NCBI GenBank assembly: GCA_965224085.1 | Contig: CBDCYI010000011.1 | Coordinates: 224,001 to 288,000 of the forward strand | Length of the DNA stretch: 64,000 bases | Direction of reading: 5' to 3' | Source: Candidatus Marinacidobacterales bacterium | Lineage (GTDB): Bacteria > Acidobacteriota > Vicinamibacteria > Marinacidobacterales > SMYC01 | Part shown: piece after piece, positions 1 to 64,000 of the stretch | Layout: the number at the start of each line of letters is the position of its first letter | Numbering within the stretch: the first letter of the stretch is position 1 | Made by a program: the position numbers and the translations under genes | Notes under the pieces: generated by a model | What the model saw: the letters and a program-made list of their open reading frames with translations, nothing else | The model's database searches: none | What the model was told of the DNA's origin: nothing

Positions 1-1169
1 GGTTTCCTTCATTTGACGCTGCACTCTATCGAGGGCGCGACCGAAACGCCCCTGCCGGACGTCGAGCCTCGCCATCATGTCCAGCGGCTCGACGTATGCG
101 GGATCGAGCCGCAGCGATTCCCGAAGGGGCTTTCTGGCTTGTCTGCCCTTGCCTTCGGCTACGAGACTGCGGCCGAGAAGGAAATGCGCCCTGCTGTTGT
201 CCGAGGCCGCTTCGGCGAAAGAGCGAAACGCTGCGGTGGACTCTTGGTATCTCCGTTCGCCGTAGTAGGCCTGGCCCAGCAAATCGGCGACGGCCACCGA
301 GGGCTGTCTGCGAGCCAAGTCCTCCAGAGCCGGGATCGCGTCCGTATAGCGGCCCGTTCGAACGTCGAGCTCCGCCAGAAGGTGACTGCGGCAGATGAGT
401 TGGGCGCCCGCTCCAGAATCGTCTCAAGTGCGGTTCTCGCTTGCTCGGCCTCACCGAGGCGGATGTGCATCTGAGCGAGTCGCAGTTGGGCCGATGTCAT
501 TTCCGGCCGCCTCTGGACCATGTCTTGGACGACGGCGATCGCTTCACGGAACCGCTCAGTAGCTTCCGCGTTTTCTCCGCGCAGGCGGTGTACGTTCGCC
601 ATGAGCTGCAGTGCTTCTGGGTTCTTTGGGTTGTTGTCCAGCAGATAGGTCAACGCTTTTTCCGAGCGGTCGAAGTCCTTGTCCCCGAAGCTGTAAGCAG
701 CGATGCGCTGCCAGGCGGGGAAGAAATCGGGGGCCTCTTCGACGAGGTGGTCGAGCTTGTTGTTAGCGTCCTCTGTTCTCCCGACAAGGCGATAGAAATC
801 CACGACGCGGATCTGGGCTGCGGAGCGAGTAGGCGCCACTTCGGCAACTTGATCGAACTCCGATGCCGCTTTCTCGAGCTCACGTGTCATTAGATAGAAC
901 GTTCCGAGCGCGAGGTGTGCATCCGGTGAGTCGGGCTCCCGTCTGGCAGCTTCCTGGAACGCGGCCTCGGCCTCGGCGCTCTCCTGTTTTTGGATATGGA
1001 GCACGCCGCGCGCCAGATGGTACCGGGCCCGCCCTTCGTGCTCGTGCCCGGCCGTATCGAGGCGTAGCATGGCCCGGTCGATCTCTCCAGGTGTAGCGGC
1101 CGTGTCGGCGAAGATTGTGAGAGCATCCAGGTTCCCAGGGCCTTTTTCGAGGATGGCGCCCGCTTCCTC
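1..1169 (-). pseudogene. TPR-repeat protein (PrsT-like), N-terminus lost and fused to an IS630 fragment; frameshift near 380; runs off the window
   Basis: TPR-like repeats (AHLALGTFYL, AQLRLAQMHIRLGE). After a frameshift near 380 another frame continues with LLAELDVRTGRY...AHFLLGRSLVAEG. Confidence 0.7.
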
Positions 1170-1717
1170 GTGCTGAGGCGGATTCATATAGAGACCGATG
1201 ACATCCGCTGCCTTCTTCTCGAAATCCGGGTCGTTGGACGCTTTGTAATATTCAATTCGGTGTGGCTGTAGACCGTGTTTTTTCCAAGTACGAGCCACCA
1301 TCATGTGATGGATTCCCAGTTTCTTCGCAAGTCGGCGCGTGCTCCAGTGAGTCGAGCCGTCGGTCGGGCTCTTTTGAGTCCACGAAAGAATCCGTGCTTC
1401 CATCCGAGGCGTGAGCACCTGAACCGGACGTCCCTCGTGACGCGAGTACAGACCTGCCAGCCGCTCCTCCAAGAATCGGCGCTTCCACTTGCTGACAAAA
1501 GGCGCCGTGCAGCCTACCCACTGCTGCACCTGCGTGTAGCTCGCACCTTCGTCCAACAAGAGCAACACGCGAGCAATCCGCGCGTCGTCAGCACGACCGC
1601 TACGGCTCGAAACTCGTTTGCCAAGTTCCCTACGTTCCGCTCGAGTCAAAACAACGCTGGTCCTCTCTTGCATGAGAGAAGTATATCACTAAATGCTTAT
1701 TTGTTACAGTCCACTAG
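1170..1717 (-). mobile_element. IS630-family remnant: left end plus first 168 codons of the transposase (HTH region), DDE domain deleted
   Basis: Motifs VSKWKRRF, THWSTRRLAKKLG, LQPHR, SNDPDFEKKAADVIGLYMNPP. End sequence CTAGTGGACTGTAAC on the minus strand from 1717. Confidence 0.85.
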
Positions 1718-1773
1718 GATAGGAAAATACACGCCCTTGTAGCAAGCGGGCGGCAGCTTTCGTGGTGGTATAG

Positions 1774-1962
1774 GTCTTTATTCCTTTTGCCGACGGTAAG
1801 CCCGTCTCGGGTCCTGAAGATTTTCTTGGCGGGTGGATGCTCGATCCGACGAAACGCGAAGTCTGGGGAAGGCCCGTGGGCCTTTTGCAGCTTCCCAATG
1901 GGTCGCTCCTGGTTACGGACGATGGCGGCAGGAAGATCTGGCGCGTTTCCTACGGCGGTTGA
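1774..1962 (+). pseudogene. C-terminal fragment of a glucose/sorbosone (PQQ-dependent sugar) dehydrogenase
   Basis: Manual translation VFIPFADGKPVSGPEDFLGGWML...WGRPVGLLQLPNGSLLVTDDGGRKIWRVSY*; no start codon. Confidence 0.7.
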
Positions 1963-1994
1963 GCGCGACCGAGCTTTTTGAAGAAGGAAGTCAG

Positions 1995-2029
1995 GTGGTC
2001 CACCGCGGTCGAGCCCGTCGGTGGACCAC
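1995..2029. terminator. 11-bp inverted repeat between convergent gene ends
   Basis: GTGGTCCACCG (1995-2005) pairs with CGGTGGACCAC (2019-2029). Confidence 0.45.
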
Positions 2030-2036
2030 TCATTGC

Positions 2037-2102
2037 TCAGTTCGTTGGCGGCTTTAGCTTCTCGAGCACCTGATCGATCGTGAAGCTCGCCGGCGTCTGC
2101 AG
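2037..2102 (-). pseudogene. Extreme C-terminal remnant of an arylsulfatase-like gene
   Basis: LQTPASFTIDQVLEKLKPPTN* resembles the PPRQxPASFTIDQV tail of bacterial arylsulfatases. Confidence 0.4.
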
Positions 2103-2123
2103 AAGAGCACGCGATGAGTGTGG

Positions 2124-3690
2124 CTATCGATTCTTCGAAACCTCTTTTTGCCGGCCGCGCCGTGGTACGGCGACGACGTCATGCTCTCGAAAATACTGGA
2201 TGACGACGTCGGAGACTTTGCCGAGCTCGCGGATCGTCCTGCCTTCGGGAAACGCGTCGTACAAGTCTCCGCCTTCGGCAAGAAAGCCAGAGGCCGCGAC
2301 GGTGACGCGATCCGTCGGCTCAATCGCGCGTCCCTTGCGTGCCACTGAGAGTGAAACGAGGCGTTGCTTTTCCGGCTTGGACAAATCGTACACGACTTCG
2401 AGCCCCGATACTTGTAGCAGGCCTCGCTCGAGCGTGCGGGATTGCTCGAGAACGCGCCGGATCTGATCCTCTGTCAATTCCATCAAGATGATCGCGTCGA
2501 CGAACGGATAGGTGTCCAGAATATCAGCGCGTGTGACGTCGCCTTCGGGCAAGTCCTTTCGCAAGCTGCCGCTGTGGACAACACCGATATCCGCGCCGGA
2601 GACTTCGACGAAGATGTCCGCGAACAGATTGCCGACGTCGGACTCCTCTATATAGCGGCGGTTCATGCGGGCGGCCGTGCGTCCGACTTTTTCGTAGATC
2701 TCACAGTGCGTAGCGCGGTACTTCTCGAGCTTTTCTAGGATGAGGGGGTCCGGTTTCAGTCGTGCGGCGTCGACGGGGATGAGCTTGCCTTCATGGGACG
2801 TGACAGCCCCTGTCTCGCCGTCGAGCGTGAGCTGAAGAAAACCCAAGTGCGTTGCCTGACCGTAGGTCTGCATGATGAGCGTCCCTGTCTCGGGATGTAT
2901 GACGGGCGAGGGTGTGCCGGCATCGGCGTGGCCCGCGAGCAAAACGTCGATCCCTTCGACGGCGCCTGCGAGCGCGATGTCGGCGTCGATATCACGCTGC
3001 AGTCGAGGATCGCTCTCCGCGTCGGTTTGCATCGGCGCCGTTTTCCCTTGATGGTGAGGAGCACGATGAGGTCGACCTCGTCGCGAAGCTCTGCGACCGA
3101 GCGCCGCACCGCCTCTGCCGGATCGGTGACGTCGAGCGGCGCGATGAACGAAGGGATGATAGCGGTTGCGGCATCCTGCCCCATGATGCCGATGACGCCG
3201 ATGCGAACACCGCCTCGTTCGATGATGGCGTGCGGTTGGGCGAAGCGGTGGTCCGTGTCCTTGTAGAAGAAGTTCGCGCCGAGCACGGGAAATGGGGCGC
3301 GGTTTTTCTCCCACGCCAAGATCTCCGTCCCGTATTCGAACTCATGATTGCCATCGCCATCGCGTCGTAGCCCATCGTGATCATCAGCTCGAAGGCGAGC
3401 GCGCCTTCGGTCAGCTTGGCGAGCGCGCCGGTGAAGATATCGCCGGAGTCGAACAAGAAAGTATTGGGGTCGCTCTCCCGCAGCTCTCGGATGAGCGCCG
3501 TCATCTCGGCGATGCCGCCAATCATCGCCAGATCCTCGAGCCAAAAGGCAGGGTCGGATCGTAGGCGCTTTCCACATCGTTGGTGAATAGAAGTGTTACC
3601 GTTTTGTCGGCCGGCTCGTCGGGAAAGGCAAGGCTCGCAAGCGATGCGAGCCCGGCGATCAGTAGCTGCCAAACGCGCGTTCTCACGTGC
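2124..3690 (-). pseudogene. Bifunctional metallophosphatase/5'-nucleotidase, three frameshifts
   Basis: Motifs LFTND, DSGDIFTG, GNHEFEYG, LLT/HQG, LAGH and GSLRKDL...YPF are spread over four ORF pieces. Confidence 0.85.
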
Positions 3691-3880
3691 GCAAGAATAG
3701 GCACTCGCTCGACGCGCCGCAACGTCGGTCTCGTTTGTTGGCGCTTCGATCGTGTAGGCTAGCGAGCGGGACGGAAGCCGCCGCGATGAGCATCGCGCCT
3801 GTGCAAAGGCTTTGAATGGCGAGCTTCCTAGATTCTCTCCCGTGCTCCATATTGGGATGCTGCGCGCGCCGAGTCTTAGC

Positions 3881-4573
3881 TCAGCCGCTCGGCGCGGCTC
3901 GCAGGAAGCTGCGCATTCCCGTCATCAGTACGGCCACCGAAATGGCCCCGCAGACGAAGCCCCAGAACCAATAGGGGAGCAAGAGCGCCTCTGCCATCTG
4001 GGCGACGTCTGACGGGCCGACCCCGGTCGATTGCGTGAAGAGATAGTCGCCGCGCGAGAAGACACTGAGGCTCAGCTGTACGGCCATGAACGCGAGGACG
4101 ACTTGCGCCGCATGAGGGCTCGACTTCACCGCCAAGACGACCGAGCCGGCGCCGAGCGCGCCGACGAGAAACCATCCGACAGGGTTTCGTACGACGAGCA
4201 CGAGCGCCACGAGACTCGCGACCCCAAAGATCATGAGGCCGGCATGCGCGGTTTTAGGTCGCTTGGCGAGCCAGAAAAACACCGCCGCGAGAAGAGCAGG
4301 TCCCACCAATCCACCCGCGGACGTGGCCGCGCGGGCGAGCCGGCTATCCGGGATGCCCAAATAAGCGACGCCCGAGCCGTCTGCGAATATGACGAGCGAC
4401 TCGAATGTGCCCCCCACCAGGAGGGCGGTCAGCCCATGGCCCATTTCGTGGGCGTAGGTCGAGAGCAGCAAAAGTGGATAGGCAACGTAGCGCCCATAGG
4501 GCACCACGTAGAGAGCTAACGTACCGACGATGGCGCCCGCAAGAATCCAGGGCGCCTTGTTCTTTTTCGACAC
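3881..4573 (-). CDS. M50B-family membrane metallopeptidase
   Basis: HEMGHG zinc motif, multiple TM segments, C-terminal SD motif. Confidence 0.85.
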   Translation of the reverse strand: MSKKNKAPWILAGAIVGTLALYVVPYGRYVAYPLLLLSTYAHEMGHGLTALLVGGTFESLVIFADGSGVAYLGIPDSRLARAATSAGGLVGPALLAAVFFWLAKRPKTAHAGLMIFGVASLVALVLVVRNPVGWFLVGALGAGSVVLAVKSSPHAAQVVLAFMAVQLSLSVFSRGDYLFTQSTGVGPSDVAQMAEALLLPYWFWGFVCGAISVAVLMTGMRSFLRAAPSG

Positions 4574-4591
4574 AGGCGGTGCGCGCGTCGA

Positions 4592-5749
4592 TCAGGAAAT
4601 CATGATCGTGCGCGGATGCTGGGAGTTGTCTTCCAAGAAAGTCTTCTTGTTCGCGAGGTCTTCGCGAACCGGCTGGACCCGACCTTCTGTATCCGTTGCC
4701 CTCGAGACCAACGTATGCTCTCCAGGGCGTGCGCCCGTCCAAATATACGTGAAGAGCTTCCACGCATATTTGCCGGCCGAGGGCTCCATCGACGCTTTTT
4801 GCCACGGGCCGTCATCGACGCGCACCTCGACGGATTCGAGCGGCGTCCCGTCGTTCAAGACGAAACCGAGCGCTTTGTACGTGTCGCCCTCGCGGCTCAC
4901 GCGGGCGATGACCGACTTCACTCGCATGTGGGTGATGGCGGACTCTTTCCATTTCATTTCGCCGCCGACCATCTCACCGCGCAACGTGCGGTACCAGCGT
5001 GCCTGGTACTTACCGAGATAAGGATCGTGCTGCAGATGGATGTTCGCGAGCCACTTCACGTTGGGGGCGCCGTACCAGCCCGGCATGATGAGGCGCAGCG
5101 GAAAACCCTGGTGGACACTCAGCGGCGCGCCGTTCATTTCGGTGGCAATGAAGGGCTCCGGCGTCATCGCTTTGTCAACGGTGATGCTGCGGCCATAATG
5201 CTGTTCGACTTCGTATTTTCGGCCGCGGAACTCCACTTCCTCTGTGCCGCTATCGGCGCCGAAGAAAACCACCTCGTGTGCGTTGTCTTTGACGCCGACT
5301 TTGTTCAAAGCGTCACGAAGCCGGACACCTTTGAAGCGCCCGTTCGAGGCGAGAGCCTGCATAGCGCGGGCGCTGTTGCCGGAGCATTCGAATCCCGCGG
5401 CGAGCTCGGTCTCACCGATCGCCTTGAGCTCGTCGATCGAAAAATCCGTCGGGCGCTCGACCATCCCGCTCACTTTGAGGTGAAACGTCGAGGCATCGAT
5501 CTGTGGATGCCCATGGTGCTGGGTCGTGAAGAACTCGTTGGCGGGAGTGTAGGGGCCGTCGATTTTGCGAATATCGTAGAAACGCCTCGTCGGGCCACGA
5601 TCGGTCTTCCACCCGTCCGGGTAATCGGTGAACGGGACGAGCTCTTCGCCTTGGGCGAGAGCGGGGAAGGCCCATTCAGGTAGGGCAAGAGCGCCTAGTC
5701 CGGCCACGCTTCCTCGGAGGATGTCGCGTCGTGTCAGCTCGTTCGTCAC
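4592..5749 (-). CDS. Tat-exported molybdopterin-dependent oxidoreductase (sulfite oxidase family)
   Basis: TRRDIL Tat motif, ECSGN, GFPLRLIMPGWYG, VKWL, C-terminal dimerisation domain. Confidence 0.9.
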   Translation of the reverse strand: MTNELTRRDILRGSVAGLGALALPEWAFPALAQGEELVPFTDYPDGWKTDRGPTRRFYDIRKIDGPYTPANEFFTTQHHGHPQIDASTFHLKVSGMVERPTDFSIDELKAIGETELAAGFECSGNSARAMQALASNGRFKGVRLRDALNKVGVKDNAHEVVFFGADSGTEEVEFRGRKYEVEQHYGRSITVDKAMTPEPFIATEMNGAPLSVHQGFPLRLIMPGWYGAPNVKWLANIHLQHDPYLGKYQARWYRTLRGEMVGGEMKWKESAITHMRVKSVIARVSREGDTYKALGFVLNDGTPLESVEVRVDDGPWQKASMEPSAGKYAWKLFTYIWTGARPGEHTLVSRATDTEGRVQPVREDLANKKTFLEDNSQHPRTIMIS

Positions 5750-5884
5750 GAGTCCCGTCTCCCTTTTCAGGCTAGTTTCGCGAAACGCAGTTTTATCACG
5801 ATCGCCCTTGACGGTGCCAGCAAGGCCAATAAGAGTCGACGGGTTGACCCTTCATCCGTACGTTGCCAGTTTTGAGACGAGCCT

Positions 5885-7342
5885 TCAAGATTGACATTGT
5901 TCCCGTTTTGGTGCCGGTACCCGAGGCCGTCGGAACGCGGGCTTTCCGCTCCCGGGCTCTCCCACGACGCGCCCCTCTTCGTAAACGATCGCGCCGCGGC
6001 GGATCGTTGTGACGGGCCAGCCCTTGACGGCCCACCCTTCGAAGGGCGTGTAGTCCGAGCGCGACGGGTCGTCCGCAGCACTTGCGATACGCTCGAGCTC
6101 GGGATCGAGGATCGCCAAATCGGCGATCGAGCCCTCGCGCAGCACGCCTCGCTCCGGGTAGAGGCCGAAGGTTTTCGCGGCCTTCGTCGATGTGACCTCG
6201 ACGAAGCGCTCCTCGGTAAGACGCCCCTTGCGGACACCTTCGGAAAAGAGAACGGGGAGCATGAAACGGAGGTCGCTCACACCAGGCCGCAGCCGACCGA
6301 TATCGAGCTCGGGATCCAACTTCTGCGCCCGGGTCCAAGGCGCGTGATCGGTAGCGAGGAAACTGATCCGGCCGTCCACGAGACCGCGCCACATCGCGTC
6401 GACGTCGGTCGCCGAGCGCAAGGGGGGCTGCCCGACATAGAGCGGACCCTCCTCTCCTGCGAGCCGCTCTTCCGTGAAATAGAGGTAGAGAGGCCGGGTC
6501 TCGATCGTGAGGGGCAAGCCAGCGACGCGGCGCGCCGCGTCGAGGGATCGCTTAGATGAAAGATGCACCAAGTGCATGGGAGCGAGTGTGTACTCGCATA
6601 GCGCCACGGCTTCCGCGGTGGCGGCTACTTCTGCGATCTCGGGACGGCTCTCCGCGTAGTGTCGCAACGACGTCCGGCCTTCAGCGCGAAGGCGCTCGAG
6701 CGTCGCGCGCAGCAGAACGCCGTCTTCGCAGTGCATCAGGGTGACGACCCCGGCATCCCGCGCAGCTTCGAGGAGTGCCACGAACGCCGCCCGGTGCTCG
6801 CCGAAATCGGCTCGCGTCATGAAGACCTTGTGGCTCGGCTGACCCAAGGCCGCGAGCTCGGGCATGAGCGCCGCGAAGTTCGGGCTCGGCGGCCAGGTCG
6901 AAGCGTGAAAGAAGACATCACAAAGCGCGCTCTTCCCGACTTCACCGAGCCATCGCTTCATCGCGTCTACCGCGTCCTCACCGTCTTCCGGATAGGCAAA
7001 AGTGCCCACCGTGGTGATGCCGCCCGCTACCGCCGCGGCGGTACCCGTGGTGAGGTCGTCAACGAAGGAACCTTGGAGATGCGTGTGAGGGTCGATGCCG
7101 CCGGGGATGACGAGCTGGTCGGTGGCATCGAGGACGCGCGCGCCGGCGGGGATGTCGAGCGCGGGCCCGATCTCCGCGATGAGCTCGCCCGATAGGCGCA
7201 AGTCGGCCATTTGGCTTCCATCGGCGTTGACCACGCGTCCCCCGCGGATGACGATCTCCGTCGAGGTTTGAGTGGCTGAAGTGCGGGCCATCCATCCGGT
7301 GGCGGCTGCGCCTATGTGGTGGAGTGCCTCACGCCGGTTCAT
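5885..7342 (-). CDS. Dihydropyrimidinase/hydantoinase-like amidohydrolase with Tat-like signal
   Basis: PGGIDPHTH, AVAGGITT, HCED, VHLS, PPLR, TDHAP, ADLAI. Confidence 0.85.
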   Translation of the reverse strand: MNRREALHHIGAAATGWMARTSATQTSTEIVIRGGRVVNADGSQMADLRLSGELIAEIGPALDIPAGARVLDATDQLVIPGGIDPHTHLQGSFVDDLTTGTAAAVAGGITTVGTFAYPEDGEDAVDAMKRWLGEVGKSALCDVFFHASTWPPSPNFAALMPELAALGQPSHKVFMTRADFGEHRAAFVALLEAARDAGVVTLMHCEDGVLLRATLERLRAEGRTSLRHYAESRPEIAEVAATAEAVALCEYTLAPMHLVHLSSKRSLDAARRVAGLPLTIETRPLYLYFTEERLAGEEGPLYVGQPPLRSATDVDAMWRGLVDGRISFLATDHAPWTRAQKLDPELDIGRLRPGVSDLRFMLPVLFSEGVRKGRLTEERFVEVTSTKAAKTFGLYPERGVLREGSIADLAILDPELERIASAADDPSRSDYTPFEGWAVKGWPVTTIRRGAIVYEEGRVVGEPGSGKPAFRRPRVPAPKREQCQS

Positions 7343-7399
7343 GGCAGGATGAATTGTGTCATGCTACGCCTCAAGTTGCGCACTACGTTCGCCGTATTG

Positions 7400-7907
7400 G
7401 CAGCCTTATTTGCGACGCGCGGTGTTGGAGCCACTGGGGATGGTGGACAGCTCGTTCGTCTGGGAGGAGCGGTTCGAAGCCGTGCACGCGTCGCCTCACG
7501 ACGGAGACGGCACGGCGAGAGCGAAGTGGCGTCCGCGCGAAGCTCTCGCTGCGGGCACACTCCAAACGACGGCCGTCGACTACGCTCGTTTTCTTCGAGC
7601 GGTGTTGACCGATGGGCTCCTCGGAAAAGAGGCCACGGAGCAGATGCTCGCGCCGCAGAGCAAGATCGACGATGAGCTGGGTTGATCGCTCGGATGGGGC
7701 GTCGAAACGACAGAAGACGAGACGGTGTTCTGGCAGTGGGGTGACGATGGGCCGCTCAAGGCGTTCGCGGCAGGCTCGAGCGCGCGGCGGACGGCAGTCG
7801 TTGTGCTCACGAACGGACAGTGGGGGCTCGACGCAGCCCGTCCTGTCATTGAGCACGTGCTTGGGCACCGACCGTTTCTCGATTTCAGAATGGTGAACTA
7901 TCGCTAA
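7400..7907 (+). pseudogene. Serine hydrolase (beta-lactamase family) C-terminal fragment with internal TGA
   Basis: VLEPLGM, AAGTLQTTAVDYARFL, G*SLGWG, FWQWGD, VVLTNG; N-terminus absent; stop at 7683-7685. Confidence 0.75.
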
Positions 7908-7929
7908 CCGACCCATAGAGGAATAGTAA

Positions 7930-9855
7930 ATGCAACTTGGTATTTCTTGGATTTTGATGTTCTTTTTCCTTTCATCCGCTTTACCCGTTGCCTGGGCGCA
8001 GGTCCCGCCACCGCCGGACGGCGCCGAGGCACTATCCGACCAATACTCGGGCCGTGCCTACTCACCCTACGCCGGCCGTGGGTTTCCGAGCCGCCCTTTC
8101 TGGGGAGACACGCATCTACACACCAGTTTGTCGATGGATGCGGGTGCTTTCGGAAATCGTCTCGGCCTCGACGCGGCCTATCAGTTCGCGCGCGGCGAAG
8201 AGGTCATTTCCTCGACAGGGCTGAAAGTGAAGCTGTCGCGGCCGCTCGACTTTCTCGTCATTGCGGATCACTCGGACAACATGGGCTTTTTCCCCGATCT
8301 TTTCGCAGGCAAGGCTTTCATTCTCGAGGACCCGACGGGTAAGGATTGGTACGACCGAGTCATGGCTGGCGAGGGTGTCGGGGTGGCGCTCGAGCTCATC
8401 GCCAAGTTCTCGCAAGGTGAGTTCCCGGAAGCGCTGTCCTACACGCCGGATTCTGCTCCTTACAAATCCGCGTGGTCCAAGACGGTCGATGCGGCGGAAC
8501 AGTTCAACGACCCTGGCCAGTTCACGGCGTTCATCGGCTACGAGTGGACGTCACTCGTCCGCGGCAACAACATGCACCGCGTTGTCATCTATCGCGACGG
8601 TGGTGACAAAGGTCATCAGATGGTTCCGTTTACGACCTACCCGCCGATGGGCAGCAGCAACCCGCGCGATCTGTGGAAGTGGCTCACCGACTTCGAAGAG
8701 AAAACCGGAGGCGACGTGCTCGCCATCGCGCATAACGGGAACCTCGCCAACGGCATCATGTTCCCGCTCGAAGCGCAGTACGACGGCGTGGTGCTCGACG
8801 ACGTCTACGTCAATGAGCGCGCCAAGTGGGAGCCGCTCTACGAAGCAACACAGATAAAAGGCGACGGTGAGACGCACCCGTTTTTGTCGCCCGATGACGA
8901 GTTCGCGGACTACGAAACGTGGGCCGTCGGGAACCTCGATGTCTCCGTGGCTAAAACGAATGACATGCTCGCAGGCGAATATGCTCGCGAAGCGCTGAAG
9001 CGCGGGCTGGCGATCGAAAGAGAGCTCGGTATCAACCCGTACAAGTTTGGAATGATCGGCTCGACCGACAGCCACACCTCGCTTGCGACGGCGCAAGAAG
9101 ACAACTTCTTCGGCAAACATGCCGGCTACGAGCCCAACCCCGATCGGATGAGCCATCCGTTCATGCAAACGGATTCGGGCACGATCTTCGGGTGGCAGCA
9201 AGTTGCTTCGGGACTCGCAGCCGTGTGGGCGACGGAGAACACGCGCGCGGCCCTCTTCGACGCCTTGGAGCGCAAAGAGGTCTACGCGACGACGGGCTCG
9301 CGCATGGGTGTGCGCTTGTTCGGCGGCTGGGAGTTTACCGAGCGGGATTTGAACAGCCGCCAGCCCGCCTTCGCTGGGTATGACAAAGGCGTCGCTATGG
9401 GCGGCGATCTTCGCGCGCGACCAAGCGGCGCTTCGACGCCCACTTTCATGGTCTATGCGCTGCGCGATCCGATCGGAGCGAATTTGGACCGCATCCAAAT
9501 CATCAAGGGCTGGATGGACGCACAAGGGACCACGCATGAAAAAGTCTACGATGTCGCCTGGTGGGGCGATCGCTAGGCAGGTGGAGACGGGAAACTTCCT
9601 TCGGTGGGGAACACAGTGGATGCGGCCAACGCGAATTGGGCGAACACGATTGGCGCTCCCGAGCTTGGTGCCGTTTGGAGCGATCCCGATTTCGACGGAG
9701 CACAAAAAGCGTTTTACTACGCAAGAGTGATCGAGATCCCGACGCCGCGCTGGTCGACTTATGACGCGTTTCGGCTCGGCGTTCCCTTGCCGGAGGACGC
9801 TCCGACGTCGACACAAGAGCGGGCCTACACGGCACCCATCTGGTACACGCCGTAG
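7930..9855 (+). pseudogene. DUF3604 (PHP-like metallohydrolase) with in-frame TAG at 9574-9576
   Basis: [31 protein letters not shown]; the same frame resumes to [11 protein letters not shown]. Confidence 0.85.
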
Positions 9856-9878
9856 GTGGACGCGGGCAAGTTGAAAGC

Positions 9879-10661
9879 GTGACGTCGAGCCGGGCCAATT
9901 GTCCGAAGTGCGGCGCCGAAGCGCTCGGGAAGTTTTGCAACCAGTGCGGTGAGCCACTCGGTTCGGTTTGCAAGGCGTGCGGCGCCGAAGCGCCGCCCAG
10001 ATCGCGCTTTTGTCCCGAGTGTGGGGCGTCTTTCAAGGGAGGAACGCCGAAGAAGGCGCCGGTGGTGTCCTCCTCGCGAGACGCGTTGGTGACGCCGTGG
10101 ACGGTAGCTGGTGGCTTCGGGATGGTGCTTGCGGCCGTCGGGGCGTTCTTGATTCTAGACCGCGAAAGTGCGCCGCCACCGCCGCGTTCGAGCGCCCCCG
10201 CTGCGGGCCTCGCGACGAACGCCCCGCAGGATATTTCATCTTTGTCGCCGCAGGAGGCTGCCGAGCGGCTCTTCAATCGGATCATGGCGGCTTCTGAGCA
10301 AGGCGACTTGGGTGAAGCCCAGAGATTCGTGCCCATGGCGCTTCAAGCTTATGGCCAGCTGGGCGTGCTCGACAATGATGGCCACTACCACGTTGGTCTG
10401 CTCCACGTAACCATAGGCGACACCGATAGCGCTCACGCCGAGCTCGACGCGATCCGCCAATCGGTGCCCAACCATCTTCTCGGCATCCAGCTCGAGCATG
10501 CGATGGCGCAGGCGCTCGGTGACGAAGATCGGGTGATAGAGGTCTATCGCCGTTTTCTCGACGTTTACGACGTAGAGATCGCCACGGGTAGAGCGGAATA
10601 TCAGGGGCATCGGAGAGGCATCGACGGGTTTCGAGACCGCGCTGCCGCCGCGGTCCCATGA
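9879..10661 (+). CDS. Double zinc-ribbon membrane protein with helical C-terminal domain
   Basis: Four CxxC motifs followed by one TM segment. Confidence 0.7.
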   Translation: MTSSRANCPKCGAEALGKFCNQCGEPLGSVCKACGAEAPPRSRFCPECGASFKGGTPKKAPVVSSSRDALVTPWTVAGGFGMVLAAVGAFLILDRESAPPPPRSSAPAAGLATNAPQDISSLSPQEAAERLFNRIMAASEQGDLGEAQRFVPMALQAYGQLGVLDNDGHYHVGLLHVTIGDTDSAHAELDAIRQSVPNHLLGIQLEHAMAQALGDEDRVIEVYRRFLDVYDVEIATGRAEYQGHRRGIDGFRDRAAAAVP

Positions 10662-10669
10662 GGTGACTA

Positions 10670-10870
10670 GTGAAACCGAAAACTATTTGTGCCATAGCTC
10701 TTATTACCGGGCTGGCCACGTCCGAAGCCGACGACTGGCATCAGTGGGGCGGACCCGAACGTAATTTTCACGTATCGTCGGCCGGACTCGACGCGTCGTG
10801 GGGGCCGGACGGCCCCGAAAGGCTGTGGAGCCGTGCGCTCGGAGAGGGCTATTCGAGTATCGTCCTTGAG
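10670..10870 (+). pseudogene. N-terminal fragment of a PQQ-like beta-propeller protein
   Basis: Signal peptide, then DWHQWGGPERN...LWSRALGEGYSSI, after which similarity ends. Confidence 0.75.
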
Positions 10871-10951
10871 AAATCACGCTCGGCTCTGACCGCAAACAGG
10901 AAGTTTTCGGCAACCAACGCCTCGATCTTCCGCCAATGCGCCATCTGCGAG

Positions 10952-11794
10952 TCATGAGTCCTTTGCTTCCACGAGCTCGGATGGGCGCTTGATGGTCGCG
11001 TCGAACGGAACCTTCAGCTGATAGAGAAGGTTCTCGTGTTCTCCGTCCGGCAGTACGTTCAGGCCGTAGCGCACTTTCGTCACGTCGCCGTAAGTGAGCG
11101 TGCCGAACAAACGATCCCAGATGGAAAAGATGTTTCCGTAATTCGTGTCGGTCCACGGGAGCTCGAAATGGTGATGGAACTTGTGTAAGTTCGGCGTGAC
11201 GAACACGAAGCTCAGTGGCCGGTCGAGCCAATCCGGCACAGCTATGTTCGCGTGTGTGGCGTAGGTGAACAAGACCGTCGTGATTCGATAGAGCATATAG
11301 AAAGCAAAAGGCACGCCCACGACGACGACCGTGACGAGCGCGAAAGCCTCGCGCATCACGTAGTCTCCCGGATGGTGCCGTGTTCCTGTCGTCGCGTCGA
11401 CGTTCACATCGCTGTGATGCACCATGTGAAACCGCCACATCCAGCCCACCTTGTGGAGCAAGAAATGCACCAGATATTGCCCGACGAGATCCAGCAGCAG
11501 GAAGGCAACGACGAGCTTTGCCCAGACCGGAAGCTCCATTAAGTAGAGCAGGCCCACCTGGTTTGCCGAGATCCACGCGAACGCGCCGACGCTCGCGACG
11601 GTAAATGCTGTGTTGATGGCGAGCGTGGTGAACAAGAGCACGAAGTTGATGCGGGCGTGGCTCCACTTGTTATACGCGAGCTGGACCAGCGGCTTTGCGT
11701 CCTCGAGAGCCCAGCTGGCGGACAAACAGACGAGGACCCAGGCCGCCTTTTGCCACGTGGGCATGTTCTCGAAAAACCCCAAGAGCTCCGTCAT
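10952..11794 (-). CDS. Sterol desaturase/fatty acid hydroxylase family protein
   Basis: His boxes HFLLH, HMVHHSD, RHHP, HKFHHH and NYGNIFSIWDRLFGT. Confidence 0.9.
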   Translation of the reverse strand: MTELLGFFENMPTWQKAAWVLVCLSASWALEDAKPLVQLAYNKWSHARINFVLLFTTLAINTAFTVASVGAFAWISANQVGLLYLMELPVWAKLVVAFLLLDLVGQYLVHFLLHKVGWMWRFHMVHHSDVNVDATTGTRHHPGDYVMREAFALVTVVVVGVPFAFYMLYRITTVLFTYATHANIAVPDWLDRPLSFVFVTPNLHKFHHHFELPWTDTNYGNIFSIWDRLFGTLTYGDVTKVRYGLNVLPDGEHENLLYQLKVPFDATIKRPSELVEAKDS

Positions 11795-11834
11795 GGTGGC
11801 TTCTGTGTATGCTACTACTCTAGGGGGACCACGC

Positions 11835-12584
11835 GTGCTTCGAGACGAAGAGGTCGAGCTTCGGTTCTACGAGGAGCTCAATGATTTTCTTCCCCGCCAT
11901 CGGCGGAAACGTAGCTTCCACCACCGCTTGCGCGGACCTCGTTCGGTCAAGGACTTTGTCGAATCGCTCGGCGTGCCGCATACCGAGATCGACGTCATCC
12001 TCGTGAACGGGGAGTCCGTCGGTTTCGAGCATCGCCTCACCGGTGGCGAGCGCGTGGCCGTCTACCCGGTGTTCGAGCGGCTGGACGTTTCGAGTGTCAC
12101 TCGGCTTCGTCCCGAGCCGCTCCGCGATCCGAAATTCATTGCGGACGTGCATTTGGGAAAGCTCGCGCGCTACCTGAGGCTCCTTGGTTTCGATACCGTC
12201 TATGAGCGTGATCTGGACGACGCTGCCATCGCCCTCCGTGCTCGCGATGAGCAGCGGATCGTGCTCACGCGCGATCGCGGGCTTCTCAAGAGAAATGCGG
12301 TAACGCACGCGCACGCCGTTCGCTCGATGGAACCGGACGGCCAACTTAAGGAGGTCGTCGAGGCGTTCGACCTCCGGAGCCGCATTGCGCCCTTTACACG
12401 TTGCCTGAAGTGCAGCGGTACGGTTCGAAACGTCGATAAGGCGGAAGTCGAGCACCAGCTGCCGAAGCATACGCGAAGGGAGTATGACCGCTTCCTTCGC
12501 TGCGAGAACTGCGCGTCGATCTACTGGCCCGGCGCACATTTCGCGAGGCTTCGCGCGCTCGTCGACTCGGTCTCGGCTGAGTAG
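11835..12584 (+). CDS. Mut7-C ubiquitin/RNase (PIN) domain protein
   Basis: FYEELNDFLP, ESLGVPHTEI, DVHLGKLARYLRLLGFDT, LTRDRGLL, CxxC...CxxC, YWPGAH; GTG start after AGGGGG. Confidence 0.9.
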   Translation: MLRDEEVELRFYEELNDFLPRHRRKRSFHHRLRGPRSVKDFVESLGVPHTEIDVILVNGESVGFEHRLTGGERVAVYPVFERLDVSSVTRLRPEPLRDPKFIADVHLGKLARYLRLLGFDTVYERDLDDAAIALRARDEQRIVLTRDRGLLKRNAVTHAHAVRSMEPDGQLKEVVEAFDLRSRIAPFTRCLKCSGTVRNVDKAEVEHQLPKHTRREYDRFLRCENCASIYWPGAHFARLRALVDSVSAE

Positions 12585-13032
12585 CACTTGGCGAGCTCGG
12601 TGTCATACTGGTTTAGATGCTCGATGCAATGGCGGCGGTCCTTCTCGTTGTGTCCAGTCTCCTGGCACTCCAGACCGTCATCAATCTGCTCGTCTTTCGG
12701 ACGCTCGAAGAGGCGTCCCAGACGAGCCGCTCGCGCGTTTCCATTGTCATCCCCGCGAGAAACGAGGCACGCACGATCGGGAAAACACTCGATGCAGCTT
12801 TGCGCCAGGACTATCCGGATTTCGAGGTCATCATCGTCGATGACGACTCGACCGATGGAACGGCGGCCGAGATTGCAAAGCGATCCTCGGACGCGAAGCT
12901 CATCAGCATGACCTCTCGCCCGCTCGAGGCCGGTTGGCTCGGAAAGCCCAACGCGCTCGCCACCGGCGCGGCTCGAGCGACAGGGCGCTTCATCCTCTTC
13001 ATGGATGCCGATGTCGAGCTGCACCCGCTAGC

Positions 13033-15032
13033 CCATGTTTCCCTTTTAGGTCTCTAAGTCATCATAAACAAAGGACTGAGATCCGCGGTTTGTCTCTACG
13101 CTGACAGCACCTCCTCGGAGAAGGCTGGCGGGTCGCGTTCAACGATTCCGAGTGCAGTCAGGATCGAGTTGGCGCGAGCGGTGCCGCGCGTGACGACGCG
13201 CTTGGTCCGCCCAGAACCCAGCTGTAAGTCGACGAGCCGGACCGAGCGTAGCGCTTGTAGTGCCTCGGTTGCGGACAGGTCGAGTTCGGCGACCTTGAGC
13301 TTTTTCTCAAGAGCCCGATGCACAAGGAAGGCCAGCGTAGCTACGAAAAGATGTGCCCCCACACGCTCATCGGTCTGGTGGTAAACGGGACGCATCTCAA
13401 TGACATCCTTAAGGCATGAGAAGGCTCGCTCGACCTCGTTTAGGTCCTTGTAAAGGCGCACGGCGTCGACCGGAGAGAGGTTTTGCTCCTCGGTTTGAAT
13501 AACGTACTTACCCTCGTAGGCTTGCTCGCGCTTGAGGTTGTCCGGGTGCTCGAAGAAGCGGAAGCGAGCGTTTTTGTACTCCCAGTCGTAGTAACGGTGA
13601 CCGTGGTGGCGTGCCTGTATGCGCGCGGCGGCGGCACCGATTTTCTCGGGGGCTTTCAATCGTCCCTCGCGCACGCGGCGCTCAAGGGCCTCGAATGCCG
13701 CACGGGCACGTCCCATGGCCCGCAGCCTCTGCCCGCGCTCGTAGGCGAGCCTTTCGTCGCTGTGAACGACGAAGATGCGCACGCCAGACTGCTCGGAGCG
13801 GACTTCTTGCACACGAGTCTTAGGTGGCTCGGCTTTTTCGCTCACCGTGATGCCACCAGGGCAGTCGATCCACTCTCCGCTGGCGCGCTCGATGTAACGA
13901 TAGACCTCCTCGCGCCGTCGTCTTTGCAGCCCGACGAGATAGCCCTGCTTGCGCGAGCGCACCACCGCCAGGCTGTCGCTCGTTACCATCCCTCGGTCGC
14001 CGACAAAAACCACGCGGTGCAAACCGAATCGTTCGTTGAGATCGTTGAGCACCTGCGGCACCGTTTTCGCGTCACGCCAGTTGCCGGCGAAAACATGGTG
14101 GGCGATCGGCCAACCGTCCACCATCACCAGACCGACAAGCACTTGCCGGTTACGCGGTCTGCGGTCGCGACTGTAGCCGTGGGCGCCGAGCCCCGGAGGG
14201 CCTTGACCTTCGAAGTACGTCGACGTCAGGTCGTAAAACACCATGTCAACCTCAAGCGAAAACAGATCCCGCAAGCGCAAAAACAGCTCTTTCTCGATCT
14301 GTTCTTTGCGGGCATGCAGCTGGTCGAGCGTTCGGTACCATTGCTTGAGTTGGCAAAACTCCACGCGAACCCGCGGGGAGCGACTCGCTCGCCGCTCCCC
14401 ATCATCGCGCCACTGCGGCACCCACCGCCGCCCCTGCCGGTCGCAGACGAAGTCGGTCTCGAGCCAGCGCGCCAGACCGTGCTCGCTTGACGGAGCACAT
14501 AGCCGGTTGGCGACCAGCACCAAAGCTCGCTCGCTTAGCGCCACTCCGTCGCGCTTGCCGCGGCCTCCGAGCCGGTCGAGAATCTGCTCCAGTCCGAGCT
14601 CGCGCCACAGCGTCGCCGTCACCACCATCGGACCCCAATCCCACGCGTCTGCCCCCGCGATCTGCTCGGCTGCTCGCTCGGTGTCGGCCGGTTCACCGGC
14701 CCCAAGCAACCGATTGAGGGAGTCGAGATTGGCAACTAGGAGATCCTTGCGCCCCAAGTTGCACACTACGCGTTGCTTCGGCTTGCCGTGCTCCCGATAC
14801 GACTCGACCAGGCGGACATACTCATGTTGAACCCCTTTGCCGCCTGCGGCCCGAACGATGCGGAAGAACATAACCTGTCCTCACGCATACTACATATCAT
14901 TGTCCACGATTACAACGTATTAATGGCGCTCAAAGCACAATATCTGTCTCTACGTTTTGGGCAAATTCAACCCCCGTTCCTTTGAATTCAGTCACTTACG
15001 AGCGTTAGGGTGCCCATAAAGGGTAAACATGG
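13033..15032 (-). mobile_element. IS1634-family element type A, 2000 bp, complete
   Basis: Imperfect IRs CCATGTTTCCCTTT / CCATGTTTACCCTTT; GCTAGC direct repeats at 13027-13032 and 15033-15038. Confidence 0.92.
13096..14871 (-). CDS. IS1634-family transposase
   Basis: LVESYRE, FYDLTSTYFEG, GYSRD, FVGDRGM, YKDLNEVERAF, RPVYH. Confidence 0.93.
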   Translation of the reverse strand: MFFRIVRAAGGKGVQHEYVRLVESYREHGKPKQRVVCNLGRKDLLVANLDSLNRLLGAGEPADTERAAEQIAGADAWDWGPMVVTATLWRELGLEQILDRLGGRGKRDGVALSERALVLVANRLCAPSSEHGLARWLETDFVCDRQGRRWVPQWRDDGERRASRSPRVRVEFCQLKQWYRTLDQLHARKEQIEKELFLRLRDLFSLEVDMVFYDLTSTYFEGQGPPGLGAHGYSRDRRPRNRQVLVGLVMVDGWPIAHHVFAGNWRDAKTVPQVLNDLNERFGLHRVVFVGDRGMVTSDSLAVVRSRKQGYLVGLQRRRREEVYRYIERASGEWIDCPGGITVSEKAEPPKTRVQEVRSEQSGVRIFVVHSDERLAYERGQRLRAMGRARAAFEALERRVREGRLKAPEKIGAAAARIQARHHGHRYYDWEYKNARFRFFEHPDNLKREQAYEGKYVIQTEEQNLSPVDAVRLYKDLNEVERAFSCLKDVIEMRPVYHQTDERVGAHLFVATLAFLVHRALEKKLKVAELDLSATEALQALRSVRLVDLQLGSGRTKRVVTRGTARANSILTALGIVERDPPAFSEEVLSA

Positions 15033-15776
15033 GCTAGCGCTCCGGGATTCGGTCGCGGCTTGTGAGCGGTCCGGCTGGAGCCACCTGGCGCTCCTGCCGC
15101 ATTTAGAGAGAGAAGGCTTCTGGGAAGAGCTTCTCATGCCAATGATCCCGAACGTCGCCTTTGTGTGCCTACCATCTTTTCTCGCGTTTTTGCCCTGGAC
15201 CCGCATCGCCGCTGGGAGCGGCGCGTTCGGGCTCGTCGAGCGGGAGGCTTACGAATCGATGGGCGGCCATGATCGGCTTCGAAACTCGGTCGTCGACGAT
15301 GTGAGGCTCGCCATCGAGCTCAAACGTGCGGGCTTCAAGAGCCGCGCCCGTCTGGGCGCGCACCGCCTTCGCCTTCGCATGTATCACGGGCTCGACGAAA
15401 TCGTCGAGGGTTTCACCAAGAACGCGCATGCGGGATTCGGGAGCTCGACCCTGGGCCCGCTCTTCGTGCTCCCAGTGATCCTCTGGATCGGCTTCACACC
15501 CCATACGTGGCCGATCTTGGCAGCGCTCTATCCTGAGCTCGCCTTTGTGGGTGCCATTGGGTCGATCGGCGCGAGCTTCGGGATCGTCTTGTTGGCGCAG
15601 AGCCTCGTCCATTGGCGTCTGGGATTCCCACTCTGGCCCGTCCTCGTGGCGCCTGTCGCCACGTTGATAGGGCTTTTCGTCGTGCTCCGCTCGCTCAAGA
15701 TGGTGCGCAACGAAGGGGTCGTGCGCTGGCGCGGTCGCGAATACCCGCACGAGAGCACTGAGTTCTGAGTAGGAAG

Positions 15777-15808
15777 AAAAAAAAGCCGGCGCCCGATCGG
15801 ATGCCGGC
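15777..15808 (-). terminator. Intrinsic terminator after the DUF4399 gene
   Basis: GCCGGC stem-loop followed by T8 on the minus strand. Confidence 0.7.
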
Positions 15809-15821
15809 GTGCTGAAACAGA

Positions 15822-16361
15822 CTACTCGGAGACGACAATCGTGACCGAGGCGCACAGGCCGGGCTCGTCGAGCGTCACGTGCTCGCCATCGCCGAGCTGA
15901 ATCGTAAGCGTATGCTCGCCCTCCGGGAGTTGCATTTCGATCATCGCCGAGCCGTCGCCGAAATGTACCCAAGGGTCGGCTTCTGGAATGGCCTCTCCCG
16001 CAGGGAGACATTCGGTGTTGACGCCGATGTGATGGTGGCCCGCTCCGGCGTGCACGTCACCTTTGGGCTCGATCACGATGTTCTCGGATCCGAACTCGAA
16101 CGCGACCGGCGAAGTCACGGTCGCGCCGTCTTCCGGAGTGATAAACCATACACGCGGTGCGTCCGAGCCCTCCGCCATTTCGGCGGGCTCTTCCGCGGCA
16201 GCGTGTTCCATGCCGGCCTCGTGGCCTGCTTCTTCTGCTACTTCTGCTTGTTCTCCACCGCCACCGGCGCAGGCGACGCTGAGGCAAAGAAGAACGATGC
16301 AAGCAAGAGCGGTCAAGCAGAATCCGTATCTCCCCTCGATAGGGGTGAGATGGGTCCTCAT
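15822..16361 (-). CDS. DUF4399 domain putative lipoprotein
   Basis: PEDGATV, GHHHI, HFGDG, LPEGEHTLTIQLGDGEH. Confidence 0.85.
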   Translation of the reverse strand: MRTHLTPIEGRYGFCLTALACIVLLCLSVACAGGGGEQAEVAEEAGHEAGMEHAAAEEPAEMAEGSDAPRVWFITPEDGATVTSPVAFEFGSENIVIEPKGDVHAGAGHHHIGVNTECLPAGEAIPEADPWVHFGDGSAMIEMQLPEGEHTLTIQLGDGEHVTLDEPGLCASVTIVVSE

Positions 16362-16524
16362 TTTAGAATCTCCTTATGGTCGGGGCTTTGCGCGGCAGCG
16401 GTGAATTCGAGCCGTGCGCGGATCTCCAGTCCAATCCTAGGAGAAAACCCGGCCCACGACAAGCGCAAAGGGGGCGGCCTTTTTGGCCTTGATTCATGCA
16501 ACCGCCGAAAGCACCGTCCTGATT

Positions 16525-17199
16525 TCACGCTACGCGGACCCACCGCCCACCCACCATCGTGCGCTCGACGGAGATATCGATGAGCGTCGACGGGTCGACT
16601 TCGGTCGGATCTTGGCCGAGCACGACGAGATCGGCGAGCTTGCCGGCTTCGATCGAGCCTTTGTCGTTTTCTTCGAAAGACGCATGCGCGCCGTGGAGCG
16701 TGCCGCCGCGGATCGCTTCCAAAACGCTCACTCTTTGACTCGGGCCCCACACGGTCCCGTTCATGTCCGTGCGGGTGACGCTCGATTGGAGCGCCATCAT
16801 CGGCTCGAACGGCCCGGGCGGTAGTCAGAAGTCTGCGTCACTTTGATCCCCGCATCAAGGAAGCTCCGGACTGCGAACATGTGCTGCAGCCGTTCGGCGC
16901 CGTAGTAGATCATCTTCTCCCCGTGATAGCAGACGTAAGTCGAGAACAGATTCGGGATCGCGCCGAGCGCGCGGATGCGCACGATGAGTTCGTCGTTGAC
17001 GACGGTGCGGTGCTCGAGGCGGAAACGCGGATCCTCGCGCGGCAGCTCCTGTTGGACAGCTTCGGCCTTTGGCTGTCGATCGTCGATAGTACTAAAGTTG
17101 CCGTGGTGCAGGATCAGCTCTGCTCGAGTCAGCTCGATCGGGAGAAGACTTGCGGCGCTGACGCTCTTGAAAAAACTCGCGGCGGTTCAGACGAAACAT
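16525..17199 (-). pseudogene. Amidohydrolase_3 (YtcJ-like), internally deleted and frameshifted
   Basis: Start MFRLNRREFF after GAGGAGG. AELILHHGNFSTID..PKAEAV is joined directly to QQELPREDPRFRLEH, followed by KGSIEAGKLADLVVL and TMVGG. Confidence 0.8.
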
Positions 17200-17238
17200 G
17201 GTGCCTCCTCTCGAGGAGGCACGATTCTAGCAGGCCTG

Positions 17239-17289
17239 CTAGTCCCTGTGGTTCGTCACAAAATCTCGGGCTTAATACAGGGGGACTAG
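17239..17289. mobile_element. 51-bp MITE-like remnant bounded by CTAG
   Basis: CTAGTCCCTGT ... ACAGGGGGACTAG inverted ends. Confidence 0.5.
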
Positions 17290-18780
17290 TTTTCGGTGTC
17301 GGACTCGTTTTTCTGAGGCCGCTCGGGCGGAAGCCCCGAGAGGAACACGTCGCTCAAGCCAGCGATGGTTCGATGGTCGAGGCTCGATTCGCTGCGGAAC
17401 ATTGCCTGTTCCTCGCCGGTCTCGCCGATAGCGAGTAGCGCCGCGACGAGAACTTCGAATTGTGTCGGGCCGGGCTCAGAGGCGAGGACGTCGGCGAGAC
17501 GCACGATACCCCTACGAATACGCTCGGCCAGTTGCTCCGCGCGTTGGTGATCCGGTGCGATTCTGAGAGCTTCGCACACGAGCCGGAGGCTCCCGGCGAG
17601 ATCGCCAGAATGATGTCTCGGCGGCCGCTAGTTTTTCATCGGCCCTGATGGCGTCTTGCTGCGTGGCTCCCGACGTTGGGGGCACCCTCGTCCACGTCGC
17701 CTCGTAAATCGACACCGTCGGGTCATTGTCGCTCGCGCTGACTGCGGCGCTCTCCACGAGCTTCTCGAGCCGGCGCAAATGCAGGCTCGCCCCATCCTTG
17801 AGGCCGACGAGCGACATGTAGCTTACGTCGTCGCGCTCGAGCGACGCCGTGAGACGTTTCGACGGCGAGCCGATGCCTTCCCGGGAAAAGAGCTCCTGGT
17901 TTTGATGCGCTAGATCCTTGACCTGGGTCAGTGTGCCTCGTGCTTCCTCGCGTAGTTGCCTCTTGTATTGGCTGAGGAATCGCCGAAAACGGGTCAGATC
18001 CCTAACCAGACCGTCGGCGTTTTGATAGCGCCGTTCCACGGACTTGTTCATCATCTTCGACACGATACGGCTCAGCTCCGCTGGAATGGCGGGAACGAGC
18101 CCCCGGATCGGTTTCGGAGTACAGCGAAGGATCTCGTCGAAGATTACCTGGAGATTCTCGCCGTCGAATGCTTTCTTGCTCGTTAGCAGCTCATAGATGA
18201 GAGCTCCGAGCGAGAAGATGTCGGATCGCGGATCCGCTTTGCCGCCGATGACTTGCTCGGGAGACATGTAGAACGGCGTCCCTACGATCTGCCCTACCTC
18301 CGTGATCGTGGAAAAGGCGATATGGGCGAGCCCGAAATCGAGGAGCTTGATTTCGCCGGCTTGGGTCACGAAGACGTTACGCGGTTTGATATCGCGGTGG
18401 ACGACACCTCGATGATGAGCGTGGGCGAGCCCTTCTGCGATACTCTCGGCGATGCGGAGTTTTGTTTCAAAGGTCAGGTGCTCGCGCGACCCCATTAGCG
18501 CCGTCACGTCGCTGCCTTCGAGTAGCTCCATCGCGATGAAGACTTTGTCGTTCTCTTGGCCAAGGTCGAACACGGTGACGATATTCGGATGCTTCAGGGA
18601 GGCAATGACGCGCGCCTCCCGAAAAAACCGCTCTACGGCTTGAACGTTGGGCTCGGCACCGATGGTATGGATCTTGAGGGCGACCTCGCGCTCGAGGACA
18701 GTGTCGAGAGCGCAGTAAACGACCCCCATCCCGCCTTTGCCGATCCGCCGAACGATCTTGTACTTGCCGATTTTTTTCAT
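17286..18780 (-). pseudogene. Hanks-type Ser/Thr protein kinase, frameshift near 17600
   Basis: GKGGMGVVY, VALK, HRDIKPRN, DFGLA, GTPFYMSPEQ; C-terminal part lies in another frame. Confidence 0.85.
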
Positions 18781-18873
18781 GGCGCGTGTCATCCGTGTAC
18801 AGTCTGCAAAGCGTCAGGGGAGGCCAATCAGACCAGGGATCGCGCCCGGAGTCAAATGGCGCGCACCGGGCCC

Positions 18874-19302
18874 TTAGTCGCTAAAGTCCTGGCTCACGAC
18901 ACGTTCGGGCTCGAGCACGAGAAGCACGTGCGGCAGGTCCCGAACGCTCTCGTAGTAGCTTCGAGCGTCTTCCTCGCGCTCGTAGTAGCGCCGAATGATG
19001 CGCCAGCGCATGGCCGCGCTTGCTTCGTCGTCTCCGGGCCGGAGCTCGGCGGTGCCGTACAGCATGACGGCCCGCACGTCACCACGACCGCCGTCGATGC
19101 AGAGGCTCACGCCCGGGCGGCGTTTCAGGTTCTTATGTTTCGCGCTGCCACTAACGATGCTCATGGAAAGCCGGCCGTCCTCGTACAGGAACCATACCGG
19201 GCTGAGCTGCGGGGGGCCCTCGCTCGCGTGCGTGGCGAGAATCGCATGGAGCGGCTGTTGCAGAAAAGCGTCGATTTCGGCGTCTGTCATCCGCTTGGTC
19301 AT
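18874..19302 (-). CDS. PPOX-class (pyridoxamine 5'-phosphate oxidase-like) oxidoreductase
   Basis: AILAT..GPPQLSPVWF, KHKNLKRRPGVSLCID. Confidence 0.85.
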   Translation of the reverse strand: MTKRMTDAEIDAFLQQPLHAILATHASEGPPQLSPVWFLYEDGRLSMSIVSGSAKHKNLKRRPGVSLCIDGGRGDVRAVMLYGTAELRPGDDEASAAMRWRIIRRYYEREEDARSYYESVRDLPHVLLVLEPERVVSQDFSD

Positions 19303-19474
19303 GTGCCCAGCATAACGTGGATGCGCGCCGCGTCGGATTTTCACCCGGCTCCCGTTTGGACTATGATCCCGCGTCACCGAAAGCCGGAAGGACCAGGAGT
19401 AGCTCATTTTTTCGTCGATCGATCTTCTGAAGGGCAACCGGCTACGGTGGCCCTTTCACGTTAGGGAGTTCTTC

Positions 19475-20341
19475 ATGAAAAATTGGTCTCGACTCTTTCT
19501 TGCGGCCGTGTTCGTCCCGGCTGCAATGTGGGCGGAATCCCTGACGCCGGAAAAGGTGCTCGATCGGAGAGGGCTTTCGGAGGTTCGCTGGTCGCCCGAT
19601 GGCACCAAGGTCGCGTTCGTCGTCGCCGAGCCGATGCGCGGGGCGGATCAGAACCGCGATATCTGGCTCTACGACGAAACGCATGATGAGCTGCGCCGGC
19701 TGACGACTTCCGACGAGTCGGATCGCTCCCCCCGCTGGTCGCCAGATGGCCGCACGCTCGCTTTCATCTCCGACCCGGCGCAGATCCATTTGCTGCCGAT
19801 GAGCGGCGGCGAAGCGCGGGCGCTCACTAACGGGAAAACCGGGGTCACCCGCTTCGTCTGGTCGCCGGACGGGAGCGCCATCGCGTTTCTCGCGCCCGAG
19901 CCTCGATCCGAAGAGGACGAAAAAAGAAACGAAGACAAAGACGATGCCCGCGTTGTCGACAAGGACGACCGCCCTCCGCAGCTGTGGAGCGTCGACGTGG
20001 CTTCCGGCGACGTGTCCGCATTGACGACCGGCATCAATGCTTACGACACTTGGTTTCTCGGAAACCCCTACGAGAACCAAGCTCATTTCGTCGAGCGCTC
20101 GCCCGTCACTCATGTCCGAAACGCCAAGACCCCGACGTTAATCCCCTGCGGCGAGAACGACAGGACGGATCCCATCGGGCAATGCACGCAGTTTTACCGC
20201 GGGCTGCGGCGCTACGGTGTCGATGCCGAGCTCGTGATCTATCCACGCGAAGGAAACGGCATACGCGAAGAAAAACATCGTCTCGATCTGCTTCGCCGCG
20301 TAGTGGCCTGGTTCGACGCGCGTCTTAGAAGCGGGTCGTAA
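19475..20341 (+). pseudogene. S9 peptidase with large in-frame internal deletion
   Basis: Three WSPDG repeats joined at LTTG|INAY to SP..KTPTLI.CGEND..YPREGNG; the GxSxGG nucleophile motif is missing and the catalytic His position is Asn. Confidence 0.8.
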
Positions 20342-21209
20342 GTGTCCGCGTCGGTTCTCGACATCCGGGGGGCTCTCCTACCGCTACCCCGGCGCTGATC
20401 GCGACGCGCTCCGGGATCTCGCATTCACGGTGGATGAGGGCGAGATCTTCGGCTTTCTCGGGCCGAACGGATCGGGGAAAAGTACGACGCAGAAGCTTCT
20501 CACCGGCATCCTCCACGGCTACAAAGGCCGCATCGAAGTTTTAGGGCGAGATTTACAAGACCAGGGGAGCGACTATTACAACTCGGTTGGCGTGTGCTTT
20601 GAGTTTCCGAATCTGTACGAGAAGCTCACCGCAGAGGAGAACCTGGAGTTCTACGGGGCGTTTTTTGAAGGCTCCACCGAGCGCGCCGCCGACGTACTGA
20701 AACGGCTCGACCTTCCCCTTGGCGACCGCCGCGTCGCGGGGCAATGGTCGAAGGGCATGAAGATGCGCTTGACCCTCGCGCGATCGCTCGTCAACAAGCC
20801 GCGTCTATGGTTTCTCGACGAGCCGACGACAGGACAGGATCCGCAACACGCGGTTCTGATTCGAAAGCTCATCCGCGAGAAGGCCGAAGCGGGTACGAGC
20901 GTCTTTCTCACGACTCATGACATGACGGTCGCAGACGAGCTCTGCGATCGGGTCGCGTTTCTCGTGGACGGGACGATCGTGCTCGTGGACGCGCCGCGCA
21001 AGCTGAAGCTCGCGCACACGAGCCATGTCGCTCGCGTGGAACATCGCAACGGCGGCGAAGTGATGAGCAGCGATTTCGATCTGGCCGAAGCGACGCAAAA
21101 GAAGCGCTTTCTCGACCTCGTCCGCGACCAAGACATCGACACCATCCATACGCAAGAGCCGTCTCTCGAGGATGTTTTCTTGAAAGTCACCGGCCGGGAG
21201 CTCGCGTGA
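20342..21209 (+). CDS. ABC exporter ATP-binding subunit (apparent +1 frameshift in the G6 run near 20367)
   Basis: GPNGSGKST, SKGMK, LDEPT, TTH; upstream GTG...LDIR/GLSYRYPG is out of frame by one G. Confidence 0.8.
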
Positions 21210-21916
21210 GCCCGTCGCGTCTCAAGAACGCCGTTCGTCTGATGCTACTGATCCAGTATCGCTCGGGATTTCTGCAAATCTATTTCGGCGTCACCTTCTC
21301 GACCATCTTGATCGTGCGCGTCTTCGTGCCCGAATCCTGGTGGAGCATCGTCGTGCCCGGCCTGCTTCTCGGTGAGTACGGAACCATGGGCGTCTTCATG
21401 GTGGCGGCCATGCGTTTTCTCGAGCGCCAGGAAGGCAGCACAGCGGCGCTCGTCGTGACGCCCTTGCGAGCTCGGGAGCACGTGCTCGCGGTGATCTTGG
21501 CGCCGAGCGCTGTCGCTGTCGTGGCCGGACTCGCCGTCTTCGCGGCTATCGTCGGCGTCGATAGCCGCCTTCTGTTTCTGTTCATGCCTCTTTTTCTAAC
21601 GACGGTTCTCGCGGGATCGGTGGGCCTCATCGTGTCGTCCCACTACGCCGAGTTCACGCGCTTTTTACTCGGTGCCATCCCCATCGTTACCATCTTCTCG
21701 TTGCCGTTTCTTTCTTACTTCGACGTGACCCCTCGCTATACCTTCGTTTGGCTTCCCTGGGATGCCGCGCTTTTCTCGTTCGCGAATGTGGCGGGGGATG
21801 AGGTCCACTCGCTGGCTTACGTTTTGTTGAGCCTGCAGCTCGCCGTGTTTGCGGCCCTCTCGCTCGTCTGGGCGGAGCGTGTTTTCCGGCGGCGCGTGCG
21901 GGAGGGCGTTTTGTGA
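21206..21916 (+). CDS. ABC-2-type permease
   Basis: About 6 TM segments, LERQEGS..ALVVTPL; start overlaps the ATPase stop. Confidence 0.8.
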   Translation: MSPSRLKNAVRLMLLIQYRSGFLQIYFGVTFSTILIVRVFVPESWWSIVVPGLLLGEYGTMGVFMVAAMRFLERQEGSTAALVVTPLRAREHVLAVILAPSAVAVVAGLAVFAAIVGVDSRLLFLFMPLFLTTVLAGSVGLIVSSHYAEFTRFLLGAIPIVTIFSLPFLSYFDVTPRYTFVWLPWDAALFSFANVAGDEVHSLAYVLLSLQLAVFAALSLVWAERVFRRRVREGVL

Positions 21917-22322
21917 GCCAGCTGAGCGCGCTCGCGCGAAAAGATGCTCGGATCGTGTATCGCGACCGCTTCATGATCTTCATTGCCCTCTACGCGCTCG
22001 TCATCGCGGTCGCGTGCCGCATCATCGTCCCCTGGATTACCGTGCCCGAGATCGACTTCTACTTAGCACCCGCGGTGGTGCTCACGGGACCGCTTCTTCC
22101 TCGGCACGCTTCTGGGCTTCGCTTTGATCGAAGAGCGTGAGCAAGTCACATGGCTTTTGATCCGGGTTCTGCCGGTACGCCCGCTCCGGGTGTTTGTTTA
22201 CTTGTCGCTGAGTGCAACGGCGCTGTCCTTCGTCATCGGTCTCGCTGCGGCGATATTGTACGGTTTTCCCATCCCAGACTGGCCGCGTTTTCTCCTCATG
22301 CTCGCCACGACCTCGCTTGGCG
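21913..22322 (+). pseudogene. Second ABC permease, frameshifted and 3'-truncated
   Basis: RKDARIVYRD, IEEREQ..LLIRVLPV; ends abruptly at the DUF1772 fragment. Confidence 0.7.
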
Positions 22323-22739
22323 CGGGTGCCCACCGCGGAGGGTATCACTGCGATGCAGTCGATCAACGTCGTCGTGCTCAACCCCTCGTTCCTGGGTGCC
22401 TTCATCGGAACCGCCGTGCTGTCGCTCGGCGCGGGTGGGATCGCCTTGTCAGGCTGGGGCGGTCCCTCGGCGTCCTTCTTCTTGGGTGGGGCGATCTTCT
22501 ACCTCGTGGGCACGTTTCTCGTCACCGGGCTCGGCAACGTCCCCTTGAACGACCAGCTGGCCGCCCTGTCCGCCGCGGACCCTGGCGCCGGTGACGTGTG
22601 GGACCACTACCTGGGCCGGTGGACGATGTGGAACCACGTTCGGACGGCCGCCGCCATGGCCGCCGCGCTGCTGTACAGCTTGGGCCTTCATGCAAAACGG
22701 TGGCGCGTGATTTCACGTCGCTACCGGCTCGCTCTTTGA
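22323..22739 (+). pseudogene. DUF1772 (anthrone oxygenase-like) fragment lacking its N-terminus
   Basis: GITAMQSIN, NVPLNDQL, WTMWNHVRT. Confidence 0.8.
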
Positions 22740-23266
22740 CGCCGTCGTTTGAAGCGCGTCCAGTGTTGATAGAGAGCCCACATAAAGAGGATGGGTCCCA
22801 GGGCCACGACCCCCAACGCGCCGATGGCCGGCTTGTTCGCGAGGCCGAGCAAGGCGTTCGTCCCGTAAGCCTCGTCGGTCACGAGATAGGTCCACGTCGC
22901 CGAAGGGCTGCGCACGGAGCTCCCGTCCACGCCTTGTTCCGTGAGCGTCAAAGCGTCGAACGTGCGCACGATCTCGTCATCGATGCGCGCGGGAAGCGCC
23001 GCGAAGCTCCCCTGAGCGATGCGACAGAATTCGACGAGCGGCGTCTGCCCCGAGAGCGCTAGAATCGGGACCTCGTCCCGCGGAACACCCTTCCCCGTGA
23101 GTGCGTTCAAGCAAGCGGGCGCAACGGCGGCGAGAGTTTTTCCCTCGCCCGTCTGCATCTCCACGACGCGCCCTTGGTGAAGGGCGACGCCGGGGCGTTT
23201 CTGGACGTCGAAGAGGCGCACGCCCAAGGACGCAAAAGACAGCCTCGTCGACTTCCCGAAAAACAT
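22721..23266 (-). pseudogene. secA2: Accessory SecA2-type translocase collapsed by internal deletion
   Basis: [16 protein letters not shown] and ALTGKGV joined to the SecA2-like tail PLVEFCRIA...[10 protein letters not shown]. Confidence 0.75.
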
Positions 23267-23286
23267 CGTCGAGCTCCGGCACGGTT

Positions 23287-23915
23287 TCAGCCACGCCGCA
23301 CGAGCCGCCGCCGGAACGCGTCGAAGTTCGCGACCTTCAGCTCTTGCCCGTACAGCACTGAGAGCTCGTCGAGATAGAACAAGTAGGCGTCATAGCGCCG
23401 CAGCTTCGCTTGTAAGGAAGCTCGGGAAAGGTCTCGGTCGCGAGAGTTTGAACGAGCTCGCGCGTTGCGGGATCGATTTGTTCGAGCAAGCGCGCCTGAT
23501 CGGCGCGCCGGGGAAGACGCCGCGCGGCGCCTTATTTGAGCGCTTCGATCCGTACGCGTTGTGCTTCGACGAGGCGCTTCACGTCGAGCGCCTGTCTGAG
23601 GAGCTTCTTCGTCACGACGGGCTGATCCCAAATCGTGACCGTTTCGACCTCGTCGAAGAAATGTTCCGTGCTGTCGTCAAAGAGCTGCTCTTCCGGAAGC
23701 TCGACGAGGCGGTCCACGAGAATGTTCCACATCGCGACAAGCGTGCGCTTGAGCTCGAACTCGGTGCCGTTAATCGTGGGATCTTCGGTGAGCACGAGAA
23801 GGTTGAGGACGAGCGCGGCGAAGCCGAAAGGCGTCGAGCGAAATCGGCGAGCCCGACCTCGTCCCGTGGCCGCGAGAGCGCCGGTTTTCTCGAGCGCGGC
23901 AACCGCACGGCTCAC
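23287..23915 (-). pseudogene. Hypothetical (possible wHTH) protein remnant with internal stop
   Basis: SRAVAALEKTGAL...GRARRF; TAA at 23532; 5' end truncated. Confidence 0.4.
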
Positions 23916-24065
23916 CCACTCGGCTTCGACCCTGCCGTGATGATGTGGAAAGGCCCGGACGACTCTGATTCTGGGCTACTCAGACTGACGCCCTGGCGCA
24001 TCGAGCTCGCGTTCCTCATGCCTTGGGAGGACGGCTGGCGCAGCCGTGTTTGGAAAGCAAAGAGC
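23914..24065 (+). pseudogene. C-terminal fragment of a pyridoxamine oxidase-like protein
   Basis: PLGFDPA..WKGPDD...LLRLTPWRIEL. Confidence 0.5.
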
Positions 24066-24220
24066 GTCGAGCGTTCGGGTCGGCTCGGATCCAGCCGGAT
24101 GATGCCTCGAACATACCTCGTGCCGCTTTCTCGAAACAGGACCGAGTTGCCGCGCATGGTGGCCGTGGACGCCGCCCTGCGATTGTGTGGAGAAACCGAC
24201 GGCCGGACCGGAGAGATAAC

Positions 24221-24312
24221 ATGGCGCAAGAAGACCTTTTGAGACGCATCACGGCGCGACCAAACGTGTTCGGTGGAAAGCCCATCATTGGAGGCATGCG
24301 GATCTCCGTCGG
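24221..24312 (+). pseudogene. DUF433 antitoxin-like N-terminal fragment
   Basis: MAQEDLLRRITARPNVFGGKPIIGGMRISV after GGAGAG; truncated. Confidence 0.75.
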
Positions 24313-24388
24313 AATAGCTGGGATGAAGGCGGATCGCAGCATTCGGCATTTCTCCTTCGAACTCCCATCGTCGGTAATCGATGTTAGC

Positions 24389-25560
24389 TCAAAGAGGAGC
24401 GCTTCCAAAGTTGAGCTTCAGTTCTAGCGCGTCGGCGTAGCGCGCGAGGCTCCTCTGTACGGCGTCGCGACGTGCTTTGCGCTCGTGATGGACGGATAGC
24501 ACGTGCATGCGGCCTGCCGTCTTGTCCGCTTTGAGATCGCAGCGGCCGACGAGCTCGTCGCCCGAGAGGACAGGCAAGCAGTAGTAGCCATACTTTCTTT
24601 GGTGTGCGGGCTTGAAGACTTCGAGCACCTGCTCAAAGTCGAAGAGCATTTGGACGCGCTTGCGATCCCAGAGCAACGGATCGAAAGGAGAGAGAAGAAC
24701 GCCCGCATCTCGCGGTGGCCGCAATTTCTCGAGACGCGCCGCGAGCTCGAGATCCTCGCCGCGAATCCACCCGGCGCGCCCGTCCAGCGAGCACGCGACC
24801 ACCATCCCATCTTCTCGCATCTCCTCGAGGCAGGCTTGAAGGAGCTTGCGGCGCTTCGTGAGCCGCCACGTGCCCGCGAGCGTTCCGAGGGGCGCCCCAT
24901 CCGTGTCCGTCGAGAGCTTTCAGAAGTAGCGTCTTCATCGCCTCCCGTTCGGGTAGGCCGATGTGCCGCGCGCTTCTCCGGGATTACCCGCTGGGGCAGA
25001 TCGTAGTACGGATGGAAATTCTTTCTGTGGTGGACGGCGAGATCCCCGCCCCACCAAAGGCAGCGCAGGACACGGCGGGTCAAAGAAAAGCCCCAGTCGT
25101 TGCGGCTGGATTTGTCCTCGAAGTCGGCCGTGCGCAGCGGACCTTCGTTGCCAATACGCTTCAGGATTGCGTTCGCTTTCCGCCGGTTCTCTTGGAGCAC
25201 GCGCCCCCACCACGGGTTCTGCTTTTTGTACTCGCGGCGGCGAAACTCGAAAACTGGGTAGAGCTCCATCGGAATCCAGCTCGCTTCGTGGCCCCAGTAC
25301 TCGAAGAGAGGGGCTTTCGGACGGAGCAAGGTCTCCGGCAGGGCGGGATCGAGGCCGGGGAGCCGGGATAAAAGCACGAGGCTATGGCTGCGAGCTCCGG
25401 CTATGGGAACGGTATCGAGCTGCAGATACCCGAAGCGACGGATGACGCAGTAGCACGCCGCTCGTGGTCGCTTGCCGGGACTCGACGGAAAGCCGGTCCA
25501 TTCGGGCTTCATGAGCCCGGCCCGTGCGAGCGCGAGCCGTCGCGCCGCGCGGATGCTCAT
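24389..25560 (-). pseudogene. YcaQ/AlkZ-like (HTH_42) DNA glycosylase, frameshifted
   Basis: LQLD, LFEYWGHEAS, LLSPFDPLLWDRKR, RKYGYYCLPVL, GRCDLKAD over three frames. Confidence 0.85.
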
Positions 25561-25772
25561 CGTGTCAGAGCTCGTTGTTGCTTCCCCGGGGTCGAGTCTA
25601 GAGCAAAAAGACTTGAGCATAGCGGATTCGGTGATGAAAGCGACACCGAGGATTTCCGCACCGGCTGGTTGAAGCACATCATCTGGATGAAGTCGGCGAT
25701 CGAAAAAGGCGAGGCGTGGGTCGCGCCCAAGCTCGTTTCAGCGGATTGGGACGAGCTCTGAGCGCACCGCGC

Positions 25773-25995
25773 TTATTTGAAGAAGCCGCCGAGTAAACTC
25801 GATCCGATCTTCGCGACGTCATCGATGGTGGAGCCGTCTCCATCTCTGTCGAGGAGCTGGTTGAACACTTTCATGGCGTCCGGCGCTTGTTGCTCCGCTT
25901 TTTGGCGTTCGCCGGCAAGTAGGCCGAAAAGCCCGGGAGCATCAACGCCTGCTTGACGCTTCGTGCGCCCGAGAACACCCATGACGACGGGCTCG
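25773..25995 (-). pseudogene. DUF937 family C-terminal fragment
   Basis: PVVMGVLG...LLDRDGDGSTIDDV...LLGGFF. Confidence 0.65.
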
Positions 25996-26201
25996 AGCTT
26001 GGCGGAGCGCTCTTCATCCGATTCCCTTGCAGCGCCGAGCAAACTTTCTCCCGCGCTCATTACGAAATCGAAAACTCCGATGTTTGGACCTCCTCGCGGG
26101 GTGTAATCGGTACGAGGTGGAACCCGTGAATCTCCGCTCGGGCTTCGCAACGGTCGACTGGCGGCACCCCCCGAAAATGCCAGTCGATGAGGCGGCCGAG
26201 G

Positions 26202-27596
26202 CTATCTCAGGCTTGGTGGAATTGCAACGATGGGCTCGATATATCGCTCGGCGAGGAAGCGGCGATCCGTTTCAGCAATCGGAAACGTCATCTCGAAATA
26301 GGCGCGAATATCGGCGGCCAGATTGCGGTGATAGAAAGTGGGCCAAACGGCACGAAGCGCGCTGTCGATGGCAAGCTGCGCCGCCGTCCCATGCGTTTCG
26401 AGCGCCTCTACTTCGATGACGGTGATCACATACGCGATGAGGTTGTCCGCGAACCATTCGGACGGGAGGCAGAAGGCGTAGTCGCTCACGATGCCGCGCG
26501 AAGCAAACGTCTCGTCGAGCAAGTAGGTCGGTGGCTCGCCCAGCGCTTCGTAGACCTCTTCCGCCCAGCTCGCCCACGCTTCCGGGTCCTTTCCGCGGAA
26601 CGAGAACGTGGGCTCCGACATCCCCTCGTAGACGAAACGCGGCACGACGGCGAGTCCGGCACCGAGCTCGCCGTCAAGAAAGCCCGTTTGTTCCCACTCG
26701 AACGCTCGGACGAGCTCGGCGAAATGCGGCGCAGGAAAACGCGTGCGCCCGTTCTCGGCCACGAGGTCCTCGGCGTCGAAGTCGAGCGACATGTGGAAGC
26801 TGTGGCCCATCTCGTGAACGAGAATACCGAGAAGCAAAAGCAGGTCGTCGACCCGACGGCCCACGTCATAAATGATGAGCGACTGGGTCCGCGGAAAAAC
26901 CTGAGCGGCGGTCTCGTCCTCTTCCACTGCAGCGAGCGCGGCGTTCAGGAGCGCCGTTTTCTCCGTGGCGATCGTGCGCAAAGTCGGCAGCCTGTCGTGG
27001 TTCTCGAAGAATTGGCGAAAGACGCGCCGCACAGTGTCGTCCACGGCTTCGGCGAGCTCGAGATCGAAACGCGCATCGCGATCGACGAGTGCGATGTCGT
27101 AATCCCGATACAGGCCCAGCTGGATCTCGGCGAGCTCGGACTCCCGCCCGAACAAGGACCAGTCGATGGAGTCTGGCAGGCCATTGGTGTTCGCGTCGAC
27201 ACCGCCCGCGGCAGGATCGAACGGATCGCTGTCGAGCACATTGCGCACGCCGTCGCCGTCGATGTCGACGTCGCCTTCCATGAACTTCCCGTAATAGTCG
27301 CTAACGCGGAAATCGGGAACGCCATTGCCGTTCGAATCACGCAGAGCGAGCGCCTTGAGCCGATCGTGATCCGCATACAGTTTGTCGAGACGATCGAGAG
27401 CTTCGGATTCGGTGCTCGCGCGCAGCTCCCCGAAGCGCGCACTCTCTTCCTCGCCCGGCAGGATCGCGATCGGCGCGCCAGAATAGTGCACGTGTTGGAG
27501 TGACGCAGTTTGGTTGCGCTCCCGAGCGTTGCGACACGCGACCGCGAAAAGAAGGATGAAGATGCACAGGCTTCGGGAGTGAGCCTGAAGGATCAT
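26202..27596 (-). CDS. Putative lipoprotein zinc metallopeptidase with DxDxDG calcium-binding-like repeats
   Basis: Lipobox FAVAC; DSNGNGVPD, DIDGDGVRN, DANTNGLPD; HEMGH and EWFAD; start overlaps the ThuA stop. Confidence 0.65.
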   Translation of the reverse strand: MILQAHSRSLCIFILLFAVACRNARERNQTASLQHVHYSGAPIAILPGEEESARFGELRASTESEALDRLDKLYADHDRLKALALRDSNGNGVPDFRVSDYYGKFMEGDVDIDGDGVRNVLDSDPFDPAAGGVDANTNGLPDSIDWSLFGRESELAEIQLGLYRDYDIALVDRDARFDLELAEAVDDTVRRVFRQFFENHDRLPTLRTIATEKTALLNAALAAVEEDETAAQVFPRTQSLIIYDVGRRVDDLLLLLGILVHEMGHSFHMSLDFDAEDLVAENGRTRFPAPHFAELVRAFEWEQTGFLDGELGAGLAVVPRFVYEGMSEPTFSFRGKDPEAWASWAEEVYEALGEPPTYLLDETFASRGIVSDYAFCLPSEWFADNLIAYVITVIEVEALETHGTAAQLAIDSALRAVWPTFYHRNLAADIRAYFEMTFPIAETDRRFLAERYIEPIVAIPPSLR

Positions 27597-28297
27597 TGTC
27601 GGCCGGAGGACCAGTTGATGGCGCCCGCGAGGTGCGCTTTGAAGGTCTCGTCCGAGTAGGACGCTTCGGTATGGCCAAGTGCGGTGTAGAAAGCGCGGCC
27701 GCCGTCGAACTCGTGGTACCACACCACGGGGTGATCGCCCATCGCGGCCTCATCGGCCTCGAAGCTCGTCTCGTCGAGCGCCATGAGCACCTCAACGTAG
27801 GCGCGTGGGTTCGCCTGGAAGGTGTAATGTTCGTCGACGCGCGTCCACCGCTCCTTGAGGTGCCGGGTCGCCGGGTGAGCACGGTCTTCGACGATGTAGG
27901 TGGCCTCTTGAATCTCGGGATGGGTCTTGAAATAGGCGCCCACGAGCTTTCCGTACCATGGCCAGTCATACTCCGTATCGGAAGCGGCATGGATGCCCAC
28001 ATAGCCTTTCCCTGACTGGATGAAACGCTCGAAGGCGGCTTGCCCGTCGTCCAAAACGTCGCCCGTCGTCATGAGAAAGACGACAACGTCGACGCCCGCG
28101 AGCGTATCGTCGGTGAATCGGCTCGCGTCTTCGGTCGCGACGACGTTCCAACCGTGCTGTTTACCAAGCGCTTCGATTGCCCGGACACCGGCCGGTATCG
28201 ACGCGTGCCGATACTCCGCCGTTTTGCTGAAAATAATGACGTCGACGTCGATGGGTTCCGTTTGAGCCGCCACGAGTGATAGCAGGAGAGCAAGCAT
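27593..28297 (-). CDS. ThuA domain protein
   Basis: FSKTAEYRHASI, GYVGIHAASD, GDHPVVW, GRAFYTALGH. Confidence 0.9.
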   Translation of the reverse strand: MLALLLSLVAAQTEPIDVDVIIFSKTAEYRHASIPAGVRAIEALGKQHGWNVVATEDASRFTDDTLAGVDVVVFLMTTGDVLDDGQAAFERFIQSGKGYVGIHAASDTEYDWPWYGKLVGAYFKTHPEIQEATYIVEDRAHPATRHLKERWTRVDEHYTFQANPRAYVEVLMALDETSFEADEAAMGDHPVVWYHEFDGGRAFYTALGHTEASYSDETFKAHLAGAINWSSGRQ

Positions 28298-28316
28298 GCG
28301 CGTATCATACGTGAAG

Positions 28317-30158
28317 ATGCGTTACTTTCGTCTCGTGGTCCTCTTGCTTTTCTTCGGCGCGTGCTCGCGCGACGAGACGCCCAACTTGTCGAAGGACGCA
28401 AAAACAGCGACGCACCAAGCACTCTTCGAAGATCTCGAAAAGCCGCGCGATCCCTCGGACGGCGGCGGGCGCGCGTTTCTCGCCGAGGTCCCCAAGGGCC
28501 CCATCCTGGTGGGGAGCCGCCACCGTTTCGAGATTGTCTACGAGGCCGGCCCTTTGGGTATCTCCGAAGGCGGCGTATTGTTCCTGGAACCGTCGCCGTT
28601 TTGGGGCTGGGATGTGCCTCAGACAGAGGTTCCGGAGGCTCCGGGATTTACCGAGGCCACGACGGACGCGCCGAACGTGAAGCTCGAGACGTTGAGCCTC
28701 GGCGGCCTTCTCACCATCACAATCCGTGGGCGCGCTCTCGCGCCGGGTGAGCGGGTGGAACTCGTATATGGTGCGGGTCCGGCTGGGGCTCAGGTCGATC
28801 GCTACGCGGAGTCGCAGGCGCCGATCTGGCTCGCCGTCGACGGCGATGGAGACGGTGTGCGTTCCGTTCTCGACGAAGTCCCGAGCGTCGATGTCGCCGC
28901 GGGTCCGGCCGCGCAGCTCGTCTTGACGCTACCGAGCACGGCGCAGCCGGGAGACCGCGTGCGCTTGACGGTGGCGGCTCTCGACCGAGCCGGCAATGCG
29001 GGCATGACGCTTGACGGAAGCGTGGCGCTCTCGGGGCCGACCGCCCTGGGCCTTCCCACCGGTCTAGAGCTTTCGGAGCGTGGGGTCGGCTATGTCGATG
29101 TCGTCGCTCGCGATGCGGGTGTCTACCGCGTGAGCGGCGCGTCGGGTGAAATGATTGCGGAAAGCAACCCACTCGTTGTTCGCGACGGCATCCCCCGCAT
29201 CCTGTGGGCCGACCTTCATGGTCATTCGCAGCTTTCGGACGGCACGGGTACGCCCGACGACTACTTCTGGTACGCGCGGGACGTGGCGGCGCTTGACATC
29301 GCCTCGCTCACGGATCACGACCATTGGGGTATGCGTTTTCTCGATCAGAGCGAAGCGATGTGGAAAGCGATCCGCGAGGCGGGCCGCCGCTTCGAAGAGC
29401 CCGGCCGATTCCTCGCCATCGAGGGCTACGAGTGGACGAACTGGCTTCACGGTCATCGCCACGTTCTGTACTTCGAAAGCGGTGGCGAAGTCTTGAGCTC
29501 CATCGATCCGGCCTACGAAACGCCGGCTCAGTTGTGGGAAGCGCTCGAAGGCCAGAAGGCACTCACCGTCGCACACCATTCAGCGGGCGGTCCGGTCTCG
29601 ACCAATTGGAATTTCATGCCGGACCCCGCGATCGAGCCGGTGACGGAGATCGTCTCGGTGCACGGCAGCAGCGAAGCGGCCGATACGCCCGGCACGATCT
29701 ATAGCGCCGTCACGGGCAACTTCGTCCGTGACGTACTCGATCGCGGCGCGCGCTTCGGCTTCATCGGTAGCGGCGACAGCCACGACGGCCACCCGGGCCT
29801 CGCACATCTCGCGTCACCGAGCGGCGGTCTCGCCGCGATCTTCTCGGAACATTTGACGCGCGACGGCGTGCTCGAAGCCCTCGCATCGCGACGCGTTTAC
29901 GCGACGAACGGCCCCCGCATCTGGCTACGCTTCTGGCTCGACGACGACCCCCGCTTCGCGGTGGCAGGCACGGCGCCCATCGAGCGCGTCGACGTGATCC
30001 GAAGCGGGAGCGTCGTCACCAGCCTTTCCGGCGCCGGACGCCGTGAATGGGGTGAAGGGCTGACGCTCGACGGCCTCGTGTCGGGCGAATATGTCTACAT
30101 CCGCGTCGTCCAGGAAGACGGTGGCGTCGCGTGGTCGAGCCCCGTGTTTATCGACTAG
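28317..30158 (+). CDS. CehA/McbA/DUF3604-like PHP metallohydrolase
   Basis: WADLHGHS..SDG, TDHD, GYEWT, GSGDSHDGHPG, RRVYATNG, AWSSPV. Confidence 0.85.
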   Translation: MRYFRLVVLLLFFGACSRDETPNLSKDAKTATHQALFEDLEKPRDPSDGGGRAFLAEVPKGPILVGSRHRFEIVYEAGPLGISEGGVLFLEPSPFWGWDVPQTEVPEAPGFTEATTDAPNVKLETLSLGGLLTITIRGRALAPGERVELVYGAGPAGAQVDRYAESQAPIWLAVDGDGDGVRSVLDEVPSVDVAAGPAAQLVLTLPSTAQPGDRVRLTVAALDRAGNAGMTLDGSVALSGPTALGLPTGLELSERGVGYVDVVARDAGVYRVSGASGEMIAESNPLVVRDGIPRILWADLHGHSQLSDGTGTPDDYFWYARDVAALDIASLTDHDHWGMRFLDQSEAMWKAIREAGRRFEEPGRFLAIEGYEWTNWLHGHRHVLYFESGGEVLSSIDPAYETPAQLWEALEGQKALTVAHHSAGGPVSTNWNFMPDPAIEPVTEIVSVHGSSEAADTPGTIYSAVTGNFVRDVLDRGARFGFIGSGDSHDGHPGLAHLASPSGGLAAIFSEHLTRDGVLEALASRRVYATNGPRIWLRFWLDDDPRFAVAGTAPIERVDVIRSGSVVTSLSGAGRREWGEGLTLDGLVSGEYVYIRVVQEDGGVAWSSPVFID

Positions 30159-30186
30159 CCGTTTGCTACCGTATAAACAGAGGACG

Positions 30187-30490
30187 ATGACGACCGAAGA
30201 CGCTTTGAGGGAGTACTTGGTCGAACGAGGGTTCGTCGAGACGGGCACGCCCCGCGAGGAACTCTACCGCAGCAATTGGGTCAAGGTGCCCATGTGGGGC
30301 TATTTCGTTTCTTTACTGGATCGATCGGATGGTATTCATGAGCCTCGGACTTCTCTTCTGCCCCATGCGGACCCTTCGGGCCTGCAGGCGTGGTCGAGAA
30401 CACCGGAACTCCTTTGACCGCGACCCGGAAGACCTCCTCGCCAGTGACTTCGACGACCTCAAACGCCGAAGCCTCCGAACCGCTGGTTGA
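30187..30490 (+). pseudogene. Hypothetical membrane protein, internally deleted
   Basis: MTTEDALREYLVERGF...VPMWGYFV joined out of frame to FYWIDR...CPMRTLRACRRGR...LRTAG*. Confidence 0.45.
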
Positions 30491-30512
30491 TCGCGCGCGC
30501 GCAACCGAAATC

Positions 30513-30756
30513 TCATTCCGGGAAGTGCATGCGGCGGAGCAGGTCTCGGAAACGGGGGTCGTCTCGCAGAGGGTCCACCCACAAATGAGTCGGGAGGCCC
30601 ACCGTCATGGCAGCCCGCTCGCGGTAAGCGCAATCCGGCCAGGGACTCCGTAATAATGATGTTGGCGGTCTTCAAGTCCCGATGGACGAAGCCTGCACGA
30701 TGCGCGTTGTCCAGTCCGTCCGCGCTTTCGGCAAGGAATCGAATGAGAAGGGTTTT
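30513..30756 (-). pseudogene. Collapsed Ser/Thr kinase-TPR gene remnant, 5' end cut by IS1634
   Basis: ADGLDNAHRAGFVHRDLKTANIIIT lies within about 100 bp of the tail VDPLRDDPRFRDLLRRMHFPE*. Confidence 0.7.
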
Positions 30757-32705
30757 CTAGGCGGAACTTCCACAGATGAACAAGCGTAAGTGTTGGCATC
30801 ATTAGTCTTGTTTTTTAAGAGAGGCGTGTGTACTGCTTACATCGTGCGGGGATTGATTCCGAGGAGGTTGAATGCTTTGTGCTGCAAGGGTGTAGGGCGA
30901 GTAACGCTGACGAAGGACAGGCCGCGGGCGTCGTTTTCGACTTGATTTTTCGTGACCGTAGCAAGATCAGAAAGAAGCGTTCTGAAACTGTGGACGGGCA
31001 ACCCATCGGGAGACTTCTTGGTAGAAGCCTTTGCCTGGGCGGAGTCTGAAGACGTTGCTGGGCTGACGATGGATGAGCGTTTGGCTTGGGCACCGTCAGT
31101 GTCGTCGTCGTCAAACAAGATCGGGGCGAGGGCTTTTCGCATGTGCCATTCCACGTAGTAGGCGAGCATGCAAAGAAAGATGTGAGCTCGAACTCGCTCA
31201 GCGTTGTAGTGATAGATGGGCCGTACTTTCAAATCCACGGTTTTGCAGCAACGAAAAGCGCGTTCAACGACTGCCAAGCCTTTGTAGGTCTTGACAGCTT
31301 CGTCTGCGGAGATGGCCTCTTCGGTGAGGCTTGTACGAATGATATAGATACCGTCGAGGGTCGCCTCACGCTCGATGTTATCGTTGTCGCGCTCGAAGTC
31401 GAAGCTGTCGTCCGTAATGGTGTAGCGAAAGTGCTTGCCCATCTTGCTCCGAGCGAACACTCGACCCAATCGTATGCCGATGGTATCTTTGCCTCGCAAA
31501 GGACGCTGGTCTCGCTTCGTCGCTTTGCGAATCACTTCTAGCTTCGACTCCGTCGACACAAGCATCTCTTCCCGTTTCCGTGCCCGCTCGGCAGCAAGAA
31601 GAGGGTTGCGACAAGCAATGAGTCGCTCACCAGGAAAGTTAGGATGATGGATCTCCGCTAGGTCGACCTCATCGAACAGAGAAGGCTGTAGCATTCCGTC
31701 TTTTGCAAGTCGCTGAATCTGCGGGGCACGAAGTGAGCTGATCCACTCGAGACCTTCCTCTGGTCGAAGTTCCTCGCGAATCCGAGCTTCGGTGATCATC
31801 CCTCGGTCACCTACGAAGACGATATTGTCAAGCTCAAAACGTTCTCGGACTTTGCGAATTTGGCTCCCCAGTGTTGCGGGATCTCCGGTGTTGCCTTCGA
31901 ACACCTCTACCCCGACCGGCCGACCATTACGCTCACACAGTAAGCCGAACACGATCTGCAGTTTGTTTTTCTTGCCGTCTCTCGAGTAACCGAGCTTCGC
32001 CAGAGGGCACGACCGACCTTCCACCCAAGTCGACGTCAAGTCGTAGAGAACCAAGCTGCCCTGCTGCAGATGGCGTTTCGCCAGTTTCTTCTCTATGGCA
32101 GCTTGGCGGCTCAAAAGCCAATCCAGGGCCTCATACAACTCATCCTCGTTGGAGTCTTCAACTCCAACACACTCACCCAAAGACGAAGTCAAGGTCTGTT
32201 TCGATAGACCACGGGCCGTGGCCAACTTGGAGCCCGGCTCTACGATTCGCGCCACAATCATCGCCACCACGAGGTCACGCTCTCGGCGCTGGCGGCTATG
32301 GATGATTCGCTCGAGGCCAACTTTGCGCAGCGTTCCCAGCACGGCCGCAACATGTCCGTGAGGTTTGCTTCTGGTGATCTCGAATTGCTGAGCCTCACCC
32401 AAATCCACGTTGCCCTTCAGCAACTGGCGAAGAGCTTCAATTCGAGCGGGCTTCCACTTCGAGATGTTGGCGACGGTCCTCGTTTTGGGCTTACCGCCTT
32501 CGCGGTAGCTTTCGCGAATGAGAATCGCTGGGGGCGAGTTACGGTTCGGCACCTTGGCGATGTACATGCGCCGACTATACAGGATCTAATCAGCATTATC
32601 AACCATACCGTTATTATTACATGCGTACTGATTACACTTAGAACGGCCACATCTGCTTTAAACGTACGGGTTTACATGCGTCTAGCCGGCGGAAGCTCCG
32701 TCTAG
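30757..32705 (-). mobile_element. IS1634-family element type B
   Basis: Inverted ends CTAGGCGGAACTTCC / CTAGACGGAGCTTCC; the two flanks belong to different genes. Confidence 0.88.
30837..32567 (-). CDS. IS1634-family transposase
   Basis: RESYREGGK, LYDLTSTWVEG, GYSRDGK, VGDRGMI, VERAFR, RPIYH. Confidence 0.93.
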   Translation of the reverse strand: MYIAKVPNRNSPPAILIRESYREGGKPKTRTVANISKWKPARIEALRQLLKGNVDLGEAQQFEITRSKPHGHVAAVLGTLRKVGLERIIHSRQRRERDLVVAMIVARIVEPGSKLATARGLSKQTLTSSLGECVGVEDSNEDELYEALDWLLSRQAAIEKKLAKRHLQQGSLVLYDLTSTWVEGRSCPLAKLGYSRDGKKNKLQIVFGLLCERNGRPVGVEVFEGNTGDPATLGSQIRKVRERFELDNIVFVGDRGMITEARIREELRPEEGLEWISSLRAPQIQRLAKDGMLQPSLFDEVDLAEIHHPNFPGERLIACRNPLLAAERARKREEMLVSTESKLEVIRKATKRDQRPLRGKDTIGIRLGRVFARSKMGKHFRYTITDDSFDFERDNDNIEREATLDGIYIIRTSLTEEAISADEAVKTYKGLAVVERAFRCCKTVDLKVRPIYHYNAERVRAHIFLCMLAYYVEWHMRKALAPILFDDDDTDGAQAKRSSIVSPATSSDSAQAKASTKKSPDGLPVHSFRTLLSDLATVTKNQVENDARGLSFVSVTRPTPLQHKAFNLLGINPRTM

Positions 32706-33178
32706 GCTGCGAACGAGCCTGGCGGGAAATTGTCCTCTAGAATCCCGATCGAGCTCACCGGGGACGTCACCACGGTGCAGTCGTCGCTATGGAGCTCCAT
32801 CGATAGGCCTATCCAAATGCAGCTCATCTTCAGAAAGCTTCGGCCCAAGCTGGCGCCTGACAGTGTCACCTGCGCCGCGTCGGCGAAGAGCGAGCCTCCT
32901 TGGATCAAGACTTTCGACTTGAACGGTTCGAGGACCGTGATCTGATAGAAGGCACCGGCCGTTTTCACTTGCAGCACCGTTAACGATTCGAGCCTGGTCA
33001 GATTGATGCCTCGACCTTCGTTCAGCTCTTCGGAGAACCCGTCCAGCAAGCAGAGTCGGGGAACACGGTGGACCGTGGATTCGGGTTGGTGCTCACTCGA
33101 GGGTTCTTTGCCCGGGCCGGCCTCGACATCGGGCGTGTGAGGCTCGAGAAGCGCAGTCTTGTTGCTTCGATCGCTCAT
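32702..33178 (-). CDS. Hypothetical protein
   Basis: Open frame with strong RBS GGGAGG and an upstream sigma54 promoter. Confidence 0.7.
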   Translation of the reverse strand: MSDRSNKTALLEPHTPDVEAGPGKEPSSEHQPESTVHRVPRLCLLDGFSEELNEGRGINLTRLESLTVLQVKTAGAFYQITVLEPFKSKVLIQGGSLFADAAQVTLSGASLGRSFLKMSCIWIGLSMELHSDDCTVVTSPVSSIGILEDNFPPGSFAA

Positions 33179-33219
33179 GGACCCCTCCCTTGTTGTTTGT
33201 GGGCCTTCACACACAGATA

Positions 33220-33235
33220 AGCAATGTGCGTGCCA
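33220..33235 (-). promoter_or_regulatory. sigma54 -24/-12 promoter
   Basis: TGGCACGCACATTGCT, a full consensus match about 40 bp upstream of the ATG at 33178. Confidence 0.85.
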
Positions 33236-33480
33236 CCTGCGATGGGGCCGCTACACTGCCTAAATGGAGAGCATCGTGGGTAAACTCCCGCATACACTCG
33301 CAAATATTTGATCGCACCGACCTCTAGCTAGAGCCTGTTGCAAAACGTAACCGCTTTCACCGTTGGTTTCAATCCGCGTCCAATCGGGCAGCTGACAGAT
33401 CTGTGATTTGCCGGCGCCAAACGCGCCTGGATCGATCCGCAAGAATTTTCCCAACTATTTTGTATTTGGTCGTTTTTTTC

Positions 33481-33509
33481 TTGACTTGTAGCCTAAGGGA
33501 TGATATTTA
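33481..33509 (+). promoter_or_regulatory. Putative sigma70 promoter of the transposase
   Basis: TTGACT-N17-TATTTA with a TG extended -10. Confidence 0.4.
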
Positions 33510-33510
33510 T

Positions 33511-33994
33511 TAGGCGTTATAGGGACCGTTACCAGGCAGTCCGCCCTCTTCTACGTCAACTTCTCCAAACAGGCGTCGCTCATCAAGGATGATCTACTCG
33601 AACCCGTCGACACGCTCCTCGAGGACCCCGAGCTGATAGAACTGACGAGAGAATCGCTCGCTGGTCGTTTCCCGCTCTCACCGCGTACCGGCCGGGTGAG
33701 TATCGCGCCTGACCGCTTGCTCCGCAGCTGTGTACTCAAGCACATCAAAGGATAGGCGTTATAGGGACCGTTACCAGGCAGTCCGCCCTCTTCTACGTCA
33801 ACTTCTCCAAACAGGCGTCGCTCATCAAGGATGATCTACTCGAACCCGTCGACACGCTCCTCGAGGACCCCGAGCTGATAGAACTGACGAGAGAATCGCT
33901 CGCTGGTCGTTTCCCGCTCTCACCGCGTACCGGCCGGGTGAGTATCGCGCCTGACCGCTTGCTCCGCAGCTGTGTACTCAAGCACATCAAAGGA
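33511..33994 (+). repeat. 242-bp direct tandem duplication
   Basis: 33511-33752 repeated at 33753-33994. Confidence 0.95.
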
Positions 33995-35197
33995 TGGTCC
34001 TTCCGAGTCCTCGAGCGGGAGATCCGTTCTAGCCTCGTGTATCGGCGCTTCACTCGCTTCGACGACGATTCGATTCCCAACTACTCCACATTCAGTCGCA
34101 ACTTTTCCCTACTCGGTGATGCGTTCGTAGAGAAAATCCATGCCCGTGTGGTCGCTCAGGCTCGAGACGAAAAGGTGGCTACGGGACGCAAGTTACGCAC
34201 GGATACGACGGTAGTGGAGAGCAACATCCATTACCCCACAGATAGCTCACTGCTTGCCGATGGCATCCGGGTGCTCACCCGTAGTCTGAAGTGTATTGCA
34301 AAGGCTTGTGCTCAAGGTGCGCTCAAGGTGGTGGACCACAGCCGATCAACGAAAAACAGGCAGCTTGAGATCGACCGCGCCAGCAAGTCGTTCACCGAAT
34401 CGAGCCAAGTCAAGTTCAAGCAAAGTTATCGCAAGCTCATGGGCACGGCGCGCAGCGTGGTCCGGCAAGCCGACGAGGTTATTCAGTCGCTCAAGAGCGG
34501 AAAGCTTCCGGTCGTGGGTTCGCTGGTGAGCATCATAAGCAATCAGAGCCAACTCGAACATTATCTGCCACTGTGCAAAAAGGTGTTAGCTCAGACAAAG
34601 GCCCGTGTTTTAGGGGGCCATCGTCACCATCCGGACAAGATCGTCAGCCTGTTCGAGGAGCATACGGCCGTGATCCGAAAAGGCAAAACATGGAAGCCGA
34701 CCGAGTTTGGACGACTCGTGCGAATTGATGAGGTGGAGAACGGCATTGTTAGCCACTACGAAGTTGCCGCAGGCAATCCGGCGGACCAAACTCAGTGGAT
34801 GCCCGCGCTGGAGCAACACAAAAAACAGTTCGCTCGTGCGCCGGAGATGGCGACCGCTGACCGCGGATTCTTTTCGGCAGACAATGAACGCAAGGCCATA
34901 GATCTCGGTGTAAAGAAAGTGGTGTTGCCGGCTCGAGGACGACCCTCGAAAAAACGAGCCAAGGTTCAAAAAAAGCGCTGGTTCCGTCGAGCCCTCAAGT
35001 GGCGCGGGGGCGTCGAGTCCCGCATCAGCACCCTCAAGCACCGCTTCGCTATGCTTCGCGCCACCTACAAGGGCGACCGAGGATTCAAGCGTTACGTCGG
35101 GTGGTGCGTTATCAGCCAAAACCTCATATCGATCGCTCGAGTCAAGCGGCGAAGAAAGGACAGCGAAAATGCCGAACCCTCATTCCGATCCACGTAA
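33761..35197 (+). CDS. ISNCY/IS5-like DDE transposase (start codon unclear)
   Basis: RTDTTVVESNIHYPTDSSLL, KIVSLFE, KGK..KPTEFG, ADRGF, WRGGVESRISTLK. Confidence 0.88.
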   Translation: MGTVTRQSALFYVNFSKQASLIKDDLLEPVDTLLEDPELIELTRESLAGRFPLSPRTGRVSIAPDRLLRSCVLKHIKGWSFRVLEREIRSSLVYRRFTRFDDDSIPNYSTFSRNFSLLGDAFVEKIHARVVAQARDEKVATGRKLRTDTTVVESNIHYPTDSSLLADGIRVLTRSLKCIAKACAQGALKVVDHSRSTKNRQLEIDRASKSFTESSQVKFKQSYRKLMGTARSVVRQADEVIQSLKSGKLPVVGSLVSIISNQSQLEHYLPLCKKVLAQTKARVLGGHRHHPDKIVSLFEEHTAVIRKGKTWKPTEFGRLVRIDEVENGIVSHYEVAAGNPADQTQWMPALEQHKKQFARAPEMATADRGFFSADNERKAIDLGVKKVVLPARGRPSKKRAKVQKKRWFRRALKWRGGVESRISTLKHRFAMLRATYKGDRGFKRYVGWCVISQNLISIARVKRRRKDSENAEPSFRST

Positions 35198-35518
35198 ACG
35201 TCGGGACCAGCTCCTACAACAGATTCAACAATATGCGCGAAGGGCGAGGCGATCTTCGGCACACCCTCCGAAACCTATCGTACCTGCGGTACGCCCACTT
35301 GTCGGTGCCACGGGCCCGGGCCAAAGCATGGCCCTCACCTCTATATCAATTTTCGTGGCAAGCACGGCAAGACTACCGGCTACTATGTGCCCCAAGCCGC
35401 ACACAAGCGTATCCGCGAAGGCGTCGCCGCATGGCAGAGCTTGCAGGATTGTCTGCGAGAACTCGCGGACATCAACAAGCAAAATACGCTCGACCGTGCC
35501 CGACAGGCGCGTTCCTAA
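35169..35518 (+). pseudogene. DUF6788-like small Cys/His protein inside the IS, frameshifted near 35245
   Basis: MPNPHSDPRKRRDQLL, then in another frame GTPSETYRTCGTPTCRCHGPGPKHGPHLY...LRELADIN*. Confidence 0.7.
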
Positions 35519-35605
35519 CAAGCAGTACAACCAACGGCCTCACTCCTGTGCTCAAACAAATGAACGCCTTGACGCTAAACGGGCTTTTGCAACAGCCTCT
35601 AGCTA

Positions 35606-36045
35606 GTTCCTGTCCAGAAACACCATAACTTGTTGTGTACGAGAGGCCTATCGAAGATGTGGGTATTATACGTTTTCAGTCGGCACCTCGTAGGCTCGGA
35701 AGCGAATGAAAATCTTGGACGAAACGAGAGGCGAATCGTCAGCAATCCATGGCTATAAACGCAGTAAGAGCAATCATTATTATCGTAATAGGTGCCTTGC
35801 CATTACCAACAGGTTGCAGGTGATGATGGAACTCCATACGTAGGATTTGAAAGAAGGCAATGAGCGCCATGTGCATCGGTCGAGACCAAAGACTCGTTTC
35901 AAGAACGAAATGACGCCTTCGATTCCGCAGCGAAATCGCCGTAGGCGTTGATAGACCCAGGAACTCTTGACCATATCGGTCACCGCGAAGTGAGCCTTGG
36001 TAAAGGCAACATCTTCAACTCCCTTGCCTTTGATGGCTTCCAAGT
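35606..36045 (-). mobile_element. Remnant of a second ISNCY-type element (transposase C-terminus plus right end)
   Basis: GVEDVAFTK...LRRFRCGIEGVISFLKRVFGLDRCTW; likely end GTTCCTGTCCAGAAAC abuts CTAG. Confidence 0.8.
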
Positions 36046-36454
36046 TTGCCTTTGAAACGGCGGCACCGTGATCAACCCCCGCGGGTTAGCGGCACAGCTT
36101 CATGGAGGCGGGCTGCAAGGCGTGGGTCTGGCACGCAGCCAACGGTGGGTTTACGACCCGAAGTGGGGTGTCGCGTTCACGGACAAGCTCGTCAACGCCA
36201 AACCACCATCCATTCTCGACGTTCCCTTGGACATGGGCGCGGGCTTTGTAGATCTGCCGGATCCGACCACGCCCGTCGGAGCGCGGGGAATCGGCGAAGC
36301 GGCGTTCGGATCTGGAGTCGCGGCTGTGGTGTGTGCGGTACAAGACGCCATGGGAAAGGGCGTCTTCAAGCGGACACCGCTTTTGACCGATGTGCTCTTG
36401 AACATGGTCGAACAAAGGCCTCAGGCTTACAACACCCTAACGGCTCACGTTTAA
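36046..36454 (+). pseudogene. Xanthine dehydrogenase-family Mo-binding subunit, C-terminal fragment
   Basis: GTVINP..QLHGGGLQGVG, GARGIGE, AVQDA. Confidence 0.8.
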
Positions 36455-37116
36455 CTCCTCATCGACTCGTGTGAGGAGCGCTTTTTGCTGCGCGTTCAGC
36501 CGAACGCCCGGCCGGGCCTTCCGCACCGTCGCCACCGCCTCGTCCACACTCTTTGCCGCGCCGCGCGCCAAGAGGAGGGCGGCGACGAGCGTTCCCGAGC
36601 GCCCATGCCCCTGGGCGCAGTGAACGTAGGTAGACCCGTCGATGCGGTTGACTGTTTCTACGAGCTCTACGAATTGCCCGTCGACAGGAACGGAAGCATC
36701 CAACGTGGGAACGCAGATGTAGTCACGGCCGTTCCGAACACCTTCGGGCTCGGGAAACTCCGCCGTCAAGTCGACCACAGCGTTAAGGTCCGCGGGCAGC
36801 TCGTGAGCGAGAGGACGGCGGCCTAAGTAGAGGCCGGGTGCTACGCGGTTGTAGCAGTCTTCCTTGATAAGCAGCCGTGCCAGATGCCAGATGCCCCAGT
36901 AAAAAGAAAGTAGGGTAGTAGCGCCATGAGCGCCAACGAAGCGATGGTCCCATCGGAGCGTTTTCCGAAGACGCTCGGACCGAGCCCGAAATAGGCGCAA
37001 GCCACGGCGAGGAAGCTCAGACCTGGCCAAATCCAGAGCAAGCGGAGGCCGACACCCTGGAACGCGAAGTAGCAAAAGCTACCGCCTAGAAGGAGGAGCA
37101 GAACTCCGTGTTTCAT
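36437..37116 (-). pseudogene. Membrane-anchored dual-specificity phosphatase, frameshift near 36905
   Basis: GLYLGRRP, VDLTAEF, HCAQGHGRS; TM N-terminus lies in another frame. Confidence 0.8.
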
Positions 37117-37490
37117 AGCGTCTCGGACTCGGAAGCGTCGAAGCCCGGGTTCAAGCGAGCCCAGAAAACGCCGTGATAATTTGGGCTTCTCATCTCGAGC
37201 AGGATGAGAGCGATGGTCAAGGGTGTTTGCGAGGCGAGAATTCCGGCCCAGCGCAGCTCATCATGGAAGAGCCAAAACCCGATATTCGCAAGAAAGAGGA
37301 TGCTCCAGAATAGCTCGTAACTCCGGCGGAGTCGGAAGACGTTACAAAAGAGGAAGAAGTGGCCGAGGGTCACGGGAAAAAGAAGCGCCACCGCTCCGAG
37401 GAGCCGCCAGGAGATCCCAGTGGCGAGAGCACACAAGACGATCGCGACGGCGTCCTGCCACCAGAAACGAAACCCAGCGAGGCGATTCAA
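37113..37490 (-). CDS. Hypothetical membrane protein
   Basis: HFFLFCNVFR..R..EL.W and YHGV; stop overlaps the next start. Confidence 0.7.
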   Translation of the reverse strand: MNRLAGFRFWWQDAVAIVLCALATGISWRLLGAVALLFPVTLGHFFLFCNVFRLRRSYELFWSILFLANIGFWLFHDELRWAGILASQTPLTIALILLEMRSPNYHGVFWARLNPGFDASESETL

Positions 37491-37613
37491 TGTGCTTAGT
37501 GCTCGCTCTTTCTTGACCTTGCGCCGAGCTTCGCCCGGCGAGCCGTCAGCCCTTTCCGGCCGGGGGAGCGAAGCGAGCAGCAGGGTGCCGATGACCTTCT
37601 TTTCAGCACCCTG

Positions 37614-38518
37614 CTAGACGTTGAGCTCGACGGCGTGCACGGTACCGCTTGCGCCGAGGGTGACTAGAAGCTCGCCGAAACGTGTGTCGAAGTTTCTGGT
37701 CCTGAGGTCGCGACAGGTGAGCATCACATTTTTCTCGTTCTTTCGGATCTGTACCACGTGGTAGAGAGGAGAGAGCGCCCGCATCGCCTGATATTCCGGG
37801 ATCGCTTCGAGAATCGTCGCGTAGTAGGGCCGTCGTGAATCTTCTGGAGACTTTCGCCAGAAAGGCGGCCGCGGATCGCACTCAAGTCGAAGAGGTGGAC
37901 CTCACCGTCGATGGGCCGCGCCCCGATGAACTTCCACGGGATGAAGGCGGTGGGCAGAAGCGACACGGTTCCTTCCGGTGCAAGCCGCCCGGCCCGCCTC
38001 CTCAAAACGATGCGCACCATCCAGTAGACGAAAAGAAAAGCCACGTAAGCGTAGGCCAACCCGAGACCCGGCATCTTGGCCCTAGCGAGGTCAGAATAGA
38101 TGCCGGCCAATGCTGCGACCGTGACGGCGATGAGGGGCAGGTCGATAAAAAAGACCCACTCCCGACAGAAGCGCTTGTCCGAGAACGGCGCCAGAAGGGT
38201 AATGCCGTACGTGTTGCTGAAGTCGAGCACGCTGTGAAAGCACATGCCCAAAGCGAGGCCGAAGGCCACGTGATGGCCGGGAAAGCCGAGCGCGGCCGAC
38301 ACGACATAGGCCGCCGCGGCTATGGCCGCAATGACGGGAAACGCGTGCGAGTACGTCTGGTGGAACTTGAGAAAACTACGACGCCCTGCGATGCGGCTCA
38401 TCGCATCCAGGTCGGGGGCGACCGATCCCATCATGAAGGCGATGGAAGCCTCTGGGTAGTCCGCCATGAAGGGAGCCGCGATGACCACGCCCATCATGCC
38501 ATGCGTGACGATGTCCAT
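37614..38518 (-). pseudogene. Inner-membrane metal-dependent hydrolase (YdjM/YfhP-like), frameshift near 37825
   Basis: MDIVTH, APDLD, HQTYSHA, HSVLD..NTYG, FFID. Confidence 0.75.
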
Positions 38519-38618
38519 GGGAGCTCTGTGTTCTTCAATTGTACCGAAAAAAACGCGCTCACCAGGACTCGCCTCAAAACGCGAACTTCCAGCTCTCTTT
38601 GGTATTATCCCACCACCC

Positions 38619-39980
38619 ATGCGATATGTGCTCTTGTTGCTGGCTGCGCTCGGAGCGGTCTCGATGGCTTCTCCGGCTTTTCCCCAGGCTGGACGCCAAC
38701 ATCGAGTGGTGCGCGTCAGTCCTAGCACCGCGATCAGGCCGAGTGAAGTTTCCGTCGCCATCAACCCAGCGCGGCCCGACAATGTCGTGGCCGTCTCGCT
38801 ACAGGGACGAAGCCCGACAACGGACTACGCCTATGTGAGCTTCGACGGCGGCACGACGTGGGTCAGCGTCGAAGGACCCAACCCGAACGCGCGCACGCAA
38901 GGCGATGACGCGGTCGTGTTCGACGACGCGGGCCAGGCGTTGTGGTCGTACATTTCCTTCAACGGCTTGAGGTCCGAGAGGCCCACGGACGCTGCGAACG
39001 GGATCTTCGTGAATCGTTCCGAAGATGGTGGCCGAAGCTGGTCAGAACCCGTCACCGTCGTGGATCACAAAAACGCGATCGCGCCATTCGAGGACAAGCC
39101 TTGGCTCGTCGCAGGACCCGACAACCGCGTCTACATCGCGTGGACCCGCTTCTCGAAATACGGTAGTGCGGATCTTCAGGAAACAAGCCATATCTACTTC
39201 TCCTTGTCTGAAGACGGCGGCCAAACGTTCGCCGCGCCCTTCCGGGTGTCGGACGCGCCCGGGGACGCTATCGATAGTGATGGCACACTCGAAGGCGTCG
39301 TGCCCGCGATCGGCGTCGACGGCGAAGTCTATTTGGTCTGGTCGGGCCCGCAAGGGCTCGTCTTCGACAAGTCGACGGACGGTGGTTGGACCTTTGGCGA
39401 GGACCGCGTCATCGGGCCGCATCCGGGAGGCTGGGACATCGACATCGAAGGCATCGGCCGGGCGAACGGAATGCCGGTCACGGGCGTCGACCGATCGCAG
39501 GGCGCTTTTCGAGGCACGCTGTACGTCAATTGGATCGACCATCGTCATGGGGATCCCGATGTGTTCGTCACTTATTCGCGGGACAGAGGCGACAGCTGGG
39601 CTCCGCCCGTTCGCGTGCATGGCGATCCGATCGGCAATGGCGCGGAGCAATTCTTTAATTGGATGGCGGTCGACCCCATCGACGGCTCGGTCAACGTTGC
39701 CTTCTACGATCGCCACGGGCACGACACCATGGCGACGGGTGTGACGCTCGCGCGCACCACCGATGGCGGGGCGAGCTTCGAGACCTCTCAGGTAGCGATC
39801 GAGCCGTTCGAGACGAACGACGATGTTTTCTTCGGCGACTATCTCGGGGTCGCAGCCTATGGCGGGCGCGTCGTAATGGTGTTCAGCCACTTCACGACGC
39901 CATCCGACTTGGCGCTCTCCGCCGCGCTATTCCGGTTTCGCTCGGGTCACCCCGCTCACCCAGCGCGACCACTACGGTGA
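38619..39980 (+). CDS. Sialidase-like BNR/Asp-box repeat protein
   Basis: Signal peptide; six SxDGGxTW/F-like boxes; DKPW; GDY. Confidence 0.85.
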   Translation: MRYVLLLLAALGAVSMASPAFPQAGRQHRVVRVSPSTAIRPSEVSVAINPARPDNVVAVSLQGRSPTTDYAYVSFDGGTTWVSVEGPNPNARTQGDDAVVFDDAGQALWSYISFNGLRSERPTDAANGIFVNRSEDGGRSWSEPVTVVDHKNAIAPFEDKPWLVAGPDNRVYIAWTRFSKYGSADLQETSHIYFSLSEDGGQTFAAPFRVSDAPGDAIDSDGTLEGVVPAIGVDGEVYLVWSGPQGLVFDKSTDGGWTFGEDRVIGPHPGGWDIDIEGIGRANGMPVTGVDRSQGAFRGTLYVNWIDHRHGDPDVFVTYSRDRGDSWAPPVRVHGDPIGNGAEQFFNWMAVDPIDGSVNVAFYDRHGHDTMATGVTLARTTDGGASFETSQVAIEPFETNDDVFFGDYLGVAAYGGRVVMVFSHFTTPSDLALSAALFRFRSGHPAHPARPLR

Positions 39981-40144
39981 GCTCCGTCTTCTACTCGATC
40001 CCGTGCGATGTCAGGACGGCGTTTATCGAACCTGCAACCGTTTTCCTAACGCGGGCACCCGAACTGTAGGAACTTTCGCCTCCGCTGTAGGGGTTTCCAT
40101 ACCACAGTTTCCGGTAAGTGCCTGCAAATTAAAGAACGCCCCGC

Positions 40145-40160
40145 CGGCACGCCTCTTGCA
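40145..40160 (+). promoter_or_regulatory. sigma54 promoter of the minor pilin operon
   Basis: CGGCACGCCTCTTGCA, GG-N10-GC, about 40 bp upstream of pilX. Confidence 0.75.
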
Positions 40161-40200
40161 TTATCGGGTCTGAACCCTGGGATAAAGGAGACGTTTGGAT

Positions 40201-40965
40201 ATGAGCACTGCTAAGAGAGGACCCCTTTGTGGAAACCAAGGCTCGGCCTTCGTCATTTCCATCCTTGTACTGTTCATGTTGACGGTCCTGGGGCTGGCGC
40301 TGATGCTGACCACTTCGACCGAGAAGGATATCGCCATCAACTACCGATGGGGACAGCAGGCGTTTTTCAATGCCGATGCCGGGCTCGAGTACGGAAAGAA
40401 CGTGCTCGCCTCCTGGGCGCTCCAAGACGGGGATTTCCGGAACGTCTTGCCGCCCGCTCGAGCTGTCGCTTCGATGACCCTCAAACCGAACGATGTTGGC
40501 GCCTGCGCCGACGAAGCGACGGCCGGTTGCCGAGACTACCAATACGCTATCGACCTGGACGCCGCCACGAAGATGTATATCGGGAAGGTGCTCCGCGACA
40601 TCAATGGGCGGCTCGTGCAATACGACTTCCGTCTACCGGTAGGCAACGACACGCTGAATGACATCGACTTCGATGGCGCCGATGACGTGCAGGGTACCGT
40701 GACCCTTTGGGTGCGCCGGCCGCTCGTCGGCGGTGCCGACTACGTCGACGACGACCGCATTATTCTGACGGCCGAAGGCACCGCGCCCGGCGGTCAGGGC
40801 ATTGGCGCGGGACGCAACGTCGCGATGCGGCGTCTGGAGCAGACGCTCCTGTTTTCGCGGCCCGGCGGCGGCGGCGGCGGCGACAGATATTCGGACGTCA
40901 CGAAAGGCTCCGATACGACGTCCACCGCAGCGGAGGCTGGTCTGGTGGCGGGAGCCATCCAATAG
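40201..40965 (+). CDS. pilX: Type IV pilus PilX-like minor pilin
   Basis: NQG|SAFVISILVLFMLTVLGL, AFFNADAGLE. Confidence 0.85.
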   Translation: MSTAKRGPLCGNQGSAFVISILVLFMLTVLGLALMLTTSTEKDIAINYRWGQQAFFNADAGLEYGKNVLASWALQDGDFRNVLPPARAVASMTLKPNDVGACADEATAGCRDYQYAIDLDAATKMYIGKVLRDINGRLVQYDFRLPVGNDTLNDIDFDGADDVQGTVTLWVRRPLVGGADYVDDDRIILTAEGTAPGGQGIGAGRNVAMRRLEQTLLFSRPGGGGGGDRYSDVTKGSDTTSTAAEAGLVAGAIQ

Positions 40966-40998
40966 TTTCGAAAGTGAGTGTGTGGGAAGGTTGGGGAA

Positions 40999-43900
40999 AT
41001 GTCTGTAAGCAGAAGTAGCTCCTATGGGAGAAAGTTTTTGAGAAACGTCGTCATGGCGTTCTGTCTGGCGGTGGTCGCAGTAACGTACACAGCGACTTTC
41101 ACCCAGGACATCAATGCACAGGGAGCCAACAACAACGATCCGGCCGATTGCACCATCACCCGAGGTCAAGACCCGTTTGACGTTTTGCACTCCGGCCTCC
41201 GCCACAACGTGTGGTTCGTGCTCGATTCTTCCGGGTCCATGGACGGGAAGCTCCCGGGAACCAATCTAAGGAAGAAAAACGTTGCGAGAGACATCATAAG
41301 GGATCTCATGACGACGCTCGTGGACGCCTCCGGGAGCCCTCTCGTCAACTGGGGCTACTTCCCGTACTCTACTTCTAACCCTGCGGACAAGACTTGCCCT
41401 TCGTCACTTCCGCCTCCGGCTTCCCAGGACCCCAACGGCGACGGTTTCATGGACAATCCCGGCGGCTGCGACGGGCTCAACACGAGTAACAATGTCCACC
41501 CCTCCACCAGCGCATGCGGCGAAAACAACCTAAACGACATCTTCGACGCCATGGACGCCACGAACTTCACTTCAGGAACGCCGATTGGTATCGGCTACGA
41601 TCAAATCAGCGACATCATCGAGGCTGGCTACTTCAACAACCTCGGGCCGGGCCAGAAGAACTTCATCATCCATTTGACGGATGGTCAGGAGACGTGTGAG
41701 TGCCAGACATTTGAGTACCAGAACGGCGGCACCAGCGTCAATATTCGCGGAAGCTCCACCGGATGGGGTGTCACCACGTTCAACGCTTCAGACAACGCGA
41801 GTAGGCGAACTTTCAACGCCGGCCTCAAGGCGGAGGAGTCGCTGCGACAGATCGATCCGGATCTCGATGGCTCGAAGGGCAACATCTTCCTGGTGGGGAT
41901 GGGCCTCGAACCCGATAGAAAGGAGAGGGCGAACCATATCGCATGGCTCGGTTCGGGCGCGAGAATCGCCGGCCGCGAGAATCGCCGGCCGCGATCCGTC
42001 ACTCAAGTTCCCCGCCTTCTTCGGTGATGACCCCGACGAGTTCCTCGCGGTGCTCACGGAGATTATCGGGATCATCTCGACCCCGGACGCCGAGGTCAGC
42101 CTAGGGCAGTCCGTGGTCGGTTCGGTCAAGGAGCTCATCCCGCTCGCCGATTCCACGATCACCAGCGACGACATTCTCGCCGCCCGTATCGCTGGAGCGC
42201 TCGACGAGGACGACACCGACGAGGCACGAGAGATTCGTGCCGCCTTTCCCAATAACATTCTTTTCTCTACGGCGGTTGTCACCCCGGCGTGGGAAGGACA
42301 TTTGAAGGCGTTCAACATCTACGAAGTCGTCGACAAGGGCCTGCCAACAGAGAGACGGGTCGCCGATTTCACGCAGATCTGGGACGCGGGTGAGAAGCTA
42401 CGCGACACCGATCCCGACGATCGGACGGTCCTCTTCAATCGCCTCGGTGACGCGCCTGGCTCTTTTCCGATGAGCTTCGACGTCGGCAGCGTGCAGGCCT
42501 CGGATCTGAACGTCGCCGCAGGCTTTCTCTCGGAGCTCGACGGGACCGGCGCCGAGACGGCCGCGGATGCGGCGGAGATTGTCGTGCGCGTGATCCGGGG
42601 CGAGCGTTTGTCGATGCACCCTACAAACGGGCTGTACCAAGACTCTGGCCGGACCATTCTAAACTTCTCGAAGTTCAAGGCAGATGGGACGACACCCACC
42701 TGGAAGCTCTACGACCCGACCAATGCCGGTCCGACGGTCGTGCTCAACCCGCCTCGCTCGCCCGATGAAAACGGCCCTCTTTATCACGCACCGGAATACG
42801 GGAGCGATTTCGACGTCGGTTTCTTCTGGGAGCACATCAACCGTACCACCGTGGTCCATCTGGGCACCAATGGTGGACCGATGCACGCTTTCCGTGCCGA
42901 AAACGGCGCTGAGCTCTACGCCTACGTTCCGGGCGACGTGCTTCCGAAGCTGGAGTCCTTTGTCCGGCTCGTGGTCAGCCAGCGGAACGGGTACCTCAAC
43001 CACGAGTTCATGGTCGCGAGCGCCGCGTCCGTCGAGGATGCGTTCTTTCAGACGGATCAGTCCTGGCACACTATACTCGCCTTCGGCCGTGGACCAGGTG
43101 GCAAGTATCTATCCGCGCTCGACATCTCGAACATTCCGGATTGGGACGGTACGACAACGAACGAAACTCCGATCGATGAGTCCGATCTTACCCATCTACC
43201 GAGGCTTCGTTTCACCGTCGGCAACGCCGAGGCCACCGTGGACTCCGACGGTCAAGGCGAAAATTATGACGGGCTCGGCGAAACTTGGTCTGTTCCTGTC
43301 ATCGGGATGGTCGCGGAAGGCACGGGCGATCAAGCCGTCTTGTTCGCGGGATCCGGCTACGGATGTGACGGCACGGATCAGGGCATGTACTTCTACGTGC
43401 TGAACCTCGAAGACGGAACCGTCCACAGGAAGTTCGGCCCGATTGGCGACGATAATCAAGCAGCTGTCGACGACAACAGGCTCGTCGCGACACCGACCCT
43501 CTTTTGGCACGATGATCTCGTCACGCGGGTCTATATCGGCGATCTTCAGGGCAAAGTCCACAAGATGGACACGTCAAACTCCGACAAGGCGCAGTGGACC
43601 TTCAACGAGTTCTACGCGCTGGGAGTCGATCAACCCATCTCCGCCCCAATCGCCACTTTCGTGAACGGGGCCTCGCAAGTTCAACTCTTTGTCGGAACGG
43701 GTGGTGACACCCGCGTGAGCTTGGCTTCTGGAGAGTACTTCAAGTTGGTCGGGCTCATCGACGCGGACATAGAGGGGCAGAACACGCCAGGAACGCTCAT
43801 GACGACGACGTCGGGAACGTTCGAGGTGGACTTGCCTCAAGACGAGAGAATCTTTGTCGCGCCGGTGACGGCGCCGACGCCGAACGGTAACGGCGCTGTT

Positions 43901-44236
43901 TTCTTCGCGAGCACCGCTCCTGGGATCGATCCGGTGACGTGCGCGAATATCTTCACCAGCACGCTCTTCGGCTTTGGTGCGACGACGGGTACGGCGGATT
44001 TCGATATGGACGATTCTCAAGCGGGTACGCAGAGCTCGACCCATGTCGCAAACACCAAAGTTACCGGTCTCTTTCATCGAGAGGGGCATCTCTACATCAG
44101 CAAGAGCGGCGGTCTCAATGCGACAGGAAGTACCGAGGTTCGCGGCAGCGACGAGTTCCCGCAGATCTCGGGTGGGGGTACGTTGGGGAATGCCTTAACG
44201 TTCTCGCTGAGCGGCTATCGGTTCTCACCGTTCTAG
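40999..44236 (+). pseudogene. pilY1: PilY1/PilC-like adhesin with vWA domain, frameshifted by a 16-bp duplication
   Basis: LDSSGSM, GTP, LTDG; WEGHLKAF, WDAG, GTNGGPMHAF..GAELYAYVP, LGETWSVP, VYIGDLQGKV. Confidence 0.88.
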
Positions 44237-44251
44237 GCTCGTATGGGCCCG

Positions 44252-44284
44252 ATGCCGCCACGGACGTCACATCCGTGGCGGCAT
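44252..44284. repeat. REP-like perfect 13-bp hairpin
   Basis: ATGCCGCCACGGA-7nt-TCCGTGGCGGCAT, no U-tract. Confidence 0.6.
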
Positions 44285-44312
44285 TGGCTCGGCTCGAGTC
44301 TAGAGCCAGGTT

Positions 44313-44870
44313 TTGCCCATGGGACTCAACTTCGTTCGCAACTACCAGGTCTCCGGCGCTGCGAACAACATCGGAGCACAGATGCAAAAGGCGCGGGCCC
44401 AGGCGGTCAAGCTCAACACGCAGCGGGGCGTCTTGCTCAACTTCAACTACCCGCAGGCGGGCATGTATCAGTGGACGAGCCTAGACCCTAATCCGATGAC
44501 GAGCGCCTGGGACAGCAACGTTTATCCTGATTTCAACCCAAAAAACTACGTTGAAGGCGTAGCGGATTTCGGCGCCGTACCCGGAGAGCCCAACAACACC
44601 TTGAACCCGGACCCGGCCAACGGTGTGATGTCGCCGCATGGGGTTCCGACAGATCTTCCAGATGAGCTCTCGTTCGATGCGGGCGGCTCCAATGCTCTGC
44701 TCTTCCGATCCGATGGCTCCGTGCGGGCCGTCAACGCGGGCGGCGCCAGTGGCGCCGGAGCTCTCACGCCCGCCGGGCTCGACTGGCAGCTCACGGTCCG
44801 CGACCCACGAACCAATCTCACGCGTGTCATCACGATTACCCGAAACGGCCGCATCACGGTCCAGGAGTAG
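44313..44870 (+). pseudogene. FimT/GspH-like minor pilin lacking its N-terminal pilin helix
   Basis: AANNIGAQMQKARAQAVKLN, LLFRSDG, ITRNGRI; no G|FxLxE segment in frame. Confidence 0.7.
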
Positions 44871-44874
44871 ACCC

Positions 44875-45375
44875 ATGACCATGACGAGCACAACGAAACG
44901 AACCTCCAGCGAGAACGGGTTCTCACTCATCGAAGTGTTGATAGCGATCGTCATCCTGACGATCGGACTTCTGTCTCTCGCGCAGATGATGGTCCTATCC
45001 ACCAGAGCGAACAGCCTTTCCGGGCGCATGACGTCGTGCAGCGGCGTGGCGAAGGAACGGCTCGAGCGGCTCAAGGCTGTTCCGTTCTACTCGGACCCGG
45101 TCGCCAAACTGCGGAACCCGCTACTGGTCGCGGGCGGTGACGTGAACGTCACGGTGGCCAATTTCTCCCAGTTGTACGATTCCGATGGATTGCCGGCGGC
45201 GGGAGGGAACGCGCTCTTCGAGGTGAGATGGCAGATTCAAGACGTCGTGTCGCCCCATCCGATGGAGATGCTTCAGATCCAAACGCGTTGTCTGCCGGCG
45301 AACGGAAATTTGGATCAGTTCGCCACCATCGGCGACGCGGTGTTCACCACCTTCCGCACAGCCAATATCAGCTAG
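44875..45375 (+). CDS. pilV: PilV-like minor pilin
   Basis: ENG|FSLIEVLIAIVILTIGLLSL. Confidence 0.85.
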   Translation: MTMTSTTKRTSSENGFSLIEVLIAIVILTIGLLSLAQMMVLSTRANSLSGRMTSCSGVAKERLERLKAVPFYSDPVAKLRNPLLVAGGDVNVTVANFSQLYDSDGLPAAGGNALFEVRWQIQDVVSPHPMEMLQIQTRCLPANGNLDQFATIGDAVFTTFRTANIS

Positions 45376-45407
45376 CCGCTTTTTTCCAACGTCTCTATTT
45401 GCACCCG

Positions 45408-45560
45408 GGAATTCGTGGCGCGAACTGCGGATCACGCCGCGGTTCTGGGATCAAGCCGAGAACGTGGAACGGAAGCTCGGGCAGGTTCAACTCGCTCGTG
45501 CCGCAGCCCGGTAGGACAATCACTTTTGGGCTGACCCTCCTGTTGTAGCGGGGGAATTCC
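45408..45560 (+). ncRNA. Candidate structured RNA, family unassigned
   Basis: Closing stem GGAATTC/GAATTCC with several internal helices; G-U pairs favour the + strand. Confidence 0.4.
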
Positions 45561-45637
45561 ACTATTTTGGCCGTCTCGAAGGCAGAAGCGGCGCTCAACG
45601 GACGGTCGTCCCAATAACTTTGTAATGTGGTAAGTAC

Positions 45638-45829
45638 CATCAATGCTTTTACGTCGAGCTTTAGCTTGAGTTTTGCACTGCGCTTCAGCATCCAACTTCT
45701 GTATCAGAATCTTCCCGCGCTCGAAAAATCGACCTCGAGGACTTCAACGGTCTTACGATTGGCAATGTCATCGTGCGCAAGAAGAAGCTCGACACGGTCT
45801 TGAAGTTTTCTTTTGTGTTGACTTTGTGA
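45638..45829 (+). pseudogene. Outer-membrane barrel (DUF481-like) C-terminal fragment
   Basis: INAFTSSFSLSFALRFSIQLLYQNLPALE...KKKLDTVLKFSFVLTL*. Confidence 0.5.
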
Positions 45830-45954
45830 AAGGATGCCGGCGCGGTGCGTGCCGGCTGGGCGCCTTCAGGCGCAATCGCTGCTGGCGCCGCTCTCACTGA
45901 CACATGAAAGCTCTATTCCTCGCGACGCTACGAAGTAACGATGTTAAGTTGCGC

Positions 45955-47820
45955 ATGATCGAAAAACGCGTCGCACGAGCTGTTCTTGTCGCGACGAGCG
46001 CGTTCGTGCTGCTCGCGTCGGTGGCCGGCGCGCAAGCGCCGCGGCGATTTGGCGGCGAGTACGACGCGCTCGCGTCCGGCCAGCAACGCCTCATCGCCGA
46101 TTGGGTTTCGAGATTCAACGAGGTGACTGGGGTCGAGTCGGAGCCGGGGGCTTTTTACGACGAGCTCCTAAAGCTCTCCACGAAGACAACCTTCGACGCC
46201 GTGACCCATGCACTGATGGAGACAACGCTCACCGACGAAGCCGGCCTATCGCTCGGGACGGCTCTCGACCTGGTCGAAAGTCTCGAGACGGTCCGCGGGA
46301 AGGTCAAAGGTACCGGCGGGGATCGGCAATTTCGGATGTACTGCGTCTTGAAAGTGGATGCGTTAGAAACGCTCGAGAGAAGCCGCGAGTTCAAACGCGG
46401 GCCGGACAACACCGTTTTCCACAAGGGCTATCCCATCAATTACCGACAGCAGGGTGGTGTGCCCTCGATCCAGATCTCGATAGCGCGCAGCCGGCGCCGT
46501 GCGGATATCGACGTCGACTATCGCTCTTCTTCGTTTCCCTCGGCGCTGTTCAATGGACATTTGAGCTCGTCGAACTCCGATGTGCGGGCGGGCAATAACG
46601 ATGACCGCCACAACGGACGTTGGACCGGACTCGAGAACTGGTGGAGAGACATCTTCGGCATCCGGCTTGCGAGTGACTACGAAGACGCCGTCGCGAACGA
46701 GGCCCTCCAAATCCCTGATGTGCCTCGCGCGGGCAAGGAAACGATCGAGAACATGATGCACGATTTCATGAGCGCATGGCTTCTCGAGGGCAACATTGTC
46801 GAAGCGATGGGTTATGTTTCCGAGCGCGCCTACCCCTGCGTCGCGCTCGACGCTGGCGGCGACGTCGATTTGGGCATGGCACCGTTCACTCTCATGATGG
46901 GGATGGCGGCGGCCTCAGATGACTTTCGAGGGCGCGAGAGTCTCGACGGCTTGGTCGTGGGTATAAGGCTAGCCGACCCTGCGCTCAAGCTCGTGCGACA
47001 GCAACATCATGCGCAATTCGTCATTTATTCCGTACCGGACGACGCCGCGCTCGAGTTCGATTGTGCCAGCCGCCTGAAGCTCAACGAAGAGAACAACCGC
47101 GCGTCGCGGGAATACGGAAACTATTTCGGGTCCACGTTCTTCGTGAACACGTCTGACGGCATGGGGGAGACGGTCGTTCTGCTTTGGGCACGCGAGAACG
47201 ATTACTGGAAGATCGTGTCGTTCGAGTCTGAGCCCATGAAAGAAGATCGGATGGCAGGGCTGCACGAACCGCCGCCGATCGCCGTTTTCCGCATCGCGAC
47301 CCGTGGAGGATTCCGCGCCGCAGTTCATGATTTCATGACGAAGTGGTTCATCACAAAAGATTACGACGGTGCTTTCGACTACATGTCCAAAAGGGCGTAC
47401 TCGTGCTACAACCTCTACCGGGACGAAACCGTTCCGGAAGCGACATCGCTCGAAGAAGCGGGCCGCTACATTCGAGACAGTGTGAAGGAAACGGGTGAGC
47501 GCGTTGGTGCGAGGACGGAGCTAGCGTCGTTCCTCGCCGGTGTGGAGCCGAGTCACTCGGTCGTTCGTGTCATGACCCATCCGGATGAGGAGGCGTTTAC
47601 TCTCGTGGGCGTTCCAAACATCATCGCCGAGTGGGCCGACTGCGCCAGGCGGGATAGGGACGATTCGTTGCCGGATGAGATCCCACTCGACTACGGAGAA
47701 GCGTTCGGCGCGAATTTTCGATTCCGCACGCAAAGTGGTGAAGCGCCGGTATTTCGTACACTTTGGGTAGAAGAGGATGGCGAGTGGAGAATCATCTCAT
47801 TCGACATCGAAGACCCCTGA
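45955..47820 (+). CDS. Secreted hypothetical protein with a duplicated C-terminal domain
   Basis: Signal peptide; long ORF with GC-rich third codon positions; two HDFM..W...RAYxC...LW..E...W.I.SF repeats. Confidence 0.8.
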   Translation: MIEKRVARAVLVATSAFVLLASVAGAQAPRRFGGEYDALASGQQRLIADWVSRFNEVTGVESEPGAFYDELLKLSTKTTFDAVTHALMETTLTDEAGLSLGTALDLVESLETVRGKVKGTGGDRQFRMYCVLKVDALETLERSREFKRGPDNTVFHKGYPINYRQQGGVPSIQISIARSRRRADIDVDYRSSSFPSALFNGHLSSSNSDVRAGNNDDRHNGRWTGLENWWRDIFGIRLASDYEDAVANEALQIPDVPRAGKETIENMMHDFMSAWLLEGNIVEAMGYVSERAYPCVALDAGGDVDLGMAPFTLMMGMAAASDDFRGRESLDGLVVGIRLADPALKLVRQQHHAQFVIYSVPDDAALEFDCASRLKLNEENNRASREYGNYFGSTFFVNTSDGMGETVVLLWARENDYWKIVSFESEPMKEDRMAGLHEPPPIAVFRIATRGGFRAAVHDFMTKWFITKDYDGAFDYMSKRAYSCYNLYRDETVPEATSLEEAGRYIRDSVKETGERVGARTELASFLAGVEPSHSVVRVMTHPDEEAFTLVGVPNIIAEWADCARRDRDDSLPDEIPLDYGEAFGANFRFRTQSGEAPVFRTLWVEEDGEWRIISFDIEDP

Positions 47821-48044
47821 GATATTTCGCGCTGGCGCTACCTCTTGCTACGGACGCTGGGTAGTTTGTCGAGGATGGGCATTGTCCTATTCAGGGTTGA
47901 TGACCGCAGAGATCTCCTCTCGACGATTGCGTTGACGCTCGCGGAAATGCCTTGATGTGCGCGAAGAGTAACATGCGGCCTGGGACGTCCAAGCCGACCG
48001 TCGTCTTGCGGCGTGCGTACGCTTCCAGTAAGTTACGTCACAGC

Positions 48045-48713
48045 ATGGCGAAGCCTACTTTCATCCCATTGACTCAATACCAAGAGTTTCCTGTGGAAGA
48101 AATGCGCCGACGGACCCGCGCTTTTCACGAGCAGCTCTCGAAACGCCGCACCGTGCATGATTTCTCCGACCGTCCGGTGCCGCGGGACATCATCGACGAA
48201 TGTCTACTGAGCGCGGGGACGGCCCCGAGCGGAGCCAATCAGCAACCGTGGCACTTCGCCGTCGTCACCGATGCCACCATCAAGAGAAAGATCCGCGAAG
48301 CGGCCGAGGAAGAGGAGCGGGCGTTTTACAGTGGGCTGGCGCCCGACGAATGGCTCGAGGCGTTGTCCCATCTCGGCACCGACGAGCACAAACCGTTTCT
48401 GGAAAAAGCACCCTATCTCATCGTGGTCTTCGCCCAGAATTACGGTGTCAAACCGGATGGGAGCGCCTACAAGCACTACTACGTTTCGGAGTCCGTCGGG
48501 CTCGCGACCGGCATGCTCATCGTTGCGGTCCACAACGCGGGGCTCGTATCCTTGACCCATACACCGAGCCCTATGAACTTTCTGACCGAAGTCCTTCACC
48601 GGCCGTCTCACGAGCGGGCGTTTTTGATTCTTGTCGTCGGCTATCCGGTGGACGACGTCAAGGTTCCCAAGATCGAAAAGAAGACCCTCGAAGACATCGC
48701 GACGTTCTACTGA
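48045..48713 (+). CDS. Iodotyrosine deiodinase-like nitroreductase
   Basis: [49 protein letters not shown]. Confidence 0.88.
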
Positions 48714-48732
48714 CGCCGCGCGGAGCGACACG

Positions 48733-49276
48733 ATGGCCTGGATTCACATGATTCCCGAAGCCGAGGCGACTGGCCGGCTGAAAGAGCTCTACGAGAAATA
48801 CACCGAGCCTTGGGGCGGTGTGGACAACATTCTCAAGATACATTCCCTCAACCCGCGCTCGATGGACGCGCATTTTACGCTCTACGTGACAGGTGATGCG
48901 CGGCCGCTCCGATTTGACACGAGAGCAGCGGGAGATGATCGCGATCGTGTCTTCCGTGGTGAACCAGTGCCATTACTGAATCAAACACCACGGAGCGGGG
49001 CTCCGTAATCTCACCGAGGACGACGCGCTCGTCGCGAATCTCGTCGAGAACTGGCGCGACGCCGAGCTCTCCAACGCGGACCGCGCGATACTCGAATATT
49101 CTGAGAAGCTCACGCGTCGGCCGTGGGACATGGTGGAGCTGGATGTTCTCGCGCTGCGCGAAGCAGGCTTCAGCGACAGCGCGATCCTGGATATCAACCA
49201 GGTGACCAGCTATTACGCGTTCGCGAACCGTCTCGCCGACGGGCTCGGCATCGAGCTAGAATCGATTCACACGTAG
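48733..49276 (+). CDS. AhpD/CMD-like peroxidase-related selenoprotein (CxxU); +1 frameshift near 48891
   Basis: DNILKIHSLNP, REMIA.V..VNQCHY-TGA-IKHHG, KLT, LREAGFSD..ILDI, FANRLADGLG. Confidence 0.8.
48990..49006 (+). promoter_or_regulatory. Bacterial SECIS-like hairpin
   Basis: ACGGAGC-GGG-GCTCCGT starting 10 nt after the TGA at 48977-48979. Confidence 0.65.
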
Positions 49277-49281
49277 GGCTC

Positions 49282-50829
49282 TCAAAGCGAGCCGGAGTAG
49301 TTCTTCTTCAGTAAGTTGCGTTTCACTTTGCCGCTCCCGGTTTTTGGCAGTTCATCCACGAAGAAGACATAGCGGACGCGCTTGAAGCGCGCCGTGCGCT
49401 CCCCGGCAAAGTCGAGAAGCTCGCTCTCGGTGACGCTTCCGCCCACTCGGCGGACGACGGCGGCAGCGGGAAGCTCGCCCCATTGGTCGTCAGGGACCGC
49501 GAAAACCGCGCACTCGGAAACGTCGGGATGTTCGGAGAGCATGCCTTCGAGCTCGGCGGGATAGACGTTGATCCCTCCCGACAGAATACGCTCTTTCGTG
49601 CGACCGACGAGTGTCAGCATGCCTTCGTCATCTGCAAGAGCGAGGTCGCCCGTAAAGCCCCAACCGTCATCGGATTTGAAGTAAGCCCGAGTCTCCTCGG
49701 GCGCGTCGAGATAACCCTCCATCAACACGGGCCCTCGAACAGCGAGCTCGCCCACCTCACCCGGCAACGCGACGTCGCCTTTTTCCGTGAACACGCAATG
49801 CTCGATGCGAGGTCCGGGTTTTCCCACTGCCTGCGGATTCTTCCGGCGCTCCTCGGGATTTTGGCAGAGAAGATGTCCCGTTTCCGTCGAGCCGAGCGCC
49901 TGTACGAACGTCACGTTGGGGAGCGCGGCTTCCGCGCGCTCGAGAAGTTCCTGCGACGCGGGTGCGCCTCCGTAAACGACTTTCCGAAGCCCGTCGAGCC
50001 CGTCGAGCCCGTCGAGCCCGTCGAGCCCGTAGAGATTGAGCCCTTCCAGGAGCATGGCGATTTGAGACGGCACCATGAATGCTCCTGTAATGCCCTTTGC
50101 CGCGACTTGCGCGATCAGCTCCTTTGGGCTCCAACCTCGCAAGAAGATGCACGTGGCGCCCGCGAGAAGTGCTGGTTGGAACCACGTGAAGATGCCCGCC
50201 GCATGGCACAGCGGTGTGGTCACAGCGAGGATGTCCTCTGGGTGAAGCGGGATGTCTTCGACGGCCGCGACGGCGGAGAGGATGCGCGACCGGTGGCTTA
50301 ACACGACGCCTTTAGGGTGACCCGTCGTGCCGCTCGTATATTGGATACAGAACGGATCCTCGGGCCGGATGGTCCGCGCAACGGGGTTATCCGGCTGTCC
50401 TCGAAAGAACGCGTCGAAGTCGGAAGCGTCGATCAGATGCGGTGCCACCCCGAGCTCGTCGAACGTCGCCTCAGCCGTCGGCTTCGTCTTGGTATCGACG
50501 ATCCAAGCTTCGGCCCCGGTTTGGCGGCACACATAAGCGAGCTCGGAAAGGGTGTAGCGGGGGGACACGTGGACCGACACACAGCCCGAGCGGGCGGCGC
50601 CGTAGAAGCCGACGGCGTAGGCGGGCGAGTTGGACAGCATGAAGCCGATCTTCGCTCCCGGTGCGAGGCGCTCGGCGAGCGCGTGGGCGCATTGCTGCGT
50701 CATGCGGTCGAGCTCCGCGTAGCTCACACTCTCGTCGTCGAACACGATCGAGGCGCGTTCGGGGCTGCGCTCGGCCGAGCGGCGGATGATGTCGCCCGTG
50801 ACTCCGGTGGCTGCTGAATCGGCGAGCAT
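49282..50829 (-). CDS. Class I adenylate-forming enzyme (acyl-CoA synthetase)
   Basis: YTSGTTGHPKG, GSTET, TGDL, GRTKE, LPKTGSGKV. Confidence 0.92.
   Translation of the reverse strand: MLADSAATGVTGDIIRRSAERSPERASIVFDDESVSYAELDRMTQQCAHALAERLAPGAKIGFMLSNSPAYAVGFYGAARSGCVSVHVSPRYTLSELAYVCRQTGAEAWIVDTKTKPTAEATFDELGVAPHLIDASDFDAFFRGQPDNPVARTIRPEDPFCIQYTSGTTGHPKGVVLSHRSRILSAVAAVEDIPLHPEDILAVTTPLCHAAGIFTWFQPALLAGATCIFLRGWSPKELIAQVAAKGITGAFMVPSQIAMLLEGLNLYGLDGLDGLDGLDGLRKVVYGGAPASQELLERAEAALPNVTFVQALGSTETGHLLCQNPEERRKNPQAVGKPGPRIEHCVFTEKGDVALPGEVGELAVRGPVLMEGYLDAPEETRAYFKSDDGWGFTGDLALADDEGMLTLVGRTKERILSGGINVYPAELEGMLSEHPDVSECAVFAVPDDQWGELPAAAVVRRVGGSVTESELLDFAGERTARFKRVRYVFFVDELPKTGSGKVKRNLLKKNYSGSL
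49988..50030. repeat. In-frame 9-bp tandem repeat, about 5 copies
   Basis: (AGCCCGTCG)n encoding YGLDGLDGLDGLDGL. Confidence 0.9.
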
Positions 50830-50878
50830 TGTCGACGTGCATTCTATACTCGATTCGTTTGCGAGCCGCGACGCGACG

Positions 50879-50887
50879 TGCTAGCCT
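50879..50887 (+). promoter_or_regulatory. Extended -10 promoter for a leaderless transcript
   Basis: TGcTAGCCT, 6 nt before the ATG at 50894; no SD. Confidence 0.6.
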
Positions 50888-50893
50888 GATACC

Positions 50894-50974
50894 ATGAGTT
50901 CGACCCACGGTTTCATGCCGATCGCTTGTCCCTGTTGCTGTTGTCGCAGGGGAGCGCGCGGCCTCTCGGTCTGA
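50894..50974 (+). CDS. Poly-cysteine leader peptide (26 aa)
   Basis: MSSTHGFMPIACPCCCCRRGARGLSV*. Confidence 0.75.
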   Translation: MSSTHGFMPIACPCCCCRRGARGLSV

Positions 50975-51043
50975 GTGTTTCCCCCCTCTCGCTAGTCGCG
51001 ACGCTCCCCAATATCTGTCGAGGATAGAACTATTTGCAGGAGC
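50949..51043 (+). promoter_or_regulatory. Alternative-hairpin translational attenuator
   Basis: CGCTCCCC (51002-51009) can pair with GGGGAGCG (50949-50956) or with the SD GGAGC (51039-51043). Confidence 0.65.
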
Positions 51044-51052
51044 AGTACGGCT

Positions 51053-52015
51053 ATGTCACGGATCTACATCATTCACGAGAACGACGATTGGACCGCCCCC
51101 TTGCGGGCCGAGCTGAACCGACGCGCGCTTCCTTTCGAGGAGTGGTTTCTCGATCGGGGAACGATCGATCTCTCCTCGGCACCGCCCGACGGAGTTTTCT
51201 ACAACCGCATGAGCGCCTCGTCCCACACGCGCGGCCATCGTTTCGCGGCGGAGCACACGGCCGCGGTGCTCGCTTGGCTTGAGCGCCACGACAGAGTCGT
51301 GGTCAATGACTCCCGGGCGATGCAGCTCGAGATCAGCAAAGCGGCGCAATACGCTGCGCTCGCGAGCTATGGCATCCGAACCCCCAAGACCATTGCCGCG
51401 ATTGGGCGGGAGGAAATCCTCGAAGCGGCGTGCGGCTTCGATCGGCCGTTCATCACCAAACACAACCGAGGCGGTAAAGGCCTCGGCGTTCGGCTGTTCA
51501 GGAGCCTAGAAGCGCTCCGGAGCTACGTGGAGAGCGACGTGTTCGAAGAGCCGCTCGACGGGATCACGCTGATCCAGAAATACATCGAAGCGCCCGACGC
51601 CTCCATCACCCGTTGCGAGTTCGTGGGCGGGAAGTTTCTATACGCGGTCCGCGTCGACACGTCCCAAGGTTTCGAGCTCTGCCCCGCCGACGAATGCCAA
51701 ACGGGAGACGAGCTCTGCCCAGCGACCGTGAGCGAGCGACCTCGGTTCGAGATCCGGCGCGGATTCGACAACGACCTCCTCGGTCCCTTTGCACAGTTTC
51801 TCGCCGGCAACGGCATAAAGATCGCTGCCATCGAGTTCATCGAGGACCGAGACGGCAACGCCTATGCCTATGACGTCAACGTCAACACGAACTACAACGC
51901 CGATGCGGAGCGCCGCGCCGGCCTATCAGGCATGGGCGCGGTCGCGAGCTATCTCGGCGCCGAGCTTCAGAGGCGCTACCAGAACGTCCTCGAGGCGGTC
52001 TGCGCTTCGCCGTAA
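51053..52015 (+). CDS. RimK/glutathione synthase-like ATP-grasp ligase
   Basis: NRMSASSHTRGH, ITKHNRGGKGLGV, LIQKYI, GFELCPAD, YDVNVNTNYN. Confidence 0.88.
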   Translation: MSRIYIIHENDDWTAPLRAELNRRALPFEEWFLDRGTIDLSSAPPDGVFYNRMSASSHTRGHRFAAEHTAAVLAWLERHDRVVVNDSRAMQLEISKAAQYAALASYGIRTPKTIAAIGREEILEAACGFDRPFITKHNRGGKGLGVRLFRSLEALRSYVESDVFEEPLDGITLIQKYIEAPDASITRCEFVGGKFLYAVRVDTSQGFELCPADECQTGDELCPATVSERPRFEIRRGFDNDLLGPFAQFLAGNGIKIAAIEFIEDRDGNAYAYDVNVNTNYNADAERRAGLSGMGAVASYLGAELQRRYQNVLEAVCASP

Positions 52016-52185
52016 CGGGGATCAACCTCCAAAATCTCTTGAATGTGACCCTCCCAGGCCGAGCGGTCCGTACTCCCGCTGCGCCTCGAACGCCGAGGGT
52101 GTCGGCGACCATGTCCATTGTGGATGTCGAGTCCCTTCTTCACGCCGCCGCCGAGGGGCATCATCACGCGATGTCGTAACGCGAA

Positions 52186-52782
52186 TCATTCGACGCCGGG
52201 AATGGGGAGATGCGCGGGTCCGATGAGGACCGCGTTGATGAAGAGAAGCACCGTTGACGGGTTATACGCGCGGTAACTCGGATCGATGAGCACGATGGAC
52301 TCCCCAAGATCTGCTCGACGCCGTTGTCTTTCTCCGCGGCGAGCAGTGGTAGGCCTCCGCGAGCGCCGCGTCGCTCGACGACAGCTCGTCGCCATGGACG
52401 GAGTGCAAGAACCACGATGTTACGAGGAGCGTCCGGACGAGCTCTTCGGCTTCAGATTCGGAGAGCGATCGCGGGTCGGCAAAGCGGCGCAAGTTCGCCT
52501 GGACGGCGTGCGCGATGCGCTCGGGGCTCGCGATGACGAGCACATAGAGCGCACGCCCTTCCCAGCTCTCACCGTACGCGATGAGCTTCGTGCGCTCGGG
52601 TGCGGCTGAGCCAATGCGTGCAAGTAGCGCACGATTTGCGCGTGATCGCTGAGCTCTTCCCCGAAGTCGTGTCCGGCGACAGCTTCGAGGCTGGGGATGC
52701 CCCGGTCGTAATCCGTGCCTGGCGCAATCTCCGGCCTCGCGCTTTGCAGCGCGAGCCCAAATAAGAGAACGGCTCAGGTCAT
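52186..52782 (-). pseudogene. M14 zinc carboxypeptidase, collapsed and frameshifted
   Basis: YGESWEGRAL, SVHGDELSSSDAAL and IVLIDP joined to SYRAY...LLFINAVLIGPAH; TGA at codon 3. Confidence 0.75.
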
Positions 52783-53588
52783 TTGTCGGAGGCGTTTTTT
52801 GCGTGCCGCATCCGCTCGCCGGTTCCGGCGCGCTGCAGCATCACGATCTCGGCAAGAATGCTGACCGCGATCTCCTCGGGGGTCTCGGCATTGAGCTCGA
52901 GCCCCATCGGAGAGACGACGCGCGCGACATTTTCGTCCGAGACGCCCGCGGCGCGCAGCTTTTCGACACAGACTTCCCAGCGGCGCCGTGAGCCGATAAC
53001 GCCGATATACGCCGCGGAGGTCGAGAGAAGGGCCGGGAGCCCTTCGAGATCCACCGGGACCGCGCGCGTGGTGAGCAGCACGAAAGTATCGCCATCGATG
53101 GACGTACGCTCCGGAAGCTCCGAAAGCTTGCACTCGATGTACTCGTCCGCGTCGGGCACGGCCTGTGGGCACGCGAAGTCAGGGCGGTCGTCGGAGACGA
53201 CAACGCGAAAGCCGAGCCAGCCCGCGAGATGGGCGACGGCTTTGCCGACGTGGCCGCCGCCGACGATAACCATTTTCGATCGTGGTTTTACAGGTTCCAC
53301 GTAGACCTCCACCTCTCCGCCGCAAACCCCGACATCGCCTTTTTGGATGTCCCGGAACGCATAAGAGAGAATGCGCGTCTTTCCGTCCGCGATGGCAGCG
53401 AGAGACTCGCGGATGACGCGGCCTTCCATATCGCCGCCGCCAATCGTGCCTTCGATGCGGCCGTCACCGAAGACGACCATCTTGCTGCCGTCATGGCGCG
53501 GTACCGATCCTTGCGCTCGGATTACGGTAGCGACGGCGAACGCCCCACCTTCGCGTACGAGCTCAGCGAGTTTCGCGTAAATCGACAC
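52779..53588 (-). CDS. xdhC: XdhC/CoxI family molybdenum cofactor maturation protein
   Basis: GSVPRH, GTIGGG, CGG, GGGHVG, YIGVIGSRR, PMGL..AETPEEIAVSI. Confidence 0.92.
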   Translation of the reverse strand: MSIYAKLAELVREGGAFAVATVIRAQGSVPRHDGSKMVVFGDGRIEGTIGGGDMEGRVIRESLAAIADGKTRILSYAFRDIQKGDVGVCGGEVEVYVEPVKPRSKMVIVGGGHVGKAVAHLAGWLGFRVVVSDDRPDFACPQAVPDADEYIECKLSELPERTSIDGDTFVLLTTRAVPVDLEGLPALLSTSAAYIGVIGSRRRWEVCVEKLRAAGVSDENVARVVSPMGLELNAETPEEIAVSILAEIVMLQRAGTGERMRHAKNASDK

Positions 53589-53624
53589 GGTGAAGACGCA
53601 TTCTATAGGACACGGCCGCGAATC

Positions 53625-54854
53625 TCAGGGTACCGGCTGCGGTTGAGTTGCATCGGCCGAAGCACCTCTTGCGGGCTTGCGAATGTTCTCTTCCCAATAG
53701 ACCGGTCGGGCGCCGAGAACCGCCGCGCCCGCCGCGAGGCTCATCACGGCAAGAGGCATGAAGGCGTAGCGGTAGGTCCCTTGCGGGTCGTAGATGTAGC
53801 CCACGACAAGCGGGCCGGTGGCGAAGCCGACCGTGAGGCAGGCCGTCAGGACACCGATCGTGCGACCGAGCACCTTGGGACCAAAGCAATGTTTGGACAA
53901 AACGGGGATGTCGACGATCGCACCTCCGTGAGCGAGCCCGCGCGTCAACACCAAGGCCCCGAGCAAAAACGATCCTTGGACCGGTATGGCGATCAGGATC
54001 GAGAGCGCCATGAGCACGTAGCAAATCGTGACGCCTTTCGTGGAGAGCTTGTCATAGACCCAGCGGAAACCGACTTTGCCGAAGATGCTGAAGAGCGCGG
54101 CGGTCGAGGCGGCGCCCGCGGCCGCAGCGAAGCTCAAGCCGACGTCTTTCTCGAGGTAGAGCACGAAATTCTGTGACATGGCCTGATCTACGAAGCCGAT
54201 GAGCAGGACGGCAGCCACCAGCATCCAGAAGCTTCGCTGCCTCAAAATGGTCGAAAAATCGCCGCTGTCTCCGCTCTGCTCCTGGGCTTGCTCGAAGTCC
54301 TCGTCTTTCACGACCCAGAGAAATGCAGGCAGTGCGATGAGCCAAATCCCGGCGCTCATGAGGGCAGCCGCTTCTCGCCAGCCAAGCGTCTCGATGAGAT
54401 ATCTCGCAAGCATAGGGGTCAGCGTGCCGCCGACACTAGTTCCCAACAAGGCAGCACCCATGGCAAAGCCTTGCTGCTCGCGAAAGCGGCGTGACACGAG
54501 CACCTTCATCGAGATCATAACGCCGACGGCACCGAGCCCGAGAAAGAGACCGATGAAGTAGAACATCGTCAGCGATTGGATAGCGAGGAACGCGATGATC
54601 GCAAGGCCGGACAAAGTGCCCGCGAACAGGACGATTTTCCGAATCGACATCCGGTCGAGGAGAACGCCGAAGAGAAGGCCGATGACGGCGCCAGCCCCGA
54701 ACTTCATGCTCACGATGAGCATCACCTGAGTTCGGCTCCACCCGAACTCATCGATGATCGGAGAGTAGAGCACGGGCATCATGAATGTGGGAGCCCCGAA
54801 CATGAAGACAAGGCAGAGAAACGCTGCGAAAACGACCCACCAGTTCTGGGACAA
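53625..54854 (-). CDS. MFS transporter
   Basis: About 12 TM segments, GVLLDRMSIRK, EFGWSR. Confidence 0.85.
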   Translation of the reverse strand: MSQNWWVVFAAFLCLVFMFGAPTFMMPVLYSPIIDEFGWSRTQVMLIVSMKFGAGAVIGLLFGVLLDRMSIRKIVLFAGTLSGLAIIAFLAIQSLTMFYFIGLFLGLGAVGVMISMKVLVSRRFREQQGFAMGAALLGTSVGGTLTPMLARYLIETLGWREAAALMSAGIWLIALPAFLWVVKDEDFEQAQEQSGDSGDFSTILRQRSFWMLVAAVLLIGFVDQAMSQNFVLYLEKDVGLSFAAAAGAASTAALFSIFGKVGFRWVYDKLSTKGVTICYVLMALSILIAIPVQGSFLLGALVLTRGLAHGGAIVDIPVLSKHCFGPKVLGRTIGVLTACLTVGFATGPLVVGYIYDPQGTYRYAFMPLAVMSLAAGAAVLGARPVYWEENIRKPARGASADATQPQPVP

Positions 54855-54868
54855 GCCTCATTCTCCCT

Positions 54869-56134
54869 TCAGCTGCGCATCGTAGCTTCGGCGTGAGCCT
54901 CTGACAAGTGGTCGCGCTCGAGAAGTGTCGCCATGCGAGCCATGCGTGCTTGCGCCCAGAGCCACGTGAGACCGCAACCGAGTGCGCTTCCGAGCACCGT
55001 CCACTGGAGCCCGAAGCTTTCGGAAAGCACGCCAAGGGCGAGCGCGCCCACCGCGGGGCTGACTCGCATGGCCACGCCATAGAGACCCATCACCCGGCCG
55101 CGCATATGGCCGTCCACGGTGTTTTGCACGAGCGTTTGACACGTGATGCTCGTCGCCACGTGACCGAAGCCGATGACGGCCATACAAAGGACTGCGACCA
55201 CGAAGCTATCTGTCGTCGCAAACAACGTCTGGAACACCGCGACGACGAGGAGCGAAGAAACCCCGATGCGGGTGAGGCCAGCCGGGTGGCCGCGTCCAGC
55301 TAGCCAGAGGCTGCTCATGAGCGCGCCGATGCCGACCGCGGCGATCAGGGTCGCGAGGCCTGAAGCACCCTGCTCGAACACCCGATCCGCGAAGGCGGGC
55401 AAGAGGTCGAAGAACGAACGTGCAAAAACAGTCGCAGCAACGATCAAGACCAAGACGGAGCGGACGCCGGCGTGGGTCGTGACATAGCGAAAGCCTTCCT
55501 GGATCTCCGTCCAGATGCTGGCCTCGCTGCGCTCTCTGACTTCGTTTCGAAGCGGCTCGATGCGAAACATGATTCCGAGAAAGAAGAAAAAGCAGAGCGC
55601 GGCGCCCGCAAAGGAGGCAGCGACGCTGAAGGCGGCGATGAGAAACCCGGCTATGGCGGGCCCGATGAAGCGCGCCAAGTTGAACAAGCTCGAGTTGAGG
55701 GCCACCGCGGAGGGGAGATCTTCCAAGCGCACGAGGCTCGGGACGAGAGACAAGCGGACCGGTTGCGCGAAAGCTTGGATGACACCGAGCACGAGAACGA
55801 GCGCGAGCAGAATCTCGGTCTGCAGAAGACCCGTGAACGCGAGGATGGCGAGCGTAGTAGCTTGGACAGACTGCGCGAACTGCGTCCAGCGAATGAGTCG
55901 GATCCGCTCGAAGCGGTCGGCGATGACGCCGCTTACGGGTGCTAAGAAAGTCGCGGGGAGGGCGTCCGCCATCGCCATGATGCCGAGCCACGTGGCAGAC
56001 TCCGTGAGCTCCCAAGTGAGCCAACCAACGCCGACTTTCTGTAGCCAGAAGCCGACTAGAGAGATCGAGCTTCCTGTCGCGTAGAGTCGATAGCTGCGAT
56101 TCTTGAGTGCGTGCCCTATACCGTCGAAAATCAA
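54869..56134 (-). CDS. MFS transporter (DUF894-type)
   Basis: GVIADRFER, AVALNS..FNLARFIGPAIAG, MRGRVM. Confidence 0.88.
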   Translation of the reverse strand: MIFDGIGHALKNRSYRLYATGSSISLVGFWLQKVGVGWLTWELTESATWLGIMAMADALPATFLAPVSGVIADRFERIRLIRWTQFAQSVQATTLAILAFTGLLQTEILLALVLVLGVIQAFAQPVRLSLVPSLVRLEDLPSAVALNSSLFNLARFIGPAIAGFLIAAFSVAASFAGAALCFFFFLGIMFRIEPLRNEVRERSEASIWTEIQEGFRYVTTHAGVRSVLVLIVAATVFARSFFDLLPAFADRVFEQGASGLATLIAAVGIGALMSSLWLAGRGHPAGLTRIGVSSLLVVAVFQTLFATTDSFVVAVLCMAVIGFGHVATSITCQTLVQNTVDGHMRGRVMGLYGVAMRVSPAVGALALGVLSESFGLQWTVLGSALGCGLTWLWAQARMARMATLLERDHLSEAHAEATMRS

Positions 56135-56183
56135 AGCGATGGATCTTACTACACTCGCGGCCTGTGCTATTCTCCGCCGAAAG

Positions 56184-56449
56184 ATGCCAGATGCGATGAC
56201 TTTACCGACCGACGCGGCGTGGAAGGCCATCGAAGGTGCGTTCGATCTTCAAGTGCACGTCGCGCCGGACGTGATCGAGCGCCGCACCGACGACATCGAC
56301 CTCGCGCGTGATTTTTTGAACCGCGGGCTCAAAGGCTTCGTGCTCAAGTCCCACTACGTTCCCACCGCGGAGCGCGCCCAGGTGGTGGCCCGAGCGAGCA
56401 CGTGGCACAGATGGCCGTCGTCAACACCGCGCGGCTCGTCGAGCTTTGA
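56184..56449 (+). pseudogene. DUF6282-like metallo-hydrolase collapsed by internal deletion
   Basis: GAFDLQVHVAPD, VLKSHYVPTAERA, then out-of-frame QMAVVNTARLVEL*. Confidence 0.65.
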
Positions 56450-56484
56450 CCAGGCCAGCCTCAAAAGGACGAGGGGAGGCGCCC

Positions 56485-56922
56485 ATGAGTGTTGAGCATT
56501 CGGATAACGTGCTCGCCTCCGTCCACGTCTTGTCGAACCGCATCACGCGCGCATTCGAATCGAGGATCGAGGCGCGCTACCGGATCGCCGTCGCGGAGTG
56601 GCGCGTGTTGTTGAGCCTTTTCGGCACGTCGGGTCTGACGGCCAAAGAAATTCACGAGCAGTGGGCGATGGACAAGATGACCGTGAGTCGCGCCGTCCGG
56701 CGTCTCGAGCAAGACGGCCGAGTGAAGCGGCACCGTCATCCCGAGGACGGCCGGAGCTTCGTCTTGGTCGCCACGTCGCGCGGCGTACGGCTTGTGAAGA
56801 AGATCCTTCCGACCGCCGATGTCCGCTACCGCGAAGTCCTTTCCTGTCTCAGCGGACGCGAGCGCACCGCGCTCGAGCGGATGCTAGCGAAGCTCCTTCG
56901 CCACACCGCGAGGTTGAAATAG
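56485..56922 (+). CDS. MarR-family regulator
   Basis: EWRVL, MDKMTVSRAVRRL, HPEDGRS; RBS GAGGGGAGG. Confidence 0.9.
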   Translation: MSVEHSDNVLASVHVLSNRITRAFESRIEARYRIAVAEWRVLLSLFGTSGLTAKEIHEQWAMDKMTVSRAVRRLEQDGRVKRHRHPEDGRSFVLVATSRGVRLVKKILPTADVRYREVLSCLSGRERTALERMLAKLLRHTARLK

Positions 56923-56929
56923 GCCTAAC

Positions 56930-56947
56930 TAGTATCATGTGATACTA
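56930..56947. promoter_or_regulatory. Palindromic operator, probably for MarR
   Basis: TAGTATCA-TG-TGATACTA, ahead of an RBS GGGAGG and ATG at 56967. Confidence 0.65.
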
Positions 56948-57009
56948 TATTGCCGGGAGGTCCGCTATGGTTTGGTTTCTCGTCCCGCAAAAGGCCGATG
57001 CATTTAGGC

Positions 57010-57277
57010 CGCTACCTCCGCGAAAGCCGCCGAAGGTCGGGACGGCGCGGCGATCGAGATCGAAGATCATGGCGCGGGGATACCGGCTTCCGACCTCCCG
57101 CATATCTTCGAGCCGTTCTACCGTGGCCGGCAGGCGCGCGACGACCAAATCGAAGGTAGCGGGATCGGTCTGAGCCTCGTGAAGCATGTGATCGACGCTC
57201 ATGGCGGTACCATCGAGGTCACGAGTCCAGAAGGCGGCGGCAGCCGCTTCACACTCCTACTGCCCGCGGGCGCCTGA
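57010..57277 (+). pseudogene. Sensor histidine kinase HATPase fragment
   Basis: IEDHGAGIP..LPHIFEPFYR, GSGIGLSLV, HGG, GSRF. Confidence 0.85.
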
Positions 57278-57280
57278 GCG

Positions 57281-57964
57281 ATGGCGGGCCGTGTGCTCGT
57301 GATCGAGGACGAGCCTGGGCTGGTGCTTGCTTTGACCGACCGCCTCGGGAGCGTCGGCTACGATGTCGACTGCGCCACCGATGGCGAGACGGGCCTCGAA
57401 CGCGCGATCGACAATGCCTATGACGTCATCATCCTGGACATCATGCTGCCGCGCAAGGACGGCTTCGAAGTCTGCCGCGATTTGAGAAAAAAGGGAGTGA
57501 CGTCGGCTATCCTCATGCTCACGACGCGCGACCGCACCTCTGACAAAGTCGTCGGCCTGAAGCTCGGCGCGGACGACTATCTGACCAAACCGTTCGAATC
57601 CGCCGAGCTATTGGCCCGGATCGAAGCGCTCTTGCGGCGCGTCCCGGCGGCAAGCCAGCTTCCGGACCCGTACCGCTTCGGCGATGTCGAGGTGAAGATT
57701 CGGAGTGCCGCCGTGAGCCGCGATGGCAAGCCCGTCAAACTGTCCGCGCGCGAGTTTACGCTATTGAAGCACTTCATCGAGCATCGCGGGGACGTTTTGT
57801 CGCGCGATGAGCTTCTCGACGCCGTATGGGGCTACAACTTCATCCCGAGCACTCGCACGGTCGATGTCCACGTGGCGTGGCTGCGACAAAAGCTCGAAGT
57901 GGACTCGCGCGCTCCGCGCTTCATCGTGACCGTCCACGGCCTCGGCTACCGCTTCGAAGGCTAG
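57281..57964 (+). CDS. OmpR-family response regulator
   Basis: IEDE, LDIMLP, GADDYLTKPF, RTVDVHVAWLRQKLE, GLGYRF. Confidence 0.93.
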   Translation: MAGRVLVIEDEPGLVLALTDRLGSVGYDVDCATDGETGLERAIDNAYDVIILDIMLPRKDGFEVCRDLRKKGVTSAILMLTTRDRTSDKVVGLKLGADDYLTKPFESAELLARIEALLRRVPAASQLPDPYRFGDVEVKIRSAAVSRDGKPVKLSAREFTLLKHFIEHRGDVLSRDELLDAVWGYNFIPSTRTVDVHVAWLRQKLEVDSRAPRFIVTVHGLGYRFEG

Positions 57965-57967
57965 TCC

Positions 57968-58015
57968 CGCCTACGCCCGCCTACGCCCGCCTACGCCCTG
58001 CGGGCTTCGGCGAGG
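57968..58015. repeat. REP-like element with a 10-bp unit triplicated
   Basis: (CGCCTACGCC)x3 followed by CTGCGGGCTTCGGCGAGG. Confidence 0.6.
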
Positions 58016-58253
58016 TAGGGATGTGGCATCGGCGTGGAGCACCGCGCTGACGATGACGTTCGCAACGATCCAGCCGATCGTTCCGAAGACTCGGATGATG
58101 GGGAACTGCTTCTCCTTGTCGGTAGTGTGGTGAAAGATCGTTGTTGTAGATCTCGAGCATCGAGCCGGCGGAATATCCGAGCGCGAGAATAACGATGAGT
58201 GCCGAGCCCACGATAGCCCACGGTAGCAAGGATTTCGTGTCACGCGATGCCAT
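58016..58253 (-). pseudogene. Nucleoside permease (NupG-like) fragment
   Basis: FHH..DKEKQFPIIRVFGTIGWIVA. Confidence 0.7.
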
Positions 58254-58338
58254 GGTCGCCTTCGTTGACCTGAGTATAGAGCGAAGTCCGCGCGCTGGCC
58301 AGTGTGCTTCGTGTAGAATCTAGCGCTTTGGTTTCCGC

Positions 58339-60717
58339 ATGAGAGACATTTTTCCCGCTATTTTTATTTTGGTTAGCCCGCTTTTTACGTCCGCACAGAC
58401 GATTGACTACCGAACGGCGCATTTGGAGCGAAAGCTGCCCGCCGTCCGCGCCGAGCGGACGATCCTCATCGACGGCGTGCTCGATGAAGACGCTTGGAAG
58501 AAAGCGCCGGTCGCCACCAACTTCATTCAGCGTGAGCCCCAAGAAGGCGCGCCCGCGACTTACGACACCGACGTTCGCATTCTCTACGACGACGAGCATC
58601 TCTATGTCGGCGTGGTCGCTTTCGATGACGAGCCCGAAAATCTCATCGCCACCGACCTCACGCGCGACTACAACACCCGTGCCGTCGACTCGTTCGCGAT
58701 CGTCCTCGACACGTTCCATGACCGCCGCAACAGCTACATGTTCCAGACGAATCCCCTTGGCGCGAAGATGGACGGTCAGAGCTTCAACGAAGGCCAGTCT
58801 TTCGACGTCAACTGGGACGGTGTGTGGTATGTGAAAAGCCGCATCGTCGACAACGGCTGGGTAGCCGAGTACGCCATTCCTTTCAAAACGGTGAAATTCC
58901 GCGGACGCGACGAGCAGACCTGGGGCATCAATTTTGCGCGGCGCAATCGACGCTTGAACGAAGAAAGCGACTGGGCGCCCATTCCCCGTATCTTCACGAC
59001 GACGCGCGTCTCGCTCGCGGGCACACTCGATGGGCTCCAGAACATCAAGCCCGCGTCGAGGTTCAAGGTCACACCTTATGCCCGGGGCGACGTCTCGAAA
59101 ACACTCGGTTTCGATCGGACCGCGGACGGGACCGGGGGGCTCGACGCGAAGATCGGCATTGGCAACGGACTCACGCTCGATTTGACCGCAAATACGGATT
59201 TCTCCGAGGTCGAGGCGGACGTTCAACGAGTGAACTAATAAGAAACTCAGGGTGTAGCGTTTGGGGGCAGTGACGTCAAAACCGAGCTCCCTCAGGCGTC
59301 GTGTTGAGCCGGTGCCACCTCCAGAGACTACCGCGTTTCATTCATTCGGGGTGGCCGTCAGGCCGTGGAAAACTTGACGCGTTTCAGTCTTTTTTTTCCC
59401 GAGAAGCGCGACTTCTTTCTGGAGAACTCCGGTGTGTTCCGCTTCGGGCCGCCGGAGGACCCTCGCCGCCGGCGATTTCGGCGCTCGTTCGGTCTCAGTG
59501 GGGGCAGTCTCGCCGGCGGGCAAAGCCGCGGCAACGATCTTCTATTGTTTTTCAGCCGTCGTATCGGCCTCGCGAGCGAGGGGGAGCCCATCCCCGTCAT
59601 TGGCGGCGGCCGCCTCACCGGTCGCTCCGGTCCCTACGAGCTGGGCTTTTTGAACATCCAGACCGGAAAAGAGCCGCTCATCTCGAACGGGTCGAACGGG
59701 TCGAACGGGGACAACTTCACGGTGGCCCGCGTGAAGCGCAATATCTTCCAAAATTCGGATATCGGGTTCATGTTCATCAATCGAGAGACGATGGACTCCG
59801 ATCATTTCAATCGCAGCATTGGCGCCGACGCGAATTTGAGGCTCAGCGCTCAGATGGATGTCAATGCCTATATCGCGAAGACGGCGACCCCGGATTTGGA
59901 GGGGGACGATCTTGCGGGCCGGGTCGCGTATAGCTATAACAGCCGCTCGATTATTTTCTCGTCTTCGTTCTCGACGCTACAGGACAACTTCAATCCCGAA
60001 GTCGGCTTCGCACCGCGCACTGGTGTGCGCCGCGCGAGCGGCAGGTTTCAATACAATTACCGCCAGCCTTGGGCGCGCGACACGCTGCGCGAGCTCAGCG
60101 CGACCGCCGAGGGAGACTACTTCACGGATCAGGAAAGTAACGTCGTCAGTCGCTATTTCAATTTACGTTTGACTCTCCGGCTCCAGAACGGAGGGGTCAT
60201 CGGTATCACACGCAACGCGAACCTCGAGCAACTTTCGGAGTCCTTCGAGATCCAACCCGACGTCACCATCGAGCCGGGCTTCTTTACATTCGACGACACT
60301 TCCATTTTTGTCTTCACCGATCCGAGCCGCTTGGTTTCGAGCAATGTCCGCATTACGCGAGGCGGTTTCTATTCGGGGACGAAAACCTCCTATTCGCTGG
60401 GAGCTTCTTTGAAGCTCGGTCCGCGATTCACCGCGCAAGCCAGTTGGGCGCTCAACGACGTCGATCTCGCCGAAGGTGCGTTCACCACGCATCTTCTGAC
60501 AACGCGCGCGAGCTACAGCTTCAGCCCATCGATGTTCGTTAACGCCTTGATTCAGTACAACAGCATCACGGATGAGCTCTCGAGCAACGTGCGTTTCAAT
60601 ATTATCCATCGTCCCTTGTCGGATATTTTTGTCGTGTACAACGATCTCCGAGACGATCAGGGCCGCGTGGTCGATCGCGCGCTCATCGCGAAATTTACTT
60701 ATCTGTTCGATTTCTAG
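58339..60717 (+). pseudogene. CBM9-like/DUF5916 outer-membrane protein split by a 138-bp insertion
   Basis: IDGVLDE..W, EYAIPF, TANTDFSEVEADVQRVN | LTRFSLFFPEKRDFFLE, C-terminal KFTYLFDF. Confidence 0.88.
59237..59374. mobile_element. Short insertion without terminal IRs, AACT direct repeat
   Basis: Removing it restores GTG AAC TTG ACG CGT TTC (VNLTRF). Confidence 0.7.
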
Positions 60718-60727
60718 GAGGACCGTC

Positions 60728-62164
60728 ATGTTTTGGAAGAGGCGCTTGTTCATCGGTTTTGGCCTAGTTATTAGCATTGGCATTATCACTCTCACTTCCG
60801 CGACGACGCGCGCTCAATCCAGCCTTGCCGATGACTACCGAGAGGCCGCGGGCCGCGTGATCGGCGCCGCCATGACCGACGTCGAAGGCTGGGAGAAGCT
60901 CGAGCACCTTACGATCGATATCGGCCATCGATTGAGCGGATCCTCTGGGCTCGAGCGCGCCATCGATTGGGCTTTCGATCGCATGAAGCGCGAGGAGCTT
61001 CACGTGCAAAAACTTCCGGTGAAAGTGCCGCATTGGGTGCGGGGCGAGGAATCCGCGCGGCTCCTAGCACCTGTCGAGCGCGCACTACCGATCTTGGGAC
61101 TCGGCCTGAGCGTCGGAACGCCCGCGGCCGGCATCAATGCGCACGTCGTCGCGGTCACGAGCTTCGATGAGCTCGACGCACTCGGACGCGAGAAAGTCGA
61201 AGGGAAGATCGTCCTCTTTGCGGTCCCGTGGATGGGCTATGGACACACCGTGCGTTACCGCTCCGCGGGTGCCTCCCGAGCGGCGGCGCTCGGGGCGGTC
61301 GCGGCACTCGTGCGCTCGGCCACCGGCCGCAGCTTGAGCACACCGCATACCGGCGCGATGCGCTACGACGAAACGTTTCCAAAGATTCCTGCGGCTGCCG
61401 TAACCGTCGAAGATGCCGAATGGATGCGACTCGCGATCGATCACGGACAGGACGTGCGTGTGCATCTTTCGATGGGCGCTCAGATGCTTCCGGACGCGGA
61501 CTCGTTCAATCTCGTCGCCGAGATCCCAGGGCGCGAGCTGCCGGACGAGGTGGTCGTCATGGGCGGACATTTCGACTCGTGGGATGTCGGGCAGGGTGCT
61601 CACGATGACGGGGCGGCCTGCATGGCTGCATGGCATGCGCTGACACTCGTGCATCGTCTCGGCCTAAGGCCGCGACGGACGCTGCGCGTGGTGCTGTGGA
61701 CGAACGAGGAGAACGGTCTCCGCGGGGGGAGGGCTTATCGCGAGTGGGTGGGCGACCGAATCGACACTCATGTCGCCGCTATCGAGATGGATGGTGGGGC
61801 CGAGCGGCCGATCGGTTTCGGCGTCGGCTTGCGTATAGGCGAGGGCGACGGCTCGGATGCGGCCTACCAACGCGCGCTCGAGCTGCTGACGCCCATCGGG
61901 TCGCTACTCGACGGGATCGACGCTGGCATCATGCAACGCGGCGGCGGGGGCGCGGATATCGGACCTTTGATGAATGATGGTGTTCCCGGACTCGCCCTCC
62001 GCACCGTCGGTGAGCACTACTTCGATTGGCACCATACCCAGGCGGACACGCTCGACAAAGTGGACCTTCAGGATTTCCGGCGCGCCATCGCGATGCTAGG
62101 AGTCGTCGGCTATGTGCTCGCCGACATGCCGGGCACGCTGCCGCGTGGCTCGGGCAAAAAATAA
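60728..62164 (+). CDS. M28 peptidase (carboxypeptidase Q-like)
   Basis: IGHRLSGS, VPHWVRG, PHTG, GGHFDSWDVGQGAHDDG, NEENG, HHTQADT. Confidence 0.9.
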   Translation: MFWKRRLFIGFGLVISIGIITLTSATTRAQSSLADDYREAAGRVIGAAMTDVEGWEKLEHLTIDIGHRLSGSSGLERAIDWAFDRMKREELHVQKLPVKVPHWVRGEESARLLAPVERALPILGLGLSVGTPAAGINAHVVAVTSFDELDALGREKVEGKIVLFAVPWMGYGHTVRYRSAGASRAAALGAVAALVRSATGRSLSTPHTGAMRYDETFPKIPAAAVTVEDAEWMRLAIDHGQDVRVHLSMGAQMLPDADSFNLVAEIPGRELPDEVVVMGGHFDSWDVGQGAHDDGAACMAAWHALTLVHRLGLRPRRTLRVVLWTNEENGLRGGRAYREWVGDRIDTHVAAIEMDGGAERPIGFGVGLRIGEGDGSDAAYQRALELLTPIGSLLDGIDAGIMQRGGGGADIGPLMNDGVPGLALRTVGEHYFDWHHTQADTLDKVDLQDFRRAIAMLGVVGYVLADMPGTLPRGSGKK

Positions 62165-62238
62165 TTTTGACAGGATTAGTCATGATCGGTACGAGGCAGT
62201 TGATGGCGGTACCGTGTCGCAATCGAAGTTGGAACAGC

Positions 62239-62668
62239 TCAAGCCCCGAGCTCCATCTCTTCGAGCGAGCCCGCCACGAGCACCCGGTCCAAGTAAGCAT
62301 CCAGCTCTTCGAGCGATTCCAACGCTCGTACTCGGGCCGCGGTCTCCTGGGGAAGAGGACCAAACCTGGAATTGAGGAACCGTAGCAACGTATCGCGCTT
62401 TCCTTCGAGAAGGCCCTCTTCACGCCCCTTCTCCATCATTTTGTCAGCCCAGGTGAGTTCCATCTCTTGTGCCTCCCGATACTCGTCTTTCGATAGTAGC
62501 CCGCGAAAGCTTTCCTCCTGATGGGCAGCGAGCTCAAAATAGGTCTCGATGACGTTCACCAACAGGAACTTCGGCGCATCGTCCAAATCGCTCTTTCCAA
62601 CCCGCTGCATCATCGAGGCCTTGAGCAGAGGCTCGTCGACGTGGCGGCGGTCCATCAGAGCCGCTAGC
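62239..62668 (-). pseudogene. Rpn/DUF4351-type protein, 3' part, interrupted by IS1634
   Basis: TWADKMMEKGREEGLLEG...RFGPLP...LEELDAYLDRVL.A.SLEE. Confidence 0.75.
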
Positions 62669-64000
62669 CCATGTTTACCCTTTATGGGCACCCTAACGCT
62701 CGTAAGTGACTGAATTCAAAGGAACGGGGGTTGAATTTGCCCAAAACGTAGAGACAGATATTGTGCTTTTAGCGCCATTAATACGTTGTAATCGTGGACA
62801 ATGATATGTAGTATGCGTGAGGACAGGTTATGTTCTTCCGCATCGTTCGGGCCGCAGGCGGCAAAGGGGTTCAACATGAGTATGTCCGCCTGGTCGAGTC
62901 GTATCGGGAGCACGGCAAGCCGAAGCAACGCGTAGTGTGCAACTTGGGGCGCAAGGATCTCCTAGTTGCCAATCTCGACTCCCTCAATCGGTTGCTTGGG
63001 GCCGGTGAACCGGCCGACACCGAGCGAGCAGCCGAGCAGATCGCGGGGGCAGACGCGTGGGATTGGGGTCCGATGGTGGTGACGGCGACGCTGTGGCGCG
63101 AGCTCGGACTGGAGCAGATTCTCGACCGGCTCGGAGGCCGCGGCAAGCGCGACGGAGTGGCGCTAAGCGAGCGAGCTTTGGTGCTGGTCGCCAACCGGCT
63201 ATGTGCTCCGTCAAGCGAGCACGGTCTGGCGCGCTGGCTCGAGACCGACTTCGTCTGCGACCGGCAGGGGCGGCGGTGGGTGCCGCAGTGGCGCGATGAT
63301 GGGGAGCGGCGAGCGAGTCGCTCCCCGCGGGTTCGCGTGGAGTTTTGCCAACTCAAGCAATGGTACCGAACGCTCGACCAGCTGCATGCCCGCAAAGAAC
63401 AGATCGAGAAAGAGCTGTTTTTGCGCTTGCGGGATCTGTTTTCGCTTGAGGTTGACATGGTGTTTTACGACCTGACGTCGACGTACTTCGAAGGTCAAGG
63501 CCCTCCGGGGCTCGGCGCCCACGGCTACAGTCGCGACCGCAGACCGCGTAACCGGCAAGTGCTTGTCGGTCTGGTGATGGTGGACGGTTGGCCGATCGCC
63601 CACCATGTTTTCGCCGGCAACTGGCGTGACGCGAAAACGGTGCCGCAGGTGCTCAACGATCTCAACGAACGATTCGGTTTGCACCGCGTGGTTTTTGTCG
63701 GCGACCGAGGGATGGTAACGAGCGACAGCCTGGCGGTGGTGCGCTCGCGCAAGCAGGGCTATCTCGTCGGGCTGCAAAGACGACGGCGCGAGGAGGTCTA
63801 TCGTTACATCGAGCGCGCCAGCGGAGAGTGGATCGACTGCCCTGGTGGCATCACGGTGAGCGAAAAAGCCGAGCCACCTAAGACTCGTGTGCAAGAAGTC
63901 CGCTCCGAGCAGTCTGGCGTGCGCATCTTCGTCGTTCACAGCGACGAAAGGCTCGCCTACGAGCGCGGGCAGAGGCTGCGGGCCATGGGACGTGCCCGTG
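62669..64000 (+). mobile_element. Second copy of IS1634 type A (transposase from 62830; runs off the window)
   Basis: Reverse complement of the first copy's 15032 end inward; one difference noticed, at 62770; preceded by GCTAGC. Confidence 0.95.

What the first reader, a model, noticed from the sequence alone, without database searches (positions are those of the whole stretch)
50879..52015. Leaderless poly-Cys leader peptide with an SD-sequestering switch: candidate cysteine-sensing attenuator
Seen: extended -10 TGcTAGCCT, ATG 6 nt later with no SD, and sORF MSSTHGFMPIACPCCCCRRGARGLSV* (5 Cys in 6 codons). OFF hairpin: GCTCC-CC-AATA-TCTGTC-GAG-GATAGA-AC-TATT-TGCA-GGAGC (51003-51043) buries the SD of the RimK-like gene. 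ON pairing: GGGGAGCG (50949-56, just after the Cys run) with CGCTCCCC (51002-09). Known: leaderless polycysteine sORFs act as cysteine-responsive attenuators in mycobacteria. Inference: stalling on Cys codons leaves 50949-56 free to capture the anti-SD, switching on an ATP-grasp ligase under cysteine limitation. I know of no description of this outside Actinobacteria or for this ligase family, and it would tie this ligase to sulfur metabolism.
Basis: partly seen in the sequence, partly recalled or inferred. Interest (0 to 1): 0.85.

Follow-up and report, generated by a model that had tools for sequence, protein, structure and literature searches.

The report
Cysteine-sensing leader peptide before a ligase
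A tiny upstream gene packed with cysteine codons, together with a conserved RNA helix, most likely lets the ribosome sense cysteine shortage and switch on an uncharacterised ATP-grasp ligase that other bacteria control with a cysteine T-box or a SAM riboswitch.

Summary

It is not chance:
- Cys-run sORFs lie upstream of 27 of 87 non-redundant ATP-grasp homologue loci. Controls gave 1 of 87 antisense, 0 of 75 downstream, and about 1% of shuffles.
- The 13-bp helix between the segment just after the Cys codons (50949-61) and the anti-SD segment (50996-51009) is 98.9% paired in 15 leaders, with 3 compensatory pairs. RNAalifold predicts it independently.
- A covariance model of it finds 10 strong hits in 151 genomes, all in front of this gene.
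- Distant relatives pair Cys-run sORFs with intrinsic terminators and antiterminators.

Orthologues carry other sulfur sensors: a Cys-specifier T-box in Clostridia and a SAM riboswitch in 15 of 20 Bacillota loci tested. The ligase often sits beside an SfnG-like monooxygenase.

Weak points:
- SD sequestration as the output is only moderately supported.
- The leaderless start is inferred from geometry alone.
- Cys attenuators were already predicted outside Actinobacteria.

Verdict: a new variant of a known kind, and a functional lead for a large unstudied enzyme family.

The parts
50859..50887 (+). Putative sigma-70-type promoter: -35 TTGCGA (50859-64), 17-nt spacer ending in TG (50879-80), -10 TAGCCT (50882-87)
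   Evidence: Read. TTGC..(17 nt)..TA[GA]nnT is conserved across genera in the alignment. The consensus scan did not call it; the -10 matches only 3 of 6 positions of TATAAT. No TSS data.
50894..50974 (+). Leader sORF of 26 codons plus stop, MSSTHGFMPIACPCCCCRRGARGLSV. The start lies 6 nt after the -10 hexamer, which is leaderless geometry.
   Evidence: In-frame Cys-run sORFs are present in relatives. The 6-nt spacing holds in 13 of 15 leaders.
50927..50944 (+). Regulatory Cys codons: C12 (50927-29), Pro13, then C14-C17 (50933-44)
   Evidence: The codons vary TGT/TGC while the residue is kept.
50918..50935 (+). Segment S0: a C-rich stretch upstream of and overlapping the first Cys codons. It can pair with S1, in the manner of the classical '1:2' hairpin.
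   Evidence: hairpin 50918-50962, -21.9 kcal/mol. S0:S1 duplex of -14.6 to -17.9 kcal/mol in all 8 lineages. There is no covariation support (79% paired, 1 compensatory pair, not above shuffles).
50949..50961 (+). Segment S1 (anti-anti-SD), GGGGAGCGCGCGG, inside the sORF and starting 5 nt after the last Cys codon
   Evidence: 13-bp helix with S2, 98.9% of cells paired, 3 pairs with changes on both sides. In L106 the same nucleotides are read in another frame.
50996..51009 (+). Segment S2 (anti-SD), TCGCG-A-CGCTCCCC. It pairs either with S1 or with the SD.
   Evidence: for S1:S2. for S2:SD.
51003..51043 (+). OFF hairpin: GCTCC (51003-07) with SD GGAGC (51039-43), plus an inner hairpin TCTGTC/GATAGA (51014-19 with 51023-28)
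   Evidence: It forms in the model when a ribosome sits on the sORF stop codon. The inner stem changes from GATAGA to GACAGA in L003.
51053..52015 (+). Regulated gene: a 320-aa ATP-grasp ligase of a large uncharacterised family, with invariant C210 and C215 and nearly invariant C222
49282..50829 (-). Divergent neighbour: AMP-binding acyl-CoA ligase. It is not part of the element but bounds the 223-nt intergenic region.

Best explanation
This is a ribosome-mediated, cysteinyl-tRNA-sensing attenuator of the leader-peptide type.

**Proposed mechanism.**
1. Transcription starts at or next to the A of ATG 50894 (inferred).
2. The 26-codon sORF is translated.
3. When Cys-tRNA(Cys) is scarce, the ribosome stalls on the first Cys codons (C12 to C15). 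It covers the upstream C-rich segment S0 and leaves S1 (50949-61) free.
4. S1 then pairs with S2 (50996-51009) in a 13-bp helix. This holds the CUCCCC anti-SD away from the SD (51039-43), so the ATP-grasp gene is translated.
5. When cysteine is plentiful, the ribosome runs through S1 to the stop codon (50972-74). S1 is melted or captured locally by S0, S2 pairs with the SD (hairpin 51003-43), and translation is off.

The C-rich, G-poor spacer may in addition expose a Rho loading site in the off state.

**What is shown.** The sORF, the Cys run and the S1:S2 helix are conserved, and the helix covaries. The element occurs only in front of this gene. Related leaders use the same logic with intrinsic terminators. 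Orthologues are controlled by a Cys T-box and by SAM riboswitches.

**What is inferred.** The TSS, translation of the sORF, stalling, the polarity (on when starved) and the SD as the output.

**Likely role of the ligase.** It most likely acts in sulfur or cysteine scavenging together with an SfnG-like FMNH2-dependent monooxygenase. This genome lacks that monooxygenase as a close orthologue.
For: **Presence and conservation.**
- The sORF and both pairings are present.
- A Cys-run sORF lies upstream of 9 of 10 relatives' orthologues.
- A survey of 87 non-redundant homologue loci gave 27 sense, against 1 of 87 antisense, 0 of 75 downstream and 1% of shuffles.
- In the 6.87-Mb own genome only 8 intergenic sORFs carry CCC. 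Only this one has four consecutive Cys in a leader-like position.

**S1:S2 helix.**
- 13 pairs, 98.9% of cells paired, against 40-60% when the partner is slid. Three pairs changed on both sides. 0 of 500 shuffles reach the covariation score.
- RNAalifold predicts the same 13 pairs unaided.
- Covariance model R1 gave 10 strong hits (E <= 1.5e-6) in 151 genomes of the class. All 10 lie directly upstream of an ATP-grasp orthologue, including two lineages not used to build it.

**Translation of the sORF.**
- The start codon lies 6 nt after the -10 hexamer in 13 of 15 leaders.
- The N-terminal peptide varies in length and sequence but is always in frame with the Cys run.
- The S1 nucleotides are read in a different frame in L106, so the RNA rather than the peptide is conserved there.

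**Folding of the window leader with a ribosome footprint.**
- A site on C14 or C15: S1:S2 forms and S2 does not hold the SD.
- A site on the stop codon: the S0:S1 hairpin and the S2:SD hairpin both form.

**S2:SD duplex.** It is better within lineages than between them: trace -93.0 against a permuted mean of -83.3, fraction at least as good 0.022.

**Terminator-type relatives.** There are 11 such loci. The segment just 3' of the Cys run pairs with the terminator's 5' arm. The predicted terminator probability falls on stalling in L030 (0.92 to 0.01-0.04), L057 (0.95 to about 0.3), L068 (0.88 to 0.34) and L036 (1.0 to 0.5-0.7).

**Independent sensors on orthologues.**
- T-box with specifier UGC in 2 Clostridium loci. 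The codon position was calibrated on 10 of 10 T-boxes of the same genome.
- SAM riboswitch upstream of the LLM-ATP-grasp pair in 15 of 20 Bacillota loci.
Against: - No TSS, ribosome or expression data exist. The RNA-labelled runs hold only contigs of relatives.
- The promoter is not called by the consensus scan, and the whole leader folds no better than shuffles.
- Predicted SD accessibility changes with ribosome position mainly in the window's genus. In L001 it is 0.39-0.43 stalled against 0.21 free and 0.27 at the stop. L074 and L002 behave similarly, and L003 and L005 change only slightly. It does not change in L076, L077, L103, L009, L078, L106, L007 or L008.
- In the model, a stall on the last two Cys codons (C16, C17) or on C12 gives the off-like fold.
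- The free RNA at equilibrium forms S1:S2, so the off state must be kinetic or ribosome-driven.
- S0:S1 has no covariation support.
- In 6 of 11 terminator-type leaders the terminator probability did not change at equilibrium, and in a seventh (L037) only slightly.
- 60 of 87 homologue loci have no Cys leader.
- Three hits of the second survey were artefacts: out-of-frame reading of an upstream gene. Naive counts therefore overcall slightly.
Confidence: 0.72

Rival explanations
1. The sensor is the same (Cys-codon stalling), but the output in this lineage is Rho-dependent termination rather than, or more than, SD sequestration. After the ribosome leaves at the sORF stop, the untranslated C-rich, G-poor spacer loads Rho. 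Stalling lets S1:S2 fold over part of that spacer and blocks loading.
For: - The spacer between S1 and the SD has a C/G ratio of 1.2-2.1 in 15 of 15 leaders, against about 1.0 in the surrounding loci.
- There is no intrinsic terminator in the window.
- SD accessibility does not respond in the folding model for 8 of 15 leaders.
- Rho was proposed for actinobacterial Cys leaders that lack terminators (PMC1262725, passages read).
Against: - The anti-SD:SD complementarity is present and lineage-matched.
- C-richness is partly forced by the anti-SD and helix sequences themselves.
- Nothing was tested about Rho.
Confidence: 0.2
2. The polarity is reversed. A ribosome stalled at the last Cys codons covers the 5' part of S1, frees S2 to bind the SD and switches the ligase off under cysteine shortage.
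For: In the footprint model, stalls with the A site on C16 or C17 give the S2:SD fold. The last Cys codon is always 5 nt from S1.
Against: - A starved ribosome stalls at the first hungry codons, and these leave S1 free.
- Terminator-type relatives have antiterminators that form on stalling.
- The orthologues' Cys T-box and SAM riboswitch both switch on under shortage, according to established knowledge of those classes.
Confidence: 0.05
3. The sORF encodes a functional Cys-rich peptide. It could be a ribosomal peptide precursor or acceptor substrate modified by the adjacent ATP-grasp ligase, or a metal-binding peptide, rather than a sensor.
For: A short peptide gene directly upstream of an ATP-grasp gene is the usual graspetide layout (recalled knowledge). 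There is a faint NCBIfam hit to an ATP-grasp peptide maturase (TIGR04187, E 0.0022).
Against: - That hit scores 17.3 bits against a cut-off of 350.
- Nothing but the Cys run is conserved between lineages.
- The conserved RGARG stretch is the S1 helix strand, and it is read in another frame in L106.
- The window peptide has no Asp or Glu for ATP-grasp cross-links.
- 60 of 87 family members have no such sORF.
- Terminator and antiterminator architecture is present in relatives.
Confidence: 0.04
4. The S1:S2 helix is a constitutive structural, protein-binding or ligand-binding RNA element, and the Cys codons are incidental.
For: S1:S2 is the thermodynamically dominant fold of the free RNA.
Against: - The 35-60-nt loop enclosed by the helix is not conserved.
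- Cys runs recur in unrelated leaders that lack this helix.
- The frame to the start codon is kept.
Confidence: 0.02

Closest known systems
Mycobacterial polycysteine leaderless sORF attenuators (Canestrari et al., bioRxiv 10.1101/834739; abstract, sections 9 and 14 and passages read)
   Same: - A leaderless-type short ORF with consecutive Cys codons.
- Translational control through access to the SD of the next gene.
- Switched on when cysteine is limiting.
   Different: - In mycobacteria the Cys tract itself pairs with the SD region and the stalled ribosome blocks that duplex, a two-segment design. Here the conserved helix joins a segment 3' of the Cys run to a separate anti-SD, a three- or four-segment design like trp.
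- In mycobacteria the Cys tract lies at the 3' end of the sORF and several loci form a 'ribulon'. Here 9 codons follow the run, and only one locus was found in the genome.
- The phylum and the regulated gene are different.
Classical leader-peptide transcription attenuators (trp, his, leu, thr; established knowledge)
   Same: - Regulatory codons in a leader ORF.
- Mutually exclusive 1:2, 2:3 and 3:4 pairings chosen by ribosome position.
- The relatives L010, L030, L036/37, L050, L057, L058, L062, L064, L066 and L068 have a true terminator as segment 3:4.
   Different: - In the window, segment 4 is the SD and not a terminator arm.
- The amino acid sensed is cysteine.
- The regulated gene is not a known biosynthetic gene for that amino acid.
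uORFC-8-2 motif upstream of cysS in Rhodobacterales (Brewer et al. 2021, PMC8632094; passages read)
   Same: A predicted ribosome-mediated attenuator with tandem Cys codons, outside Actinobacteria.
   Different: It has two Cys codons, an intrinsic terminator and a cysS target, and it occurs in alpha-proteobacteria. There is no sequence or structural relation to this leader (no Rfam hit).
Cys leader peptides upstream of cys/cbs operons in Mycobacterium, Propionibacterium and Bifidobacterium (Seliverstov et al. 2005, PMC1262725; passages read)
   Same: Runs of Cys codons near the end of a leader ORF, no obvious terminator, and Rho considered as a possible output.
   Different: These are in Actinobacteria and control cysteine biosynthesis genes. 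No conserved alternative helices were reported.
Cys-specifier T-box and SAM (S-box) riboswitch, found here on orthologues
   Same: They report the same physiological signals, uncharged tRNA(Cys) and a low sulfur amino-acid supply. They control the orthologous ATP-grasp gene.
   Different: These are protein-free RNA sensors that bind tRNA or SAM directly. The window's element uses the translating ribosome as the sensor.

Membership tests
Ribosome-mediated amino-acid attenuator (leader-peptide type) | Short ORF with a usable start codon in the 5' leader of the regulated gene | tested here: met
   sORF at 50894-50974. The start lies 6 nt after the -10 hexamer in 13 of 15 leaders and is always in frame with the Cys run. 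Translation itself was not shown.
Ribosome-mediated amino-acid attenuator (leader-peptide type) | Conserved cluster of codons for the sensed amino acid | tested here: met
   5 Cys in 6 codons. Cys-run sORFs occur in 27 of 87 homologue loci, against 1 of 87 antisense, 0 of 75 downstream and 1% of shuffles.
Ribosome-mediated amino-acid attenuator (leader-peptide type) | Mutually exclusive RNA pairings, one strand of which lies in or next to the sORF | tested here: met
   S1:S2 covaries. S2 can alternatively pair with the SD. S0:S1 is stable but has no covariation support.
Ribosome-mediated amino-acid attenuator (leader-peptide type) | Output element: intrinsic terminator | tested here: not met
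   There is none in window 50600-51300. One is present in 11 related leaders.
Ribosome-mediated amino-acid attenuator (leader-peptide type) | Output element: SD sequestration that depends on ribosome position | tested here: inconclusive
   The folding model supports it in the window's genus but not in 8 of 15 leaders. Lineage-matched complementarity gives a fraction of 0.022.
Ribosome-mediated amino-acid attenuator (leader-peptide type) | Response of the downstream gene to supply of the amino acid | not testable with these tools
   This needs a reporter or expression data. The RNA runs held only relatives' contigs.
Mycobacterial polycysteine leaderless sORF translational attenuator | Transcript starts at the sORF start codon | not testable with these tools
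   The geometry is consistent. No TSS data.
Mycobacterial polycysteine leaderless sORF translational attenuator | The Cys tract itself base-pairs with the SD region of the next gene | tested here: inconclusive
   In the free-RNA fold of the window, S0 and the Cys-codon region pair with the SD region as an outer stem. S0:SD shows no lineage matching (fraction 0.88). The conserved helix is S1:S2.
Mycobacterial polycysteine leaderless sORF translational attenuator | Several cysteine-related loci in one genome carry such sORFs (a 'ribulon') | tested here: not met
   The own-genome scan found only this locus convincing among 8 CCC sORFs.
Graspetide-type RiPP locus (precursor peptide plus ATP-grasp maturase) | The ATP-grasp matches peptide-maturase models, and the precursor has a conserved leader and core with Ser/Thr/Lys and Asp/Glu | tested here: not met
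   TIGR04187 scores 17.3 bits against a cut-off of 350. No peptide conservation exists beyond Cys and the helix strand. The window peptide has no Asp or Glu.
RimK family alpha-L-glutamate ligase | Scores above the family cut-offs over the full ATP-grasp domain | tested here: not met
   TIGR00768 scores 60.4 bits against a cut-off of 143.4. Pfam RimK scores 23.6 against 21 over residues 96-202 only. It is a member of the ATP-grasp superfamily but not demonstrably RimK.

The most novel reading that the evidence does not exclude
The ATP-grasp ligase and its recurrent partner are a previously unrecognised two-enzyme sulfur-scavenging module found across phyla. The partner is a monooxygenase of the 3RAO type, related to SfnG, MsuD and SsuD.

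In this reading, the ligase conjugates or activates a sulfur-containing carboxylate or amino acid so that the monooxygenase can cleave its C-S bond. This yields assimilable sulfur under cysteine shortage.

Evolution has attached at least three unrelated RNA sensors to the module:
- Cys-codon leader peptides, gained several times and with either terminator or SD outputs;
- a Cys T-box;
- a SAM riboswitch.

That would make it a natural example of convergent riboregulation of one pathway.
Probability: 0.35. Interest if true: 0.8.

Novelty: new variant of a known kind. Interest (0 to 1): 0.66.

Why it matters
1. **Wider reach of the mechanism.** It extends ribosome-based cysteine sensing to Acidobacteriota. 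By the same criteria it also reaches Balneola and Longibacter-like Rhodothermota, and MAGs labelled Nitrospira and Deltaproteobacteria. The architecture is a trp-like competition of segments ending in an SD, which differs from the mycobacterial one.

2. **One sensor, two outputs.** The same sensor, a Cys-codon run, is coupled to SD sequestration in some lineages and to an intrinsic terminator in others, in front of homologous genes. This gives a ready comparative system for studying how attenuators evolve.

3. **A functional lead for an unstudied family.** Three independent sulfur-related RNA sensors converge on one ATP-grasp family. That family has at least 7,995 clusters at E <= 1e-20 and carries only generic names. 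It has a conserved partner monooxygenase whose B. cereus homologue has a solved structure (3RAO). The two papers read cite that structure only as a putative luciferase-like monooxygenase. Together these give a concrete, testable lead to a new sulfur or cysteine salvage activity.

Tried and rejected
**Single-sequence tests on the window.**
- Thermodynamic significance of the leader: not better than shuffles.
- Rfam: no family.
- Consensus promoter and terminator scan: nothing found.

**Expression data.** RNA-labelled public runs (X12, X20, X21, X22) are kept only as contigs. They cover relatives at 88-99% likeness and give no information on start, strand or level. The lack of cover over 50804-50956 is not evidence.

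**Folding models.**
- Equilibrium folding with ribosome footprints as a test of the SD switch outside the window's genus showed no effect.
- As a test of 11 terminator-type leaders, it showed a clear effect in 4, a slight one in L037 and none in 6.
- Pairing of the terminator 5' arm in truncated transcripts did not separate stalled from terminating ribosomes cleanly.
- S0:S1 covariation was not supported.
- S0:SD lineage matching was not supported.

**Search for further Cys leaders in the own genome.** None was convincing.

**Alignment A3.** The model-fitted alignment contained 4 reverse-strand matches, so it was not used for pair counts.

**False positives.** The Cys 'leaders' in Bacillota L177, L181, L183 and L154 were rejected. 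They are the 3' end of an upstream monooxygenase gene read out of frame. L166 (TTG start) was left as doubtful. L048, L059 and L065 are kept in the counts but are uncertain, because their frames are open far upstream or no terminator was found.

**Structure of the ligase.** There is no close solved relative by sequence (best hit Ddl at E 0.007). No predicted structure was obtained, so no fold comparison was made. The protein atlas and the store of earlier findings gave no answer.

**Literature.** Searches found nothing on Cys attenuators in Acidobacteria or Bacteroidota, or on this ligase. The library lacks most subscription journals and supplements were closed. Table S3 and the supplementary figures of the mycobacterial preprint may list loci I could not see.
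Full report
**1. Observation**

- Promoter: -35 TTGCGA (50859-64), a 17-nt spacer ending in TG, and -10 TAGCCT (50882-87).
- Start: six nucleotides later, ATG at 50894, with no Shine-Dalgarno sequence.
- sORF: 26 codons, MSSTHGFMPIACPCCCCRRGARGLSV, with five Cys in six codons (50927-44).
- Downstream gene: 51053-52015, a 320-aa protein with a weak Pfam RimK ATP-grasp match (23.6 bits against a cut-off of 21). Its NCBIfam hits to RimK and LysX fall below the cut-offs.
- Upstream neighbour: a divergent AMP-binding acyl-CoA ligase.
- 'ON' pairing: it exists and is longer than described, 13 bp between 50949-61 and 50996-51009 with A51001 bulged.
- 'OFF' hairpin: 51003-43 folds at -11.1 kcal/mol alone and at -17.6 in context.

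Taken alone, the sequence is not remarkable. The leader folds no better than shuffles (z -0.70). The consensus scan calls neither promoter nor terminator. No Rfam family matches.

**2. Conservation of the sORF**

Relatives in the same family:
- Orthologues were fetched from 41 related genomes, of which 14 had a match.
- Of the ten best loci, nine have an in-frame Cys-run sORF upstream.
- The tenth (G002) also has the intact leader. A 1,920-bp ISL3 transposase insertion flanked by an 8-bp direct repeat separates it from the gene.

Further sets:

| Source | Loci or genomes | Result |
|---|---|---|
| Named genomes | 27 loci | Cys-run sORF in 6 |
| 401 genomes of the phylum | 40 with a match, 29 new loci | 12 of the 29 with 3 Cys within 5 residues |
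| Metagenome contigs | 38 loci | 10 with a Cys-run sORF |

The six hits among the named genomes comprise repeats of the relatives' records plus Balneola and two Longibacter-like Bacteroidota/Rhodothermota records.

Pooled and de-replicated survey:

| Region scanned | Loci with a Cys-run sORF |
|---|---|
| Sense strand, within 300 nt upstream | 27 of 87 |
| Antisense strand of the same regions | 1 of 87 |
| 300 nt downstream of the gene | 0 of 75 |
| Dinucleotide shuffles | 1% of regions |

- By composition, 23 of 44 GC-rich upstream regions carried one, against 4 of 43 AT-rich regions.
- One of the 27 (L068) comes from an unpublished genome (G192). Without it the count is 26 of 86.

A second scan with a protein alignment kept 80 loci, of which 79 were scanned. 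It gave 7 raw hits:
- one repeat of a known record;
- two new plausible leaders, in MAGs labelled Nitrospira and Deltaproteobacteria;
- one doubtful hit;
- three artefacts, in which the 3' end of an upstream gene is read out of frame.

In the window's own 6.87-Mb genome, only 8 intergenic sORFs contain CCC. Only this one has four consecutive Cys in front of a gene. So there is no sign of a multi-locus regulon.

**3. Evidence that the sORF is read**

- In 13 of 15 aligned leaders from about eight lineages, the -10 hexamer TA[GA]nnT is followed by exactly 6 nt and then ATG or GTG.
- By eye, the same holds for three more leaders: L122, L123 and L132.
- Between that start and the Cys run, the peptide differs completely in length and sequence (MSSTHGFMPIA, MIQRTYGAGPFAFP, MIFRTYRADFFVDFEPFAFP, and so on). 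The frame is always kept and no stop intervenes.
- The Cys codons vary between TGT and TGC.
- The only other conserved 'peptide' stretch, RGARG, is the S1 strand of the helix. In L106 the same nucleotides are read in another frame.

This argues for translation of the Cys codons and against a conserved peptide product.

**4. RNA structure**

The S1:S2 helix:
- On an alignment of 15 leaders (A1), the 13-bp S1:S2 helix is paired in 98.9% of cells.
- When the partner is slid by 1-3 columns, only 40-60% of cells pair.
- Three pairs changed on both sides: C-G to U-A, G-C to A-U and A-U to G-C.
- None of 500 shuffles reaches the covariation score.
- RNAalifold predicts exactly these 13 pairs without guidance.

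The covariance model built from it was searched in 151 genomes of the class:
- It gave 10 strong hits, all directly upstream of an ATP-grasp orthologue.
- Two of these are in lineages not used to build it (61% and 68% protein identity).
- The 6 weak hits (E 0.0015-0.009) lie in unrelated coding DNA.

Other pairings:
- Anti-SD (S2) with the SD: 5-7 bp in every lineage but one. It is better matched within lineages than between them, for example GCUCC/GGAGC, GUUCC/GGAAC, GUCCCC/GGGGAC and UUCCCC/GGGGAA. The trace is -93.0 against a permuted mean of -83.3, and the fraction at least as good is 0.022.
- Segment S0, upstream of the Cys codons, with S1: -14.6 to -17.9 kcal/mol in all eight lineages, but without covariation support.

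**5. Mechanism**

Modelling a ribosome footprint on the window's leader gave the following:

| Ribosome position | Predicted fold |
|---|---|
| A site on C14 or C15 | S1:S2 forms; S2 does not hold the SD |
| A site on the stop codon | S0:S1 forms, and S2:SD forms |
| A site on C12, C16 or C17 | S2:SD forms (off-like) |
| No ribosome (free RNA) | S1:S2 forms; S0 and the Cys region pair with the SD region |

This is the classical four-segment logic with the SD as segment 4. The on state requires a ribosome parked on the early Cys codons.

The same modelling shows a clear effect in L001, L002 and L074 and a slight one in L003 and L005, all in the window's genus. It shows none in eight more distant leaders. 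SD sequestration as the output is therefore only moderately supported.

The spacer between S1 and the SD is C-rich and G-poor in 15 of 15 leaders (C/G 1.2-2.1). A Rho-dependent component is therefore a serious alternative or addition.

Eleven other leaders carry an intrinsic terminator. They come from the distant acidobacterial clade, Balneola and Longibacter-like records.
- In these, the segment just 3' of the Cys run can pair with the terminator's 5' arm.
- At equilibrium, the terminator probability drops on stalling in four of the eleven, slightly in one and not in six.
- This mixed result is expected for kinetically controlled attenuators, but it is not proof.

**6. Independent evidence for the signal**

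In Clostridium bovifaecis and an uncultured Clostridium, the orthologue (61-62% identity) is the second gene of an operon. The layout is T-box, then a sodium:dicarboxylate-family symporter, then the ATP-grasp gene.
- The specifier loop reads GAA-G-UGC-C and the antiterminator bulge reads UGGA.
- I calibrated the codon position on the same genome. In 10 of 10 T-boxes of this format, the codon one base after GAA fits the downstream gene: UAC with TyrRS, ACC with ThrRS, AGA with ArgRS, AUC with BrnQ and KARI, and so on.
- Reading directly after GAA would misfit Tyr, Thr and Arg.
- The specifier is therefore UGC (Cys). This T-box senses the same quantity, tRNA(Cys) charging, that a Cys-codon leader would sense.

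In Bacillota:
- 21 of 78 loci have an SfnG-like monooxygenase directly upstream of the ligase.
- Of 20 such loci scanned, 15 carry a SAM riboswitch on the same strand just upstream of that gene pair.

Both sensor classes switch genes on under shortage, according to established knowledge. This supports the polarity proposed here.

**7. The regulated enzyme**

- The family is very large: at least 7,995 clusters at E <= 1e-20, carrying only generic names.
- It has no close solved relative.
- It has invariant C210 and C215 and nearly invariant C222.

Its conserved partner is a luciferase-like monooxygenase:
- It lies directly downstream in 19 of 74 loci, or 18 of 73 without L068.
- It lies directly upstream in 21 of 78 Bacillota loci.
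- It scores best against SfnG and SsuD models but below their cut-offs.
- Its closest solved relative is 3RAO of B. cereus, cited only as a 'putative luciferase-like monooxygenase' in the two papers whose passages I read.

Other neighbours are an FMN reductase, siroheme synthase CysG, a sulfatase and a Cys/Met PLP enzyme.

The window's genome has no close orthologue of the monooxygenase; the best match is 31% identical.

The substrate is unknown. A role in sulfur or cysteine scavenging is inferred from regulation and context only.

**8. Evolution**

A quick maximum-likelihood tree of 73 homologues was built with SH-aLRT support only, because the careful search did not finish.
- It shows two deep clades.
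- Cys leaders occur in both clades and in several places.
- At least 5 label changes are needed.

The leaders of different groups share nothing but the Cys codons. This fits repeated gain or rapid turnover.

**9. Comparison with what is known**

- Cys leader peptides were predicted in Actinobacteria in 2005 (PMC1262725; passages read).
- They were shown to act as translational attenuators in mycobacteria (bioRxiv 10.1101/834739; abstract, sections 9 and 14 and passages read).
- A tandem-Cys uORF with a terminator was predicted upstream of cysS in Rhodobacterales (PMC8632094; passages read).

The kind of element is therefore known, and not only in Actinobacteria.

What I did not find in print:
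- such elements in Acidobacteriota, Rhodothermota or Balneolota;
- the trp-like S1:S2/S2:SD architecture;
- this ligase family as a target;
- the convergence of three RNA sensors on it.

The library is incomplete and supplements were closed.

**10. Verdict**

This is a real, conserved regulatory element. It is best explained as a cysteinyl-tRNA-sensing leader-peptide attenuator that turns on an ATP-grasp ligase under cysteine shortage.
- Confidence in the sensor and its polarity is high.
- Confidence in the SD as the main output is moderate.
- The leaderless start is only inferred.

It is a new variant of a known kind. It also yields a useful functional lead for an unstudied enzyme pair.

Noticed in passing
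L017:1055-2982 (= G002, same genus as the window); leader at L116:1501-1596: A 1,920-bp insertion encodes an ISL3-family transposase in two open frames (Pfam HTH_Tnp_ISL3, Zn_ribbon_ISL3 and DDE_Tnp_ISL3). It is flanked by the 8-bp direct repeat GAACTATT. It sits between the leader's inner hairpin and the SD of the ATP-grasp gene, so it uncouples an intact Cys leader from its gene.
   Followed up: yes
L047 and L049 (about -60 to -40 from the ATP-grasp start); L053, L055 and L056 (about -110 to -60): Acidobacterial ATP-grasp/monooxygenase operons that lack a Cys leader carry conserved promoter-proximal palindromes instead: TCGTTATAACGA, and GAATTCTGACGSATTCACTCRGAATT. These look like operators of unknown transcription factors.
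   Followed up: no
window 51680-51718 (residues 210-222 of the ATP-grasp protein): The motif ELCPADxCQxGDxxCP has C210 and C215 invariant and C222 nearly invariant across 33 homologues of both deep clades. It may be a metal or redox site in an enzyme induced by cysteine shortage.
   Followed up: partly
G000 C4:1208505-1208606, C5:323645-323743, C5:1299378-1299533, C5:1826095-1826304, C11:906662-906859: A repeated element shows up as sORFs sharing the string NERFRSL(P/S)DDLRP(R/H)GRCHCCQ at five or more places in the window's genome. A second repeated pair lies at C5:1504670 and C5:1902323. They are probably dispersed repeats or mobile-element ends.
   Followed up: no
L136 and L137 (Pusillimonas-labelled and Burkholderiaceae-labelled MAGs), about -250 from the ATP-grasp start: Two betaproteobacterial loci share an upstream sORF beginning MAK..ACCTTP.TTSTTS, with two Cys followed by a Thr- and Ser-rich tail. 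It may be another leader type. It was not seen in the other Burkholderiales loci within 300 nt.
   Followed up: no
L147:502-608 (-) and L150:179-285 (-): In two Oceanobacillus loci, a second SAM riboswitch on the opposite strand faces away from the monooxygenase-ligase operon. A Cys/Met-metabolism PLP enzyme lies downstream of the ligase. Together they form a small S-box-controlled sulfur island.
   Followed up: partly
L031-L034 (Desemzia, Aerococcus) and L133, L135 (Clostridium): In these Bacillota the ligase directly follows a sodium:dicarboxylate-family symporter instead of the monooxygenase. Only the Clostridium loci showed a T-box. No riboswitch or T-box reached the Rfam cut-offs in the three of the Desemzia/Aerococcus loci that were scanned (L031, L032, L034).
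   Followed up: partly
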